From an uncultured Acidimicrobiales bacterium (GTDB taxonomy: Bacteria; Actinomycetota; Acidimicrobiia; Acidimicrobiales; SZUA-35), in the NCBI GenBank assembly GCA_937922045.1, contig CAKZXA010000019.1:2315-66314 (forward strand): a DNA stretch of 64,000 bases, read 5' to 3'. The notes beneath the pieces were generated by a model, which was not told where the DNA came from, did not search any database, and saw only the letters and a program-made list of their open reading frames with translations. Each line of letters begins with the position of its first letter. Within the stretch, counting starts at the first letter, position 1. The position numbers and the translations under genes are program-made. Below, in pieces: positions 1 through 64,000 of the stretch.

Positions 1-738
1 CGCATGCTGATGACGCAGCGATCTTGGATCGATGCCATGCGCTGCCTGCTGTACGAAAACGCGGCTGCTTTGGACCGAACCGTCGGCGGCGGCGACGATG
101 CTGAAGCACAACAGGAGTGGGCCGACCTGCTGATCCCGCTATCCAAGGGCTTGTGCACCGATGTTGTCAACGAGATGACGTCGCTCGCCATCCAGATCCA
201 TGGCGGTATGGGCTTTGTCGAAGAGACCGGGGTCGCTCAGTATTATCGCGATGCTCGTATAGCTGCGATCTATGAAGGAACGAACGGGATCCAGGCCGCA
301 GACCTCGTGGGCCGCAAGCTGCCGATGCGCGGGGGCGCCGTTGTGTTGGAGAAGCTGGATGCGGCCGCGGCCTTGGCTGCCGAACTGACCGGAGTGGCCC
401 CGCTCGGTGATTTCGGGCCTCGATTGACCGAAGCGACTGCAGCGGCAAGGCGAGCCACAGAATGGCTCCTCGAGCACGGTATGACCAATCCCAACAACGC
501 CTTGGCTGGCTCAACGCCTTACCTGCGGATGCTGGGGGTGGTGATTTGTGGCTCTCTTCTCGGTACGTTGGCCAAGGCGACGCTCGATGCCGATGATGAC
601 GCCGATTTCCTCGCGGCCAAGCAGGCGTCGGCGCGCTTCTTCGGGGAGCAGATTCTGCCTACGGTCGGCGCTCTCGAAGCCCAGGTCACCGCTGGCGCCG
701 ATCTTCTGTTCGCCTTGAGCGCAGAGCAGTTGGCCTAA
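1..738 (+). CDS. acyl-CoA dehydrogenase, C-terminal part (5' end lies outside the window)
   Basis: The frame is open from the window edge. The motif IYEGTNGIQAADLVGRKL is typical of the acyl-CoA dehydrogenase C-terminal helical domain and is followed by a long C-terminal extension. Confidence 0.75.
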   Translation, partial: RMLMTQRSWIDAMRCLLYENAAALDRTVGGGDDAEAQQEWADLLIPLSKGLCTDVVNEMTSLAIQIHGGMGFVEETGVAQYYRDARIAAIYEGTNGIQAADLVGRKLPMRGGAVVLEKLDAAAALAAELTGVAPLGDFGPRLTEATAAARRATEWLLEHGMTNPNNALAGSTPYLRMLGVVICGSLLGTLAKATLDADDDADFLAAKQASARFFGEQILPTVGALEAQVTAGADLLFALSAEQLA

Positions 739-828
739 GGCACACAGCAGCTTGGCTTCAACGACTATGACGGAACATCTGCGAGGCGCTAGCGGTTACA
801 CAACCGACCCGGACTAGTCTTACGAGCG

Positions 829-1719
829 GTGCTTCACATGTTTAGACAACCCGACTTCGCTCTACTCGCTTCCATTCCGAGCCCGTCCTCAAACGGTCTT
901 GAGCTTGGTCCGCTCACGCTCAACTACTATGGACTCTGCATTGGAATCGGTGTCTTGGCCGCGGTGTATATCGCTCAACGCCGGTGGGCGGCCAGGGGTG
1001 GAAACCCGGAGGTCGTGCCCGAGATCGCCATCTGGGCTGTCCCGGCAGGCTTGGTCGGGGCTCGTATCTATCACCTCATCACCGACTGGCGTTCACCGTC
1101 GGACTGGATCAAGGTTTGGGAGGGTGGACTCGGGATCCCTGGGGGTCTCATTCTTGGCGTGCTCGTCGGCTACTTTGTGGCTCGCCGCAAGGTCGTCGAC
1201 ATCCCGAACCTGATCGACGCGTCCATTCCTGGCATCCCTGTGGCCCAGGCCATCGGACGCCTCGGCAACTGGGTGAACCAGGAGATCTACGGGCGGCCAA
1301 CGGATGTGCCCTGGGCGGTTGAGATCGATCCGGCTTTCCGACCCGCCGAGTACCCAGACTCCCCAACGTTCCATCCGGCCTTCCTTTACGAAGCGCTTTG
1401 GAACCTTGGTCTGGCCGGATTTCTGATCTGGATCGACCGCCGTGGTCGCCTCAAGCGGGGCATGATCCTTCCGCTCTACATTCTGGGTTACGGCATTGGC
1501 CGGTTTATCGTTGAGGCGGTGCGGATCGACTTCGCCAGCCGGATTCTCGGTATCCGGGTCAACCACTGGATGAGTGGCGCTGCTGTGCTCTTGTCGGTCT
1601 TAGCTCTCATGTTCCTGTATGGCAAAGCCAAGCCGTCACATTGGGCGTCGATGGCGTCGTCCGATCGTGGGGGGACCACCAGCGGCGACCTCGACAGCGA
1701 GGATCAGGAAGTCGGTTAG
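829..1719 (+). CDS. lgt: prolipoprotein diacylglyceryl transferase
   Basis: Multi-TM protein with GARIYH, GGLGIPGG and GRLGNWVNQEIYG motifs characteristic of Lgt. The start is GTG 829 or ATG 838. Confidence 0.9.
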   Translation: MLHMFRQPDFALLASIPSPSSNGLELGPLTLNYYGLCIGIGVLAAVYIAQRRWAARGGNPEVVPEIAIWAVPAGLVGARIYHLITDWRSPSDWIKVWEGGLGIPGGLILGVLVGYFVARRKVVDIPNLIDASIPGIPVAQAIGRLGNWVNQEIYGRPTDVPWAVEIDPAFRPAEYPDSPTFHPAFLYEALWNLGLAGFLIWIDRRGRLKRGMILPLYILGYGIGRFIVEAVRIDFASRILGIRVNHWMSGAAVLLSVLALMFLYGKAKPSHWASMASSDRGGTTSGDLDSEDQEVG

Positions 1720-3173
1720 ACGGCATCCTCGGCCGGCTTGGGAACGAGCACTCGTTCAATATCCAACCCAAGCCCCTTGAAGTTGGGGATGGCGTGGTTG
1801 TAGCCGCGATCGAGATGGTGCGTTCCGGTGATCGTGGTTGTGCCAGTGGCGGCCGCGGCCGCTAGAACGTAGGCGAATCCGCCGCGAATATCGGGCACAA
1901 CCACGTCGGTTCCGATGAGGGGTGCGCCACCTTTGACCACGACCGAACAGGCGGTGGAAGAACCGACGAAACGACTGTGGCCACTGCCAAGCGGGATGTT
2001 GTAGGGCTGGATGTCGGCCCCCATTTTGCGCAGCGCTGGCACATAGGTGAATCGATTCTCGTACACGGTCTCGTACATAACCGACATGCCTTCACATTGG
2101 GTGAAGAGGGCAACCATCGGCGACTGCCAATCGGTCATAAACCCGGGATGGGTGTCGGTCTCGACCGCGCCGGCGGTGAGATGGTCGGCCCTGGCCGACA
2201 CCGATGAGTCGGTGATCTCGAACTCTGCGCCCATGCGGGACAAGGTTGAGATGGCGGTGACGAGCCTGTCTTGGCTGCAACCGTGGACCGTGACCTGGCC
2301 GCCGGTGATCAGGCCTGCGACAAGATAGGAGAAGGCTTCGATGCGGTCGCCTTTGAGACGGTGAGCAGCTCCGGAGAGCTTCGGTACACCGTCGATGATG
2401 TAGCGACGGTTTGGGTGCATCTCGATGTGGGCGCCCATGCGCTGCAGGAAGAGAGCGAGTTCGATTACTTCGGGCTCGAGGGCACCGCCGTCGAGCACGG
2501 TGCGGCCATTGGCCATGGAGGCGGTGAGCAGGACGGTCTCGGTGGCGCCAACCGACGGGTACGGCAGCTCGATGTGAGCCCCCCTCAGCTGGCCGGCCTT
2601 GGCGTGGAGCCCTTCGCTGGTTATCTCGACCTCGGCCCCCATTTTTTCCAAGGCGTTGACATGGAAGTCCAGTGGGCGGGAACCGATGTCGTCGCCACCG
2701 ACCAATGGCACGAAGGCCTGGCCGGTGCGGTGGAGGAGTGGACCGACCATGAGGATTGGAATGCGGTTCATGCCGCTGAAGGTCAAGGGCACTTCACTGC
2801 TCGATAATGGCCGAGAGTCGACGATCGCATCACCATTGCTGCGCTCGATCACACAGCCGAGCGATTCGAGCATTTGGGCTGTGATGTCGACATCGCCGAT
2901 TTCAGGGCAGTTCGAGACGGTGGACGGTGTGTCGCCCAGCATGGCGGCGACGAGGTGTTTCGTCACCGCGTTCTTAGAGCCCCGCACCGCTACATCACCA
3001 ACGAGGGGTCCGGCCGGATTAACAATCCAAGCTTCGGTGGTCTCGCTGGACTCAGAACTTGTCTGCTCGGCTGTCGTCTGTTCTGCGGTGGCTGGTGTCA
3101 CGAAAAACCAATCTAGTTGGATGGATGGAACATGAGTGGGCAGATGGACAAATCTGGGTGTAGTTCTCACCAT
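1716..3173 (-). CDS. murA: UDP-N-acetylglucosamine 1-carboxyvinyltransferase
   Basis: Carries GSKNAVTKHLVAAML, GGDDIGSRPLDFH and VGATETVLLTAS motifs. The ORF has a roughly 55-60 aa N-terminal extension, so the true start is uncertain (ATG 3173 or GTG 3102). Its stop overlaps the convergent lgt stop by 4 nt. Confidence 0.9.
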   Translation of the reverse strand: MVRTTPRFVHLPTHVPSIQLDWFFVTPATAEQTTAEQTSSESSETTEAWIVNPAGPLVGDVAVRGSKNAVTKHLVAAMLGDTPSTVSNCPEIGDVDITAQMLESLGCVIERSNGDAIVDSRPLSSSEVPLTFSGMNRIPILMVGPLLHRTGQAFVPLVGGDDIGSRPLDFHVNALEKMGAEVEITSEGLHAKAGQLRGAHIELPYPSVGATETVLLTASMANGRTVLDGGALEPEVIELALFLQRMGAHIEMHPNRRYIIDGVPKLSGAAHRLKGDRIEAFSYLVAGLITGGQVTVHGCSQDRLVTAISTLSRMGAEFEITDSSVSARADHLTAGAVETDTHPGFMTDWQSPMVALFTQCEGMSVMYETVYENRFTYVPALRKMGADIQPYNIPLGSGHSRFVGSSTACSVVVKGGAPLIGTDVVVPDIRGGFAYVLAAAAATGTTTITGTHHLDRGYNHAIPNFKGLGLDIERVLVPKPAEDAV

Positions 3174-3194
3174 TGCCCGTGAAGATCAGAAGAC

Positions 3195-4220
3195 CTAATG
3201 GCTGAGGCGCGCCTCGATGCCGATCGACTGAAGGGCGGCGGTGATATGGCCGCCGGTTGCGACCAGGTTGGTGAGTCGATTGTAGGGATGAAGGCGGGGA
3301 AGGTCTGCTCGTGGCCGTTCCGGAGGACTGGCCAGTGTGGCTGCGACCTCAAAGGAGAGCGCAAAGAGAAAGAGACGTTGAGCGAGTTGCTGATGGCTGA
3401 ACAGATCTGGGTAGGCAGCGGCTAGCCACATCGGCACATCGACGTAGTCTTGGGCGCTGGTAGCGCCTTCGTAGTCTTCAGCCACGTGCCCCTTTGGGAT
3501 GGCACAGAACCGCAGCAGCACGTCGAGGTCAAGATCGGCTGGGCCGCCCCGGCACCACTCAAAATCCAACAATCCGGTAATCGTTGAGCCATCCCACAGA
3601 ATGTTCTCAAAGCTGAGATCTCCGTGGATGAGCTGGTTGCCGTCGATCTCTGGAAGAGCCTCCTCAGCACGGCGCAGCTTCGACTCGATGAGTGAGAGCA
3701 CATCAGCGTCGACGAATCGGTTGCGGCGTAGGGCGGTGACACCGCGCCAGAGCGGGCCTGTGGGCTGAAGCCCTGAGCGGAGCATGTGTGGAGGTTTGGC
3801 AATGGTTGGCAGGCTGGCCGGCGAGCGGATCTCGTGAAGCTCGCGGAGGCAGGAGGCGAGTTGAGCGATGGCCTCGCGACGTTGGCTCGTGCGCATGTCG
3901 GGCCACCAGCGCGACAGAGGCGACCCCTCGCGCCGTTCGACGATGAGATAGTCGGAACCGACGCCGCCACCGTAGGCAACGACGGTGGGTGTCCATGGCC
4001 GTTTGGGGAGGGCGTGGCACAGTTTCGCCTCCCGCCGAAGTCGTTCATTGGGCTGTCGATTGAGACGAATGGCGTAGTCGTCGCTCAGGAAAACCTCGTT
4101 GCGGGTGCTATGGGCGCGTACCATAGGCCCGTCATTGGCGAGGCCACTGGCTTCGAGAGCCTGTCGGGCGCGTGCTAGCGCCAGGTTTCCGAGAAGATCG
4201 TTGCTCATAGTGCGTTGCAC
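3195..4220 (-). CDS. phosphotransferase family protein (APH/choline-kinase-like)
   Basis: Catalytic loop IHGDLSFENILWD followed by LLDFEW, as in the aminoglycoside phosphotransferase fold. Lies 21 nt upstream of the murA ORF. Confidence 0.7.
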   Translation of the reverse strand: MQRTMSNDLLGNLALARARQALEASGLANDGPMVRAHSTRNEVFLSDDYAIRLNRQPNERLRREAKLCHALPKRPWTPTVVAYGGGVGSDYLIVERREGSPLSRWWPDMRTSQRREAIAQLASCLRELHEIRSPASLPTIAKPPHMLRSGLQPTGPLWRGVTALRRNRFVDADVLSLIESKLRRAEEALPEIDGNQLIHGDLSFENILWDGSTITGLLDFEWCRGGPADLDLDVLLRFCAIPKGHVAEDYEGATSAQDYVDVPMWLAAAYPDLFSHQQLAQRLFLFALSFEVAATLASPPERPRADLPRLHPYNRLTNLVATGGHITAALQSIGIEARLSH

Positions 4221-4316
4221 CTATCGGCGACGGTTGCAGGATCGTTAGCGACCAGCCGATATCACCGGCCATTCCGAAGGGAGCGGCCGTCCTAGGGGCA
4301 AGGCGGGGCCGGGTGG

Positions 4317-5210
4317 CTACACGAGATTGGCTGACGCCAGCACCGCAGTAGACAGTGCTGGCCATCGTTCCAGCGCCCACGGGCCGAACGGCTCATCGGT
4401 CAGAACGGCGCAGGCCAGGGCCTGCTCGGGGTCGATCCATAGAAAGGTTCCGGCTGCGCCAAAGTGACCGAAGGTGGTCGCTGAGTTGTCTGCCGATGTC
4501 CAGTGAGGGGTCTTGGAACCTTTGATCTCGAAACCGAGCCCCCACGGGTTGGGGTCCTGGCGGCCGAACCCTGGGAGGACGCCAGCCAGGTGTCCGAGGT
4601 GAGGCGACGTGGCGTGGAGCAAGGTTTCAGTGCTGATCAGGGTCGGCTTCATCAGCTCACCGGCGACCACGAGCAGATCCCGAACCGAACTGCGTGCTCC
4701 GTGAGCGGGCGATCCGTAGAGTTCGGTGGAACGCAGGCCAAGGGGCTGCACAACGGCTTCGTGGAAATACTGACCAGCGGTCATACCGGTCGAGGCGGCC
4801 AACGCCTCCCCAACGAGTTCGAAACCGAGATTTGAGTAGATGCGCCGAGACCCGACTGCTGCCATGGTCGGCAACGACCCGTCGGCTGTATCGGGGGCTT
4901 CAGGGGGAAGGCCGGAGCTGTGGGACAAAAGGTGGGCGATCGTTGACCCCTCGGGACCAGCCGCTTGTTCGTAGGCAATCGAGCCCTCCTCAACCGCCAC
5001 GAGGATGCAGACCGCAAACAACGCCTTGGTGATCGACGCTAGTTCGAAGGGGGTATTCTCGTTGCCGTAGCGAGCGCCGGTGCCGTCGTGATGCATCCAA
5101 CCAGCGGCCGCTGTCTTGACCGGCCACTCCATCAACGCCTCGAGACCGGTCAGGTGCTCAAGGGGCCGATTCGTCTCGTTTGACGAGCCGTTCGGGGTCG
5201 AAGACTTCAT
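4317..5210 (-). CDS. serine hydrolase (beta-lactamase / PBP-related family)
   Basis: SITK (SxxK), YSN (YxN) and HFGAAG (third box) motifs occur in the canonical order. Confidence 0.8.
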   Translation of the reverse strand: MKSSTPNGSSNETNRPLEHLTGLEALMEWPVKTAAAGWMHHDGTGARYGNENTPFELASITKALFAVCILVAVEEGSIAYEQAAGPEGSTIAHLLSHSSGLPPEAPDTADGSLPTMAAVGSRRIYSNLGFELVGEALAASTGMTAGQYFHEAVVQPLGLRSTELYGSPAHGARSSVRDLLVVAGELMKPTLISTETLLHATSPHLGHLAGVLPGFGRQDPNPWGLGFEIKGSKTPHWTSADNSATTFGHFGAAGTFLWIDPEQALACAVLTDEPFGPWALERWPALSTAVLASANLV

Positions 5211-5482
5211 GGTTCGGACGCTAGCTGTTTTTGACTCTGAAGTGGTGAAGCTCGTTCTCTTGGCATTCGTTGGATAGCCTAAGAAGAGTATGGGTTGCCG
5301 CCGACAGGATCGGTCGTCGCCCCTGCGCTGCCACCATCATCCAAAAGCGCCGGACTCCACAGACACATGGCTCAACAGGCCTGTTGCAGAATGTTCGGCT
5401 GAGATGGCATCCAAAAGACAACATGCCAGGTGGCCAACGCCGATCACGACGATCGTGCGAGCGCATGTCTAGGTCGAAAGGA

Positions 5483-6661
5483 ATGGGCATAGCCCACAAA
5501 GTGAGTATTACGTTTAAGGAGCTAGGTGTAGCCCCCGAAGTCGTCGAGTCTCTCTCGACACGGGGTATCGAAGACGCCTTTCCAATCCAAGAGTTAACAA
5601 TTGCCGATGCGTTGGAAGGCCACGATGTTTGTGGCAAGGCCAAGACTGGTTCGGGCAAGACCCTCGCCTTCGGTATCCCACTCGTTCAGCGATTGGCCCA
5701 AGGGTCAAAAGGCGGGGTGCGAGGCCTCATCCTCGTACCAACCCGCGAACTTGCCACCCAGGTAACCGAGGAACTCGAACCTCTAGCCAAGGTGTCGAAT
5801 CTCAAGCCTCTTGCCGTCTACGGCGGCGCCGACATCGAAAAGCAGATTAGCAAGCTGAAGAAAGGCATCGACTTCATCGTGGCTACCCCCGGCCGCATGA
5901 TCGACCTTCTCGACCGTGGAGAGGTTTCGGTAGCCGACGTCGACATGGTCGTGATCGATGAGGCCGACCGCATGGCCGACATGGGATTTCTCCCACAGGT
6001 CGAGTGGATCTTGCGTCGCATTGAAGGCAACCATCAGACGCTGCTCTTCTCAGCGACCCTCGATGGTGCTGTCGACTCTCTGGTCAGTCGCTATCAGCAT
6101 GATCCAATACGCCATGAGGTCGAGGCCAGCGAGGTAACGGTCGAGGATCTGGCTCATCGCTTCATCACGGTTCACGACATGGACCGGACGAAGGTCGTGG
6201 CCGCGATCGTCGAAGCCGCCAAGCGAACCATCATCTTCTGCAATACCAAAAGGCAATGCGACCGCTTGTCGCGGGATCTGGAAAACTTGAACGTTTCGGC
6301 ACAGGCTATTCACGGAGATCTTCGGCAGCGGCAGCGAGAGAAGGCGCTCGGCGAGTTCTCGGACGGCCGGTTGCAGGCCTTGGTGGCCACCGACGTGGCA
6401 GCTCGAGGGATCCACGTCGACGACGTTGCCGTCGTCATCCATTTCGATCCACCGGATGATCACAAGACATACCTCCACCGATCGGGCCGTACCGCCCGCG
6501 CCGGTGGCTCAGGCGTGGCTGTGACACTCGTGCTTTGGAATCAGGAGCTCGACGTTAAGCGGCTACAGAGGCGACTGGCGCTCGATATTCCGATCGTCGA
6601 GATGTTCTCCAATGATGAGCGGCTTACCGATCTTGCCGCGTGGGACCCGGTCGAGTCGTAG
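5483..6661 (+). CDS. DEAD-box ATP-dependent RNA helicase
   Basis: Q-motif AFPIQ, AKTGSGKT, DEAD, SAT and HRSGRTARAG are present. The start is placed at ATG 5483, which is preceded by GAAAGGA. The raw ORF extends to 5270, but that extension is Arg-rich and unlike a helicase. Confidence 0.9.
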   Translation: MGIAHKVSITFKELGVAPEVVESLSTRGIEDAFPIQELTIADALEGHDVCGKAKTGSGKTLAFGIPLVQRLAQGSKGGVRGLILVPTRELATQVTEELEPLAKVSNLKPLAVYGGADIEKQISKLKKGIDFIVATPGRMIDLLDRGEVSVADVDMVVIDEADRMADMGFLPQVEWILRRIEGNHQTLLFSATLDGAVDSLVSRYQHDPIRHEVEASEVTVEDLAHRFITVHDMDRTKVVAAIVEAAKRTIIFCNTKRQCDRLSRDLENLNVSAQAIHGDLRQRQREKALGEFSDGRLQALVATDVAARGIHVDDVAVVIHFDPPDDHKTYLHRSGRTARAGGSGVAVTLVLWNQELDVKRLQRRLALDIPIVEMFSNDERLTDLAAWDPVES

Positions 6662-6712
6662 CAACAGCGACGTTGCCCTCGTCCCATCCCTGCCACCAGT
6701 GATAGAGACACG

Positions 6713-8500
6713 ATGAGCAGGGGTGACCCGATCCGGTTGGACGTGGCCCGTCGGCGCTGGGCCCGCCGCCTCGCCGCCTCGGTTGAATCGAGCGATGCCG
6801 AAGAATCGGGGTCGCTCGTTTTTGCTGTCGCTGCCAATGTGGCGGCCGCGGTCGGTGTCGAACCAGCAGCGCTTGGACTCTCGCCGAATGCCACGATTCA
6901 ACCGCCAGACCCTCCGGGTGGTTGGGGGTCACCCTGGCTGCTCGGACTGGTCCATGAGCAGGCTGTGAGCGACCAGAGTCGTCGAGGGCGCGGCGCCTGG
7001 TATACGCCTGAACCTGTGGTGCGAGGTCTCGTGGCTCTGGCCACCGAGGCGATGGCGGCACCAGAGGTCGGCTCGGTGGTCCTGGATCCGACGTGTGGCG
7101 GTGGCGCGTTCCTTCTCGCCGCTGCCGATCGTCTTGTCGGGCTTGGGCTATCGCCAGCCACCGCTCTCAACCGATTGGCTGGCATGGATATCGACGCCGG
7201 TGCCGTTGAAACCGCCGAGCTCTCGCTGCGGCTATGGGCGGCGATGCGTGGCCTCGACCCGACCATGGTTGAGCTCGATCTCGAGGTCGGTGATGCTCTG
7301 AGCGCGCCAGCTGATCGTTGGGCGTCCCACCGCCTTGTGGTCGGCAATCCGCCGTTTGGTTCGCCGCTCCGATCGGGAGCCCTGCCCGAGACCGCCACGC
7401 GATTCCGTCAAGAACATGCCGAACACCTCGGGCCTTACGCCGACCTGGCGGCGATTCATCTGCTCAAAGCCCTGCTCGATAGTGGGCCAGAGTCGGTTGT
7501 TGCCCTCGTTCAACCCCAATCGGTCCTGGCCACCCAAGACACCGCCGCTCTTCGGTCGTTGATCGAGGAAGGTCGGTTCGGCTGGCTTGAAGCTCTGTGG
7601 GTGGCGCGAGAGTCGGTGTTCGACGCTGGCGTCAAGACGTGTGCCCCAGTGATCGGCCCCCGGGACCCGGGTGTGGATGGTGTCCGACTCGCTCACGGAT
7701 TGGACGTTACCTCACGGGGTCAGGCTCCAACCGATGCTTGGGGTTCCTTGGCTGTTCGGGCGTTGGGAGCGCCGCAGTTGCCGCCAATGATGACCGAACG
7801 GAGCCATGGTCAGCCCCTGGCGCCTGGGTTGAGCGCAACCGCTGGATTTCGCGATGAGTACTACGGGCTGGTAGCAGCCTGTCGCGAGATGGACGCCGAA
7901 GACGATGGCAGCGGATCGATCGCTCCCTTGCTCACCGTTGGCCTCGTCGACCCCCTCACCAATCTGTGGGGACTGCAACCGTGTCGGTTCGGGCGCACCG
8001 AGTGGCAACGACCGGTGATCGATCGGAGTGAGCTTTCCGACAAGGTTGAGCGCTGGGTCGAGCGCCAGTCGGTTCCGAAGGTGATCCTGGCTACCCAGTC
8101 GAAGGTCTTGGAACCGGTTGTTGATCTCGATGGCTCACTGATCCCAGCCACCCCGCTCATCGCCGTACACTGCCCAGCCGACCGGCTTGGGCATGTGGCG
8201 GCCGTGCTGCTAGCGCCGCCGGTTGTCGCTTGGGCTTGGGCCCGCTGGTTCGGTACGGCCCTCACCGTTGAAGGCGTGAAACTTGCCGCCAAACACATCG
8301 TTGAGTTGCCAACCCCGCCAGATACGCAACGGTGGGATCAGGCGGCGGCGCTCGTGGTTGAGCAGGCTAAACAGGCCGCCGATCGTCAGAGCGGACGAGC
8401 GGTAACCCTCGAAGTCGCCCGCATCATGAATCAGGCCTATGGCGGTGACGGAGCGCTGCTTGAGTGGTGGGAGGCCCGGCTACCTCGCCTCGACCGCTAG
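6713..8500 (+). CDS. N6-adenine DNA methyltransferase, gamma-class (Eco57I/TaqI-like), no nuclease domain seen
   Basis: SAM motif I VLDPTCGGGAFLLAA precedes catalytic motif IV VVGNPPFGS. A long C-terminal region is consistent with a target-recognition domain. Confidence 0.8.
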   Translation: MSRGDPIRLDVARRRWARRLAASVESSDAEESGSLVFAVAANVAAAVGVEPAALGLSPNATIQPPDPPGGWGSPWLLGLVHEQAVSDQSRRGRGAWYTPEPVVRGLVALATEAMAAPEVGSVVLDPTCGGGAFLLAAADRLVGLGLSPATALNRLAGMDIDAGAVETAELSLRLWAAMRGLDPTMVELDLEVGDALSAPADRWASHRLVVGNPPFGSPLRSGALPETATRFRQEHAEHLGPYADLAAIHLLKALLDSGPESVVALVQPQSVLATQDTAALRSLIEEGRFGWLEALWVARESVFDAGVKTCAPVIGPRDPGVDGVRLAHGLDVTSRGQAPTDAWGSLAVRALGAPQLPPMMTERSHGQPLAPGLSATAGFRDEYYGLVAACREMDAEDDGSGSIAPLLTVGLVDPLTNLWGLQPCRFGRTEWQRPVIDRSELSDKVERWVERQSVPKVILATQSKVLEPVVDLDGSLIPATPLIAVHCPADRLGHVAAVLLAPPVVAWAWARWFGTALTVEGVKLAAKHIVELPTPPDTQRWDQAAALVVEQAKQAADRQSGRAVTLEVARIMNQAYGGDGALLEWWEARLPRLDR

Positions 8501-8564
8501 TTCGGCCCGGGTGCGGCCGTTCGGTGGGAGGGGAATCGGTAGGCCATGGATACGCCACTAGGGC

Positions 8565-8570
8565 TACAAT
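8565..8570 (+). promoter_or_regulatory. candidate -10 box (TACAAT) giving a leaderless metX transcript
   Basis: TACAAT lies 7 nt upstream of the in-frame GTG at 8578. Confidence 0.35.
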
Positions 8571-8577
8571 CGATTGC

Positions 8578-9768
8578 GTGAGTCCTCTCGCCCAACCCGA
8601 GAATCGCTTTGACGACATTCCGTCGTCCGGTGCTTGGCGTGTGGGTGATCCGCCAGCGTGGCGTCAGTTCCTTCGGGTCGCCGGAGAAGGTCGGCGTTTC
8701 GCCTTGGAAGGCGGAGGATGCCTCGACGAGGTCGATGTGGCCTACGAGTCGTGGGGCACTCTCGACGCGGAAGCGTCGAACGCTGTGCTCGTTTGCCACG
8801 CCTTGACCGGAGACGCTCATGCTGCCGGCCCCTCGGGGCCTGGGCAGGCTGCGGCTGGCTGGTGGGACGATCTGATCGGCCCGGGCAAAGCTATCGACAC
8901 CGACCAGTTCTACGTCGTCTGCGCCAACGTTTTGGGAGGGTGTCAAGGGACGACGGGGCCAGCCTCGCCGCACCCCGACGATGGAGAGCCATATGGTTCT
9001 CGCTTTCCGATCGTTTCGGTGCGCGACACCGTGCGCACACAAGCAGCCTTGGCCGATGCCCTCGGGATTCGTCGTTGGGCCGCCGTTGTCGGCGGTTCGG
9101 TCGGAGGGATGCAGGCCATTGAATGGGCTGTTATGTATCCCGACCGGGTGGGCTCGATGATCAATATTGCCTCGGCGGTTTCGGCCAGCCCGCTTCAGAT
9201 TGGCTGGAGCATGGTCGGGCGTCTCGCCATCGTGCAGGATCCGAAATGGAGCGACGGCAATTACTACGATCAGGGCATCGGCGGGGGTCCGCATCTCGGC
9301 CTGATGCTGGCTCGTCGAATCGCCCAACTGCACTATCGGTCCGACCAGTCGTTTGCCGATCGCTTCGGGCGTAGCTCGGTCGACCGACTCGACAGCTTCA
9401 ACCTGTGGGACCGGTTTCAGATCGAGAGCTACCTCGACCATCACGGCCAGAAGTTGGCGAAGCGCTTCGACGCGAACACCTACTTGGTGCTGAACAAGGC
9501 TATGGATCTTCATGACATCGGGCGGGGTAGGGGAGGCTACGAGGCCGCTATTGCCCGGATTAGCTGCCCGTCGCTTGTCGTTTCGGTTTCGAGCGACGCA
9601 CTCTATACCCCACGTCAGCAGCGGGAGCTGCACAAGCTGCTCACCGAAGCCGGGGCTGAGGTGTGCTTTGAGACCATCGAATCCGACCACGGACACGATG
9701 GATTCTTGATCGAGTTCGATCAGCTCGAACCGGTGCTCGGCAAGTTCCTGGCCAAGCAAGCGCGTTAA
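8578..9768 (+). CDS. metX: homoserine O-acetyltransferase
   Basis: Contains NAVLVCHALTGDAHAAG and WWDDLIGPGKAIDTDQFYVVCANVLGGCQGTTGP, plus GGSVGGMQ (nucleophile elbow) and a C-terminal DHGHDGFL motif. The start is placed at GTG 8578; the raw ORF begins at 8464 and overlaps the methyltransferase. Confidence 0.85.
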   Translation: MSPLAQPENRFDDIPSSGAWRVGDPPAWRQFLRVAGEGRRFALEGGGCLDEVDVAYESWGTLDAEASNAVLVCHALTGDAHAAGPSGPGQAAAGWWDDLIGPGKAIDTDQFYVVCANVLGGCQGTTGPASPHPDDGEPYGSRFPIVSVRDTVRTQAALADALGIRRWAAVVGGSVGGMQAIEWAVMYPDRVGSMINIASAVSASPLQIGWSMVGRLAIVQDPKWSDGNYYDQGIGGGPHLGLMLARRIAQLHYRSDQSFADRFGRSSVDRLDSFNLWDRFQIESYLDHHGQKLAKRFDANTYLVLNKAMDLHDIGRGRGGYEAAIARISCPSLVVSVSSDALYTPRQQRELHKLLTEAGAEVCFETIESDHGHDGFLIEFDQLEPVLGKFLAKQAR

Positions 9769-9798
9769 GAACCCGAAAACCGAACGGACGAGAGCCCT

Positions 9799-10581
9799 GT
9801 GCCTGAAGGCGTCGAGATCGAGATGTACCGCCGGCATGCGGAACGAGCCGTTGGCCGTGTTGTCGAACAGGTCGAGACTCCTGACGCCTGGTATTTGAAG
9901 GGTGGAACGACGGGTGAGGACCTTGTCGACGGACTCGTTGGCGCCACTATCGACGCAACAGGGCGAATCGGCAAGCTGCTGCTGCTCGATGCATCATCAG
10001 GCCATCGGCTCGGGCTGCGGTTCGGCATGACGGGGCGGCTTCTGATCGATGAGGAAGCCTCGATCGAAGAGCTGGAGTATTCCTCGAGGCGCAATGATCC
10101 GGCATGGGACCGTTTCGCCCTGGTCTTCACGAATGGCGGCCGTCTAACCATGCGAGATCCTCGCCGTCTGGGTGGCGTAGAACTCGATCCTGACGAGTCG
10201 CGTCTCGGCCCCGATGCCTTCTCGATCACGGCTCGCCCGCTGCGTGAGCGTGTACTCGTCGGTGAGGTGGCGCTCAAGGCCCGCCTCCTCGATCAGTCGC
10301 GGATCGCCGGTGTCGGGAACCTGATTGCCGACGAGGTCTTGTGGCGGGCTGGACTCGATCCGGCCCGACCTGCAGGTGGGTTGAATGCCACCGAAGAGAA
10401 ACGCTTGTTGCGCAACCTGCGTCGGGTGTTGAGCGACTTCATGGAGCAGGGCGGTTCCCACACCGGGAAACTTCAGGTGGCGAGGGTTCGTGGTGGCCGA
10501 TGTCCCACCGATGGCGCCGAGCTGCTCAGACGCGAAGTGGGCGGCCGCACGACCTACTCGTGTCCTGCGCATCAGGGTTGA
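9799..10581 (+). CDS. nei: Fpg/Nei family DNA glycosylase / AP lyase (endonuclease VIII-like)
   Basis: N-terminus MPEGVEIE carries the catalytic Pro2-Glu3. The C-terminus has a zinc finger (CPTDG...YSCPAHQ). Confidence 0.8.
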   Translation: MPEGVEIEMYRRHAERAVGRVVEQVETPDAWYLKGGTTGEDLVDGLVGATIDATGRIGKLLLLDASSGHRLGLRFGMTGRLLIDEEASIEELEYSSRRNDPAWDRFALVFTNGGRLTMRDPRRLGGVELDPDESRLGPDAFSITARPLRERVLVGEVALKARLLDQSRIAGVGNLIADEVLWRAGLDPARPAGGLNATEEKRLLRNLRRVLSDFMEQGGSHTGKLQVARVRGGRCPTDGAELLRREVGGRTTYSCPAHQG

Positions 10582-10592
10582 ATCTGGCGTGG

Positions 10593-10620
10593 TTAGGGCC
10601 GACCCGGCCGACGGCCCTAA
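10593..10620 (+). terminator. stem-loop 12 nt after the nei stop (9-bp stem TTAGGGCCG/CGGCCCTAA, 10-nt loop)
   Basis: Perfect inverted repeat read directly. There is no clear U-tract. Confidence 0.45.
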
Positions 10621-10654
10621 ATCGGATCTAACGACGGCCCTAAATCGGATCTAA
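10609..10654. repeat. perfect 2 x 23-bp tandem duplication (CGACGGCCCTAAATCGGATCTAA)
   Basis: Read directly. Copy 1 contains the 3' arm of the hairpin at 10593-10620. Confidence 0.95.
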
Positions 10655-10771
10655 ATGGTGTAGATTTGGCTCATCGTGTTCGCCGCCGCCGATGTTTTCC
10701 TTTCCGCGCTACCCGAGGCCTCTGACGCCCTCGCTCGCGGCCTCAGCGCCTCTTCGCGGCCCCAGGCTTCC

Positions 10772-11269
10772 ATGTCGATGTTGCTGCTGGCTGTCGAGGC
10801 TGATCGAACGCGCACGTCGATAACGCTCCTGGCGTTGGCCCTGATCGGGATTGCGTTCTGCCTCACGATCTTGACCGCCTGGTACTGGCGATACACCGAT
10901 CCTGCCCGCGTCGAACAGGCTGGTGACCGTGGCGAAGCTTACGCTGGGGGAGGGGGAGAGCAGCTGTCGGATGCTGACGCTGCCGAAGCGTCACGTGAGG
11001 ATCGCCAGCAGGATGCCCTCGATGCTGATGCCTGGTTAATGGCCCACGACCAGCTCGATGAACGTGTTGGTGCCTCCACCAATGGCGGGCCAGCAGTAGC
11101 GGTGGATGCCGAACAGTTTCTCGGCGAGACCGCATCGAGCGAAGACCCGGATCTGGACGATGAGTTCACCGGTCTGGAGAGCGAAGTTTGGACAGCCATC
11201 GCTGATGCCGTGCTGCGTCAAGCCTCTGAGGTGCCGGTGAGCTCAGAACAGCCGACACCCTCGGGCTGA
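10772..11269 (+). CDS. hypothetical single-pass membrane protein with acidic C-terminal tail
   Basis: ORF with one hydrophobic helix (ITLLALALIGIAFCLTILTAWYW) followed by a D/E-rich tail. No family was recognised, and the start is uncertain (10676 or 10772). Confidence 0.4.
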   Translation: MSMLLLAVEADRTRTSITLLALALIGIAFCLTILTAWYWRYTDPARVEQAGDRGEAYAGGGGEQLSDADAAEASREDRQQDALDADAWLMAHDQLDERVGASTNGGPAVAVDAEQFLGETASSEDPDLDDEFTGLESEVWTAIADAVLRQASEVPVSSEQPTPSG

Positions 11270-11358
11270 ACAAGCTGCTCCGCCTCGCGCGGGGTGGAGA
11301 TGTTGTGCCAGGGTCGTCAGCGGCCATGAGCGTCACCAGGTCGGGCTAACGTGAGGGG

Positions 11359-11586
11359 ATGGAAGCAGGATTTGATCCCGAGGCGATGATCGTCAGATTC
11401 AAAGAGCGGGCGGCGGCGGTGAAGAAGCGCAACCTACCTCCGGTGGGAGGCGAGGAACGCCAGATGTTCATCAAACAGGCTGAAGAAGACTTCATGGATT
11501 TCGCCGTCATTGGCGACGCTGATGCCTCGTTCACCGAAGGTGTGCTCACGCTTACCATCGATCTCCGACCGCCGGGTGAGGCCTGA
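11359..11586 (+). CDS. small hypothetical protein (75 aa)
   Basis: Intact ORF with codon usage similar to its neighbours. No motif was recognised. Confidence 0.4.
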   Translation: MEAGFDPEAMIVRFKERAAAVKKRNLPPVGGEERQMFIKQAEEDFMDFAVIGDADASFTEGVLTLTIDLRPPGEA

Positions 11587-11650
11587 ACATCGCCGGCTGG
11601 AAGCCAGAGGGAAACTCCCGAAATCGACGTTTAGATCGCCGCGGGGGCGC

Positions 11651-11656
11651 TATAGT
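11651..11656 (+). promoter_or_regulatory. candidate -10 box (TATAGT) for tRNA-Gly
   Basis: TATAGT ends 12 nt upstream of the mature tRNA 5' end. Confidence 0.3.
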
Positions 11657-11668
11657 TAAATCGGTCAT

Positions 11669-11744
11669 GCGGACGTAGCTCAGCTGGTAGAGCATCACCT
11701 TGCCAAGGTGAGGGTCGCGGGTTCAAATCTCGTCGTCCGCTCCA
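11669..11744 (+). tRNA. tRNA-Gly (anticodon GCC), CCA encoded
   Basis: Cloverleaf folded by hand: acceptor GCGGACG/CGTCCGC, anticodon arm TCACC-TTGCCAA-GGTGA, T-loop TTCAAAT, 3' CCA. Confidence 0.9.
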
Positions 11745-11758
11745 GAAGGTAGACAAGA

Positions 11759-11793
11759 GGCTGGGTCTTCGGACCCGGCCGCTTGCCTTTTTT
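11759..11793 (+). terminator. hairpin (9-bp stem, UUCG loop) followed by T6
   Basis: GGCTGGGTC-TTCG-GACCCGGCC, then GCTTGCC and TTTTTT. The 7-nt spacer before the T-run is atypical. Confidence 0.5.
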
Positions 11794-11829
11794 GGGCCAC
11801 CTCTGTTCGAACTGTCAAACGTCCATGGG

Positions 11830-11835
11830 TAGGAT
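11830..11835 (+). promoter_or_regulatory. candidate -10 box (TAGGAT) giving a leaderless transcript for the nitronate monooxygenase gene
   Basis: TAGGAT is followed by 6 nt and then ATG 11842. Confidence 0.35.
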
Positions 11836-11841
11836 CGATCT

Positions 11842-12951
11842 ATGTCGACAGACGAACTGCTTGGCCGGCGGCTTTGCGAAGTGCTGTCGATCGAGGCCCC
11901 CATTGTGCAGTCGGGTATGGCGGGTGTGGCCGGCATCGATCTCGTCACCGCTGTTTCTAACTCGGGCGGTCTTGGTGTCATGGCCGCTCTCAGGGTTCAG
12001 CCCGAGGTCTTGCGGGATTCGATCAGGCTGATCCGCCAAGCCACATCCAAGCCGTTCGGCGTCAACATCTGGCTACACAGCGACGTCCGGACATCGCCCA
12101 ACCCGGCCGAGATTCCCGAGGACGTTGTGCGAGGTTCGCAGACGGTCTTGAATCACTTCCGACCGCGCTTTGATCTGCCATCCACACTTGAACGACCACC
12201 ATCTCCTACCGACATGATCGACGCGGCTTTGGAGGTCATGATCGAGGAGCGGATTCCCGTTTTCTCGGCTGGCCTTGGTGTACCCGAGGCCGACTTGGTC
12301 GAGCGGTTCCACAGGGTTGGAACGAAGGTTCTCAGCATGGTGGCAACCGTCGAGGATGGCGAGGCCGCCGTTGCCAACGGTGTCGATGTTGTGGTTGCTC
12401 AGGGTGGCGAGTCGGGTGGGCATCGAAGCTACGGCCACAAGCTCGGACGCCAGAACGCTATGGGCACGAGTTGCCTTGTGCTGATCCCGGCCATGGTTGA
12501 CGCAGTCGGGGCCGAGGTGCCCGTCGTGGCCTCCGGTGGCGTGATCGATGGTCGAGGGCTCGCTGCGATGGTCGCCCTCGGGGCTGACGGGGTGTTGATG
12601 GGGACGCGGTTCGTAGCAACACGGGAGTCGGCCGCAGCTCAGGTTTGGAAGAATCGTCTCACGACCGGCAGTCGGACGACGACCTTAACCGATGGTTTTA
12701 CTGGCCAATGGGCCCGGGTGCTGACCTCGGAGTTTACGAACCACTGGGCCGACTCGGGAGCAGAGGCGCTTCCTGGCTTGCTCCAGTCTGCGGCCGGAAG
12801 CGACCTTTTCGGCGCCGCCAAGCGAGCTGACGACGATCAGATGCAACCGCTCTATGCTGGCGCCGCCGTTGCCCAACTCTCTGGCATCCTGTCGGCCGCC
12901 GAGGTGGTTAGCTCGACCGTCGAAAGCGCCAGAAACATCCTGGGACGCTGA
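11842..12951 (+). CDS. nitronate monooxygenase (NMO / FabK-like FMN oxidoreductase)
   Basis: IVQSGMAGVAG, SNSGGLGVMA and VVAQGGESGGH motifs. Confidence 0.8.
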   Translation: MSTDELLGRRLCEVLSIEAPIVQSGMAGVAGIDLVTAVSNSGGLGVMAALRVQPEVLRDSIRLIRQATSKPFGVNIWLHSDVRTSPNPAEIPEDVVRGSQTVLNHFRPRFDLPSTLERPPSPTDMIDAALEVMIEERIPVFSAGLGVPEADLVERFHRVGTKVLSMVATVEDGEAAVANGVDVVVAQGGESGGHRSYGHKLGRQNAMGTSCLVLIPAMVDAVGAEVPVVASGGVIDGRGLAAMVALGADGVLMGTRFVATRESAAAQVWKNRLTTGSRTTTLTDGFTGQWARVLTSEFTNHWADSGAEALPGLLQSAAGSDLFGAAKRADDDQMQPLYAGAAVAQLSGILSAAEVVSSTVESARNILGR

Positions 12952-13052
12952 ACGAGCGTCAACCCGATCCCTCACTCCAGAGATCTTGTCGCCACCGGTC
13001 GCCGCGTCGGATGGGCAGGAATCGGGATTAGGATTTGCTGCGGTGGATAGTC

Positions 13053-13074
13053 GAAAGGACAGTGAAAGGACAGT
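13053..13074. repeat. perfect 2 x 11-bp tandem repeat (GAAAGGACAGT) immediately upstream of GTG 13078
   Basis: Read directly. Each copy carries an AAAGGA Shine-Dalgarno-like core. Confidence 0.95.
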
Positions 13075-13077
13075 GGC

Positions 13078-14658
13078 GTGACGCGAATTGGTATCAAAAG
13101 CAGCGCGGCAACCTTGGGCATTGTCCTTCTCATACTGCTGTCTGGCTGCGGTAGCGACGAAACAGCGCAGCCGATCGTCGTTCCGACGACGGTCGCTGAC
13201 GAGGCCGAATCTGGCCCTGGCGAAGGTGACGACGTGGATGCAGCCGAAGCTGTGGCTGTCGACGACGAGGTTGATCCGGCCCAGTCTCAAGCGGAGCAGC
13301 TGGAGGCGTTGGAAGAGCTTTGGGCTGAACAGCGCGGCCTCATCGCCGACCAGGTCGTTGCTAGCGGTTGGGGGCTCGACGAAGATGGGGAGACGGTCAG
13401 AGGCCCTGGAGGGTGGGAAATCGACCTCGGCCGATGCCCGACCGACTGGGAGGATGCTGTCGGTGTCGACGATGGCAAGATCCAGATCCTGCAATCGCTT
13501 GCCCTCACCGGCGAGCTCGGGGTGTACGGCGACTTTGGCACGGGCATGCAGGTCTACTTCGACCACGTCAACGACAGCGGCGGCATCGATGGCGTCATGA
13601 TCGATTACGTGCAACGCAACGACGAGTACATCACGACCAAAACGATCGAGGTGATCGAAGACGCGCTGGACGAGGACGAGACCCCCTTCGCGGTTTCAAC
13701 CCTCGGAACACCCAACAGCTTGGCCGTCTACGACGACCTCAACGACGCCTGTATTCCTCATCCTTTCGTGATGTCGGGTCATCCGGCGTGGGGCGATCCT
13801 TCAAACCATCCCTGGACGACTGGTGCGCAGCTTTCTTTCTCATCTGAAGCGATCTTGTGGGGTCGTTGGCTGAAGCAAAACATGGCTTCTGAGCTGCCCT
13901 TGAAGGTGGCTGGTCTCGTTATCGACAACGATTTCGGATCGGTCTACGAAGATGCCTTCTCGCAGTGGGCTGAAGACAATACCGACGTTGTCTCTGAGTT
14001 CATCGGTGTACGTCACGACCCGTCGGCCTCATCGATTGATGATGAGATCGACGAGATCGCTGCGTCCAACCCCGACGTCTTTATCGCCATGACGACCGGT
14101 GCACCGTGCCGGTTGGCGGTGGAGCAGGCCGCTGATTCAGGGCTCTCGGCAGCCGCCGACGTACGGTTCATGCCGTCGGTGTGTAAGGACCCCGTGCGTT
14201 ACATGGCACCGGCAGGCGAGGATGCTAATGGATTCCTTGTTGTTGGCGGCGGTCTGAAGTCCACCACCGACCCTCAGTACGCATCGGAGACCTTCGTAGC
14301 CTTTATAAACCGCCTCATTGCCGAAGCGGGCTACGACCCAGCGAACGGCTTGATTGGAACGGGCGCAGGCTTCTTTGGCTGGAACCACGTCGAGGCCTTG
14401 CGGCTGGCGGCTGAGCTGCCGGGCGGGTTGACGCGGTCGAACCTTGCGTTGGCAACCCGGGTCTTCGATCTTGAACACCCGATGATGTTGTCGGGTATCG
14501 CCTTCAGCACCGAGGGAAGTTTCGATTCCTTCTTTATCGAAGGCTCCGAGTTCAGCCGCTACGACGCCAGCGTGCAGTCCTGGGTCCGTGAGGGGCGCAT
14601 CATCGATGTGAACGGTGTTTCCCCAAATTGTGCCTGGGGGCGGCGAGGGTGCAGTTGA
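13078..14658 (+). CDS. ABC transporter substrate-binding lipoprotein (type-I PBP, branched-chain amino acid-binding-like)
   Basis: Signal peptide with lipobox LLSGC. Overall it resembles Leu/Ile/Val-binding family proteins. No permease or ATPase genes are adjacent. Confidence 0.6.
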   Translation: MTRIGIKSSAATLGIVLLILLSGCGSDETAQPIVVPTTVADEAESGPGEGDDVDAAEAVAVDDEVDPAQSQAEQLEALEELWAEQRGLIADQVVASGWGLDEDGETVRGPGGWEIDLGRCPTDWEDAVGVDDGKIQILQSLALTGELGVYGDFGTGMQVYFDHVNDSGGIDGVMIDYVQRNDEYITTKTIEVIEDALDEDETPFAVSTLGTPNSLAVYDDLNDACIPHPFVMSGHPAWGDPSNHPWTTGAQLSFSSEAILWGRWLKQNMASELPLKVAGLVIDNDFGSVYEDAFSQWAEDNTDVVSEFIGVRHDPSASSIDDEIDEIAASNPDVFIAMTTGAPCRLAVEQAADSGLSAAADVRFMPSVCKDPVRYMAPAGEDANGFLVVGGGLKSTTDPQYASETFVAFINRLIAEAGYDPANGLIGTGAGFFGWNHVEALRLAAELPGGLTRSNLALATRVFDLEHPMMLSGIAFSTEGSFDSFFIEGSEFSRYDASVQSWVREGRIIDVNGVSPNCAWGRRGCS

Positions 14659-15940
14659 GCCCCCGTCGAACAACGTCGCAAGATCGACACCTCGCTGTAA
14701 ACTAGCGCTCGTGGGACTAGAGGTACGAGACGAAGGGCGAGCCCAGGCAGCTCTTCTAGCGCGGCGCTGCACGCTTCGGTCTGACCCCGACCTGATCGAG
14801 CAACTGGCAGGGCTGTCACGAGATGAGGCTATTTCTGCTGTCTTGAACGTCGAGCCGGATACGTCAACCGCTCCCCGTTCGGACAAGAGCGACAAAATCA
14901 TGGAATGGTGGTTTACCCGCATCCGTGACACGCCGAAGTCGCTCCAGGATCGGATGACCTTCTTCTGGCATTCGATCATCCCGACCCACCGCTACAGCGT
15001 GGGTCAACAAGAGCTGATCGCCTACCAACTCGACATGATCCGAGCGAACGCGCTCGGCAATTTTCGAGAGCTCCTCCACGGCTTCATCAGCGATGGTGCC
15101 ATGCTCCTCTATCTCGATGCCGACAATTCGAGTGGGAAACGGCCAAACGAGAACCTGGCCCGGGAATTGATGGAGCTGTTTACCATCGGGGTCGGGCAAT
15201 ACAAGGAACAAGACGTTAGGGCTGCTGCTCTGGCCATGTCCGGTTGGCGGGTCGACAAGGACAACCAGAAGGTCACCCTCGACACCGAGCGGATGTACGG
15301 GCAGCCGGTTACCTTCCTCGGCGATACCGCCACCTGGGATGCGCACACCATCGTCGATCGCCTCTGTGACCATCCCGCCACGGCTGCTCGCATCGGTTCG
15401 ATGGTGTGGTATCACTTCACCGGCAAAGCCTTGGGTTCCGACGCACGCACCGAGCTTGGCTCATGGTGGCAAGGTCAAAACCTCGACGTCGGCCCGCTCC
15501 TCGACCGCATTGTGCGATCTGAGGCATTCTGGGCCGATCACTACGCCCGCCCCCGCACCGGCTTCGAGTACTACACGGCCGCTCAGAAGATTCTCCAGTT
15601 TGAGCCTGAGAAGGTTTGGCGGGCTCGGAGCCTCGGCCAGATGCCCTATGAGCCGCCAAACGTCGGTGGTTGGCCGATCGGCGATCGCTGGCTAAGTCCC
15701 GATTCTGTCTTGCGTCGCGGTGAGCAGATGTTCAGCATCAGCCTTGAAAGGATCAGGGATGATCTTAAAACCACCACCGTCGACGATGTCCTCACCGCCT
15801 GCGGGATGTGGGTGATAAGCGATGAGACGCGCTCAGCCCTAACCAACCTTGACTCCTATCTCGATGACCTTGGACCCGACGCAGTTGGCCAGCTTCGCTG
15901 GCGAGTAGCGTTGAGTAGCCCGGAGTTCCAGCTGCAATGA
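14615..15940 (+). CDS. DUF1800 family protein
   Basis: FFWHSIIPTH and LMELFTIGVG-type motifs resemble DUF1800. The start is uncertain (14615 overlaps the upstream gene; in-frame GTG 14711 is an alternative). Confidence 0.6.
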   Translation: MFPQIVPGGGEGAVEPPSNNVARSTPRCKLALVGLEVRDEGRAQAALLARRCTLRSDPDLIEQLAGLSRDEAISAVLNVEPDTSTAPRSDKSDKIMEWWFTRIRDTPKSLQDRMTFFWHSIIPTHRYSVGQQELIAYQLDMIRANALGNFRELLHGFISDGAMLLYLDADNSSGKRPNENLARELMELFTIGVGQYKEQDVRAAALAMSGWRVDKDNQKVTLDTERMYGQPVTFLGDTATWDAHTIVDRLCDHPATAARIGSMVWYHFTGKALGSDARTELGSWWQGQNLDVGPLLDRIVRSEAFWADHYARPRTGFEYYTAAQKILQFEPEKVWRARSLGQMPYEPPNVGGWPIGDRWLSPDSVLRRGEQMFSISLERIRDDLKTTTVDDVLTACGMWVISDETRSALTNLDSYLDDLGPDAVGQLRWRVALSSPEFQLQ

Positions 15941-17382
15941 CCGACCAACTGCTCAGCCCCGAGGAATTGACTGAATCACCTGAATCGATGATTTCGTCGT
16001 ACCACGATCTCGACTACGGCGGTCACCTCGTCGATGAGGTCAGCGCGGAACAGCTTGTCTCCACCACCCGGCGTCGCCTCGTTCTGGGCCTCGCCGTCGG
16101 CGGGTTGGCTGGCTATGGCGTTTTTCGGTACACGAAGTCGGCCATCTCGTCAGACCCGCTCAAATCAGAGCTGGCTGGAGCATCGACCGCGGTTGAAGAC
16201 GCCGCCGGGCCGGTGCTCAGCGTGGGCGACACGATGGAGGTCGAGCAGCCCCTGCCGGTTGCCGATCCAGAACTCCTAACCCCAGCTCCCTTCGATCAGC
16301 GTGTCCTAGTCCTGATCGAACTTGAAGGTGGCAACGATGGCCAATCGACCGTCGTGCCCTATCAAGCTGGTGCCTTTCACGATCTCCGGGGCAACCTTGT
16401 GCCTGAGGTCGGTGCTGTTCATGCCTTCGACGACGAGGTTGGGCTCCATCCAAACCTGGGTCAGCTGGCTCAGCGCCAGATGGCAATCGTTGAGGGTGTA
16501 GGCCCGGTCGACGGTGTTCTCTCTCACTTCGTGATGGCCGAACGTTGGGGCATGGGCAATATGGCAGGCGAAGGCGGCGTGCGGGCCGGGTTTCTTGCCC
16601 GCCTAGCTGACGCTGTCGATACGGGCGCTGCCGTCACCGGTCTTTCGGTAGCTGGCTACACCCCTCGTTTCAATCAGTCGGATGCGGCGGTTCTGTCGCT
16701 TGAACGTCCGAACCAGCTGAACTATCTGACAAAGAGCGATTGGATCTACCCGGCCTATCGACGCAGTGTGGGTGCGATCGGTGGAGGACCCATGGCATCG
16801 CGCCTGACCAACTCCTGGAACCAGATCTTCTCGATCGGCCGGTCTATGGGAGCGGTCAGCAACGCTGATGACTCAGAATCGCCGATGGTTAAGGAAGGCA
16901 GAGACCTCGGTCGGCAGCTGCTGATGGCGGCCACCGCCATCAAGGCCGATATCGGTGTGCGGGTTGTGCACGCCAGACTGTCCGGCTTCGATACCCACGA
17001 TGGTCACAAGGGCCGACACGACCGCCTCATGGGCATGCTCGATGCTGCGGTCGGTGGGTTCCTGAGCCGGATGGATGATGCCGGCTTGGCCGACCGAGTG
17101 TTGGTGGCCACCTCGAGTGAGTTTGGTCGGCGGGGTAAGGCGAACGGTGGCGGGCTCGACCATGGTTCGGCATCCAACATGCTGTTGTTCGGGCCGGTTT
17201 CGCCGGGTCGCTATGGCGAACCGTCACCTCTGGGAGACCTCGATCGCCAAGGGAACTTCAAGACCACTATTCCCTTCGATCGCTATCTCGCCACGTTGGC
17301 CCAAGATTGGCTGGGCGTCGACGCTGCATCGGTCTTGGCGAATGGGCCTGAGGGTCTTGGCTTGTTCGTCCCTGCTGGCTAG
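15937..17382 (+). CDS. DUF1501 family protein (sulfatase/alkaline-phosphatase-like, Tat-type signal)
   Basis: Twin-arginine-like TRRRLVLGL, plus GGNDG, GFDTHDGH and SEFGRR motifs. The ATGA start/stop overlap with the DUF1800 gene suggests translational coupling. Confidence 0.65.
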   Translation: MTDQLLSPEELTESPESMISSYHDLDYGGHLVDEVSAEQLVSTTRRRLVLGLAVGGLAGYGVFRYTKSAISSDPLKSELAGASTAVEDAAGPVLSVGDTMEVEQPLPVADPELLTPAPFDQRVLVLIELEGGNDGQSTVVPYQAGAFHDLRGNLVPEVGAVHAFDDEVGLHPNLGQLAQRQMAIVEGVGPVDGVLSHFVMAERWGMGNMAGEGGVRAGFLARLADAVDTGAAVTGLSVAGYTPRFNQSDAAVLSLERPNQLNYLTKSDWIYPAYRRSVGAIGGGPMASRLTNSWNQIFSIGRSMGAVSNADDSESPMVKEGRDLGRQLLMAATAIKADIGVRVVHARLSGFDTHDGHKGRHDRLMGMLDAAVGGFLSRMDDAGLADRVLVATSSEFGRRGKANGGGLDHGSASNMLLFGPVSPGRYGEPSPLGDLDRQGNFKTTIPFDRYLATLAQDWLGVDAASVLANGPEGLGLFVPAG

Positions 17383-17391
17383 GACTTCTCG

Positions 17392-18633
17392 CTAGGGCTG
17401 AAGCTTGATTCGGTTCGCCTCGTCAGGGCAGAAGATGGCGACGGCCGCATCTACAACGAATCGCAGCTCATCGACGGTGAGTTCCGGATTGTCGATGGTG
17501 TCTACCACTGCATCGCGGGTCGATGCGTATTCTTGCTGTGTGGTTGCCACCGCTGCGTAGGCACAGCTGATGTTCGCGAATTGGACGAGGTCGTCGTTAG
17601 CCAGCTGATCGGTCGTGACCTCGCGGGCGGTGAGCAGGTTGCGGTACTGGGCGACCAACGGAACCGTGTCCTGGTTTGCCGAGACATCGAATGGGGGCAG
17701 GGCGAGTATGTCGACGTTCGCGGCGTCGGGGGTTAGCGCAGATGGCTCATCGTCGCTCTCGGTTGTCTCTATCGTCGAACCTGTAGAACGAGCGGCGGTC
17801 GTCGGGCTTCCTGCGCCGACCGTCACGCTCGGGTCGCCTCCGGGCTGATCGCTGGCGATTGTCGAGTCACTGGTTTGCGAGCCCGATCGAACGTCGGCCT
17901 GCCCGGCGTTTTCCTGGCCACCGCTCAACGCTCGAACGCCGAACAGAACAGCCAAAAGAATGGCGGCAACGGCAGCCAGAATTCCGAGTGTCTTTGGTTG
18001 CAGAATACGCTCGGCCAGGGTGGGCTCTGGTTCCCAGATCGGTTCGGGTCGTCGAAGCGCTGCAGGACGAGAACGGACCTCGGCAAGAGGTGGGGGAGCG
18101 GCCGCACGGCTCCCGTCTCCCAGCCGCTCTCTCAGGTCGACGGTGGCTGGGCTCTTCTGAACCAGGGTTGGTTCGTTGACGAACGGTTCGACAACGATGT
18201 CGTCAGCGGAGTCGTCAACGGACTCCTCAGCAGGGATATCGACAGGGGCATCGACCGTCGGCTCACTGAGGAGCGATGGTGCGCACGTCGCCAGTGCCAT
18301 CTCTCTGGTTGGAGACGCATGCTCCTGGTTTTCCTTGTCCGCTTGTTCAAGGGCGTGAAGGTCGAGAATGTCGGCCAGGGACCGGTGGATTGGCGCTGGC
18401 CAACCTGCCGATCTGATCGCGGCCTGCGTTGCTTCGAGGTCGTCCTCTTCTTCGGAGACTTCCAGGCTTTTGGCGCCTTGTAGGCCCTTGGAGCCGTTCA
18501 GGTTCTGGACTTGGGCAATCGCCTCAGGCCCTGTCCCTGGCGCCCACCATTGGTCGTCGGAGGCCTTGTACCAGCCGGTTGGTGGTGGCCACCGATAGCT
18601 TTCGCCGTTCCAGGCAACATAGGTCGTGCTCAT
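17392..18633 (-). CDS. hypothetical single-pass membrane protein
   Basis: Has an N-terminal Trp-rich segment (GWYKASDDQWWAPGTG), an acidic/Pro-rich linker, a TM helix (LGILAAVAAILLAVLFGV), an S/T-rich region and a C-terminal two-Cys domain. No family was assigned with confidence. Confidence 0.5.
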   Translation of the reverse strand: MSTTYVAWNGESYRWPPPTGWYKASDDQWWAPGTGPEAIAQVQNLNGSKGLQGAKSLEVSEEEDDLEATQAAIRSAGWPAPIHRSLADILDLHALEQADKENQEHASPTREMALATCAPSLLSEPTVDAPVDIPAEESVDDSADDIVVEPFVNEPTLVQKSPATVDLRERLGDGSRAAAPPPLAEVRSRPAALRRPEPIWEPEPTLAERILQPKTLGILAAVAAILLAVLFGVRALSGGQENAGQADVRSGSQTSDSTIASDQPGGDPSVTVGAGSPTTAARSTGSTIETTESDDEPSALTPDAANVDILALPPFDVSANQDTVPLVAQYRNLLTAREVTTDQLANDDLVQFANISCAYAAVATTQQEYASTRDAVVDTIDNPELTVDELRFVVDAAVAIFCPDEANRIKLQP

Positions 18634-18785
18634 GGATTCAAGCGTCTCACGGAGGGGGCACTATCGGTAAGTGTCGTTCGGGAGCTTTAGGCCAGCAATG
18701 CTATCTAGGGGCGTAGGTTCGGAGCCCTACGGGGAAAAGCTGTCGTGGATGGGGTGAGAAGCGCTAGGGTTAGGCCAAGTGATAC

Positions 18786-18859
18786 GCGCGGATGCCCGAG
18801 CGGCCTAAGGGAGTGGCCTGCAAAGCCATGATTCGCGGGTTCAAATCCCGCTCCGCGCT
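18786..18859 (+). tRNA. tRNA-Cys (anticodon GCA)
   Basis: Acceptor GCGCGGA/TCCGCGC is a perfect pair. Anticodon arm GTGGC-CTGCAAA-GCCAT, T-arm GCGGG-TTCAAAT-CCCGC. CCA is not encoded. Confidence 0.85.
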
Positions 18860-18904
18860 CTGTTCAAAATGGGTTAGTTTCGGCTAGCCTGTCAAGACAA
18901 TTCA

Positions 18905-18978
18905 GGGCCATTAGCTCAGTTGGCTAGAGCGCCTCCATGACATGGAGGAAGTCGGGGGTTCAAGTCCCTCATGGCCCA
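18905..18978 (+). tRNA. tRNA-Val (anticodon GAC)
   Basis: Acceptor GGGCCAT/ATGGCCC, anticodon arm CCTCC-ATGACAT-GGAGG, T-arm GGGGG-TTCAAGT-CCCTC. Confidence 0.9.
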
Positions 18979-19002
18979 CGCTGTGATGTCGCGAGACATC
19001 GG

Positions 19003-19042
19003 AAACCCTTGAACCCTCGGGTTCAGGGGTTTTGTTTGTTTT
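19003..19042 (+). terminator. intrinsic terminator after the tRNA-Cys/Val pair
   Basis: A roughly 13-bp stem (AAACCCTTGAACC/GGTTCAGGGGTTT) is followed by the T-rich run TGTTTGTTTT. Confidence 0.75.
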
Positions 19043-19133
19043 GGGGTTGATGGTCGGCGTCCCGAAGCTGCTTCGTAACGCTAGTTCGCGCTCTCGAAAT
19101 ACGCCGTTCACATTCGATTCTTACTCTTGGGCT

Positions 19134-19874
19134 ATGGAAGAAGAATCTGTAACGTATCTGGTGCGAGTGTGGTTGCCGGACAGGCCTGGAGCACTAGGAG
19201 CAGTCGCTTCGAGGTTCGGTGCCCTGAACGGCGATGTCATCGGGCTTGAGATCGTGGAACGTAGCGGGGGCTTGGCAATCGATGAGCTCGTCGTCTCGCT
19301 GCCGGCTCACCTTCCGATCGAGCGCATCGTGGCGGCGATCAGCACAGAAGAGGGTGTCGAGGTGGAAGATATCTGTCCCGTCGGCGGGTTGCAGTACGAT
19401 CCTCAACTCGGCGGCCTCGAAGCCGCCGCCATCATCATCGGAGCTGATTCCCGGGACGGGATCGCCGATGCCCTGTGCGAACATGGTTGTCGAGCTGTGC
19501 GGTCATCGTGGGCCTGCGTGCTGGAGCAGGACGGAGCGGTCCTGTCGTCGTGGGGTGAGCGGCCAAATGACCTGTGGCTCAATGCCTTCGTGTCCGGGAG
19601 TCCGGCCGTAGACACTGGCGCACCCGGGCTTGAGATGGACACCGTTTGGGTGCCGATGCCCGCAGCCTCAGCGAGGCTGATTGTGGGTGGCGATGGGCCT
19701 TTGCGGGCGAGGGAGCGGCAGCGGCTGGCTGCCCTGGCCAGGGTCGCTGACACGTGGTTTCGTCGTATGAAGGAACGATCGATTCGCGAGTCGTGGGCCC
19801 TCCACCCCAGCCAGGAAATGCATGCGAGCGAACTCTCGTCTGAGCTGGCAAGCCTCGTCAGTTCCAGCCGTTGA
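19134..19874 (+). CDS. ACT domain-containing protein
   Basis: The N-terminus YLVRVWLPDRPGALGAVASRFGALNGDVIGLEI matches the ACT fold signature. The start is placed at ATG 19134. Confidence 0.5.
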   Translation: MEEESVTYLVRVWLPDRPGALGAVASRFGALNGDVIGLEIVERSGGLAIDELVVSLPAHLPIERIVAAISTEEGVEVEDICPVGGLQYDPQLGGLEAAAIIIGADSRDGIADALCEHGCRAVRSSWACVLEQDGAVLSSWGERPNDLWLNAFVSGSPAVDTGAPGLEMDTVWVPMPAASARLIVGGDGPLRARERQRLAALARVADTWFRRMKERSIRESWALHPSQEMHASELSSELASLVSSSR

Positions 19875-19883
19875 GGCCATAGG

Positions 19884-20567
19884 TCACGCCTCGGCGAGAC
19901 GAGCTTGGCGTCCAGCGCGGTGGTCATCGAGCGCTCGTTGTGCGATACGCAATACAGGACTAATCGTGGCCACGAAAACGATAGTGGCCGGCCCTACATC
20001 GCCGCCCAGGACGACACCGCCGAGAACGATACTTATCTCGATTGCGGTCCGTACCTGAAAGGGATTCAAGCCTCGACTTTTCCCGGCCCTCATCAGCAGC
20101 TCGATCGCACCGCCACTGAAGCCAGCGTGCAGAACGAGGGCAATGGCGACAGCGATAGACATCGTGCCGAGACCAACGAAGAGAAGCCTGACCGCAAACA
20201 CATCCGGTGAGCGGAGCAGCTGGAGAAAGGTATCGACGGCCACGCCGTTAGCCAAAATATAGGCAATGCCCGTCGGCGTGACTCGCTGACCAAGCGAGGC
20301 TGCGATCAGCAGCAGAATGCCGGTAAAGATCCAACCCGCTTGACCGAGCGAAACGCCGAGTTGGTCTCTCAGCCCAGTGAGCATGACATCGTAGGCTGGC
20401 ACGCCGAAATCGGCCCTCACAAAGAGCGACACACCGAGCCCGATAAGCGTCGAAGCCATCATCAGGCTGAAGGCCTGCGTCAGTCGCGTTTGGGCTGACG
20501 GACCGGAAAGTCGTTGTCCAGCGGCAGCGATGCCGTGGCGGGAGATGCCTTTGAAGGTCCGGTTCAT
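19884..20567 (-). CDS. integral membrane protein (YczE/DUF6198-like)
   Basis: Polytopic protein with the segment GLGVSLFVRADFGVPAYDVMLTGL. The start is placed at ATG 20567. Confidence 0.5.
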   Translation of the reverse strand: MNRTFKGISRHGIAAAGQRLSGPSAQTRLTQAFSLMMASTLIGLGVSLFVRADFGVPAYDVMLTGLRDQLGVSLGQAGWIFTGILLLIAASLGQRVTPTGIAYILANGVAVDTFLQLLRSPDVFAVRLLFVGLGTMSIAVAIALVLHAGFSGGAIELLMRAGKSRGLNPFQVRTAIEISIVLGGVVLGGDVGPATIVFVATISPVLRIAQRALDDHRAGRQARLAEA

Positions 20568-20721
20568 TGTGGCCGGAAGGGTATGGAGCGCGGGGCGCGT
20601 CGACGTGTCTAACGAACCGTCTGTGGCCCGGCGCCGGGCTGATCCCAGCCTGCTGCGAAGTTGTGTGCGCGTGCTCACTTCACCAGTCAACGGCACATTC
20701 AATTGAAAGACGAGCGACTTC

Positions 20722-20750
20722 GTGGTCGCAGTTGTCACATCTGCGACCGC
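20722..20750. promoter_or_regulatory. hairpin/inverted repeat (GGTCGCAG-N9-CTGCGACC) whose loop carries TTGTCACAT
   Basis: Read directly. Lies 45-70 nt upstream of the rmlC-like start in a divergent intergenic region. Confidence 0.4.
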
Positions 20751-20794
20751 TATCCTTGCCGTTCGGGAACCACCCGAGGTGGAGGAGTTTGGTC

Positions 20795-21352
20795 GTGATC
20801 ATCAAGTCGGCGAACCTGGACGGCGTCAAGATCATAGATATCGAACCGCATGCCGACGAACGTGGCTACTTTGCTCGCACCTGGTGTATTGACGAGTTCG
20901 CCGAGGCTGGCTTGCAACCGACGTTCCTCCAAGCCAGCATTTCCCACAACACGGCGGCTGGCACCTTACGCGGCATGCACGTCCAGCTCGAACCGCACAG
21001 TGAATCGAAGCTCATACGCTGCCTGGCCGGCAGCGCCTACGATGTGCTTCTCGATCTGCGGCCAACGTCGTCGAGCTTTCTCGCCTGGCAAGCCTTCGAA
21101 CTGACCGCCGAGAACCAGCGGGGCCTGTTTGTACCGCCTGGCATCGCGCACGGTTTTCAGACGCTCAGCGATGCCACCATGCTCAGCTACCAGATCGACC
21201 AACGGTACGCGCCGGGCCACGCCGCCGGCGTGCGCTGGAACGACCCGGTCTTCGGCATCGAATGGCCAGAGACGCAGGACCGCATCATGTCTGAGAAAGA
21301 CTCGACCTGGCCTGACTTTGATCCCGATCGAGGTCTAACCGCGGCTCGGTAG
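20795..21352 (+). CDS. dTDP-4-dehydrorhamnose 3,5-epimerase family protein
   Basis: ADERGYFARTW and GIAHGFQTLSD cupin motifs of RmlC. GTG 20795 is preceded by GGAGGAG. Confidence 0.8.
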   Translation: MIIKSANLDGVKIIDIEPHADERGYFARTWCIDEFAEAGLQPTFLQASISHNTAAGTLRGMHVQLEPHSESKLIRCLAGSAYDVLLDLRPTSSSFLAWQAFELTAENQRGLFVPPGIAHGFQTLSDATMLSYQIDQRYAPGHAAGVRWNDPVFGIEWPETQDRIMSEKDSTWPDFDPDRGLTAAR

Positions 21353-21360
21353 TACCGCTC

Positions 21361-22722
21361 TCAAACAGCTTTGAGCAGACCAGCGTCGACGAGAGCTGTA
21401 GCCGCTACCTGCAGAGAATCGATGTCAACCTCTGAGTGACGAGCGATGTCGACGAGTGAATACTCCCCGTCGGAATACGACAGCAGCCACAACAAGGCCA
21501 TCTCCACCGACTGAGCGTTGACCGCCCCGCCCACTGCCCCATAGAGGCCACGACGGCCCAGCTGTGGCTCACCACGGGCTACCTGGTTCTCGTAACGGGG
21601 TTCGTGTTCGAGCGCGTCGACGGCTCTCATGACGAGACCTACCGTGTCGGCCAGCGTGTCATCACAGATGAAATCGAGATCGTCGAGCGAGGTGTGGTAC
21701 TCGGGGTAGGTGCCGTGGATGCTTCGGCTCAAACGGCCGACAGCCATATCGAACCCCGGCGAGCAGAACTGACGCTCGTCGTAGCCGTAGGGGTAGTAAT
21801 CGATGATCTCGCCGCCATCCTCGGCCACGAGGCGTTCCATCAGGAGATCGATCCTCGTCGTGCTTCGCCGGGAACGCTTGAAGGTAGGCGGTGATGGATC
21901 GCCAGCTCCGGCCAGAACCAGTCCAGCCTTTATCTTGCCAAGATTCTCCTGGTTGCGAGCGAGCCAGGTGATCGAGCCAATGGTGCCGGGAATGAAAAGG
22001 ATGCGAATCGTGTGATGCCGTTCGGCCGCTCCGGGAGCAGTGTGCAGGAGGCGAGCGATTTCGGTGAGGGCGGCAATGCCAGACAGGTTGTCGTTCGCCA
22101 TCGATGGGTGGCAGATATGCGTGGTGAAGAGCAGCTCGTCGGCCGACACCCCAGGGAGCACTACCTCGCCGTAGGTCAGATGGCCGGGCTCAAGGCGGCT
22201 ATCGATCTTTACCTGGTAGTCGCCGGGCTCGAGCTGTTCGAGCTGCTCGTGGGTTAGGCAGAAGCCCCAGGTCTCGCGGTAGTAGCTTGTGCGATACGGG
22301 ATGGCGGTCGGCTGGTCGGGCAGCGAATAGAGGTGAGGTCGCAGCTCCTCGAGGTCCATTGTGCGATCCACCGGCATGCTGTAGGACACCACGTGGAGAT
22401 TTGAGTCGTTGCTATCGAGGACAGGCCCGTTTGGCCCATCGAGCGTTGCCCGAACCAGATTCCATTCGTTTGGCACCGTCCAGTCGAGCACGGGCGTACC
22501 GGTGGGCACCTCAAAGCGTTGCAGCTCCACGTCGCCCAGCTGTTCCGCAATCAGTTCAAGGGTATGACGAACACCGTTGCCAGTAATGGAGCGACAAAGC
22601 GGAAAGGCCTGCTCCATAAAGTGGCGCATGCGTTTCGTATCGGCCTTCTCTTGCGTTACAGATGGTCCCACTTCTCGGAATGCCTCGCTTGAGCTCTTGC
22701 TGCCTCGGTGAAACGCCGACAT
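21361..22722 (-). CDS. DUF4910 / aminopeptidase-like domain protein (often found in polysaccharide gene clusters)
   Basis: The N-terminus LCRSITGNGVRHTLELI and an M28-like core (FIPGTIGS) resemble the DUF2172/DUF4910 family. Confidence 0.6.
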   Translation of the reverse strand: MSAFHRGSKSSSEAFREVGPSVTQEKADTKRMRHFMEQAFPLCRSITGNGVRHTLELIAEQLGDVELQRFEVPTGTPVLDWTVPNEWNLVRATLDGPNGPVLDSNDSNLHVVSYSMPVDRTMDLEELRPHLYSLPDQPTAIPYRTSYYRETWGFCLTHEQLEQLEPGDYQVKIDSRLEPGHLTYGEVVLPGVSADELLFTTHICHPSMANDNLSGIAALTEIARLLHTAPGAAERHHTIRILFIPGTIGSITWLARNQENLGKIKAGLVLAGAGDPSPPTFKRSRRSTTRIDLLMERLVAEDGGEIIDYYPYGYDERQFCSPGFDMAVGRLSRSIHGTYPEYHTSLDDLDFICDDTLADTVGLVMRAVDALEHEPRYENQVARGEPQLGRRGLYGAVGGAVNAQSVEMALLWLLSYSDGEYSLVDIARHSEVDIDSLQVAATALVDAGLLKAV

Positions 22723-22806
22723 GTTCCAGTTTGAAGCACATCACAATAGAATGGCGCCCACTATAGTCACGGGTCGATCGGTACTGGGATCGGCGGGTAG
22801 TAGTCC

Positions 22807-23445
22807 CTAGCCGCCTCGTGTTGGATCGTCGAGCTGGTGGCCGAACATCACCTGACAGCCTTCGATCAGAAGGTCGAGGCTCAACTCGAACTCGGCGTCT
22901 CTGTCGGGCATGTCTCCCATGACAGTGGTGGCAGAAAGCGGGAACTCATCGCTCGGCAGCGACTTGCGCAGTACATTAAAGCGATTGTTGACATCGGCGA
23001 GAGGGCTCGTGCTGATCTCAGCCAGAACCTGACCGATGATGTTGGCGACCACGATGTTCAAGAGGCGTCGCGCCGACTCCGGTTCGAAGCCGAACTGGGT
23101 GAACTGGCCCAACATCGCCTCAACCACAAGCATCGAGCCCTCGGTCGAGATCGGCCTCGTGGCCAAGGTCGGTACCACATTGTGGTTACGCAGTAAGGCG
23201 TTGCGGAAGGCGTGAGCGTAGGCCTTCAGCCGCTTGTCCCATTCGGGCAGGTGGTCTTCGACAACGACCTGCCTATACACGAGCTCACAAATGCCGTCGA
23301 GAATCTCGTCCTTGTTCTGAACGTGCTTGTAGAGCGACGGAGCCTCCACCTTCAAGTCGGCCGCTATGGCGCGCATCGTAAGCCCGTCGGCACCGTGCTG
23401 GCTGATGATGCGCAATGCGGCATCGAGCACACGCTGCCGATCCAA
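22807..23445 (-). CDS. TetR family transcriptional regulator
   Basis: N-terminal HTH: LDAALRIISQHGADGLTMRAIAADLKVEAPSLYKHV. Confidence 0.85.
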   Translation of the reverse strand: MDRQRVLDAALRIISQHGADGLTMRAIAADLKVEAPSLYKHVQNKDEILDGICELVYRQVVVEDHLPEWDKRLKAYAHAFRNALLRNHNVVPTLATRPISTEGSMLVVEAMLGQFTQFGFEPESARRLLNIVVANIIGQVLAEISTSPLADVNNRFNVLRKSLPSDEFPLSATTVMGDMPDRDAEFELSLDLLIEGCQVMFGHQLDDPTRGG

Positions 23446-23539
23446 AGGAATGGCGGGGCGGTTGGAGGCGATAGTTCACGCTAACCGTTTCTGGCGCCGC
23501 GTGCACTGCCAATGGCCGCCAAATGTCTGTTTGGCTGGC

Positions 23540-24472
23540 CTAGCCCTGATGTCGCTGTCGGTACCACTCGAGCGTCGCCGCCAGGCCCTCACTCAGGCTG
23601 GTGGCGGGGTGCCAGCCGAGGAGCTGTTCGGTGAGAGCGGTGTCGGCTCGCCGAATCACTTCATCGGCACGATCCTGCAGCGTGCCATAGTTCGCTGGTG
23701 ATGCGTTGTCGGCCAGTGCGACGAGCTCGTCGACCACACCCTTCACGGTGGTCAGCTCACCGGTGCCGAGGGGAACCGGTTGGTTTGGCGCACGCTCCAC
23801 GGTGCAACACCGAACGATACCTTCGGCAACGTCTTTCACATAAACCCAGTCGACCGGCCGCCCACCCGAACCGATCTCAGGGGCCTGGCCCGCGAGCAGT
23901 GTGTTGACAACATAAGGAACAAGCTTGAGTTCGTCGACTTGGGCCGGACCGTACACCATGAAAATCTGGAGATTGACGACCTCGACATCGGTTGCGTGGT
24001 CGTAGTAGTCGCCGTAGATGTGAGACACAGCCTTGGACGCCGCGTAGGGGGAGCTTGCTACCTCGCCCGGCCCGCTCGGTTCTTCAAGCGAACCGGCGAG
24101 CAGTACCCTGCCGACACCGAAGCGCTTTGCAGCCTCCAGCAAGTAGACGGTGCTCGCAGCGTTGGCCAAAAACATCGGCATGATCAGGTCAGGATCGCGT
24201 GCGCCCTTCACCAAGCTGGCGAGGTGAACGATCTGTGTCGGCTCGATGTCACCAATGGCTTCAAGGGTTGACCCCTGATCGGTCAAGTCGACCTGGTGCC
24301 ATGTGACAGGGGTCCCTAGGGTCGTGGACGGAGAGGATGACCGTGTTAGGCCGTGGACATCGGCCCCGGCCAGATGCAATGCTTCGGCGGCATGGCCGCC
24401 AATGAAGCCAGTAGCGCCGGTGAGGACGAGTCGTTGACCCGTCAGCGATGTTCCAGACTCTGCTGCACGCAT
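23540..24472 (-). CDS. NAD-dependent epimerase/dehydratase (extended SDR)
   Basis: LTGATGFIGGH Rossmann motif and YAASK catalytic motif. The start is placed at ATG 24472. Confidence 0.85.
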   Translation of the reverse strand: MRAAESGTSLTGQRLVLTGATGFIGGHAAEALHLAGADVHGLTRSSSPSTTLGTPVTWHQVDLTDQGSTLEAIGDIEPTQIVHLASLVKGARDPDLIMPMFLANAASTVYLLEAAKRFGVGRVLLAGSLEEPSGPGEVASSPYAASKAVSHIYGDYYDHATDVEVVNLQIFMVYGPAQVDELKLVPYVVNTLLAGQAPEIGSGGRPVDWVYVKDVAEGIVRCCTVERAPNQPVPLGTGELTTVKGVVDELVALADNASPANYGTLQDRADEVIRRADTALTEQLLGWHPATSLSEGLAATLEWYRQRHQG

Positions 24473-24528
24473 CACGTGAACTATAGCGATCACCTGCCAA
24501 CGCTCAGCTGGGGTGGTGAACCGCCTTA

Positions 24529-24554
24529 TCTCCTGGGTGTGTCTCCTGGGTGTG
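24529..24554. repeat. perfect 2 x 13-bp tandem repeat (TCTCCTGGGTGTG) running into the palindrome GTGTGCACAC (24550-24559)
   Basis: Read directly in the divergent intergenic region. Confidence 0.95.
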
Positions 24555-24664
24555 CACACCCCCGGTTCCGGCCGCGAATGGCACCGGATCTGGGCCTAGA
24601 CTCCGAGGTATCGGGCCCGGAGGCCTTCAGACCCAGAGCCAAACCCGAGTCGCTGAGGAACCTG

Positions 24665-25243
24665 ATGCCAGACGATCCAACCACGCCAGAAACTCTCGCC
24701 TCAACTCGTCGAATCCGGGCTGCCGCCCAACTGCTCACCGGTCCTGTGAACGATGTGGTGAGAGTCTTCGACCGTCTCGACGAAGCCGAACTATCCCATG
24801 TCGCTGATGTGGTGCGTCAACACCAGATACAGCGGGCATCGGCCAAGGGGGATCATGACGCCATCATCAAGAATGCATTCGAGCTCGGTTTTGGCGCCAA
24901 CGGACTCCCGCTGCTTCCCTGGGTCGAGGGAGCCGTGATCGTCTGTCCGGGTGGGATGGTGGCTAAATCAAAATCGAGCCATCGATGCCGGTTCGTCTCC
25001 GTCGACGACGTGTGGATTTGGGATTCGGCTGAACTGCTCCGTGAAGACAAGCGCTCGAACCCTGGATCAGGTGTTGGCTTTAAGGCTGTTGGATTGTTGC
25101 CGCTCGTCTCCGGACTCGCGCTCGATGTTGTATCCGGACGATCCCGGTCAGGTCAGCACGCTGTTGAGCACGTGATCTCCTACGAGGTTCGTCGCGGTGA
25201 ACTCGTCGAGGTGTCCCAACGCAAGGTTCTGAACAGGCATTAG
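24665..25243 (+). CDS. hypothetical protein (192 aa)
   Basis: ATG 24665 is preceded by GAGGAA at a 5-nt spacing. No motif was recognised. ATG 24578 is an alternative start. Confidence 0.4.
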   Translation: MPDDPTTPETLASTRRIRAAAQLLTGPVNDVVRVFDRLDEAELSHVADVVRQHQIQRASAKGDHDAIIKNAFELGFGANGLPLLPWVEGAVIVCPGGMVAKSKSSHRCRFVSVDDVWIWDSAELLREDKRSNPGSGVGFKAVGLLPLVSGLALDVVSGRSRSGQHAVEHVISYEVRRGELVEVSQRKVLNRH

Positions 25244-25289
25244 CCGTCGCCGGTCGCCCGAGCCGCCTCTCGAAAACTACGATCGATCT

Positions 25290-26951
25290 ATGCCAACATC
25301 GAAGAGCCTCGCGGCCGATCTCGTTCTCGACAACGCCATCATCATTCCGGTAGGGGGACCGGCCCGCCGCCTCGGCAGCCTGGCCATCCAGCGAGACCGC
25401 ATCGTGTCGGTCGGCGAGGTTGGCGAGCTTCGACACCTGATCGGTGGATCGACCGAGGTGGTCGACCTCGGCGGCAAAACCGTGGTGCCAGGGTTCAACG
25501 ATGCCCACAATCACATGCAGGCTTTCGGTGCCTCGCTCAACGAGGTTCGGTTGCAACCGGGTACGGTGAATTCTGTCGAGGAGATCGTCGAAGCCGTGGC
25601 GGCTCGTGCCACGGTGGCAGCCGAAGGCTCCTGGGTCATCGGTACCGGCTATGACGACAACAAGCTAGCTGAAGGTCGCCATCCAACCCGCCAAGAACTC
25701 GATCGCGTCAGCCCGACGAACCCTGTGCTGCTCAATCACACCTCTGGCCACTTCTGCGTGGTCAACACCGCAGCAATGCGTCTCGCTCGGATCGGTGAGG
25801 TTGAGGTTCCAACCGGGGGAGTGGTGGCGCTCGGTGAGGACGGTACGCCAAGCGGTCTGCTTGAGGAGCAGGCCCAACAGCTGGTTCGCCACCTTCTCCA
25901 TCCTCGATCGCTCGCTACCTTGGTTGAGAATATCGGCGCCGCTTCCGATGTGTATTTGCGCGAGGGGATCACGAGCTGTCAGGAAGCTGGTGTCGGCGGT
26001 ATTCTCGGAACAGCCGAGCCGCTCGAGGTTGCCGCGTATCAAGAGGCGAGGCGATCGGGGCGACTACAGGTTCGCGTCACGATGATGCCAGCGGTGGAGA
26101 CCCTGCACATCACCGGCCATCACCCCGACGACGAAGAGCCGTTTGTTCTCGACCTTGGCCTGCATAGCGGGTTCGGTGATGAGTGGTTGAAGTTCGGGGC
26201 AGTAAAGATCTTCGCCGATGGATCGCTGATTGGCCGAACAGCTGCGATGTTCGAAGACTTCGAAGGAGAGCCGGGTAACGCCGGCTACTTCCAGATGCCC
26301 GAAGAGCAGCTTCATTCGCTCATTCTTCGTGCCCATCGTTCCGGCTGGCAGGTCGCCACCCATGCGATTGGTGATCGGGCCGTTTCGTCGGTGCTCGATG
26401 CCTACGGCGAAGCCCAGCGACGCTGGCCACGGCCTGACACCCGCCACCGCATCGAGCACTGTGGCATGTGTCGGGCTGACGACATCGACCGCATGGCGAA
26501 CCTCGGCGTGATTCCGGTGCCGCAAGGCCGGTTCATAAGCGAAATCGGCGATGGCATGGCCAAGGCGGTCGGGTCGCGGCGTGCCGACTGCTACCGGCAG
26601 GCGAGCCTTGCTTCCGCCGGCATTCCGGTGGCGGGCAGTTCCGATCGGCCCGTCGTCGCGGGAGCGCCCCTACTCGGCATCCACGATCTGGTGAACCAGC
26701 GGACCGCGAGTGGAGCCGAGTTCAATCCGCAGGAAGCCGTATCGGCCGAAGAGGCGCTACGTTTCTACACGGCCAACTCGGCCTATGCCGCCTTCGATGA
26801 GGACAACAAGGGCTCGTTGGAGGTTGGGAAGCTGGCCGACCTCGTAGTGCTAGATGCCGACCCGACCACTGCTGGGTTAGAGTCGATTGGAGAGATAGGC
26901 GTCCTGGCGACGATGGTGGGCGGCCAGTTTCGCTTCGAAGCCGCAATCTAG
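25290..26951 (+). CDS. amidohydrolase family protein (Amidohydro_3-like metal-dependent hydrolase)
   Basis: N-terminal PGFNDAHNHM metal-binding motif, then ATHAIGD and EHCG motifs. The length is about 550 aa. Confidence 0.8.
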   Translation: MPTSKSLAADLVLDNAIIIPVGGPARRLGSLAIQRDRIVSVGEVGELRHLIGGSTEVVDLGGKTVVPGFNDAHNHMQAFGASLNEVRLQPGTVNSVEEIVEAVAARATVAAEGSWVIGTGYDDNKLAEGRHPTRQELDRVSPTNPVLLNHTSGHFCVVNTAAMRLARIGEVEVPTGGVVALGEDGTPSGLLEEQAQQLVRHLLHPRSLATLVENIGAASDVYLREGITSCQEAGVGGILGTAEPLEVAAYQEARRSGRLQVRVTMMPAVETLHITGHHPDDEEPFVLDLGLHSGFGDEWLKFGAVKIFADGSLIGRTAAMFEDFEGEPGNAGYFQMPEEQLHSLILRAHRSGWQVATHAIGDRAVSSVLDAYGEAQRRWPRPDTRHRIEHCGMCRADDIDRMANLGVIPVPQGRFISEIGDGMAKAVGSRRADCYRQASLASAGIPVAGSSDRPVVAGAPLLGIHDLVNQRTASGAEFNPQEAVSAEEALRFYTANSAYAAFDEDNKGSLEVGKLADLVVLDADPTTAGLESIGEIGVLATMVGGQFRFEAAI

Positions 26952-26962
26952 GGAGTAGAGCC

Positions 26963-28063
26963 GTGCAGGCACTACACGTCGAAACCAGCGACACTCGCAC
27001 CCAGGAGAACCACCGATACCGGTGGATGATCGGCCTGCTGGTTCCCTTCATACCGTTGCTGGCTCTCGTGCTCTATCGGGCCACCGGTTGGACGGTGTTT
27101 GCCTATCTCACCCCCATCGTGGTGTTCGGTCTGATCCCCCTGGCCGACGTCGTGATCGGTGTGGACGACGACAATCTGAGCGACGAAGTCATGGCAACGA
27201 TTGCGTCGAGTCGCTACTACAGACGCATCGTGCAGGCATTCGTACCCTTTCAGTACGTCAGTTTTTTGGTCGGGCTTCACACCATTGCTCAGCCCGAGAC
27301 GGCGTGGCTTGTCGACCTCGGCTTCGCTATCTCGGTTGGGATTATCGCCGGAGTTGGGATCAACGCCGCCCATGAACTCGGCCACAAGTCGGAGAAATCC
27401 GAACGTTGGCTATCCCGAATCTCACTGGCTCAGAGCGCCTACGGGCACTTCTACGTGGAACATAACCGTGGTCACCACCGAAACGTGGCGACACCTGAGG
27501 ACCCGGCTACGGCTCGCTATGGCGAGTCGTTCTACCGCTTCTGGTTCCGCACGGTTGGCGGCTCGATCCGTTCAGCATGGGAGCTGGAGAGTCGCCGGTT
27601 GGAGCGAACCGGACACCGTTCCCTTCATTGGCGCAATCACAATCTTCAGTCGTGGCTGATGACGGTCCTGCTCTTCGGATCGGTCATTTCCTGGCTTGGA
27701 ACGTCGGTCTGGTGGGCGCTGGCGCTCCAAGCCGTCATCGGGTTCAGTCTGCTCGAGGTTGTCAACTATCTCGAACATTACGGCCTGGAGCGCAACAAGC
27801 TGCCAAACGGGCGCTACGAGGCGTGTCGCTCCGAGCACTCGTGGAACAGCAACTATCGGATCACCAACGTCTTCCTTTACCACCTTCAGCGTCACAGCGA
27901 CCATCACGCCAATCCCACCAGGCCATATCAGCTGTTGCGCAATGCTGATTCGGCGCCGAACCTACCGCTTGGCTATGCCTCGATGGTTCTGGCCGCGCTG
28001 GTGCCCCCAGTCTGGTTCAGGCTTATGAATCCTCGAGTAGACGAGATCCGCCGTCGCGGATAG
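26963..28063 (+). CDS. alkB: alkane 1-monooxygenase (integral-membrane di-iron hydroxylase)
   Basis: All four AlkB signature boxes are present: HELGHK, EHNRGHH, NYLEHYGL and LQRHSDHHA. Confidence 0.9.
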   Translation: MQALHVETSDTRTQENHRYRWMIGLLVPFIPLLALVLYRATGWTVFAYLTPIVVFGLIPLADVVIGVDDDNLSDEVMATIASSRYYRRIVQAFVPFQYVSFLVGLHTIAQPETAWLVDLGFAISVGIIAGVGINAAHELGHKSEKSERWLSRISLAQSAYGHFYVEHNRGHHRNVATPEDPATARYGESFYRFWFRTVGGSIRSAWELESRRLERTGHRSLHWRNHNLQSWLMTVLLFGSVISWLGTSVWWALALQAVIGFSLLEVVNYLEHYGLERNKLPNGRYEACRSEHSWNSNYRITNVFLYHLQRHSDHHANPTRPYQLLRNADSAPNLPLGYASMVLAALVPPVWFRLMNPRVDEIRRRG

Positions 28064-28115
28064 GCATCATCTCTTAGGCAATCCTGAACCGAGTCGACAT
28101 CGGTTCAGCGATAGT

Positions 28116-28676
28116 GTGTCGGTATGGGCGAACAACCAATCCAGTGAGATTGACGTGAAGCGAGACCAGCTAGGAATTAGCATCGGCTTGATGGCTATGG
28201 CTTCGGTCTTTATCGCGCCCGCAGCCTTCGTTGGACTGAACTCTTCGGCCCACACGTCGGAGATCGAACGACTTTCGAGTGGCTGGATGGAGAAGAGCGA
28301 GAAAGGCTTCCACTTCCGAGCAGATGGCCTATGCGCCGACGCTTCGGCTCAGCTGGAAGACGCAGTCTTCGAACTGGTGAAGCTCGATCGGTCGAATCCG
28401 GGCAGTGTCTCGATGAACGGCTTTGGCTTTTCCGATGCCACCGTCGACTTCACCGGACGCTTGCTCAACGAAGACGAGTCGAGTGCTGGCACCGAGGCGG
28501 CGGATGATGATGGCGTCGAGGCGAACGCGACCGAAACAGACCTCGACGCGGTGTCGACGGTTGACGACGGCGAAGAGCGAGACGGAGGTTTACCGGCGAT
28601 GAGCCTTATCGTTCGCCAAGAAGGTTCCTCTTGGTGCGCTCACGACCTCAAGGTCTACGCCAAACAGGACTCCTGA
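28116..28676 (+). CDS. hypothetical membrane-anchored protein
   Basis: ORF with one N-terminal hydrophobic helix and an acidic C-terminal half. No family was recognised. Confidence 0.45.
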   Translation: MSVWANNQSSEIDVKRDQLGISIGLMAMASVFIAPAAFVGLNSSAHTSEIERLSSGWMEKSEKGFHFRADGLCADASAQLEDAVFELVKLDRSNPGSVSMNGFGFSDATVDFTGRLLNEDESSAGTEAADDDGVEANATETDLDAVSTVDDGEERDGGLPAMSLIVRQEGSSWCAHDLKVYAKQDS

Positions 28677-28684
28677 GGAGAGAA

Positions 28685-28732
28685 CGACAAACGCCCGGGG
28701 CTCGATCATGATCGAGCCCCGGGCGTTTGTCG
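28685..28732. terminator. perfect 48-bp palindrome between convergent genes (bidirectional terminator candidate)
   Basis: CGACAAACGCCCGGGGCTCGATCA/TGATCGAGCCCCGGGCGTTTGTCG has 24-nt perfectly complementary arms. Confidence 0.7.
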
Positions 28733-28751
28733 GCCAGCTACGGCCTGCGCA

Positions 28752-30236
28752 CTACCCGCAGTATTCGTAGATCTCGACCCAGTCGACTTCCATACGGATC
28801 GTGTTGGGCGATGAGTTCTTCCAGTTGTCGAGCTGGATGTGAAGGCGATGCGGTACGTCAGGGATGACGTCATCGTCGCTCTTTTCTTTCACGATCTGTT
28901 CTGTCCACGTTTTCTGTCCTGGACCCTCACGCACGATCCGAATCTGTGATGGCGTCCATTCCATCGTCATCGTCTGCCACTGCGTGCCGTCGGCATAGTG
29001 GGGGAGCCACGCCTGCTGGGTGGGGCCGGAGTGCTGGAACGGTTCGTGAACGTAGGAGAAGAACGGGCTTCGGCTTGGGTCTCCCCAGCCGGTCTCGTAG
29101 ATGTTGGTCTCGCCGTCGCGGGGCTGATTGTTGGAGGAGGGCCAGGTCAGAATGACACCGCTGGTCGCTTCCTCGTAGTCGGCGTCGGTACGTACCCGGA
29201 ACCGATACTTGCCGTAGGTCTGAGCGTGGGTGTGGTTCATGCCACCGCTCGTCAGTACGCCGTCGCTGTTGTTGGCAGCGGTGATGATCAGCTTGCCGTC
29301 ACGGACGGTGTTGGCCGATGGGCGACGGAGGCCGTAGCCAGCATTGCCAACTGAATAGAACTGGACCCAGTGGGAGGCGAGCTCTGAACCGCTGAAGTCG
29401 TCCCGCATGATACGTCGGAAGCAGGTGCCGCCCGGTTCCTGGGTGGTCGTCGTCTGACGTTGGGTTGTTGTTGTTTGGCGCTGGGTTGTTGTCGTGGGCG
29501 CCGCTGTAGTTGTGGTGGCACGAGCCGTGGTTGTCGTCCGACGTTGTGTTGTGGTGGTCCGACGTTGTGTCGTGGTGGTTTCACGCTGGGCCGTCGTAGT
29601 GGTGGCCCCTGCGGTTGTGGTCGTTCGACGCTGCGTGGTGCTCGTGGCCTGCGACGTGGATGTCGTTTCCGATTCCGATGTCGTCGTGCCCTCGGCCGAC
29701 GAGGTCGCTGTTGCCGCCGCCGTCGTTGTCGTCCTGCCGTTGCGTCCCTTGTTCTCGTTGCGCTTTGTCTTGCCGCGAGGCGTCTTGGCGGTAGGCGTAG
29801 CGGCAGCTCGCTCAGCGCTAGCTTCGACGATTCCGTCGGCCATCGCTGGGACGTCGTCTAAAGTGGCTGCGTCATCAGCGGCCATCGCCTCTGCGTCATC
29901 GTCGTCGTTTTCACCGTTGGCGTCGGCGTCGGCCGATAGCAAGGCGAGATCCGACTCGCGCTCGGGGGCGGTGACCCGCAGGCTTGGACGCTTCTTGCCT
30001 TGACCACGCTGGAGTGGAGGTGTCGCCGTTTCGACGAGTGACAGCGCTTCGGGGGCTGCGTCCTCGGTGCGGGTTACTCCACCGCCTGGCCATAGCCAGA
30101 GGGCAGCGACCAGAACCACGGTTGCGGTTCCGAACGCTATGGCCGTTGTGGCCCAGCCTCGTCGCCCTTTGCCGTAGCTTCCGTACTCATCCGAACCTTG
30201 ACTGAATATCTGTCGCATACTCCGCCGTCTATCCAT
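28752..30236 (-). CDS. membrane-anchored/secreted GH16-like (concanavalin-like) protein with Thr-rich repeat linker
   Basis: The C-terminal domain resembles GH16 laminarinase/LamG folds (TSGGM, YGKYRFRVR, ILTWP, GETNIYE). Upstream are an N-terminal TM helix and a (TTTTQRR)n linker. Confidence 0.6.
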   Translation of the reverse strand: MDRRRSMRQIFSQGSDEYGSYGKGRRGWATTAIAFGTATVVLVAALWLWPGGGVTRTEDAAPEALSLVETATPPLQRGQGKKRPSLRVTAPERESDLALLSADADANGENDDDDAEAMAADDAATLDDVPAMADGIVEASAERAAATPTAKTPRGKTKRNENKGRNGRTTTTAAATATSSAEGTTTSESETTSTSQATSTTQRRTTTTAGATTTTAQRETTTTQRRTTTTQRRTTTTARATTTTAAPTTTTQRQTTTTQRQTTTTQEPGGTCFRRIMRDDFSGSELASHWVQFYSVGNAGYGLRRPSANTVRDGKLIITAANNSDGVLTSGGMNHTHAQTYGKYRFRVRTDADYEEATSGVILTWPSSNNQPRDGETNIYETGWGDPSRSPFFSYVHEPFQHSGPTQQAWLPHYADGTQWQTMTMEWTPSQIRIVREGPGQKTWTEQIVKEKSDDDVIPDVPHRLHIQLDNWKNSSPNTIRMEVDWVEIYEYCG

Positions 30237-30483
30237 TCCTAGCGTTTGCGATCGGCTGACGTGTTGGTAGTAGCCAACAACCGAACGCTGTTTGGTAGTT
30301 CCCCACCCGCACGAAGAAACACCCTATAGCGAATCTCCGGCTACATGACGGAATTGTTTCGAAATTCTGTGATTCGGGTCGGCAACGAGTCGTCGAGCGT
30401 GTTTCGCGCCGAGTCGCTCAACGTCACGGACTAAGATCAACAGCCACTGGCTAACGCGTGTCGTCTCGCTAGATGGGGTTGCG

Positions 30484-32703
30484 ATGAACGAGCAGGACAG
30501 CGATTTCTTGGCTAATCGCGATGGAGATTGGGGGCGTGCTGTTTCGAGCGCGCCCGCACCCAGCGCAGCCGGATCAACCCGCCAAGCGGCTACGTCTGGA
30601 GCACCTGGACCGGGCGACGAGGTGTACGCCGACTGGTCAGGCTCGAAGGCTCTGGTGCTCTCTCTGGTCGCTGTCGGCGTGTTACTTCTGGGGGGAATTG
30701 TTGTCTTCCGGTCGCAGCTGGGAGGTTCGGGGTCGGCCACCGACGACGGTGACACCGACCTTGCCGACAATGAACTCACCGCCTCAGCGGAAGCGATCTT
30801 TGACGCCGAAGCCGCAGCGCTCGACGCCGTGGCCTCGTTCAGCACCGCACTGATGCAACGACAGCTCCCGACAGTCACCTACGCCTTCGTCCAACCCGAC
30901 GAGGTACAGGCAGAGTTTGATGCGGCCACCGCCGCCCTTGAGCCCTTCGAACTTGCGGTGGTGCCCGGAGGCTTCGAGCAGGTCGATTCGGCCCGGGGGA
31001 CCGCTGCCCTCGCTCTCACCTGGGCCTTGGAAGACGGAACCGAGTTCTCAACGGCCGGAGAGTTGGACCTCGTCCTCGTCGGCTCCGAATGGCAGATCGA
31101 TTGGGATGTCGGCGCGTTGGAAAAGTCGCTCACTCCATCGGATGAGCTCGTCTACGAACGGGTGGTGGCCGAGCGGCAGGCGATTTTGGACCGCAACGGC
31201 TTTGGTCTTGTGGCTGCCCGGCCCGTCGTCGAGGTCGAGATTGTGCCCCGGCTGGCCGCCGATCCACAGCAGGTGGCCCAAGACCTAGCCAATCGATTTG
31301 GGCTCGACGCCGCCCGACTTGCTGATCAGGTTGGCCGGTCGCCGAGCGATGTTGCGTTTCCTCTAACCGTTCAGCGAGCGGAAGCGGTTGAGCCCTACCG
31401 AGCAGAGCTCGAGGCGATCCCCGGCATCGTGTTGACCGAAACGACCCGGCCGCTCGCGCCATCAGATCGATTTGCACGGGCTCTCCTCGGACGCTCGGGG
31501 GAAGCGACGGCCGAGACTCTTGAGCGGTCGCCAGACCACTTCGCGCAGGGCGATATCGTTGGCCTCTCCGGCCTTCAAGCCACCTACAACACAGAACTGG
31601 CCGGACTGCCAGGCCGCCAGGTCCGGATCGATCGTCGGTTCCCGACCGCCGTGGTAACCACCGACACCGACACCGACACCGATGGCTCGAACAGCGAGGG
31701 ACAACCAGAGGGGCAAGCCAACGCGGGAGCCCCCCGACCAGACGATCCAGACATTCTGTTCTATGAGCCGCCAGCGGAGGCGTCGCCGGTGCAGACCACG
31801 CTCGACCATCGAATCCAAACAGCGGCAGAGGATGCCTTGGCGTCAGTTCAGCCGATCTCGTCGCTCGTGGCCATCCAGGCATCAACAGGCCAGATCCTGG
31901 CCGTCGCCAACGGACCGGGCGCCGCGGTTGAGAACAGGGCGCTAAGCGGCTCCTACCCACCCGGCTCAATCTTCAAGATCGTGACCGCCTATGCCGGTCT
32001 CACCAACGGCGTTGATCCCAAACAGATACTCGAATGCCCGCAAACCATGGTTGTCGACGGCAAGGAGTTCGGGAACTACCAGGGCCAGCAACTGGGGTCG
32101 ATCGATCTTTGGTGGGCCTTCGCCCAATCGTGCAACACGTCGTTCATCAACCTTGGGCAGCTGATCGATGGGTCGGTCTTTCCCGCCGCGGCCCTGCAGT
32201 TCGGCATCGGCGACTCCTACAATCTCGGCACTCCGTCGTTTGGCGGCGCCGTGCCAAACCCATCAGGCGCCACCGATAAGGCGGCCACCTCCTTTGGGCA
32301 GGGACGAGTGCTCGTCAGTCCGGTTTCCATGGCCGTGATGGCGGCCACCGCAGCCTCGGGCACTTATCAGCCCCCGGTCTTGGTAGGAGACCCGACCGCG
32401 GTGACCGAGGGTGGGCAAGCGCTCGATCCTGGGGCCGTTCAATCCGTTCGCGACATGATGCGCTTTGTCGTTTCGAGCGGAACGGGTCAGGTGGCGAATG
32501 GTGCTCAAGGTGGTCCCGTTCACGCCAAGACGGGAACGGCTGAGTTCGGATCCGAGGTGCCACCCCGCACCCATGCGTGGTTCGTTGGCTACCAGAACGA
32601 TCTGGCGTTCGCTGTCCTCGTAGAGGATGGCGGTTCGGGTGGATCTGTGGCTGGCCCGATCGCCGTCGACTTCTTGAACCGGGTCGCAGGGCTCGGACTC
32701 TGA
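30484..32703 (+). CDS. class B penicillin-binding protein (transpeptidase)
   Basis: N-terminal TM helix with SIFK (SxxK), SCN (SxN) and KTGTAE (KTG) boxes in order. Confidence 0.9.
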   Translation: MNEQDSDFLANRDGDWGRAVSSAPAPSAAGSTRQAATSGAPGPGDEVYADWSGSKALVLSLVAVGVLLLGGIVVFRSQLGGSGSATDDGDTDLADNELTASAEAIFDAEAAALDAVASFSTALMQRQLPTVTYAFVQPDEVQAEFDAATAALEPFELAVVPGGFEQVDSARGTAALALTWALEDGTEFSTAGELDLVLVGSEWQIDWDVGALEKSLTPSDELVYERVVAERQAILDRNGFGLVAARPVVEVEIVPRLAADPQQVAQDLANRFGLDAARLADQVGRSPSDVAFPLTVQRAEAVEPYRAELEAIPGIVLTETTRPLAPSDRFARALLGRSGEATAETLERSPDHFAQGDIVGLSGLQATYNTELAGLPGRQVRIDRRFPTAVVTTDTDTDTDGSNSEGQPEGQANAGAPRPDDPDILFYEPPAEASPVQTTLDHRIQTAAEDALASVQPISSLVAIQASTGQILAVANGPGAAVENRALSGSYPPGSIFKIVTAYAGLTNGVDPKQILECPQTMVVDGKEFGNYQGQQLGSIDLWWAFAQSCNTSFINLGQLIDGSVFPAAALQFGIGDSYNLGTPSFGGAVPNPSGATDKAATSFGQGRVLVSPVSMAVMAATAASGTYQPPVLVGDPTAVTEGGQALDPGAVQSVRDMMRFVVSSGTGQVANGAQGGPVHAKTGTAEFGSEVPPRTHAWFVGYQNDLAFAVLVEDGGSGGSVAGPIAVDFLNRVAGLGL

Positions 32704-32799
32704 GCGGCCTCGCCGTTCGGGCTAGCATCAACCAGGTGCACTCCACCCCACCGCTTGCGGCGAGCGCCCGTTCTATCCTTGCGCCCGCGATGAAACGTC

Positions 32800-35568
32800 A
32801 TGATGGCTGAGTCCGCTTATCCGTCCCAATGGGAAACCCACGTTGTCCTTAGCGACGGTTCACCGGCCGAGCTACGTCCGATCAGGCCTGGCGACCGGGA
32901 GCGGCTCGTCGACTTTCATCGCCGCCAGTCGGCCGAGAGTATCTATTTTCGGTTCTTTCGCCATCGCCCTGAGCTGAGCGACAAGGAACTCGACTACTTC
33001 ACCCAGGTTGACTACGTCGGCCGGATGGCCTTTGTGGCTCTGGTCGGCGACCGGCTGGTAGGGGTTGGCCGCTATGAGCGCCTCGGTGATTCAAACGTCG
33101 CTGAGGTCGCGTTTTTCATCGACGATGATCATCATGGTCTAGGCATTGCCACGATCATGCTCGAATATCTGGCGGCGGCTGCGCGATCGGTTGGCCTCGA
33201 GGGTTTCACCGCGAGCGTTCTGCCTGAAAACTATTCGATGCTCGCTGTCTTCAGACGAGCAGGGTTTGATGTTTCGACCCGTTTCGATGAGGGCGTGATC
33301 GAGGTTGAGCTGGGGATCGAGATCACACCGGAAGCATCCTCTGCAATCGTCGAGCGTCGCCGACGGGCTAGGGTCCGCTCGGTTCATCCGGTTCTGGCCC
33401 CTCGCTCGGTGATGCTCATCGGGGCTAGTCGACACGCCGGTGAGGTCGGCTATGAGCTGGCGAGGAACCTGATCGGCGCTGAGGACGCCGGGAGAGGTTT
33501 CGCCGGATCGGTCGCCCTCGTAAACCAGGCTGCTCGAATCGAAGATGGCGCCATGATCGACGTCCTCTTCGGGCAGCCACTGATCCCGTCGATCGAGGAG
33601 GCGGCCACCGTTTTGGCTGCGGCTCAGGCTGAGCAACAAGCGGCCCATGTCGACTCTGGTGAAGAACCCGCCGATCATCGTGGGATCGACCTGGCCATCG
33701 TGGCTGTACCAGCCCGTGAGACGCCGGGTGTTATCGATCGGTGCGCTGCTGTCGGCGTCCGCTCCCTGTTCGTCGTTTCCTCTGGCTTTTCGGAGGGCGG
33801 GGCGGAAGGCCAGCTCTGGGAAGATGCGTTGACAGAAAAGGCGCTGAGCCATGGGATGCGTCTTGTTGGTCCAAATGCTTTCGGGCTCGCCAACACCGAC
33901 CCTGAAGTGCGCTTGAACGCTCTGTTCCTGCCGATTCGGCCTCGCCCAGGGCCGATCGCTGTTGCATCGGATTCGGGCCCGTTGGGTGCAGCCCTGTTGA
34001 ACCAGCTCTCCAACCAGCTTGCCGACGAGCACGTCGGTGTCTCCGATTACGTGGGTATCGGAAACCAGGCCGACATCGACGTGCCTGACCTGCTCGACTA
34101 CTGGGCGAGGGCCGACCGAACGCGGGCGGTCGTGCTCTACCTCGAAGACCTCGGTGAGCGGGCTGAACTGATCGAAGCTGTCGGTTCGATAACGCCCCAC
34201 AAGCCTGTTGTCATGATCGCCCCTGGCGACGCCATCCTGGCCCAAGCCCTCCACCAGCGAGGAGCACTACTGGTCGAGGATGTAGGCCAGCTCGCCGACC
34301 AAGCCATGCTTGCGGTCCTGCAGCCGATACCGAAGGGCCGCCGGGTCGCCATTGTTTCCAACACAGCATCGGTGGCTCGATTGACGGCCGCTGCTTGCAG
34401 CCGCAACGGCCTAGAGATTGTGAAACCGCAAAGCACCAGCGACGGGTCCGATGCCGACTCGTTCCTGGTGGGCAACCTCGACACGGTCTCGTTGGAGCCT
34501 CACTCGGAGATCGACGTGTATGAGCGCACGATCGTGGCCGCAGCCGTATCGGACGAGGTCGATTCGCTGATTCTGGCGCTAGCTCCCACCGCCCTTCTTC
34601 CGCCCGAGAAGCTACGCCGATTGCTCGACCGGATTAACCGGGCAATCGACAAGCCGATCGTCGCTGTGGCCCTTGTGGGACGTGAACTGGTCTCTAGCGA
34701 TCGCCTGCCCACCTTCACCTTTCCAGAGAAGGCGGCCCAGGCGTTGGGCCGTTGGGCCCGCCATGGAAGTTGGCAGACCGCCCACCTGGCCTCGGCTGAG
34801 GTCGAGTCGTCCGAGCCGGCTAGCTCGGGTGAGGCTTCGGCGCCGAGCGACCGGGTTGCCTTCCAGCTGGAAGCATCGCTGGGCGATGCCGACGGGGTGA
34901 CCCTAGGGCTCGCTGATCCAACCATGCCGGCCTGGCTTGATCTGCTGGCGTTGCCGGTCGCCGACTTTGAGGTAGGAACCTCGCTGGCCTCCACCGAGCG
35001 GGCGGCCACCTCGGTGGGCTATCCGGTTGTCTTGAAGGCTGGTCATCTCACGAAGCGGGCACCAGGGGAGTCGGGTGGAGCTGCACTCGATCTCTACGGC
35101 CCGGTGCCGCTACGGGGCGCCTATGAGCGGATGACCGATCTCTACGGACCAGCCATGGATCGTGCGGTCGTGCAAAAGCTGGTGGTCGCCGATCACGTCA
35201 TTCGAATCGACCTGGTTCAACAGGCCGACGTTGGCGCCTTCGTCTCGGTCGGCTTTGGAGGATGGTGGCTCCGCTCTAGTCAGGCGGTCGCACAACACCT
35301 TGTTTCGCTTCCAGGTGCCTTAGGGCAGAGTGACGCGGAAGCTATGGCGGCCGAGATCGTCGACGCAGTGGCAGGTCAGCCATCGATGATCGGTCCGATC
35401 GCAGAGCTCATTGGGCTGGTCGGAGCGGCCCCTGACGTTGCGCCAGAGGTGTCGTTTCTGTCGCTGAACCCGATCTTCGTCACGGCTGAAAAGGCCACGG
35501 TCATCGATGTCTACCTGCGATTGCGGCGACTCGAGCATCATCCTTTGTCGGAGGTTAGACACCTCTGA
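32800..35568 (+). CDS. bifunctional GNAT acetyltransferase / NDP-forming acyl-CoA synthetase-like protein (Pat-type protein lysine acetyltransferase)
   Basis: N-terminal GNAT core (VAEVAFFIDDDHHGLGIATIML) is followed by CoA-binding, succinyl-CoA-ligase-like and ATP-grasp-like regions. Length is 922 aa. Confidence 0.75.
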   Translation: MMAESAYPSQWETHVVLSDGSPAELRPIRPGDRERLVDFHRRQSAESIYFRFFRHRPELSDKELDYFTQVDYVGRMAFVALVGDRLVGVGRYERLGDSNVAEVAFFIDDDHHGLGIATIMLEYLAAAARSVGLEGFTASVLPENYSMLAVFRRAGFDVSTRFDEGVIEVELGIEITPEASSAIVERRRRARVRSVHPVLAPRSVMLIGASRHAGEVGYELARNLIGAEDAGRGFAGSVALVNQAARIEDGAMIDVLFGQPLIPSIEEAATVLAAAQAEQQAAHVDSGEEPADHRGIDLAIVAVPARETPGVIDRCAAVGVRSLFVVSSGFSEGGAEGQLWEDALTEKALSHGMRLVGPNAFGLANTDPEVRLNALFLPIRPRPGPIAVASDSGPLGAALLNQLSNQLADEHVGVSDYVGIGNQADIDVPDLLDYWARADRTRAVVLYLEDLGERAELIEAVGSITPHKPVVMIAPGDAILAQALHQRGALLVEDVGQLADQAMLAVLQPIPKGRRVAIVSNTASVARLTAAACSRNGLEIVKPQSTSDGSDADSFLVGNLDTVSLEPHSEIDVYERTIVAAAVSDEVDSLILALAPTALLPPEKLRRLLDRINRAIDKPIVAVALVGRELVSSDRLPTFTFPEKAAQALGRWARHGSWQTAHLASAEVESSEPASSGEASAPSDRVAFQLEASLGDADGVTLGLADPTMPAWLDLLALPVADFEVGTSLASTERAATSVGYPVVLKAGHLTKRAPGESGGAALDLYGPVPLRGAYERMTDLYGPAMDRAVVQKLVVADHVIRIDLVQQADVGAFVSVGFGGWWLRSSQAVAQHLVSLPGALGQSDAEAMAAEIVDAVAGQPSMIGPIAELIGLVGAAPDVAPEVSFLSLNPIFVTAEKATVIDVYLRLRRLEHHPLSEVRHL

Positions 35569-35579
35569 ACCGTGGTAGC

Positions 35580-35619
35580 CCCTCCGGTCGTCGCACGACG
35601 GCGACGACCGGGGAGGGCA
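35580..35619. terminator. GC-rich hairpin between convergent pat-like and gltA genes
   Basis: CCCCTCCGGTCGTCG ... CGACGACCGGGGAGGG, an imperfect inverted repeat. Confidence 0.55.
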
Positions 35620-35632
35620 GGAGCAGGACGGA

Positions 35633-36901
35633 CTAGCGGTTGCCCAAGGGAACGTAGGCTCGCTCGCTCGGTCCGGTGTAGACCTGGCGTGGACGTGAGA
35701 TACGGGCTCCCTGTTCGATGGCTTCGTTCCAATGCGAGAGCCAGCCTGGCATACGGCCAATAGCGAACAGCACCGTGAACATGTCCATCGGGAACTTCAT
35801 TGCCTCGTAGATGAGGCCCGTGTAGAAATCGACGTTCGGATACAGGTTCCGACTCTTGAAGTAGTCGTCCTCAAGGGCGATCTCCTCCAACTTGAGCGCA
35901 ATGTCGAGCAGGGGGTTGGTTCCCGTGACCTTGAAGACCTCATCGGCGTGGTTCTTGACGATCCGGGCTCGTGGATCGTAGGCCTTGTAGACCCGGTGGC
36001 CGAAGCCCCACAACAGTTCGTCGCCGTTCTTGACCGAGTCGATGAACGCTGGAATGTTCTCGTAGCTGCCAATTTCTCGCAGCATGTGGATCACGGCCTC
36101 GTTCGCTCCGCCGTGGCGTGGCCCATACAGTCCTGCGGTGGCGGCCGAGGCGGCGCTGAACGGATCGGCATGAGCTGAACCAACAACCCGCATCGCCGTC
36201 GTCGAACAGTTCTGCTCGTGATCGGCGTGGAGGATCAAGAGTACATCGAGGGCCTTGGACAGAACCGGATCGGGTTCATAGGCCGGTTCGGCAACCCGCC
36301 ACATCATCGACAGGAAGTTCTCGGCGTAGTTCAGGTTGTTGTCGGGGTAGACGAAGGGCATGCCGATGCTGGCCCGGTAGGCCATGGCAGCGAGGGTTGG
36401 AGCCTTCGAAATCAGACGGTTGATCTGAATGAAGCGGTTTTCTCGATCCTCGATGTCCTTGGCCTCGGGGTAGAAGGTGGACAACCCGGCTATAGCCGAG
36501 ACCAGCATGCCCATCGGATGGGCGTCGTAATGAAAACCCTCGTAGAACCGCTTGCGCATGTTCTCGTGGATGAAGGTGTGGTGGGTTACGTCGTAGACCC
36601 ACTGGTCGTACTGCTCCGTCGAGGGCAGCTCGCCGTTGAGAAGGAGGTAGGCCACCTCAAGAAAGGTTGATTGCTCGGCCAGCTGCTCGATTGGGTAGCC
36701 GCGGTAGCGCAGGAAGCCTTCCGCTCCGTCTAGCTCGGTGATAGCGCTTTCGGTGGAAGCGGTGACGGTGAACCCCGGATCGAGGAACCAGACGCCCGGC
36801 ATGTTCTTCTTCCACATGCTCGAATCGACGCCACCGTTGACGATGGGGACCTCGAAGGAGTTCCCGGTTCTGTTATCGGTGATCGTTACGGAGTCTGACA
36901 C
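35633..36901 (-). CDS. gltA: citrate synthase
   Basis: LRYRGYPIEQLAE, HADHEQNCSTT and GFGHRVYK motifs. The GTG start is preceded by AGAGAGG. Confidence 0.9.
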   Translation of the reverse strand: MSDSVTITDNRTGNSFEVPIVNGGVDSSMWKKNMPGVWFLDPGFTVTASTESAITELDGAEGFLRYRGYPIEQLAEQSTFLEVAYLLLNGELPSTEQYDQWVYDVTHHTFIHENMRKRFYEGFHYDAHPMGMLVSAIAGLSTFYPEAKDIEDRENRFIQINRLISKAPTLAAMAYRASIGMPFVYPDNNLNYAENFLSMMWRVAEPAYEPDPVLSKALDVLLILHADHEQNCSTTAMRVVGSAHADPFSAASAATAGLYGPRHGGANEAVIHMLREIGSYENIPAFIDSVKNGDELLWGFGHRVYKAYDPRARIVKNHADEVFKVTGTNPLLDIALKLEEIALEDDYFKSRNLYPNVDFYTGLIYEAMKFPMDMFTVLFAIGRMPGWLSHWNEAIEQGARISRPRQVYTGPSERAYVPLGNR

Positions 36902-37206
36902 AGTGAGCCTCTCTTATGGATGTTCGCGGATCCGCTCTAAACAACACGCCATTGTGTCTGGAGCGGTCATCACTTCTATCGAAACGAAACACCGGGTGGT
37001 CTGAACCCCATTGTTCACGGCGGCCACGCGGCATATGTTGGTGTTTCGCCAGCTTTTGCTGGCGCCTGACGGTCGATGCGAACCAGGTGGTTCGGCTACC
37101 GACTGGTTATCAACTGCTCAAGGCTGAATCTAGCGCGATCAGCCGTGCTCGTCATCATCGCACTTTACATTTCGTTCGACGCCCGGCTTACGGCATGCTG
37201 GATGAT

Positions 37207-38547
37207 CTACAGCGGACTGTTGTCGTGACGCCGAGGCCGAAGTCGTTCTCGCTTGGTTATGAGCATCGTTAGGGCAGAACAGACGGTCGATCTTGTCTCC
37301 GCTGGGGTGATGATGGCATTGATCGACTGACGCTCAGCGGCTGGGTAAGGGGTAAGGTGTGTGGCTTCGTAGTCGGCCTGGAGCCGCTCTCGCTCTTCGG
37401 GTGTTTCGGTTCGGTGGAGAATCTCAACCGCTCCCTTGGCGCCCATGACGGCCACCTCGGCGCTGGGCCATGCCAGCATCAGGTCGTTGCCCATGTTTTT
37501 CGAGTCCATCACGATGTAGGCGCCGCCGTACGACTTGCGCAGGATCAAACCGATGCGAGGCACGGTTGCCCGGGCGTAGGCGAAGGCCATCTGGGCGCCG
37601 TGGCGAATCATTCCCCGCCACTCCAGGTCTTTGCCGGGGAGAAAGCCCGAGGTGTCGACCAGGGTTAGCAGCGGGATGTTGAAGGCATCGCAGAAGCCCA
37701 CGAATCGCCCGCCCTTTTGGGCTGCTGGGATATCGATGCTTCCGGCCAGGGCCTGGGTTTGGTTGGCGACGATCCCGGTCGGGATGCCACCAAACGAGCA
37801 GAAGCCGGTGACGAGGTTGGGAGCCCAGCCGGCTCGCAGCTCAAAGAACTCGCCGTCGTCGCAGAGAGCGACGACGACATCTCGAACGTCGTAGGAGCCC
37901 TGCGCTCCGCTCGGAAGGAGTTCCCCTGCCTCGCTGCTGTCCCTAGCAACCGGGTCGTTGGTCGGAACCTCGGGTGGCAGACTTTCGACACTGTCGGGAA
38001 GATACGCCAGAAGCTCGCCGATGACGTCGAGGGCGTCGTCCACATCCTCGGCCACGAGGGAGGCCAGCCCAGTCGATCGGAGGTGGGAGCCGAGCCCACC
38101 GAGTTCATCGGCAGTAACCGGCACCCCGGTGTAAGCCTCGACACTTGTCGGGCCCGTCACGAAGGTGTAGGCCCCTTCGGTGAACACCACGACATCGACG
38201 AGGCCCAGCAGTAGGGCGGGTCCGGATACGACGGGGCCTGACACGATGGCTAAGGTCGGGATGACACCGCTGGCCATCGAAAGCTCTCGGGCCGCTGATC
38301 CCCAGGCGCCTGAGGCGCCGATACCGTCTTCGGCCGCAACGCCGACGGTCTCGATGCAGAGTACGAGCGGAATGCGTTGCTGTGCCGCTGAGCGTACGGC
38401 AGCAGCCAGAGTGGTCCCGTCAGCTGCACGGAGCGACGGTGGGCCGTCGGGGGACTCGATCCGAGCGAACAAGACACGTCGGCCGTCCAGAAAAACGGTG
38501 CGCGTGCTGACAACCGGAGCTGAGTGACTGCGTAGGTTAACGCTCAT
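37207..38547 (-). CDS. acyl-CoA carboxylase carboxyltransferase (beta) subunit-like protein
   Basis: Carboxyl-transferase motifs are present (GVIPTLAIVSGP, FCDAFNIPLLTLVDTSGFLPG, SYGGAYIVM). Start placed at ATG 38547, giving about 446 aa. Confidence 0.8.
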   Translation of the reverse strand: MSVNLRSHSAPVVSTRTVFLDGRRVLFARIESPDGPPSLRAADGTTLAAAVRSAAQQRIPLVLCIETVGVAAEDGIGASGAWGSAARELSMASGVIPTLAIVSGPVVSGPALLLGLVDVVVFTEGAYTFVTGPTSVEAYTGVPVTADELGGLGSHLRSTGLASLVAEDVDDALDVIGELLAYLPDSVESLPPEVPTNDPVARDSSEAGELLPSGAQGSYDVRDVVVALCDDGEFFELRAGWAPNLVTGFCSFGGIPTGIVANQTQALAGSIDIPAAQKGGRFVGFCDAFNIPLLTLVDTSGFLPGKDLEWRGMIRHGAQMAFAYARATVPRIGLILRKSYGGAYIVMDSKNMGNDLMLAWPSAEVAVMGAKGAVEILHRTETPEERERLQADYEATHLTPYPAAERQSINAIITPAETRSTVCSALTMLITKRERLRPRRHDNSPL

Positions 38548-38656
38548 TCTCAACCTCTGTTGTCGTGGATTTCGACCCTGACGACACAGCGCCAGCAAGC
38601 GGCCAGGGCGAAACGAAAAGGACGGGTATCGATCGAGCTGATGGTACCAACCGCAT

Positions 38657-39574
38657 CTACGATCCGAGCAGGTGGATTCCAGGCATCTCCGAAGCCTGGG
38701 TTTCGATCACGCTCTTGAGCGTCGACACGGTGGCCTGAGCAGCGACGGTTGGAATGCCGCGTCGACGCGCCGCCAGTCCAACGGTTCGCCGGGAGAGGCC
38801 ATCGATCTGGATTCGGGTCCAGTCGCCGCCGATCCAGCCGGGCGCGGCGGTCGCCGGGACGATCGCAATGCCGTAGCCCTGGAAGGCAAGAGAGGCGAGA
38901 AGTCGGAGCCCGTCGATCTCGACGTGGGCCTTTGGTCGAAGCCCACGCTGACGGAAGGCCTCGTCGATCTCTTGGCGAAACGGTGTGCCGGGAGCAGCGA
39001 GCATGAGTTCGTACTTGGCCAGTTCGGACAGATCGACCGGCCCTTCGATTTGGGCTAGCGGGTGATTATCTGGGCCGACCACGATGTGGTCCTCATCGAA
39101 CAGGGCTGTGGTGCGAATCTCAGGATCGTCGACCGGTAGGCCAACAATCCCAACGTCGAGTTCGCCATCGAGGAGGCGAAGCTCGATCGACCTAGTCGTG
39201 CCGTCGGCGACGACGAGTTTGATCTCGGGCGCCTCAGCAGCGAGAGCCTCGACGAGTAGGGGAGTGAGCCATCGTGCCGTCGTGCCGATGATGCCGATCC
39301 GCACCGTGCCCCGAGGTGAACCCCTCAGAGAGGAAACATCGGCCTGAAGTGAGGCCAGTTCGGTTTGGATGCGTCGCACCCGCGTGAGCACGGCCTCGCC
39401 TTCTTCGGTGGCACGGCCCGTCGAGCGATCGATGAGGGTGGTGTCTAGTTCTCGTTCGAGGCGCGCCACGTGAGTCGAGATATTCGACTGTACGGTGTGG
39501 GTTGCGCGGGCTGCAGCCGTGAACCCGCCGTGCTCAACGACGGCGAGGAAGGCTTGGAGTTGTCGGAGATCCAT
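38657..39574 (-). CDS. LysR family transcriptional regulator
   Basis: MDLRQLQAFLAVVEHGGFTAAARATHTVQSNISTHVARLE is a typical LTTR HTH. The start is 39574 or 39592. Confidence 0.85.
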   Translation of the reverse strand: MDLRQLQAFLAVVEHGGFTAAARATHTVQSNISTHVARLERELDTTLIDRSTGRATEEGEAVLTRVRRIQTELASLQADVSSLRGSPRGTVRIGIIGTTARWLTPLLVEALAAEAPEIKLVVADGTTRSIELRLLDGELDVGIVGLPVDDPEIRTTALFDEDHIVVGPDNHPLAQIEGPVDLSELAKYELMLAAPGTPFRQEIDEAFRQRGLRPKAHVEIDGLRLLASLAFQGYGIAIVPATAAPGWIGGDWTRIQIDGLSRRTVGLAARRRGIPTVAAQATVSTLKSVIETQASEMPGIHLLGS

Positions 39575-39620
39575 CACCAATGATGATGGCATGAATCTGT
39601 CCCGGATGCATCTCTTAGAC

Positions 39621-39635
39621 GAATAGAAACTATCT
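39621..39635. promoter_or_regulatory. imperfect 15-bp dyad GAATAG-AAA-CTATCT (core ATAGAAACTAT); candidate LysR-type binding site
   Basis: Read directly. It sits between the lysR start and the candidate sRNA promoter, about 50-60 nt upstream of the predicted sRNA start. Confidence 0.3.
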
Positions 39636-39682
39636 TTCCAAACCGATCGCAGATGGCCGGTTGTGATGCTATTATGAACACA

Positions 39683-39801
39683 GTCGAAACAGTCTGGTTC
39701 CCCCTCCAGCATTAGTTTCGAAAGTCTCGGGCCTCACCCCCCTCTGGCCCGGACTACTTACATCAGAAACCGGTCGCTAAGGCGGCCGGTTTCTTCTTTT
39801 T
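39683..39801 (+). ncRNA. candidate 6C-like small RNA (two hairpins with C-rich loops plus intrinsic terminator)
   Basis: - Extended -10 TGCTATTAT at 39667-39675.
- Hairpin 1 at 39684-39721: outer stem TCGAAAC/GTTTCGA, inner stem CTGG/CCAG, loop TTCCCCCT.
- Hairpin 2 at 39727-39752: stem CGGGCC/GGCCCG, loop TCACCCCCCTCT.
- Terminator at 39767-39801: 11-bp stem, UAAG loop, then CTTCTTTTT.
- The exact 5' end is not determined. Confidence 0.55.
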
Positions 39802-39901
39802 GTCGGTGCGCACTGCAAGACTGCAGCAGACAGGAGGACGATGGCGGCTGGCCGATCCGGTGGCAGCCGCCGACCATTGTTACCCGATGCGAATGGTGAG
39901 C

Positions 39902-39929
39902 GATCCGCACGGTTTCAGCCGTGCGGATC
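39902..39929 (-). terminator. perfect 11-bp stem hairpin downstream of the aconitase stop (no U-tract)
   Basis: GATCCGCACGG-TTTCAG-CCGTGCGGATC lies 53-80 nt downstream of the acn stop on the minus strand. Confidence 0.5.
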
Positions 39930-39981
39930 TTGACCGCCTACGGGCGATGATGAACCGCCATTCGCTGCGACGTCGAAACGA

Positions 39982-42279
39982 CTAGCGGCCAGCCTCGACC
40001 TGGCGACGGATGACGGCGAGCGCCGATCCGGCCTTAAACCATTCGATCTGGTCGTCGCTCATCGTGTGATTGCCTTCGAACGTCCAGGTCTCACCAGCCG
40101 GGTTGGTCACCGTAACGGTCACCGTGCTGCCCGGTGTGAGCTGGGCCAGGCCTTGAGTGCCGAGACGATCATCCTCGCCAATGCGGTCGTAGGCGGTCGG
40201 ATCGGCGAACGTCAACGGCAGAACACCCTGCTTCTTCAGGTTGGTCTCGTGAATACGGGCGAACGAGCGGGCCAGGATAAGCACACCGCCCCGGAAGCGT
40301 GGTTCCATCGCCGCGTGCTCTCGAGAGGAGCCTTCACCCATGTTTTCGTCACCGATGGCAACCCAGGCCTGGCCAGCCTCGTGGTATGCCTTGGCGATGT
40401 CGGGGAAACTCATCATTTCGCCGTTGAGCTGGTTGCGGCCCTGGCCGACGATGCCGTCGTTGAAGGCGCTGACCGCTCCCATGTAGAGGTTGCCCGAAAT
40501 GTTCTCTAGATGGCCTCGATACTTGAGCCAGGGGCCGGCCATCGAGATGTGGTCGGTCGTGAACTTGCCTTGGGCCTTGACGAGCACCGGAAGATCGGCA
40601 AAGTCGTTGCCGTCCCAGGCATCGAACGGCTGGAGCAGTTGAAGCCGGTCCGACGTCGGCGAGATTTTCACCTCGATACTTGAACCGTCGGCTGGAGGCG
40701 GAAGGAAGCCGTCTTCGCCTTCGTCGAATCCTCGCGGCGGCAGTTCGATGCCGACGGGAACATCGAGACGAACCTCGGTTCCATCCGGAGCGGTCAGCGA
40801 ATCGGTAAGCGGGTCGAAGTCGACCCGGCCAGCGAGGGCTAGTCCCATCACGGTCTCCGGCGACGTGACGAAGGCGAGGGTGGCGGGATCGCCATCGTTG
40901 CGCTTCGGAAAGTTGCGGTTGTAGGAGGTGACGATCACGTTGGGCTCGCCAGCGGTGTGACCCGTCTCTTCGCTTCGGTCCCATTGGCCGATGCAAGGTC
41001 CACAAGCATTGGCGAGAACGACGCCACCGATGGCTTCCAAATCGGCCAGTAGGCCGTCGCGTTCGATGGTGGCTCGAACCTGTTCGGAACCCGGGGTGAT
41101 CATGAGCTTGGTTTTGGCCTTGAGCCCGGCAGCCGAGGCCTGGCGGGCGATCGAGGCCGCCCGGGTGATGTCCTCGTAGGAGGAGTTGGTGCACGAGCCG
41201 ATGAGGGCGGCCGAGATCTCTAGCGGCCAGCCGTTGGCCTCTGCTTCGGCTCCCAATGCCGATACTTCGCGAGCGAGGTCTGGGGTGTGGGGTCCGTTGA
41301 TATGAGGACGAAGGGTTGAGAGGTCGATCTCGATGACCTGGTCGTAGTAGTCGCCTGGGTTGGCCAGCACTTCGTCGTCGGCCCGAAGGTGATGAGCGAC
41401 GGCGTCGGCCGCGTCGGCGGTGGCCTCACGGCCCGTCGACTTCAGGTAGCGAGCCATGGCATCGTCGTAGCCGAAGATCGACGTTGTGGCGCCGATCTCG
41501 GCCCCCATGTTGCAGATGGTGGACTTGCCGGTGCAGCTGAGGCTGTTCGCACCTGAACCGAAGTATTCGACGATGGCGCCCGTGCCACCCTTCACGGTGA
41601 GAATCTCAGCCACCTTCAAGATGACGTCCTTCGGAGCGGCCCAGCCCGAGAGCTCGCCGGTGAGGTGAATGCCGATCAGCTTGGGCCAGCGCACGTTCCA
41701 GGGGAAGCCGGTCATGACGTCGACGGCGTCGGCGCCACCGACGCCGATGGCAACGATGCCGAGGCCGCCAGCGTTGGGGGTGTGACTGTCGGTGCCGATC
41801 ATCATGCCGCCCGGGAAGGCGTAGTTTTCGAGCACAACCTGGTGGATGATGCCGCTTCCTGGCTTCCAGAAGCCGCCGCCGTACTTGGCGCTGACCGATT
41901 CAAGGAAATCGTAGACCTCGGCGTTGCCGTCCACGGCGGCCATGAGATCGAGCTTGCCCTCGACGCGAGCCTGAATCAGATGGTCGCAGTGGGTGGTGGT
42001 CGGCACTGCAACCTCGCTCAGGCCCGCAGTTTGAAACTGGAGCCAGGCCATTTGAGCCGTTGCGTCCTGCATCGCTACCCGATCGGGGCGGAAGTCGACG
42101 TAGCTGACGCCACGTTCGGTCTCGGCGTCGGCCTGGTCGAGGTGGTTGGCCAAGATCTTTTCGGCCAAGGTCAGGGCGCGGCCTTGTTTCGTTCGGAAGG
42201 CGCCGACGCGCTCATCAAGGGTGGCGTACACCTTGTTGATCAGTTCGATCGGTGTTTCGGGTCCTACGTTTGTGCTCAT
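39982..42279 (-). CDS. acn: aconitate hydratase, mitochondrial-type (about 765 aa)
   Basis: Carries [64 protein letters not shown] and [14 protein letters not shown]. The start is placed at ATG 42279, preceded by GGGAG. The raw ORF's extra 32 aa translate an upstream tandem repeat. Confidence 0.95.
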
Positions 42280-42328
42280 GGCTGCTCCCTTTGACTGCCT
42301 TTTGACTACTGCCTTGACCGGCTGCGCT

Positions 42329-42358
42329 TCGTTGTCACATGGTTCGTTGTCACATGGT
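42329..42358. repeat. perfect 2 x 15-bp tandem repeat (TCGTTGTCACATGGT) in the acn-gntR intergenic region
   Basis: Read directly. Each unit contains GTCACA. Confidence 0.95.
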
Positions 42359-42359
42359 C

Positions 42360-42378
42360 TAGTTGTATGATACAACTA
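42360..42378. promoter_or_regulatory. perfect 19-bp palindrome TAGTTGTAT-G-ATACAACTA; candidate GntR(HutC)-type operator
   Basis: Read directly. It fits the general GntR operator form (N)yGT(N)xAC(N)y and lies between divergent acn and gntR. Confidence 0.5.
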
Positions 42379-42462
42379 TAAGACAAGTAATGCGTACCCG
42401 GATGGTGACATTTGTAACCAACCGCCCCAGAGACTAATCCATCACCGAACGAACATGAACCG

Positions 42463-43203
42463 ATGAGAACGATTCGATACAAACAGATCGCCGAAGAGAT
42501 CCGATCGGCGATCCTTGGCGGCGAACTCGCGGCCGGAACGCTGCTGCCGAGCGAGGCATCACTCGGCGTCGACCATGGAGTGTCCCGAGTCACCATTCGC
42601 AAGGCGCTCGAGGTGTTGCGAGACGAAGGACTGATCGAGTCTCGCCAAGGCTACGGCTGGATGGTTTCGTCGGTACCGGTGGCTCAGTCGCTAGCCACGC
42701 TGGTCTCGATCGAACGCCAGCTAGCCGACTCGGGAAGATCCTCGGAACGAAAAATCCTCGACTTCCAGTTCCTTGACGCCCCGTCGAAGCTAGCGGGACT
42801 GCTCGGAGATCGAGTACTCGAGGTGCGGCGCCTCAACCGGGCCGACGGTGAACCTTTCGCCCGCGTCACCGTCTGGTGCCGTGAAGATTTGGGGGCCAAT
42901 GTGTCGAAGGCCGACGTCACGCGGGCGAGCTTTTACGAACTGCTTCCGGGCATGGCCGAGCGCGCTAGTCAGACGATTGGTGCCGAGCTGGCTGAGGCCG
43001 CTGATGCCGCCCTTCTTGAGGTACCGAAGAACAGCGCCATGCTCATGGTGCGGCGGACCAGCTATGGGGCGAACGGCAGGGCCGTGCTGATGTCCGAACA
43101 TGCCTTTCCTGGACACCTGACGCAATTCGTGGCCGAACTTACCCGCGTCGACGCTGTCGCCGATGAGCCACCCGCGGGATTCCGCCTCGTCGACGAGGCC
43201 TGA
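42463..43203 (+). CDS. GntR family transcriptional regulator (HutC subfamily, UTRA effector domain)
   Basis: The N-terminal winged HTH is YKQIAEEIRSAILGGELAAGTLLPSEASLGVDHGVSRVTIRKALEVLRDEGLIESRQGYGWMV. At about 245 aa, the length is typical of the HutC type. Confidence 0.9.
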   Translation: MRTIRYKQIAEEIRSAILGGELAAGTLLPSEASLGVDHGVSRVTIRKALEVLRDEGLIESRQGYGWMVSSVPVAQSLATLVSIERQLADSGRSSERKILDFQFLDAPSKLAGLLGDRVLEVRRLNRADGEPFARVTVWCREDLGANVSKADVTRASFYELLPGMAERASQTIGAELAEAADAALLEVPKNSAMLMVRRTSYGANGRAVLMSEHAFPGHLTQFVAELTRVDAVADEPPAGFRLVDEA

Positions 43204-43255
43204 GGCAATACCTCACAAACCGGGCCCCGATGCCGATCCGCAGTGAGTACTCGCC

Positions 43256-44578
43256 GTGGAGATCAGTATCGGAGTCTCGAAGAATATGCAGCCGCAAAGC
43301 CAGCGCTCAAACCGCCGCGCCCCTCGTGGTGCGACCCCACCTGCCCGCACCATCAGGCCATTAGCCGCCATCGTCTGTCTGGCCCTAGCCGGATGCGGGG
43401 GCGGTGATGAGACAGCCGACGACATCGCCATAGCCGCTCGGAGCGAGCAGACAGCGTCCTCGACGACGACGGTTCCTGACGCCACCTCCACCTCGGAGGT
43501 TGACCTCGCCTACGCCGCCGACGAACCGCAAGCCGAGTCGACGACACCGACGACCGCCGGTAGCGGACTCCCTCCGGTGACCACCATTGTCGGTCCTAGC
43601 GGAGGAGACCCCGACAACATCTACATCGGCACGATCGGGTCCTTGTCGCTCGACACGCTCACCCTCGACCAGGAGGTTGCCGATGCCCTTGCCGATCCGC
43701 CGAAGCTACAACCGGGCACGCACCCGCTGACCGGTCTGCCTGGCGAACTCATCGATCGGCCAGCCGCTGTCGTGAAGATCGACAACGGACCCGCAGCCTC
43801 ACCCCACACCGGTCTGAACGCGGCCGACATCGTGATCGAGGAAGAGGTTGAGGGAGGTGTAACCCGCTTCGCCGCGATCTTCCAGTCGAACTCGTCGATT
43901 GTGGGCCCGGTTCGCTCCGGGCGCACCACCGACGTAACACTCATCAGCTCCCTCGGTCAGCCTCTTCTGATGTACTCGGGCGCCAACGACATCACCGAAG
44001 GCATCCTCCGTCGCCATAGCCACATCCAGAATCACAGCTTCGCCACATCGTCGGGCTACTGGCGCGACGAATCTCGCAAGGCGCCGTCGAACCTCTACAC
44101 CGACACGGCGCCGCACTGGGCGTCGGCCGATGGTTCGGCCCCACCGGCCCAGTTCGCGTACCGGTCCGGCGACACCGGTGCCGACGGCATGAGCGCCCCC
44201 GAGATCGTGATCGACTACGGCGCCAACCGGGCGGTCTGGCATTGGCATGAAGGCAAGTGGGACCGCAGCCAGCGAGGCAAACGCCATCTGCTCGCCAACG
44301 GTGAGCAGGTCTCAGCGGCCAACGTCATTATCCTCGAGGCCGAACGGGTGGCAACCGGCATGACCGACGCCGCCGGTGGCATCGTGCCGGAATTTCCCTT
44401 TGTCGGTTCAGGACGAGCCGTTGTCTTCACCGATGGTGAACGTCTAGACGGCACGTGGACGAAGCCACGCCTCGGCGACGTTGCGGTGCTGACCGATCGA
44501 AATGACGCTGTCATCGAGCTGACGCCGGGCAGAACCTGGATCCAGCTCGTCGAGTCTGGAAAGGGGATGTGGCGATGA
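43256..44578 (+). CDS. DUF3048 domain lipoprotein
   Basis: Lipobox LALAGC and the conserved block PLTGLPG...RPAAVVKIDNGPAASPHTGLNAADIVIEEEVEGGVTRFAAIF. Confidence 0.65.
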   Translation: MEISIGVSKNMQPQSQRSNRRAPRGATPPARTIRPLAAIVCLALAGCGGGDETADDIAIAARSEQTASSTTTVPDATSTSEVDLAYAADEPQAESTTPTTAGSGLPPVTTIVGPSGGDPDNIYIGTIGSLSLDTLTLDQEVADALADPPKLQPGTHPLTGLPGELIDRPAAVVKIDNGPAASPHTGLNAADIVIEEEVEGGVTRFAAIFQSNSSIVGPVRSGRTTDVTLISSLGQPLLMYSGANDITEGILRRHSHIQNHSFATSSGYWRDESRKAPSNLYTDTAPHWASADGSAPPAQFAYRSGDTGADGMSAPEIVIDYGANRAVWHWHEGKWDRSQRGKRHLLANGEQVSAANVIILEAERVATGMTDAAGGIVPEFPFVGSGRAVVFTDGERLDGTWTKPRLGDVAVLTDRNDAVIELTPGRTWIQLVESGKGMWR

Positions 44579-45972
44579 CGAAACCTCTCCTCCGCCTCGT
44601 GTCATTGCTGCTGGCTGGAACACTGGTGGCGTGCACCGGCGCCGATTCGGAGACCACCGACGCTGGCCAACCCATCGACGCGACCGACGGTTCCGTGCCG
44701 GAAACGAGTGAGGCATCGACCTCGACGACCGAGGATCGACCGACGACGACAAAGCGGCGAGGAACCTCGACGAAACCGTCGACCTCGGCGACCGCTTCGA
44801 CAGCCTCATCGACAGCCGATTCGACGACGAGTTCGACGCTCGGTTCCACCGCCAGCACAACCGACAGCTCAGCTGCTGGCTCATCGGCTGGCGAAGGGTC
44901 GACGACATCATCGACAACCGTCTCGTCGAGCGTGGCCACCATCACCCCCTCAACGGTCGGAAGTGGCCTCGGAGCGGTGACAACCGTGGCCGGCGGTACT
45001 ACCACCGATGGCGGCATCTACCAGGGAATCCTTGGGAAGCTGTCCCGCGACGAGCAGGTGGTAAGCGCCGCAGGTCCACAGCCGACGGCGGCGAGCGGCG
45101 TGATGCCCCTCACCGGCCAATCGGGCAACGTTCCCAATCGGCCAGCCGCTGTGGTCAAGATAGACAACGGTGGGCCCGCCCGACCTCAGACCGGACTGAA
45201 CGCCGCCGACATTGTTATCGAGGAAGAGGTGGAAGGCGGCATCACGCGTTTCGCTGCCATCTTCCACTCCCAATCCACGATTGTCGGCCCGGTTCGCTCG
45301 GCGCGTACCACCGACATCGGAATCATCAACGGATTCGGATCCCCACTTCTGATGTACTCGGGGGCCAATGAGGTCACCGACAATCTGATTCGAAGTCAGC
45401 CGACCGTGCAGAACCGCAACGCTGGTACCTCGTCGGGCTACTGGCGCAGCAGTAACCGTCGTGCGCCGTCCAATCTCTACACCGATACCGCTCCCCATTG
45501 GTCGTCTTCGTCGTCTGGACCGCCCAAGCCCCAGTTTCACTATCGCAGCGGCGATGAGGCGGTGGCTGGTGGCCAGGAAGGGGTGGAAGACACCGACTTC
45601 TCGGTCCATTACCGGGCCAACACCGCTGGTTGGACGTGGGTCGGTTCTCATTATGTGCGAACCCAGGGTGGCAGCGCTCACATGACGGCTGCGGCCGGCC
45701 AAGTGGCCTCAACGAATGTTGTCGTGATCGAGGCCAAGGAGGTAGCGACGGGGATGGTCGATTCCTCCGGTGCCACCGTGCCCGAGTTCGTCTTTGTTGG
45801 AAGCGGCAAGGCCACCGCCTTCGTGGGTGGCCGCCGCTACGAAGGCACCTGGACCAGGCCTCGCCTGGCCGACGCTGCCGTGCTCACCACCGCCGACGGC
45901 AGCCTGATCAAGCTCAATCCCGGTCGCACCTGGATCGAGCTCATCGAGGCTGGCTCTGGGGCTTTGAAGTAG
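44569..45972 (+). CDS. DUF3048 domain lipoprotein (tandem paralog with long S/T-rich linker)
   Basis: Lipobox LVAC and the same conserved block (RPAAVVKIDNGGPARPQTGLNAADIVIEEEVEGGITRFAAIF). Overlaps the upstream paralog by 10 nt. Confidence 0.65.
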   Translation: MAMTKPLLRLVSLLLAGTLVACTGADSETTDAGQPIDATDGSVPETSEASTSTTEDRPTTTKRRGTSTKPSTSATASTASSTADSTTSSTLGSTASTTDSSAAGSSAGEGSTTSSTTVSSSVATITPSTVGSGLGAVTTVAGGTTTDGGIYQGILGKLSRDEQVVSAAGPQPTAASGVMPLTGQSGNVPNRPAAVVKIDNGGPARPQTGLNAADIVIEEEVEGGITRFAAIFHSQSTIVGPVRSARTTDIGIINGFGSPLLMYSGANEVTDNLIRSQPTVQNRNAGTSSGYWRSSNRRAPSNLYTDTAPHWSSSSSGPPKPQFHYRSGDEAVAGGQEGVEDTDFSVHYRANTAGWTWVGSHYVRTQGGSAHMTAAAGQVASTNVVVIEAKEVATGMVDSSGATVPEFVFVGSGKATAFVGGRRYEGTWTRPRLADAAVLTTADGSLIKLNPGRTWIELIEAGSGALK

Positions 45973-46007
45973 CTACCTGAAAGAGCTACCTGAAAGGGCT
46001 CCTGAAG
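45971..46007. repeat. 2 perfect copies plus 1 degenerate copy of a 13-bp tandem repeat (AGCTACCTGAAAG), starting within the stop codon of the DUF3048 gene
   Basis: Read directly. Confidence 0.9.
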
Positions 46008-46040
46008 TTAGATGCCTGCGTAGCAGGGGATATCGACAGA

Positions 46041-46703
46041 TCAGCGTTGAACGAAGCTGTCCCAGTGGGTGGTTTCGCTCGCTGGCAGTCTGGCTGCGAG
46101 CTTGAAGTCGGTGCCCTTGGTGTAGGCCACGGGGAAAAGGCCGACCTGGGTGTATTCGTCGTAGGGAATGCCGAGCAACTCGGCGGTGCGCTTCTCGTCG
46201 GGGAGATGCAGCGTGGTCCAGGCCGAGCCGAGACCTCTTGCCCGCAGGGCGAGCATGAAGCTCCACACAGCTGGCAGTATCGAACCCCACTGGCTGGCTT
46301 GGGCGAAGGTCGGCAACCCTTCATCGAGGCGGCCTTCGATCATCGGAATAACCAGGTAGGGCGCGAGATGAAAGTTGTCGGCCAGGTAGTAGGCCGAGCT
46401 CCGGACTGCGCCCTGACGCTCGGCCCTGGTATCGGCCGGGTCGTAGGTGGCCCCTGGCTGCTCGGCATAGGCGTAGAAGTGGGTGGCATACATCTCGGCC
46501 ACCGCCTTCTTCTTTGCCGGGTCGCCGATGACCATCCATTGCCAGGTCTGGCGATTCGACCCGCTCGGAGCCTGCTGGGCGATGTCGATGCAGTCGAGAA
46601 TAAGATCTCGTTCCACCGGCCGCTCGAAGTCCAATCGTTTTCGAACCGATCGGGTTGTTGTGAGGACGTCGTCGGCGCTGAGATTGAGATGGCTTGTGTT
46701 CAT
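46041..46703 (-). CDS. nitroreductase family protein
   Basis: TTRSVRKRLDFERPV...IAQQAPSGSNRQTWQWMVI is a typical nitroreductase N-terminal FMN-binding motif. Confidence 0.7.
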   Translation of the reverse strand: MNTSHLNLSADDVLTTTRSVRKRLDFERPVERDLILDCIDIAQQAPSGSNRQTWQWMVIGDPAKKKAVAEMYATHFYAYAEQPGATYDPADTRAERQGAVRSSAYYLADNFHLAPYLVIPMIEGRLDEGLPTFAQASQWGSILPAVWSFMLALRARGLGSAWTTLHLPDEKRTAELLGIPYDEYTQVGLFPVAYTKGTDFKLAARLPASETTHWDSFVQR

Positions 46704-46785
46704 GGCAGCAAGGTAGCACTGCCCGCACCATCGTCGCCCGTCCGGAAATGCTTGTGATCGGGATGATCCTGCCGACAGGGGTCAG

Positions 46786-47343
46786 ATGAACTATGCCGGG
46801 GAGAATCAACACAAAGCTGGGCTGAGGCTCTGGCCCCTCGCCGTTCTCGGATTGGCGCTCCTGTCGACCGCCTGTAGCAACAACACCACGATCCCAACGG
46901 TTGAAGAGATGGTCGCGTCGACGCGGGAAAGCCTGCTCGACGAGGGCATTGAACCCGACGTCACCGACTGTGTGCTCGAGTTGGCCGAACGTCGATTTCG
47001 CAGCGGTCCGCTCGGAGACCTGGCGCGCGAGGAGCTTGTGACGAGCTGCCGCGCCGCCCAAGAGGTGCTCAGCGGGGTGGCCGCTGGCCCCGGTTCCGCC
47101 GAAGACGCTGGCGATCTGGCCTTCACCGGGCCAAACACCTACGGCGACGATCGGGAGTTGGATCTTCTCTGGGACCGTTGCGAGGATGGCGACGGAGCGG
47201 CGTGCGATGAGCTCTTCGAGCGTTCACCGGTCGGCAGCGGCTATGAGGCCTTTGGCGTGAGCTGCGGTGATCGAGAGCAAGTCATGGACTGTGTCGAACT
47301 CCTCGAAGAACAGCCCGCTCCTGTACCCACAGGTGACGGTTGA
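46786..47343 (+). CDS. hypothetical lipoprotein
   Basis: Signal peptide with lipobox LSTAC, followed by an acidic Cys-containing mature region. Confidence 0.5.
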   Translation: MNYAGENQHKAGLRLWPLAVLGLALLSTACSNNTTIPTVEEMVASTRESLLDEGIEPDVTDCVLELAERRFRSGPLGDLAREELVTSCRAAQEVLSGVAAGPGSAEDAGDLAFTGPNTYGDDRELDLLWDRCEDGDGAACDELFERSPVGSGYEAFGVSCGDREQVMDCVELLEEQPAPVPTGDG

Positions 47344-47364
47344 TCGATGAACGGCGACGTCGGG

Positions 47365-48204
47365 CTATTGGACGTCGGGGTCCTTCTCGGAGAGAGCGTT
47401 ATCGAGATCGCTTCTGAGATGAAGCACCCGCTGGGGGAACGGGATCTCCACGCCGTTGGCGGCCAAGGTCTCACGAATGGTGATGGCCACCTCGCTGATG
47501 GCGAAGCGGGCGCTTAGCTCCTCGCTCGGGTGCCAGACTTGGGCGGCCAGATCAACACCGGAGTCACCGAACCCGGTGACGAAGACATCACCGGGTGGTG
47601 CTTCCCCTAGAGCTTCCACCGTGCGAATGGCCTTTGCTACTGCCCGTGCCGTATCCCGCAGGTTTGCATCATAGGAGACCTGGAAGGGCAGGACGGTTCG
47701 TCGGTAGAGAGAAGCTGTTTGATTGAGCAACGGCTCTTCGAGCACCTTCAGGTTTGGCAAAAAGACGGTCTCACCATCAAAGGTGACGAGGACCACCGCC
47801 CTGCCGGTGATGTCGATCACCGTTCCGGCGTGACCGTTGCTATGGATCTGATCCCCGGGCTTGATTGGACGCCGAGCGTGGAGCAAGAGGGCTCCCACCA
47901 GGTTGCCCAAAACAGGCTGCAGCGCCATCGCAATGATGATGCCGGAGATGCCGAGGGCGCCGAGAAGAGGACCAACCTCGACGTCTATTTGGCCGAGGAC
48001 AAAGGCTAGGGCTACCAGGGCGATGACGATCGTGAGCACGCGGCTCACGATGCTCGCTACGTAGGGTTCGAGCCGGAGAGGTTCGGCGATCGATCGAACG
48101 AGGCGTCGAGTAATCGTGGCCGCGAGCAGGGCGGCGACGATGACAATGCCAACGACGACCCAGTCCGACATCGTCGTCTGTTGCGCGAGCAGTAGCGGCA
48201 GCAC
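47365..48204 (-). CDS. mechanosensitive ion channel family protein (MscS-like)
   Basis: TM helices are followed by PIKPGDQIHSNGHAGTVIDITGRAVVLVTFDGETVFLPN, an MscS beta-domain signature. Confidence 0.75.
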   Translation of the reverse strand: MLPLLLAQQTTMSDWVVVGIVIVAALLAATITRRLVRSIAEPLRLEPYVASIVSRVLTIVIALVALAFVLGQIDVEVGPLLGALGISGIIIAMALQPVLGNLVGALLLHARRPIKPGDQIHSNGHAGTVIDITGRAVVLVTFDGETVFLPNLKVLEEPLLNQTASLYRRTVLPFQVSYDANLRDTARAVAKAIRTVEALGEAPPGDVFVTGFGDSGVDLAAQVWHPSEELSARFAISEVAITIRETLAANGVEIPFPQRVLHLRSDLDNALSEKDPDVQ

Positions 48205-48244
48205 CTCACGATCCTACCGCTGTCTAATGGTGCGCCGAGCGCTC

Positions 48245-49138
48245 TTACAACTCGGGCCAGCGCTGTTGGCCGACGGGCTTGCGGCGCTGGGACGGTTTTG
48301 GACCGAGGGCCCAGCGTCGCCGCCAGGCTCCAGCGTCGGGGCCCTCGCCTCCTGGTGTGGTCTCCTGGTAGGCGTTCTTGCGTGACTGCCACCACCCGGA
48401 GCTGAACTCGTCGGCGAGTTCAGCTATGCGTTTCTCGATTCGGGTTGCGAACTCGCGAGGATCCTCATCGTCGCTGGTGCGCAGCGGAGAGCCGAAGACA
48501 ACCGCGCATCGGGCCTTCGTCGGCCAGTTCTTTCCCTTTGGCAGGATGGTGCCGGTTCCGCTCAGATAGACGGGAACCACCGGCGTCTTACCTCGCTTGG
48601 CCAGAAAGGCGGCGCCGGGCCGGTGTTTCTGTTGCCAGCCGTCGGGGCTTCGTCCGCCCTCAGGGAAGATCAGGAGATTGCGGCCCTTCTTCAGCACGTC
48701 GAGGCTATTGCTGATCGAGAGTTTGGAGAGCCGGGTGCGTTCGATGGGGATGGCCCCGATGAAAAGTGCCGATAAGGCGCCCGACACCTTGTTGGGAAAG
48801 AAGTAGTCGGCCCCGGCGGCGATCGCTAGGTCGTCGCGCAGCTTTGGTGGCAAGGTGGCCAACAGCACGCTGGTGTCGGCGTGCGAATGATGGTTGGCGG
48901 CGAAAATCACCGGACCTTCAACATCCTTCAGGCGATCGAGGCCGATGACTCGGGGGTGGGCGTAGTATCGGACCGCCGGTTTGAAGAACCCGAGGACGGC
49001 CAACCTTCGCACGAACTTGGCTGCTGGCTGGTGGGCCCATTCCGTGTCGTAGTGCACACCGGTGGTAGGCGTGTGTTTCGGCTTCTCTACACCCCTAGGA
49101 GTGGCGGGGGATTGAGTTATGAATCGCAGCCAGCTCAT
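48245..49138 (-). CDS. lysophospholipid (1-acyl-sn-glycerol-3-phosphate) acyltransferase family protein
   Basis: HX4D motif NHHSHAD and the FPEGGRS motif. Confidence 0.85.
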   Translation of the reverse strand: MSWLRFITQSPATPRGVEKPKHTPTTGVHYDTEWAHQPAAKFVRRLAVLGFFKPAVRYYAHPRVIGLDRLKDVEGPVIFAANHHSHADTSVLLATLPPKLRDDLAIAAGADYFFPNKVSGALSALFIGAIPIERTRLSKLSISNSLDVLKKGRNLLIFPEGGRSPDGWQQKHRPGAAFLAKRGKTPVVPVYLSGTGTILPKGKNWPTKARCAVVFGSPLRTSDDEDPREFATRIEKRIAELADEFSSGWWQSRKNAYQETTPGGEGPDAGAWRRRWALGPKPSQRRKPVGQQRWPEL

Positions 49139-49151
49139 GTGTGTTTCTCGA

Positions 49152-50771
49152 TCAGTCCGTGACGTCGGCCATCAGGATGGGTGGGTTGTGGACGTGGGTG
49201 ATCGTTGGTTTGGGGCCGACGACATCTTCGGCCATCTCCAACGCGTCCTGCATGGTCGAGGCCGGTTTGAATCCAAGTCGCCGCACAGCCCGTTTGTCGC
49301 CTCCGACGATAATAACCTGCCCGAGGTAGGCCAGGGCATGCGAGCCCCAATACCACATGTAGAACGGATGAACGCCGTGGTAGGCGTTGCTGGTGCGGTA
49401 GAGGTGGCGATACCACTCATCTTCGGCGAACTGCTTCTCGTACCGTTTCTCGATCTCGATCGGATCGGTGGTCTCGGCCAGCACCTGCTCGAAGAAATCG
49501 ATGTACGAGGGATGGTGAACCGGATGAAACTCCCAGGGTGTTGGGTGGGTCATGATGAGCACGCCACCTTCACGGACCACCGGCTTGCCTCGGTAAAGGT
49601 TGAAGAAATAGCCGAGGCCTTGAACCATGACCAGGATTGGGTTCATGATCGAGTTGACGTTGTAGGGCGTGAGGTAGGGGAGCCCCATCGTCAGGATGTC
49701 GGTTTGTCCCTGGACGGGCACCAGGTGCTGGCGGTAAACCATCTCGGTGGTGCGCTTGTGGACTGCCTCAACCTCACCGGCCTGTACCGAGGTGAGTTCG
49801 TAGGGCGCCCTCCAGGCCTGGAAGACTTTGCGTTTTGCGGCCGACGGCATACGTTTCAGGCCCGTCTGCATGGCGGTAAAGGAGGCCCGATCTTTCATCG
49901 ACCATTCCCACTCCCGTTTCTGCAAGACCGACATGGGGCCTTCGTGGCCGAACACGTTGGTGTTCACCGTTGTTTCGATCTGGAAGATGCGAGGGCCGTG
50001 CTTCTTGATGATGTCGCCCTGGCGCCAGTTCGAGCGGTGGAGCTCGGAGTTGTCCTGGTCCATGAAGGATCGGGAGTGACGCATGGTCTTCACGTTGTGG
50101 TGCGCCTTCACGCCCTCATAGCCCGACAGCCCGGTGGCTGTGCTCTTCCAACCGCCATCCATCGATACCAGGTTGATGTTGACGTAGACGACCAGGTCGG
50201 ATTCGGCCGCTCGACGGTTCATCTGCACCGCTTCGTCATGGTCGGTGTGGCCGAGGATGACCATGTTCTCTGGGTCTTCGGCGTCGTGGTTGTAGAGCAG
50301 CCCGTCGGGGCTGAAGGCCTCAAACACACGATCGCCGACGGCATGACGAAGTTCGGCATCGGTCATACGTCGATGGAGACAGAGCGCCGCGATGATGTGG
50401 ACGTCGTCGACACCGGCGGCCGCGGCCATGTCGAGTACCGCCTCGATGATTCGCTGCCGGACGTCGGGTCGTTGCATCGGCGGCAAGGGCAGTGAGATGT
50501 CGTCGAAGGCAATGGTGAGCTTCATGCCCGGTCGCATCAGAGCCGGGAGAGGGTCGTCGTCGATCGGGTTGAGGAGGGCATCGACGATGGCGCCATCGGG
50601 GTCGGGCAGGCCGATCAGCGGCTCGCCGGGGTAGATCACCCGGCTACGGCCCACGGGAAGACGCTCCAGTCGGAACCCTTCACCGTGGTGAAACAGGATC
50701 GGTGGAGTCTGGCGATCGACTTCCAGCACGAAGCCGGGGCGTGGATTCGGACGGGGTTGATCTGTGCTCAT
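49152..50771 (-). CDS. LarA-like / DUF2088 domain protein (lactate racemase N-terminal domain family)
   Basis: The segments [15 protein letters not shown]...[12 protein letters not shown], then GGWKS and KAHHN, resemble the LarA fold by eye. Its 539 aa is longer than canonical LarA. Confidence 0.6.
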
Positions 50772-50777
50772 GCGTGC

Positions 50778-53114
50778 TTACCTGCGGCTACGTCGTAGGG
50801 ATGGGAGGGGGCCGAGCGGCAACGGTTTAGCTGCTCCGCCCTCGGCGGTTGACCAGAACTCGATAAGCCACCCACGCTTCGTGGCCATCGAGGCCAGGCG
50901 GGTTTCGGGGTTGATGGCCACCGGGAAGCCGACGGCATCGAGCAATGGTAGATCGGAGGAGGAGTCGGCGTAGGCAACCGATTCGGCCAGATCGATGTCA
51001 TGGAGTTCGGCATAGTCGCGCAGGGCTTGAGCTCTCACTTCGCCTGTTGGCGGCACGGCCTTGAGCTCCCCGGTGTACACGCCGTCGTTGTCGGTCATCT
51101 CGGCGCAGATGATGTCGTCGAACAGGGGAGCGAGCGGTTTGACGACCACATCGAGCGCACCGGTGATCAGCACGGTCTTGTGGCCGAGTCGTCGGTGTTC
51201 GCGCACCCGTCGTAAGGCATCGGGGAAAGCCTTGGTCAGGATGTGATCGGCCAGCAACTGTGGGCCGAGTCGGTCGAGCTCATCGACAGAAGCGCCTTCG
51301 TAGCGGCGATAGAAGTGGCGAAGGAAATCGGTGCGGTCGCGCTGGTCGAGGGCGAGAAGGCCGGGTGCTTCGGTGAGTGTCTTGAGGGTGAACCGGACGC
51401 GGTCGGCGGGTCCAAGGTTGCGGGTGGCTAGCCAGGCGTAGCTGAAGACCACGTTCGAAGCAATGATGGTGTTTTCTAGGTCGAAGGCAGCGAGTTGACG
51501 CTCTGGCGCCAGCACTCGTTTACGCAGCCTTTTGGTGCGTGCGTCGGGATCCGAACGCTCACCCGTGGTCTTGACCCTGGCGTGTTGGACAACCGTGGGG
51601 AGGTGGACCTGCTGCACGTAGACGTCCCAGTCGACGATCGCGGGATCACAACCGAACTCGGCCTTATCAGCGTCGTCTAAGGCATCGTGCAGGGCGATGA
51701 GGTTGTCGACGCCGTAGAGGGCCTCACATTCGGCGTAGGCCCCATAGATCTTGACGTAGCCGACGGCGCGTCCGACCTCTTCGCGCTGTTCTTCGACCTC
51801 GGCGTTCACCATTGCCTGCTTGCCCCGAAGAGGAAGCATTTTGAGCGCCTTGTCGGCCACATCAAGATTTCGCTGGATGCGATTGAGTCGTCGTTCCACC
51901 GCGCCACGCCCGGGAAACGACCAGGCCGGAACCGCTATTGGCTGGCCCTTGCGGTCATAGAGCGGGTTCTCGCCGAACCAGCTTGAAACAAGATTGACCA
52001 GACGACGGTATTGGAGAGGATTGCGGGTTCCCGAAGCGACCTGGGTTATGTCGATGTCGTCATTGCCAGCGTGACCTCGAGCGGCGACGGCGGCGATGGC
52101 GTTGACAACGATGTCGACCGGGATCACATCGACGACCCCTTCGGGGACGCCGGGAAATTCCTTAAGGAGGCCACGGGCGTAGCTGATGATGATGGGCTCA
52201 GCCATCCGGAAGCCCTTGATCCAGCCTGCCGTTGGTAACGACCAGGAGGATTCGATGATGGCGGGTCGAACGATTGAAACCCGCAGGTCGCCCTTTGACT
52301 CGTCTAAGGCTCGCTCGCCGAGCGCCTTCGTGTAGGCGTAGGCGTCGGGCCAGCCGAGCGATGCAGCCCGAGCCCGACCGGCTTCAACCAGATGATCGGA
52401 AACCCAGCGTTGACGGATCTGTTCGGTGCGGGCCGAGAGCAGGGGAGTGCCAGCAGCGCCGAGCTCATGCCTGGCCCGCTTGCGGAACGATTCAAGCTGC
52501 CCGGTGGAACGGGATTGAGCATCGGCGTCGGCTCGCGAGCGTCGCGCTGCGGTGACCTCTGATCGCCAGTCGACGTCGATGTGGAAGGGGCTGTCGCTCA
52601 ACAGTTGTTCGGGGGCGGCACCTCGCCGGTTGCCGGCGACGTAGCAGGTGGAGACCGAGATGAAGTGAGGCGAGACGCCAAGCTCGTTGAGCGTGTTGGC
52701 GATGCGGGTAGGGCCGAGCAGGTTGACCTCGACCGCACCATCTATCGGGGCGTCGAAACTGACCGTGGCCGCCGAATGAATAACGGTGTCGCACGAGGCA
52801 AACAAGCGACGACCTTCGTCGTCGAGACCAAGGCCATCCCGTCCGACATCGCCAACGACGACATGAACGCGGCGCTCGACTTCTTCCCAGAACTCGTCGG
52901 TGCCCGATTCGCTGCGCATGCGGTCGAAGGCGTCGTTGCGGAAGACTTCACGGCGCACTCGCTGAGCTGGGGTCGAACGTTTTCCTGCCCGCACCAACAA
53001 CACGAGTTCGCAGTCGGGTACGCCTCGCATCAGCCGTTCGACGAGCGCTGTGCCCAAAAAGCCGGTGGACCCCGTGATGGCGATGCGTTTGCCCGCGAGT
53101 TGATCGGCGATCAT
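50778..53114 (-). CDS. fusion protein: fatty acyl-CoA/thioester reductase-like SDR (NAD_binding_4) + HAD-IB hydrolase domain
   Basis: N-terminal domain: ITGSTGFLGTALVERL, VVGDV...LGL, IHSAATVSF and STCYVAG. C-terminal domain: FDLENTI (motif I variant), VLITGAL, GELKA and YADSSSDLPLL. The start is placed at ATG 53114. Confidence 0.75.
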   Translation of the reverse strand: MIADQLAGKRIAITGSTGFLGTALVERLMRGVPDCELVLLVRAGKRSTPAQRVRREVFRNDAFDRMRSESGTDEFWEEVERRVHVVVGDVGRDGLGLDDEGRRLFASCDTVIHSAATVSFDAPIDGAVEVNLLGPTRIANTLNELGVSPHFISVSTCYVAGNRRGAAPEQLLSDSPFHIDVDWRSEVTAARRSRADADAQSRSTGQLESFRKRARHELGAAGTPLLSARTEQIRQRWVSDHLVEAGRARAASLGWPDAYAYTKALGERALDESKGDLRVSIVRPAIIESSWSLPTAGWIKGFRMAEPIIISYARGLLKEFPGVPEGVVDVIPVDIVVNAIAAVAARGHAGNDDIDITQVASGTRNPLQYRRLVNLVSSWFGENPLYDRKGQPIAVPAWSFPGRGAVERRLNRIQRNLDVADKALKMLPLRGKQAMVNAEVEEQREEVGRAVGYVKIYGAYAECEALYGVDNLIALHDALDDADKAEFGCDPAIVDWDVYVQQVHLPTVVQHARVKTTGERSDPDARTKRLRKRVLAPERQLAAFDLENTIIASNVVFSYAWLATRNLGPADRVRFTLKTLTEAPGLLALDQRDRTDFLRHFYRRYEGASVDELDRLGPQLLADHILTKAFPDALRRVREHRRLGHKTVLITGALDVVVKPLAPLFDDIICAEMTDNDGVYTGELKAVPPTGEVRAQALRDYAELHDIDLAESVAYADSSSDLPLLDAVGFPVAINPETRLASMATKRGWLIEFWSTAEGGAAKPLPLGPLPSLRRSRR

Positions 53115-53147
53115 GACCTCAGGGTAGCGACCGCTCCACGATTGTTC

Positions 53148-53159
53148 TACCATTTGGTA
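53148..53159. promoter_or_regulatory. imperfect palindrome TACCAT/TTGGTA in the 46-bp divergent region; candidate TetR operator
   Basis: Read directly, with one mismatch. Confidence 0.3.
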
Positions 53160-53160
53160 A

Positions 53161-53790
53161 GTGGCGACGACTTCACCGCCGACTCGGGATCGGATTCTGG
53201 CCACCGCAACCGATGCTTTTGCTGCTCAAGGCGTTGCCGGAACCTCGCTCGATGGGCTTGCCGCCGACCTTGGCGTGACGAAACAGACGATTTTGTACCA
53301 CTTCGGCTCGAAGGACGGATTGACCAAGAGCGTCGTCGAGTCGGCCGCTCATGAGCTCATGAAGGTGCTCGATGAGGCGGTGGCGGTGAGCGAGCCGGGC
53401 TGGCCCCGGATAGACGCCATTGTTCGTGCTGCCTTCCGCCTCGCCATCCGTCGCCCCGAACTGCTTGGCCTTTTGCGCGAGGTGAGCCGGCTAGGCCCCC
53501 CGGTGGCAGATGTGGTTTTGGATATCCTCCAGCCCCGAGTTGATCAAACAATCGACTATCTCCAACGCTGGATGGAAGCCGCTGCTCAGGAGGGCGGACT
53601 ACCTCCTGGGGGAGTGAACGACCCCCGGCTTGTGCTGGTCTCCGCGTACACCATGGTTACCGGCGTCGTCACCGACGCCGAGGTGTTGCGGGCGGCTGGA
53701 CTCGAATTGGATCTGAGGGTGGCCGCTGGCTTGCGTCGGACCTTGTTATCGTTCCTTGAAGCAGCACTTCCAGTAGCCGCTGCTACATGA
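53161..53790 (+). CDS. TetR family transcriptional regulator
   Basis: HTH: RDRILATATDAFAAQGVAGTSLDGLAADLGVTKQTILYHFGSKDGL. GTG start. Confidence 0.85.
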   Translation: MATTSPPTRDRILATATDAFAAQGVAGTSLDGLAADLGVTKQTILYHFGSKDGLTKSVVESAAHELMKVLDEAVAVSEPGWPRIDAIVRAAFRLAIRRPELLGLLREVSRLGPPVADVVLDILQPRVDQTIDYLQRWMEAAAQEGGLPPGGVNDPRLVLVSAYTMVTGVVTDAEVLRAAGLELDLRVAAGLRRTLLSFLEAALPVAAAT

Positions 53791-53842
53791 GGGTCTGGGC
53801 CACGACTTGTTAGGACTAAAAGACCGTGTCGGGAAGAACGTG

Positions 53843-56140
53843 ATGGCGTCATCGCAGCCAAAATCTGAACGTCGGCGGGCGACATGGGTCGCGTCCGCTC
53901 TGATCTGCGTGACTGTTTTTGTCGGGGCCCAACCAGTGCTGGCTCAAGACCCGTCTTCTTGTTCCACGAAGGTTGTCGACACCAGCGGCGAGCTCGACAT
54001 CTTCGAGGTTGAAGCCGCTCTTGTCCGCGTCGATCCTCAGGCCATCATCGTGGTACGCGGGTTCGGCTCTATCGCCAACGGCAACCTTCAGGGTGAGATC
54101 GACGAGATCGTGTCTGAATGTTTCTCGAACGGCGTCGACTCAATCGCTGACGACGTGATCGTGCTCAGCTTCTCGGTCCTCGATCGGCAGTCCGATGTGT
54201 GGATCGGCGCAGACTGGGGTCAAGCACTTCCCGATCCCGACTATGTGCGCCAGGAGGTCATGGGCGGCCCCATCGACGAAGGCGACTTCACCGGCGGCGT
54301 GGTGGCAGCCATCGAAACGATCGAAGTAGGCGTGGCCGAAGTGGTTGCCGGCGCAGACGCAGAGGCAGACGACGACGAAACCAGTGCCACCGGCACCAGC
54401 ACAGAATCCGGAGACGGATTTCCTCTTCTGCCTGCAGCCGGCCTGCTCGCGGTTGCCGCCGCCGGTAGCGGCGGTGTTGTGGTCGCCCGCCGACGAAGCA
54501 AGCTCCAAGCGGCACGGGGCGAAGTGGAGCGGGCGATGGCGGGCCCGGTGATCCGAACCGGCGTCGTGAGGGAACGAGCCGTTCGGGCCGAAGACTCCGT
54601 CGATATGTGGGGTAAAGTCGTCAACGGTCGCACGGCGGCACGGCTCGACGAGCTACGGGCCGAAGCTGAACAAGGCGCCCGTGGAACCGAACGAGCTTCG
54701 TCGCTTCTCAACCAGTCGATGCCCAATGGTGTTTCGAGCGCAGGACACGATCAGCTGGCGAGGGCCCGCGAGCGTCTCAACGAGCTGTCCAGGGCGCTCG
54801 ATGTTCACGACGAAGTACTCGACCGGGTGTTCTCCTTTGGCGCCCACATCGACCATCTCCGTATCGCGGTTCCAGCGAAGAAAGAGCTTCTGATCGACGA
54901 GGTCAACCCGGCTTTGGCCTTGGTCGAAAGCCGACGGGCAGACGGCTGGACGGTCGGGACTGCATCTCGCGATCTCCTCGATGTGAAGGCCAAGATGCTC
55001 CGTCTCTCGTTCAAGGACCTGGAACAAGACTGGCTGACTATCTCCGAGGAGGTGGAGGCGGCCGAGGCAAACCTGTTCGCAGCCGAGCACAGCCTGCAGA
55101 CCCTGCCCGAGAAGGAAGAGTCTCTGCAGCGATGGTCAGATGAACTGGCAAATGCTTTCGAGGTCGAGTCCAGCCGAGTCGAGTATCTGAAGCGCAAGTT
55201 TCAGTCGCTGGCCGCAGTGCATGCCAGCGACTCCTGGCAGTGGGCGCTCGATTACCCGGAGCGCTCGTCGGCCGAGCTGGCTCGATCGGACGAGCTACGC
55301 ATCGACGCGATTACGTCGGATTTGGCTGAGCAGCGGTTCGATGAGACGGGTCAGAAGCTTGAGGCTTCTGGTCTCCACCTGATCGCCGCCGATGATCTGC
55401 TGGATCAGGTCGATGACCTCTTCGTCGATCTCGAACAAGCCGAGGCCGAGGCGCCTGGGATCCTGGCCCAAGGCCGCCAGATCTTAGGAGAGTTGACCGC
55501 CTTCATCGCATCCAACGACGGCGACTTGGACGACACCTACAACGCCAAGCCCGGCCAGCTCAGCCGTACCCTTGAGAGCCTTGAGGTGGAGCTACGCCAG
55601 CTGAAGCCGAACCATCTGAGGGTGGCTGAAGTCGGCGATCGCATCAATCGACAGATGGACGAGCTCCTGGCGAAGGCAATCGATGAGCAGGCAGCCACCG
55701 AGGCGCTGAGGCGCGAGGGTCACCGAGAGATTGCCCGAGCTGAACGGGCCGTGTCCCGAGCTCGGCGTGCGCTGGGCTGGGAACTGATCTCATCCAACGA
55801 CGGTGAAGATCTGGATCAGCTTGAAGCTTCGCTTGGAGATCTTCCGACCGACCTAGCCGAAAGGGCCGAGCAGGCTGGCCGAATTGCCGATGCGGCTCTC
55901 CGCATCCAGGAGCGCATCATCGCCCGCCGCAGGCGAAGCAGCACCTGGGTGGTTGTGGGTAGCGGCCAGAACGGCTGGGGCAGCGGTACCGGCGGTGGTT
56001 TCGGTGGTGGCTTCGGCGGCACCGGAAGCGGTGGTTTCGGTGGCGGTGGTGGTAGCCGTGGCTTCGGTGGTGGTTTCGGAGACTTTGGTGGTGGCGGTGG
56101 CCGTAGCTTCGGCGGCGGCCGTTCGAGCGGCGGTTTCTAG
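53843..56140 (+). CDS. TPM-domain membrane protein with long coiled-coil cytoplasmic region and Gly-rich C-terminal tail
   Basis: Signal peptide, TPM-like domain (VVDTSGEL...VIVLSFSVLDRQSDVWIGADWG...GDFTGG), one TM helix, about 480 aa of helical heptad-like sequence, and a terminal (GGF/GGG)n tail. Confidence 0.6.
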   Translation: MASSQPKSERRRATWVASALICVTVFVGAQPVLAQDPSSCSTKVVDTSGELDIFEVEAALVRVDPQAIIVVRGFGSIANGNLQGEIDEIVSECFSNGVDSIADDVIVLSFSVLDRQSDVWIGADWGQALPDPDYVRQEVMGGPIDEGDFTGGVVAAIETIEVGVAEVVAGADAEADDDETSATGTSTESGDGFPLLPAAGLLAVAAAGSGGVVVARRRSKLQAARGEVERAMAGPVIRTGVVRERAVRAEDSVDMWGKVVNGRTAARLDELRAEAEQGARGTERASSLLNQSMPNGVSSAGHDQLARARERLNELSRALDVHDEVLDRVFSFGAHIDHLRIAVPAKKELLIDEVNPALALVESRRADGWTVGTASRDLLDVKAKMLRLSFKDLEQDWLTISEEVEAAEANLFAAEHSLQTLPEKEESLQRWSDELANAFEVESSRVEYLKRKFQSLAAVHASDSWQWALDYPERSSAELARSDELRIDAITSDLAEQRFDETGQKLEASGLHLIAADDLLDQVDDLFVDLEQAEAEAPGILAQGRQILGELTAFIASNDGDLDDTYNAKPGQLSRTLESLEVELRQLKPNHLRVAEVGDRINRQMDELLAKAIDEQAATEALRREGHREIARAERAVSRARRALGWELISSNDGEDLDQLEASLGDLPTDLAERAEQAGRIADAALRIQERIIARRRRSSTWVVVGSGQNGWGSGTGGGFGGGFGGTGSGGFGGGGGSRGFGGGFGDFGGGGGRSFGGGRSSGGF

Positions 56141-56190
56141 CCCCGCCAGCCGGTGCGTACCATCTCTGATGCCTCCAACGATCGTTGGTG

Positions 56191-57351
56191 TTACGAGTGG
56201 GCGGTCTCGCGTTTAGCTGAGCGGCGCTCGTGGCGTTCCAAGGCGAGTTCGATGAGTCGATCGATCAGGGCGCTGTAGGACATGCCGGAGGCCTCCCACA
56301 GCTTGGGATACATGGAGATAGGCGTAAAGCCCGGGATGGTGTTCAGCTCGTTGAGCAAGGGTCCGCGTCCATCTTCCTCATAGAGGAAGTCGGCTCGGGC
56401 CATGCCTTCGAGCCGAAGCGCCCGGTATGACTCGACGGCGAGTTGTTGAAGCTGTTCGGCGACACCGTCGGGTAGCTCGGCCGGGATGATGAGCTCGGCC
56501 GCACCGTCGTGATACTTGTCCTCATAGTCGTAGAAATCGGCGCCGGGCACGACTTCGCCCGGGACGGAAACCTCGATCTCGTTGTTTCCAAGCACCGACA
56601 ACTCGATCTCGCGGGCGGTCACCGCCTCTTCCAGCACGATCACTTCGTCGTAGCGCAGCGCCTTGTTGACTGCGGCTACCAGCTCGTCGGCGGTGGAAGC
56701 CTTCGACACCCCGACCGACGACCCCATATTGGCTGGCTTGACGAAGATGGGGAGACCCAACTCTTCGACGGCCATCTCAAGGATGGGTTGAGGATCGTCG
56801 GCGAGTTCGTACTCGCTGATCGCCATCCAATGCGTTTGTGCGATGCCATTGGCTTCGAGCACGGTCTTTGCCATGGCCTTGTCCATGGTGACGGCCGAAC
56901 CGAGCACGCCAGCCCCCACGTAGGCGACGTTTGCTAGCTCACACATTCCTTGGACGGTGCCATCTTCACCGAGGGGGCCGTGGAGGAGGGGCAGGACCAC
57001 GGTGCGCTGCCCGTCCGGGTTGTCGCCGACAGCGGCGGTGAGCTCGCGCGATGCCCCCACTGGTTCGAGTGGCTTGATTTGTGCGCCCTGCGCTGGGTCG
57101 GCGTCGATCGGAGGCAGCATCGCGACCGACTCGCCGGCGTCGACGAAGGCGCCGTCCCGGGTGATGCCGATCGCCTGGATGTCGTAGCGATTCCGGTCGA
57201 CGGCGGCGAGGACGTGGGCGGCTGTGGTGCACGACACGTCGTGCTCAGCGGATTGGCCGCCGAACAGCACGAGAAGACGGATGCGATCGGCAGCGGTGGT
57301 GTCGGTGTTCACAGCCCAACAGTAGCCGATGGGTTTCGCCTGTTTATTCAA
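56191..57351 (-). CDS. ddl: D-alanine--D-alanine ligase
   Basis: LFGGQSAEHDVSCTTA at the N-terminus, ATP-grasp motifs (PIFVKPANMGSSVGVSK) and a C-terminal LNELNTIPGFT motif. Confidence 0.9.
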   Translation of the reverse strand: MNKQAKPIGYCWAVNTDTTAADRIRLLVLFGGQSAEHDVSCTTAAHVLAAVDRNRYDIQAIGITRDGAFVDAGESVAMLPPIDADPAQGAQIKPLEPVGASRELTAAVGDNPDGQRTVVLPLLHGPLGEDGTVQGMCELANVAYVGAGVLGSAVTMDKAMAKTVLEANGIAQTHWMAISEYELADDPQPILEMAVEELGLPIFVKPANMGSSVGVSKASTADELVAAVNKALRYDEVIVLEEAVTAREIELSVLGNNEIEVSVPGEVVPGADFYDYEDKYHDGAAELIIPAELPDGVAEQLQQLAVESYRALRLEGMARADFLYEEDGRGPLLNELNTIPGFTPISMYPKLWEASGMSYSALIDRLIELALERHERRSAKRETAHS

Positions 57352-57420
57352 TCATCGGTTCGGGCTGAGGATCTGAGCGGCTGCCACCGCTCGGGATGCA
57401 GGATCGGCTAGAACCGAGAC

Positions 57421-58794
57421 GTGCATCTCTCTTTGTCCGACCTTGTCACCCATCTGAACCAGGCCGGGGTCGCTGCCTCCCTTCACCAGAGCGACGCTGT
57501 TCAGGACGCAACGATCCGCGGGGTGACTACCGATAGTCGATCGGTGGGCGATGGTCAGCTTTTCGTGCCCCTGCTTGCCGAACGCGACGGCCATGACTTC
57601 CTGCTCGGCGCTTTGAAGGCCGGGGCCTCGGCCAGCCTGACGTCGCGCTCAAGCGATGGCTGGACTGGAGCGGAGCTGGCTGCCGCCCACCCGGACAAGA
57701 CGGTGATCCAGGTTGCCGACACCGATCGAGCATTGAGCGAGATCGGGCGGTTTGCGCGAAGTAAACACGACGGCCCCGTCGTTGGTATCACGGGCAGTGT
57801 TGGAAAGACCTCGGCCAAAGATCTAACCCTGGCTGCATGCGCTGCGACCTTGAACACCTGGGCATCGGAGAAGTCGTTCAACAATGAGATCGGTGTGCCG
57901 TTGACACTCGTGAACGCTCCCGATGACACCGAAGTGATGGTGGTGGAGATGGGGGCCCGCGGTGTCGGTCACATAGCGGATCTTTGTGCGATTGCGAAAC
58001 CAACGATCGGGGTGGTGACGACCGTGGCGATGGCCCATTCGGCGTTGTTTGGTTCGATCGAGGCGATCGCTCAGGCCAAGGGCGAACTGATCGAGGCCTT
58101 ACCCGCCGACGGCACGGCCGTGTTGAATGCCGACAACCCTCTCGTTGCTGCGATGGCGGATCGTTGTTCTGGGCGGGTGCAGACGTTTGGGTATGCGGAT
58201 GGTGCTGATCTTCGAGTTGTCGATGTGGAGCTGAACGAGTGGCTACAGCCTCGATTCGGGTTGGTGTACCAACGCGAGCGCTTCGATCTCCGGCTGCAAG
58301 TGGCTGGAGCACATATGGCGTCGAACGCGGCGGCTGCTGTTTGCGCCGCGATGGCGGCTGGCGTCGAGATCACCGACGCCATCGCCGGGGTGGCTTCTGG
58401 TGCCCTGTCGCCTATGAGGATGGAGGTCTCCACCGCGGCGTCGGGGGCTCTGGTGATCAACGATGCCTACAACGCCAATCCAACCTCGATGCGGGCGGCG
58501 CTTGCCGCACTTGTGCGCCTCGAGGCAGCGTCGAAGACGGCGGTTGTTGGCTTGATGGCAGAGCTCGGGTCTGAAGGATCAGCCGAGCATGTGGCCATCG
58601 CCGAGGAAATGACTGCTGCCGGGGTGCGGGTGTTGGCCGTTGACGCCGCCGACTATGGGGAAGCGGCTGAACATGTTGAATCGATCGAGCAAGCCCACCA
58701 GGAGTTGAGGGCATTGGGGCCCGGGGATGCAGTGCTGATAAAGGGCAGTCGTGTGGCGGCGTTGGAACGGCTGGCGAGCGCCCTTCTCGGCTAG
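57421..58794 (+). CDS. murF: UDP-N-acetylmuramoyl-tripeptide--D-alanyl-D-alanine ligase
   Basis: Mur ligase P-loop GITGSVGKTSAKD, NNEIGVPLTL and DAYNANPTSM motifs. GTG start. Confidence 0.9.
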   Translation: MHLSLSDLVTHLNQAGVAASLHQSDAVQDATIRGVTTDSRSVGDGQLFVPLLAERDGHDFLLGALKAGASASLTSRSSDGWTGAELAAAHPDKTVIQVADTDRALSEIGRFARSKHDGPVVGITGSVGKTSAKDLTLAACAATLNTWASEKSFNNEIGVPLTLVNAPDDTEVMVVEMGARGVGHIADLCAIAKPTIGVVTTVAMAHSALFGSIEAIAQAKGELIEALPADGTAVLNADNPLVAAMADRCSGRVQTFGYADGADLRVVDVELNEWLQPRFGLVYQRERFDLRLQVAGAHMASNAAAAVCAAMAAGVEITDAIAGVASGALSPMRMEVSTAASGALVINDAYNANPTSMRAALAALVRLEAASKTAVVGLMAELGSEGSAEHVAIAEEMTAAGVRVLAVDAADYGEAAEHVESIEQAHQELRALGPGDAVLIKGSRVAALERLASALLG

Positions 58795-58805
58795 CCTCAG
58801 GACCC

Positions 58806-59708
58806 ATGGCAGCATCGACGTCGTCGGCCCATCCACCGGCGCAAAGGCCGACGCTCGGCACCTGGTGGGCCGGGGCCAGGCCAAAGACGTTGCCTGCAGC
58901 CGTCGTGCCGGTAGCGGTGGGAACAGCAGTTGTAGGAGCCGGCACGATCTGGTGGCGGGCGGCGGCAGCGCTCGTCGTCTCCCTGGCGCTTCAGATCGGT
59001 ACAAACTACGTCAACGACTACGCCGACGGTGAACGCGGCACCGACGATGGGCGAGTCGGGCCAATGCGGCTGGTCGGCAGTGGCGCTGCCTCGACCGGCC
59101 AGGTGAAGAAGGCGGCCGCTGCGGCTTTTCTGGTTGCCGCTCTTGTCGGCCTCGGCCTGGCCGTCGCGGTTGGCTGGGAGCTTCTGATCGTCGGGGCAGC
59201 GTCGATTCTTGCTGGTTGGGCCTACACGGGTGGCCCGAAACCCTACGGCTATTACGGCATGGGTGAAGTGTTCGTCTTCGTCTTCTTTGGCATGGTCGCC
59301 ACCGTCGGTTCTGCTTATCTGCAGACCGAAACGGTGACCGGCGATGCGGTCGTGGCGGCAGTGCCGGTCGGCCTTCTGGCTGTCGCCCTGCTGGTGGTTA
59401 ACAATCTGCGAGACATTCCGGGAGACACCGAATCGGGCAAACGAACCTTGGCGGTTCGTCTTGGAGACACCACAACGCGGCGACTCTACGTTGGGTTGTT
59501 GGCGGTCGCTGGGCTGGGGATGATCGTGCTCGGGCTGCGACAGAATGGGGCCTGGCTTGGTCTGGTCGGATTGGCCAGTGGCATTGTGCCGGTGCGGCAG
59601 GTTTTGACGGGCGCCAAGGGGTTGGCGTTGATTCCGACCCTTGGAGCAACCGGCCGGACCCAGCTCTTGACCGGACTCAGTTTGGCGCTGGGTCTTGCGA
59701 TTTGGTGA
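58806..59708 (+). CDS. menA: 1,4-dihydroxy-2-naphthoate polyprenyltransferase (UbiA superfamily)
   Basis: WWAGARPKTLPAAVVPV, the NYVNDYADGERGTD Asp-rich motif and the NNLRDIPGD second motif. About 9 TM helices. Confidence 0.8.
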   Translation: MAASTSSAHPPAQRPTLGTWWAGARPKTLPAAVVPVAVGTAVVGAGTIWWRAAAALVVSLALQIGTNYVNDYADGERGTDDGRVGPMRLVGSGAASTGQVKKAAAAAFLVAALVGLGLAVAVGWELLIVGAASILAGWAYTGGPKPYGYYGMGEVFVFVFFGMVATVGSAYLQTETVTGDAVVAAVPVGLLAVALLVVNNLRDIPGDTESGKRTLAVRLGDTTTRRLYVGLLAVAGLGMIVLGLRQNGAWLGLVGLASGIVPVRQVLTGAKGLALIPTLGATGRTQLLTGLSLALGLAIW

Positions 59709-59760
59709 AGACGCGAAGAAGAAACTTGATCGGTAGTGGACCTTTGCCGAACCACTATTC

Positions 59761-60633
59761 GTGGCGAATGTTCAGACGGTCCAGAAGACGACGATCCCTT
59801 GTGCAGCGGTGGCAGTGGGTGCTGTCGGTGAGATCCCCAAAAATCTTCCCACCGGTGAGGTCTTAGCGGTAGGTAGCGTCAGTGGCGATCACGCCCTGCC
59901 CGATGCTGGTCGTGAGGCGGTGTTGGCCGACCGGCTCGGTGCTCGCCTGACCTGTCAAACCGTGTTGCAGGGTTTGTTGGCGTTGTGGTTTCTGCCGGCG
60001 GCCGTGCAGTTTGTGGTCGGCGCTTCGGCTGTTTTCGGTCTTCCGGCTCCCGGCTCAGACGCTATTGCTCAGAGGGTCGACTTGGTGTGGGCCACCGTGG
60101 CGATCTTGTCGCTGCCGACGCTGCTTGTTGGTGCAATGTGGGCGATCCGCTCGTGGCCTTCGTTTCCCTCGGGGGCTGAGGTGCCAGACCGCTGGGCTCA
60201 TGGGGTTGGTCTAACGCTTTGTATTGCCTGTGTGCCTCTGTTGCCGATGATGACGTCGTTGGCCCCTTCACTGTTGCCAATCGTGCTGCTGTTTATGGCT
60301 ACGTGTGGTTTTGTGGTTGGTCTCTACCCGGCCCGCTGGGTTCAGGCCGTCGGAACGCGGGAGGCTGAAATGTTGGCGGCGTTTCTGATGGTCATGGCTT
60401 TTCAGCTGTCGATCGGATGGTTTCATCTAACCACTTGGGGTTCGGCCACGTCGCTGTTGTTGGCCTGCGAGGGAGCAGCTCTAGCGGTGACGAGCCTTGG
60501 TTCGGTCAGGGCCGTATCGGCCATGACGGCCAATGTGGGAACGCCGGCCACCGAGGGTGTTGGGGTCATCACGTCGGAGCCTATGGCTTCAGAGGCGATG
60601 GCTTCCGTCGGTTCGATGTCTACTTTTGGCTAA
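59761..60633 (+). CDS. hypothetical polytopic membrane protein
   Basis: Multiple hydrophobic helices. GTG start. No family was recognised. Confidence 0.4.
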   Translation: MANVQTVQKTTIPCAAVAVGAVGEIPKNLPTGEVLAVGSVSGDHALPDAGREAVLADRLGARLTCQTVLQGLLALWFLPAAVQFVVGASAVFGLPAPGSDAIAQRVDLVWATVAILSLPTLLVGAMWAIRSWPSFPSGAEVPDRWAHGVGLTLCIACVPLLPMMTSLAPSLLPIVLLFMATCGFVVGLYPARWVQAVGTREAEMLAAFLMVMAFQLSIGWFHLTTWGSATSLLLACEGAALAVTSLGSVRAVSAMTANVGTPATEGVGVITSEPMASEAMASVGSMSTFG

Positions 60634-60685
60634 GCGCTTGACGTTGTGCATCTGATCGGCGTTTAACGCTTCTAGCCTGGAGTGT

Positions 60686-61405
60686 GTGCCTTCGGGATTG
60701 ACTCGGGACTATTACGGCATCCTCGGGGTGGCGAGCGACGCAGCTCACGAGTCGATTCGTCGGGCCTATCTTGATCAGGCCCGCCATTGGCATCCTGACG
60801 CCTTCGCTGATCAGGCTGCGTCGGTGGTGGCAGAGGCCGAGCAGCGCATGCGCGATATCAACGAGGCGTGGCATGTTTTGGGATCGGCGCCGCGTCGCCG
60901 GGCCTATGACGGGCGCCGATCGGCTTCGCCGCGGCCCACAGATAGTGGGGTTGAGGGGATTCGCGTCGACGATGGGATAACTCGAATCGATCCGAGGTTG
61001 CTTGATCCCGACTTCATCGCTGCTCGGCGGTACGCCCAGCTGGACGAGATATCGATTCAGCACGGCATGATTGTTCGGGCTTTGCCGCTCTTGGCGGTGC
61101 TGGCCTTACTCGGTGGCATTCTGGTCGTGACGGCCTACGCCGCTGGGGGAGGGGGCGAGGCCGAGACGACGGTCACGAGCGTGACGCTGGCCGGTCCGAG
61201 TCTCGGTTCAGGAATCGACGGTGGTGATTGCGTGTCTGTTGCTAGTGGACCCAGCCTCATCGAACGGCCCTGTGACGCCCTCGCTGCCGGTCGGGTGATC
61301 GCAGCTCACCAGGCGGGCGGAGCCACATGTCCAGAGCAGGTAACCATCCGCGAGGTTGAGCTGACCAACGGGTGGACGGCTTGTTTGGGCCTGGTCGGCG
61401 GCTGA
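60686..61405 (+). CDS. J-domain (DnaJ-like) membrane protein
   Basis: DYYGILGV...AYLDQARHWHPD (HPD tripeptide), one TM helix (LPLLAVLALLGGILVVTAYAA) and a C-terminal 4-Cys domain. Confidence 0.8.
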   Translation: MPSGLTRDYYGILGVASDAAHESIRRAYLDQARHWHPDAFADQAASVVAEAEQRMRDINEAWHVLGSAPRRRAYDGRRSASPRPTDSGVEGIRVDDGITRIDPRLLDPDFIAARRYAQLDEISIQHGMIVRALPLLAVLALLGGILVVTAYAAGGGGEAETTVTSVTLAGPSLGSGIDGGDCVSVASGPSLIERPCDALAAGRVIAAHQAGGATCPEQVTIREVELTNGWTACLGLVGG

Positions 61406-61415
61406 CCTTCCGGGC

Positions 61416-62450
61416 CTAGCTCATTATGAGTTCGGCGGCAGCCTCCAGAAGAGTCGGTGGGCCACTGATGATCATGGTTTTGACTACTGATTCCTGCCAG
61501 GCGGCGAGATCATCGACGATTTTGGCTGGCGGGCCGACGAGGGCGATCGATTCGACCATGTCGGTGGGTACGGCGGCGACTGCGGCCTTCTTGTCGCCAC
61601 CGAGGTAGAGCTCCTGGATCTTTCGACAGACATCTTCGTAGCCCATCCGAGCGAAGACATCGAGGTGAAAGTTAGCGTCTTTAGCTCCCATGCCGCCGGC
61701 ATAGAGGGCGAGCATGGGACGGATCATGTCGGCTGCGGCCTCAAGGTCGTCATTGATGACGATCGGCACTACAGCGGCAACGTCGAAATCTTCAGCGCTC
61801 TTTCTGGCTCCTGGTCGGCTGAATCCCTCATCGAGAGCGGTCTGGTAGAAGTCGTTGTCTTTTGGGGAGAAGAAGAGGGGCAGCCAGCCGTCGGCGATCT
61901 CGGCCGTCATCGCCACGTTCTTGGGGCCTTCCGCTCCAAGGTAGATCGGGATTTCGTTGCGTCGTGGGTGCAGGGTCGATTTGAGTGGCTTGCCGAGTCC
62001 TGTGCCATCGCTGATTGGCATCTGATAGTGGGCACCGTCGTAGGTGACCGGCTCGCCTCGGTCGATGATCGAGCGCACGATTTCTACGTATTCTCGGGTT
62101 CTGGCCAGTGGCTTTGAATAGGGCTGTCCATACCAGCCTTCGACCACCTGAGGGCCGGATGCGCCCAGTCCTAGCCGGAACCGGCCGTCGGAGAGGTGGT
62201 CCATCGTCATTGCCGCCATGGCCATTGCTGCCGGTGTGCGGGCCGAGATCTGACAGATTGAGGTGCCGAGCTGGATGCGTTCGGTTGCTGCCCCCCACCA
62301 GGCGAGCGGAGTGAGTGCATCGGAGCCGTAGGCCTCTGCGGTCCACACACAATCGAAGTCGAGTCGTTCTGCGGCGGCGATTTGATCGGCTGCTCCTGCT
62401 GGCGGACCGGCAGACCAGTATCCCATTCCCAAGGCGAGTTGCATGGCCAC
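61416..62450 (-). CDS. LLM-class (luciferase-like) F420-dependent oxidoreductase
   Basis: TIM-barrel LLM signatures are present (FDCVWTAEAYGSDALTPLAWW, DHLSDGRFRLGLG). Length is 344 aa. Confidence 0.8.
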   Translation of the reverse strand: MAMQLALGMGYWSAGPPAGAADQIAAAERLDFDCVWTAEAYGSDALTPLAWWGAATERIQLGTSICQISARTPAAMAMAAMTMDHLSDGRFRLGLGASGPQVVEGWYGQPYSKPLARTREYVEIVRSIIDRGEPVTYDGAHYQMPISDGTGLGKPLKSTLHPRRNEIPIYLGAEGPKNVAMTAEIADGWLPLFFSPKDNDFYQTALDEGFSRPGARKSAEDFDVAAVVPIVINDDLEAAADMIRPMLALYAGGMGAKDANFHLDVFARMGYEDVCRKIQELYLGGDKKAAVAAVPTDMVESIALVGPPAKIVDDLAAWQESVVKTMIISGPPTLLEAAAELIMS

Positions 62451-62524
62451 GATCTTCGCGCAGCCACGTTGGACGCGGGTAATTCGAATGATCGTCGCTT
62501 GCCGTTGGTCGCTAGCCTCGGACC

Positions 62525-63430
62525 ATGAACAGTGGTGACGTGGGTGAGACGAAGAAGGCTGAGGTTGGCGTGACGTCGATGGTGGCGCCGCTTCGTCGGG
62601 TTGTGATGAGGGCGCCGGGCGCCATCCTGACCGCTGATGCGCAGCGCTGGCATTACGGCAAGGAGGTCGACCCCGACCAGCTCAATGCTCAGTACCAGCA
62701 CTTCGCAGGGCTTGTTCGTGATGCCGGAGCGGAGATCGAATGGATTCCGTCGGATCCCGATGATGATTTGGCCGACTCGGTTTTCACCTATGATCCCTCG
62801 TTCGTTTTTGCCGACGGTGCGATCGTGCTGTCGTTGGGTAAGCCGTTGCGGGAAGGCGAAGCGGATCTTCACGAACGCTTCCTGCGCGACATTGGCGTAC
62901 CGGTGCTTGGCCGCATCGAACAGCCAGGATTGGTTGAGGGGGGCGATTTGTTCTGGCTGGACGACGCGACCCTCGCCGTGGGTCGCGGCTTCCGAACAAA
63001 CCAGGCTGGGATCGAGCAGCTCGCGGCCATCGTGGAACCTCGCGGTGTCGAATTGGTTGTGGTGGATCTGCCGTACTTCCATGGACCTGACGCCTGCCTT
63101 CATCTGCTGTCGGTTGTGAGTCCGTTGGACGTTGACTTGGCCCTGGTTCACGCGCCGTTGGTGCCGACCGCCCTGTATCAACGAATGGTTGCGATGGGCT
63201 ATGAGCTGTTGCATGCACCAGAGCAGGAGTTTGAGGCCTCCTTCGGGCTGAATCTCAATGTCTTGGCGACGGCGCCACGTCGGTGCATCGCTGTCGACGG
63301 GTTTCCTGCCACCGTTGAGCTGATGCGACAGGCTGGTTGCGAGGTGCAGACCTTTGTGGCCGACGAGCTGTGTCTGCCCTGCGAGGGTGGACCGACGTGT
63401 TTGACGAGACCGCTTCTGCGTCGGGTGTAG
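62525..63430 (+). CDS. amidinotransferase-fold protein (dimethylarginine dimethylaminohydrolase / arginine deiminase-like)
   Basis: VEGGDLFWLDD, HLLSV and a C-terminal catalytic-Cys context (CEGGPTCLTRPL). ATG 62579 is an alternative start. Confidence 0.65.
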   Translation: MNSGDVGETKKAEVGVTSMVAPLRRVVMRAPGAILTADAQRWHYGKEVDPDQLNAQYQHFAGLVRDAGAEIEWIPSDPDDDLADSVFTYDPSFVFADGAIVLSLGKPLREGEADLHERFLRDIGVPVLGRIEQPGLVEGGDLFWLDDATLAVGRGFRTNQAGIEQLAAIVEPRGVELVVVDLPYFHGPDACLHLLSVVSPLDVDLALVHAPLVPTALYQRMVAMGYELLHAPEQEFEASFGLNLNVLATAPRRCIAVDGFPATVELMRQAGCEVQTFVADELCLPCEGGPTCLTRPLLRRV

Positions 63431-63445
63431 CGCGACTCGTAGGTG

Positions 63446-64000
63446 TTACTCCAACCGAGGATCCTGGTCGACGACCCCGGTGGTGAGTTCGACGAGCGCT
63501 GACGCCGCCAGATTGGTAGTTCTAGCGAGGCCCGTTGAAACGGCTAGTGATGCCATGCGCTCCTCGATCGCAGCGGTGACTGCTTCGAAACGTACGCGAT
63601 CGATGCGACCATTGATGATGCCCATGCCCGTCACACGGTCAGTCCAATAGCGGAGATCGCTCGCTTGCCGTTGCTGGCTAGCCTCGGTGAGGCCGTCATC
63701 GCCGAGCAGTTGATCGACGATGTGACGGACCCGGCGGTCGAACATATCGGCTGGCAGAGTCGTTGCTGCAAGCAGGAGTTCAGTGGTATCGAGGGAGGCG
63801 TGTCGCTCGATTGGGAGTCGCCGTGTTGCTTGGACGATTGAGTCGAGTTGGTCTGCGCCGAGATGCCCGGCTGTCGTGGCCGCGGCGAATCGGCGTAGGT
63901 GGGTCAGCGCGTTGGCGCGCTGTGCATCTCGGCGCAAGGTCGAGGATCGCTCGCGTCTCTCCGAACTGCCGATGACGTCTTCGAGCACAACAGCATCGGC
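63446..64000 (-). CDS. DUF222-like protein fragment (N-terminal region of the HNH-endonuclease-associated 13E12-type family); 5' end may lie outside the window
   Basis: The segment GRIDRVRFEAVTAAIEERM...LAASALVEL resembles DUF222. The frame is open to the window edge. The ORF stops before any HNH motif. Confidence 0.5.
   Translation of the reverse strand, partial: ADAVVLEDVIGSSERRERSSTLRRDAQRANALTHLRRFAAATTAGHLGADQLDSIVQATRRLPIERHASLDTTELLLAATTLPADMFDRRVRHIVDQLLGDDGLTEASQQRQASDLRYWTDRVTGMGIINGRIDRVRFEAVTAAIEERMASLAVSTGLARTTNLAASALVELTTGVVDQDPRLE

Follow-up and report, generated by a model that had tools for sequence, protein, structure and literature searches.

A structured small RNA locus, 6C-like in design, beside a LysR regulator in Acidimicrobiales

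The intergenic region upstream of lysR

The window, the whole 64,000-nucleotide stretch of DNA analysed here, comes from an uncultured Acidimicrobiales bacterium. Upstream of its lysR gene lies a gap in which a sequence-only reading had placed an unannotated, actinobacterial small RNA gene whose product has runs of C in two loops and ends in a terminator of its own. On checking the sequence, all of the RNA and promoter elements described for this gap were found at, or a few bases from, the positions first assigned to them. The features of the region are as follows.

38657–39574, minus strand: LysR-type transcriptional regulator of 305 aa (Pfam HTH_1 and LysR_substrate), divergent from the small RNA and its presumed regulator
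39610–39624: LTTR-box-like dyad, ATC-N9-AAT in the window, ~60–70 bp upstream of the predicted RNA start
39631–39654: second conserved block, TATC...CAGAT, overlapping the −35 position; ATCGCAGATG in the window, GT(T/A)GACAGATG in relatives
39667–39675, plus strand: extended −10 element, TGCTATTAT, aligning with the invariant TAnnnT of relatives
39682–39801, plus strand: predicted small RNA transcript of ~120 nt, its start set ~7 nt past the −10 and its end at the U-run
39684–39721, plus strand: hairpin 1, its stem bulged and formed at the apex by CUGG/CCAG, with loop UUCCCCCU spanning 39698–39705
39723–39755, plus strand: hairpin 2 as given by RNAfold, with loop UCACCCCCCUCU at 39734–39745
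39765–39801, plus strand: intrinsic terminator, stem 39765–39794 of 13 pairs including 8 G-C, UAAG loop and a UCUUUUU tail to 39801

In RNAfold the plus strand from 39682 to 39801 forms three hairpins, namely hairpin 1, hairpin 2 and the terminator with its U-run. The minimum free energy is −55.6 kcal/mol, whereas 200 dinucleotide shuffles gave −30.4 ± 3.4 and not one of them did as well (z = −7.33). The corresponding structure makes up 45% of the ensemble. Folding had been proposed as a check by the sequence-only reading, and its outcome agrees with the elements described there: hairpin 1 and the extended −10 are present as given, hairpin 2 is slightly larger than the 39727–39752 originally assigned, and the terminator, described as an 11-bp stem with a UAAG loop, gains two pairs in the fold and is also picked up by a terminator scan. 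Loop 2 carries a run of six cytosines (39737–39742) and loop 1 a run of five, the further cytosines of its UCC being partly in the stem. The anti-Shine-Dalgarno-like sequence CCUCC lies within the loop of hairpin 1 and its closing bases.

The gap had also been described as free of any credible ORF, and this stands. The only candidates are frames of 61 aa (39800–39985, plus strand) and 50 aa (39758–39910, minus strand), and as neither has a Pfam match or is conserved in the related loci a small-protein reading of the gap was rejected. A DUF1127-like guess for the 61-aa frame was likewise not borne out.

No sigma-70 −35/−10 pair was found at the small RNA promoter of the window in a consensus promoter scan, the −35 position being occupied by a weak TCGCAG (39647–39652). 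A promoter is nevertheless predicted here because of the extended −10 and the aligned TTGACA/TAGACA-N17-TAnnnT promoters of the relatives; in the promoter alignment (A6) the −10 columns T136, A137 and T141 are invariant. The dyad further upstream reads ATC-N9-GAT in the relatives, a T-N11-A box in which ATC and GAT are invariant in 21 relatives, and in the window its right half-site is degenerate. Overall, the control region shared by the relatives is invariant at ATC-N9-GAT, TATC, (T/A)GACAGAT and TAnnnT. The dyad is a putative binding site of LysR. Since both the −35 and one half-site are degenerate in the window, control by LysR may be weakened in this particular genome.

The regulator itself matches no NCBIfam equivalog; the closest, CynR, scores 150 bits where the cut-off is 277. 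OxyR-like redox sensing was rejected, since the protein contains no cysteine residue.

Conservation, covariation and gene order

By BLAST, 22 of the 24 genomes of the same genus contain a match to the RNA, as does one further genus, and the element is also present in dozens of other Acidimicrobiales MAGs; the named relatives are all MAGs of Acidimicrobiales, Acidimicrobiia or Actinomycetota. A covariance model of the window-type RNA (R1) recovers all 24 collected homologues with scores of 37–128 bits. On the window it scores 102.6 bits and the RNA is present as a single copy in the genome; the only other candidate given by R1 (C32, 20.7 bits, E = 0.2) was rejected as coding-like sequence without the fold.

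An alignment of related genomes, which the sequence-only reading had suggested should be inspected for compensatory changes, gives clear support for the structure. Covariation was assessed on 24 distinct sequences with 500 shuffles and five measures, and on none of the five did any shuffle reach the observed value. In the alignment 94.8% of the cells are paired, compared with 82.4% in the shuffles, and sliding the pairing partners reduces this to 21–52%. Changes on both sides are seen for 18 of the 30 pairs and every helix is backed by compensatory changes: in hairpin 1, seven of 12 pairs are changed on both sides, with 94–100% paired; in hairpin 2, all six of the modelled pairs are changed on both sides; and in the terminator (helices 5 and 6) five of 12 pairs show compensatory changes. 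The same helices are obtained by RNAalifold from plain MAFFT alignments. The loops behave quite differently from these variable stems. The UCCCCCUC of loop 1 is invariant across the 24 homologues and the CCCCC of loop 2 is invariant or nearly so, the core CCCCC(C)UU being kept while the sequence of the hairpin 2 stem drifts freely.

The number of C-loop motifs varies, with two to four repeats in different relatives.

The gene order around the RNA is also conserved, running from aconitase, through a HAD-PlsC gene where present, to the small RNA and then to LysR, a carboxyltransferase and citrate synthase. Among 80 loci fetched via the LysR protein alone, the LysR-adjacent gap holds the RNA in at least 57, with 50 recognised by R1 and seven more by R2, a second covariance model built from two-hairpin distant positional orthologues. 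Divergence from a LysR gene and proximity to TCA-cycle genes, which the sequence-only reading had singled out, are a conserved feature of the locus and not an accident of this genome.

By eye, C-loop hairpins are visible at further LysR-adjacent loci beyond those matched by R1 or R2.

Relation to 6C and to other regulatory RNAs

Among the riboregulators of high-GC Gram-positive bacteria, those best understood are small RNAs with C-rich loops such as 6C/B11, which to our knowledge are confined to Actinomycetes; the 6C RNA is known as B11 or ncRv13660c in M. tuberculosis, cgb_03605 in C. glutamicum and scr3558 in S. coelicolor. It is defined by two stem-loops with six or more conserved cytosines in each loop region (quoted in PMC5014011). 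Through its C-rich loops it pairs, independently of a chaperone, with G-rich ribosome-binding sites such as the AGGGGGG of panD (PMC6486639).

The window RNA shares much of this design. Both are short, stand-alone small RNAs of Actinomycetota that form a pair of hairpins with five to six consecutive cytosines in the loops, and loop pairing with G-rich ribosome-binding sites is the mode that would be expected, by analogy, for the window RNA. In its architecture it differs. In the window RNA the terminator is a third hairpin of its own, with a loop that is not rich in C, whereas 6C ends in its second C-loop hairpin, which doubles as terminator (canonical loci L035 and L041); its predicted length is ~120 nt, compared with a structure of ~80 nt for 6C; and the conserved hairpin-2 stem of 6C, GACGACCcCCGC...GGCGGGGGUCGUC, is absent. 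The setting also differs, as constant pairing with a divergent LysR inside an aconitase/citrate-synthase cluster has not been described for 6C.

Searches with the Rfam 6C model RF01066 (gathering score 47 bits) covered the genome, the class and the phylum. The match that the sequence-only reading had proposed to look for was not found on 39500–40050 even at E ≤ 10. Genome-wide there was also no match at E ≤ 10, in a search of limited sensitivity in that the C. glutamicum control itself fell below the cut-off, and the two-hairpin relatives L108 and L119 gave none. Across 151 genomes of the class no canonical 6C scored above the cut-off. Two sub-threshold matches within the class, L130 and L131, were set aside as other C-loop RNAs or terminators, neither lying beside LysR, HAD, aconitase or citrate-synthase genes. 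When R1 was run on 15 canonical 6C loci no significant match was obtained (best 10.8 bits, E = 0.31).

The lack of RF01066 matches on the window, the genome and the two-hairpin relatives, and of a significant R1 match on canonical 6C, would be consistent with an independent small RNA family specific to the Acidimicrobiia, in which C-rich loops arose by convergence and pair with G-rich sites under LysR control in the same mode, but without shared ancestry with 6C. The missing 6C hairpin-2 stem points the same way, as does the LysR adjacency, which is unreported for 6C; M. tuberculosis B11 sits between Rv3660c and Rv3661 (PMC3384566). C-rich loops are, moreover, frequent in actinobacterial small RNAs, recurring in many unrelated ones (PMC6486639), and L130, a C-loop RNA of the same class with no relation to the present one, reaches 43 bits on RF01066. 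Cross-hits between models may therefore reflect shared design and not descent.

Against this, the distant positional orthologues beside the same LysR have the two-hairpin, C6-loop design of 6C, and in L101, L108, L110, L112, L119 and L125 the second C-loop hairpin is the terminator. The R2 model built from them is intermediate, matching both groups at the correct coordinates. It matches Rfam-defined 6C sites exactly, with 31.6 bits (E = 1e-6) at L042 and E values of 2e-4 to 5e-3 at L041, L043, L045 and L046, and it also matches window-type RNAs; on the window itself, however, it scores only 10.8 bits (E = 0.78). The neighbouring genes provide a further link. Canonical 6C lies next to a HAD-IB gene of the Rv3661/cg0360 type, and this gene and the HAD domain of the HAD-PlsC adjacent to the RNA in the window's relatives are reciprocal best hits, both belonging to TIGR01490; in G003, G007 and G018, genomes of the same genus, the HAD found beside 6C has its best hit in the gene that directly follows the RNA. 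For one family out of ~4000 genes to flank both RNAs by chance is unlikely. The orientation differs, with the RNA co-directional with the HAD gene in this class and divergent from it at 6C in Mycobacterium-like and Streptomyces-like genomes, and the window RNA has no adjoining HAD gene. The lack of an above-cut-off canonical 6C in the 151 class genomes fits replacement of one RNA by the other, not coexistence. On this evidence a separate origin is a serious, if somewhat less than probable, alternative, and a deeper kinship of the LysR-linked RNA with 6C is plausible from the orthologue design, the R2 matches and the HAD-IB reciprocal best hit. Of the earlier identification with 6C, the label '6C-like' is fair on these same three grounds; membership of the family is unproven, given the failure of RF01066 and R1 and the different architecture.

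Other known systems are matched in part. At Rfam gathering thresholds the whole window contains three tRNAs only, and a permissive search of 39500–40050 returned only sub-threshold look-alikes in design (ar14, ar7 and a terminator-only DnaX match). The best of these partial matches, ar14 (RF02344, 24.9 bits) and ar7 (RF02342, 22.3 bits), are full length, with gathering scores of 58.8 and 60. They are 'cuckoo'-type small RNAs of alphaproteobacteria with CCUCCUCCC loops, belonging to families that are typically multi-copy. Like the window RNA they have two hairpins with C/U-rich, anti-Shine-Dalgarno-like loops followed by a terminator, but they come from another phylum, score far under gathering and contrast with the single copy found here, and the resemblance is one of design only.

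Divergent pairs of a LysR-type regulator and a small RNA include OxyR–OxyS and GcvA–GcvB in enterobacteria and VtlR/LsrB–AbcR in Rhizobiales. The RNAs of these pairs are unrelated to the present one in sequence and structure, and the LysR here differs in having neither cysteine nor an NCBIfam equivalog; what is shared is the divergent arrangement conserved across species, as for OxyS and GcvB, with T-N11-A boxes in the common control region of the relatives. This layout, together with the LTTR-type boxes, implies that direct control of the small RNA by its LysR neighbour is to be predicted.

RsaE/RoxS of Firmicutes, a small RNA with C-rich motifs that represses TCA-cycle mRNAs, also exposes unpaired C-rich motifs of the kind predicted to bind G-rich Shine-Dalgarno regions and shares the link to central carbon metabolism, which here is through neighbourhood only. 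It belongs to another phylum and has another fold, and the window RNA has no Rfam match to RsaE. A TCA-cycle role for the window RNA would be a guess from synteny.

Candidate targets and mode of action

No notable complementarity to the RNA was seen in the start regions of its neighbours, namely acn, gltA and the genes for the carboxyltransferase and LysR. A home-made scan for targets, based on crude ORF calling and duplex energies, was discarded as uninformative, its output being dominated by pairing of stem nucleotides and by uncertain start codons. Few start codons in the genome have a perfect complement of a loop beside them, and these gave weak leads only, to an Amt ammonium transporter (C115) and, on C4, to a LacI-type regulator (minus strand) and an ABC-transporter ATPase (plus strand).

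That these searches established no mRNA target would suit a decoy, an RNA whose C-rich loops soak up an RNA-binding protein, poly(C)-specific or otherwise, or imitate the 16S anti-Shine-Dalgarno to sequester something other than mRNA, and invariant loop motifs present in two to four copies in different relatives recall the protein-sponge RNAs. Such a role appears improbable, however, as the conserved cluster encodes no candidate binding protein and the closest characterised RNA, 6C, works by direct loop–mRNA pairing (PMC6486639).

The position of the RNA might also suggest a cis-acting leader or attenuator of the gene downstream. In most relatives a co-directional HAD-PlsC gene begins ~40–150 nt past the terminator, and a terminator following structured hairpins is the layout of an attenuator. 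In the window, however, the next gene past the RNA is the convergent aconitase, beyond an unconserved 180-nt spacer, and no co-directional gene lies downstream. The HAD-PlsC orthologue is gone from this genome, which has only a TetR-linked paralogue of 46% identity, on a different contig, and no remnant was found in the spacer, yet the RNA is fully preserved; the gene is likewise missing and the RNA kept in L080, L082, L086 and L097. The RNA gene has the opposite orientation with respect to LysR in L080, L084 and L095. The HAD-PlsC of the relatives has a TAGCnT −10-like box of its own right before the start codon, and no alternative anti-terminator fold is evident beside the minimum-free-energy structure with its 45% of the ensemble. 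Retention of the RNA after loss of HAD-PlsC argues for a stand-alone, trans-acting RNA, and a leader is very improbable. Scarcely credible is the idea of chance hairpins or a decaying, functionless remnant, for although the −35 and one LTTR half-site are degenerate and the neighbouring HAD-PlsC is deleted in this genome, the loops, three helices, terminator and extended −10 are intact, and the fold energy, the R1 score and the strong genus-wide covariation speak against it.

The interpretation that we favour is that 39682–39801 on the plus strand is probably a stand-alone gene for a ~120-nt trans-acting small RNA, paired with LysR and representing a remodelled, class-specific branch of the 6C type. 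The RNA would expose two single-stranded C-rich loops, UUCCCCCU(CC) on hairpin 1 and CACCCCCCUCU on hairpin 2, with the terminator kept separate. By analogy with 6C/B11 these loops may pair with G-rich, Shine-Dalgarno-like stretches of mRNA (GGAGGGGGAA- or AGAGGGGGG-type sites), and such pairing would be expected to alter translation or stability of the mRNA, probably without a chaperone. Given its pairing with the RNA, the T-N11-A box of the relatives and the conserved −35 block, LysR probably activates or represses the small RNA in response to a small-molecule ligand. On this view the ancestor had two hairpins, of which the second, with its C-loop, served as terminator, and the window-type RNA would have gained the separate terminator.

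A bolder reading, which we consider speculative and on the unlikely side, is that LysR and the small RNA form a metabolite-sensing module at the entry to the TCA cycle, LysR sensing a central-carbon metabolite and the RNA retuning many mRNAs with G-rich ribosome-binding sites, and that the locus preserves the ancestral state of 6C, with its HAD-IB neighbour kept phylum-wide. If this were true, 6C would acquire a candidate for a transcription factor of its own and a setting in metabolism.

The window RNA is most likely a diverged relative of actinobacterial 6C that databases miss, and nothing new in kind. The gain is therefore incremental, in that a known kind of regulator is extended and re-framed with no new mechanism. 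The locus shows that a design akin to that of 6C is conserved across Acidimicrobiales, represented here by uncultured MAGs only, and is missed by the current Rfam model. The alignment of homologues could seed a family of the Rfam type, so that such genes are no longer left unannotated, and the RNA is accompanied by a constant regulator and by constant metabolic neighbours, which may offer a handle on the signal, the regulator and the regulon.

The RNA gene between LysR and aconitase

The gap between the LysR and aconitase genes is 407 bp long, and the plus-strand elements that the sequence-only reading had listed within it, a -10 element, two C-loop hairpins and a terminator, are all present in its sequence.

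Features of the window around the RNA gene
35633-36901, citrate synthase gene of the window cluster
37207-38598, carboxyltransferase gene (PF01039) of the window cluster
38657-39574, minus strand, LysR gene
39667-39675, plus strand, extended -10 element TGCTATTAT, from sequence inspection
39684-39721, plus strand, hairpin 1, bulged, with apical loop UUCCCCCU
39723-39755, plus strand, hairpin 2 as drawn by RNAfold, with loop UCACCCCCCUCU
39765-39794, plus strand, stem-loop of the terminator (13-bp stem, UAAG loop), which has a UCUUUUU tail
39982-42375, minus strand, aconitase gene

A consensus scan of the gap also detects the terminator and scores no canonical -35/-10 pair, because the -35 position reads TCGCAG. 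The gap's two short ORFs (61 and 50 aa) match nothing in Pfam and show no conservation among relatives, in keeping with the earlier view that it holds no credible ORF. Folding, which the same reading had suggested as a check, gave a minimum free energy of -55.6 kcal/mol for the 126-nt sRNA stretch compared with -30.4 ± 3.4 kcal/mol for dinucleotide shuffles (RNAfold, z = -7.33), the minimum free energy structure making up 45% of the ensemble.

BLAST with the 126-nt query found matches in 22 of 24 same-genus genomes and in a single further genus of the same family. When 24 homologues were oriented, trimmed and aligned, the loop-1 core UCCCCCUC was invariant and the loop-2 core CCCCC(C)UU nearly so, while the stems varied. 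RNAalifold recovered the three helices from plain MAFFT alignments, and a covariance model (R1) for which 13 sequences were used recovers all 24 homologues with 37-128 bits. The anticipated covariation of the stems was also seen: in the R1-derived alignment both partners have changed in 18 of 30 pairs, and the paired share of cells is 94.8%, compared with 82.4% in shuffles. Being fitted to the model this alignment is biased toward the structure, and the unfitted alignments are concordant with it. None of 500 shuffles attained any of five covariation measures, and pairing fell to 21-52% when the 3' partners were shifted by 1-3 columns. Every helix adds to the signal, with all six modelled pairs of hairpin 2 covarying. 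On comparative sequence grounds the window RNA is thus a conserved, structured RNA gene, and it is a real feature. It is single-copy by R1 search of the 4.9-Mb assembly (128 contigs, with the window on contig C19); a second candidate, at 20.7 bits, is unconvincing as another copy.

Relationship to the 6C family

The sequence-only reading had proposed a 6C-like RNA and a search with the Rfam 6C model (RF01066); by this covariance-model test the window RNA is not a 6C member. At gathering thresholds Rfam detects only three tRNAs in the whole window. A permissive search of 39500-40050 (E ≤ 10) gave as its best match the alphaproteobacterial ar14 (24.9 bits, cut-off 58.8), as well as ar7 (22.3 bits, cut-off 60), and no match at all to RF01066. 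Nor did RF01066 match anywhere in the genome, in a search of limited sensitivity. The model finds canonical 6C in other families of the phylum (over the cut-off in 8 of 201 genomes) and exceeds its cut-off in none of 151 genomes of the class Acidimicrobiia. Conversely, canonical 6C loci go undetected by R1 (best 10.8 bits, E = 0.31), and no family of Rfam 15 detects the window RNA. Canonical 6C consists of two C-loop hairpins, the second of which doubles as the terminator, with strongly conserved stem sequence, whereas in the window RNA the terminator is a separate, third hairpin and the conserved 6C stem sequence is missing.

Another Acidimicrobiia genome carries a different RNA whose three hairpins each have a C6 loop (L130, G075:C76:541-700, minus strand); it scores 43 bits with RF01066, just below the cut-off of 47. 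It adjoins none of the genes for LysR, HAD, aconitase or citrate synthase, so the class has C-loop sRNAs in more than one setting.

Positional orthologues bear on descent. Beside more distant LysR genes, around 45-50% identical, eight loci (L101, L108, L109, L110, L112, L119, L123 and L125) carry a two-hairpin RNA in the same position, with a C6-C8 loop on each hairpin and the second hairpin as terminator, which is the classic 6C layout. Positional orthologues have anywhere from 2 to 4 C-rich loops (L082, L085-L089, L092, L093, L097, L102, L124, L126), and several of them carry a terminator loop that is C-rich too or has two C-runs. Since other loci carry three or four C-loops as against two, the RNA family is structurally plastic. 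RF01066 found no match on the two-hairpin orthologues. A model built from the eight (R2) matches Rfam-defined 6C at the exact coordinates, at five Streptomyces-like and other loci, with 31.6 to 18.6 bits (E = 1e-6 to 5e-3), and also matches window-type RNAs of the genus (E = 1e-4 to 1e-2). On the window RNA itself it scores 10.8 bits (E = 0.78), still the top match in the 64 kb.

The neighbouring HAD gene is independent evidence that, from protein sequence comparison, points to a relationship with 6C. The HAD gene adjoining canonical 6C is of the Rv3661 type, B11 lying between Rv3660c and Rv3661 (PMC3384566). In most relatives a HAD-IB/PlsC fusion gene (HAD-PlsC) lies between the RNA and aconitase, in the same direction as the RNA. 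In three canonical-6C genomes the best or co-best match of its HAD domain is the HAD gene beside 6C; in the reverse search, the 6C-adjacent HAD of a Streptomyces-like genome has as its best match the gene just downstream of the RNA in three same-genus genomes. Both belong to TIGR01490. The orientation differs, the HAD gene being divergent from 6C in Actinomycetes and co-directional with the window-type RNA, many actinobacterial sRNAs have C-rich loops (PMC6486639), and the 43 bits that RF01066 gives to L130 go to a C-loop RNA of the class that is unrelated. With these caveats, common descent with 6C seems somewhat more probable than not.

HAD-PlsC is absent beside the RNA in the window and in L080, L082, L086 and L097. 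The sole similar gene in the genome is a 46%-identical, TetR-linked paralogue (contig C50:26288-27700), compared with around 67% identity among same-genus HAD-PlsC orthologues, and the 180-nt spacer past the terminator (39802-39981) holds no HAD-PlsC remnant. A TetR-family gene is transcribed divergently from the paralogue, and a palindrome resembling an operator, TTGACAAATGTCA, lies right before the paralogue's start. A cis-acting leader of HAD-PlsC is argued against by the RNA remaining intact without that gene and by flipped copies of the RNA gene, which argue for a stand-alone RNA.

LysR, its control region and the gene cluster

Using the LysR protein alone, 80 named loci were collected (84-43% identity), all from Acidimicrobiales/Actinomycetota MAGs. 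R1 places the RNA in the gap at the LysR start in 50 of them, nearly always on the opposite strand, R2 adds seven further loci, and C-loop hairpins were seen by eye in most of the remaining gaps. LysR is followed first by a carboxyltransferase gene, in about 60 loci, and then by a citrate synthase gene, in 52; a convergent aconitase gene lies on the RNA side in at least 26. The window cluster has the same genes, so that the setting first described from the sequence, divergent from LysR and next to TCA-cycle genes, is a conserved one. Across the Acidimicrobiales (window 35633-42375; L050-L129) the order of this conserved central-carbon cluster is convergent aconitase, HAD-PlsC, sRNA, then LysR, carboxyltransferase and citrate synthase. 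As LysR heads the last two genes on one strand, it may regulate them besides the sRNA. In three relatives the sRNA gene and its promoter block are inverted together, co-directional with LysR (L080:2311-2429, L084:2356-2472, L095:355-470), so this small gene evidently moves as a unit.

Two further elements were observed nearby. A 922-aa ORF (32800-35568) adjoining the citrate synthase gene combines GNAT acetyltransferase with CoA-binding, succinyl-CoA-ligase-like and ATP-grasp domains and resembles a Pat-type protein lysine acetyltransferase. Around 55 nt past the aconitase stop codon, a 28-nt near-perfect inverted repeat, GATCCGCACGG-TTTCAG-CCGTGCGGATC (39902-39929), may be the aconitase terminator, with no U-run after it on the minus strand.

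Alignment of the region from the LysR start to the RNA in 22 genomes revealed a conserved ATGATGGCAC immediately before the LysR start codon and an invariant dyad, ATC-N9-GAT, that constitutes a T-N11-A box of LysR-type regulators (LTTRs). It also revealed an invariant TATC, and a conserved GT(T/A)GACAGATG over the -35 followed 17 nt on by TAnnnT. LTTR-dependent promoters are usually laid out in this way, and LysR would be predicted to bind here, upstream of the sRNA. In the window the dyad is altered to ATC-N9-AAT (39610-39624), the -35 is degraded and an extended -10 (TGn) is present, so dependence on LysR may be relaxed in this genome. The motif ATGATGGCA(C/T) (39583-39592), conserved in the alignment at 8-18 nt ahead of the LysR start codon, reads GTGCCATCAT on the reverse strand and looks like a LysR -10 element, in which case the LysR mRNA would be leaderless or nearly so.

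LysR matched no NCBIfam equivalog (best CynR, 150 bits, cut-off 277). Its closest solved relatives are OxyR and BenM (E ~ 1e-22); an OxyR-type redox switch is ruled out because the protein has no cysteine, and a small-molecule ligand is more likely.

Proposed mode of action

No published link between Acidimicrobiia and either 6C or a LysR-linked C-loop sRNA was found in the literature searched. A crude genome-wide target scan was uninformative; stretches that exactly complement the loops and lie just before a start codon gave as candidates a LacI-type regulator, an ABC-transporter ATPase and an Amt transporter. The start regions of the neighbouring acn, gltA, carboxyltransferase and LysR genes have no notable complementarity to the RNA. 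The invariant, single-stranded parts of the window RNA are its loops, and loop 1, together with the bases that close it, includes the anti-Shine-Dalgarno core CCUCC. The binding of 6C to G-rich ribosome-binding regions, such as AGGGGGG of panD, is made directly by its C-rich loops and needs no chaperone (PMC6486639). By analogy, our best guess is that the loops of the window RNA would pair in a 6C-like manner with G-rich sites of the GGAGGGGGAA or AGAGGGGGG type, the level of the RNA being set by the divergent LysR.
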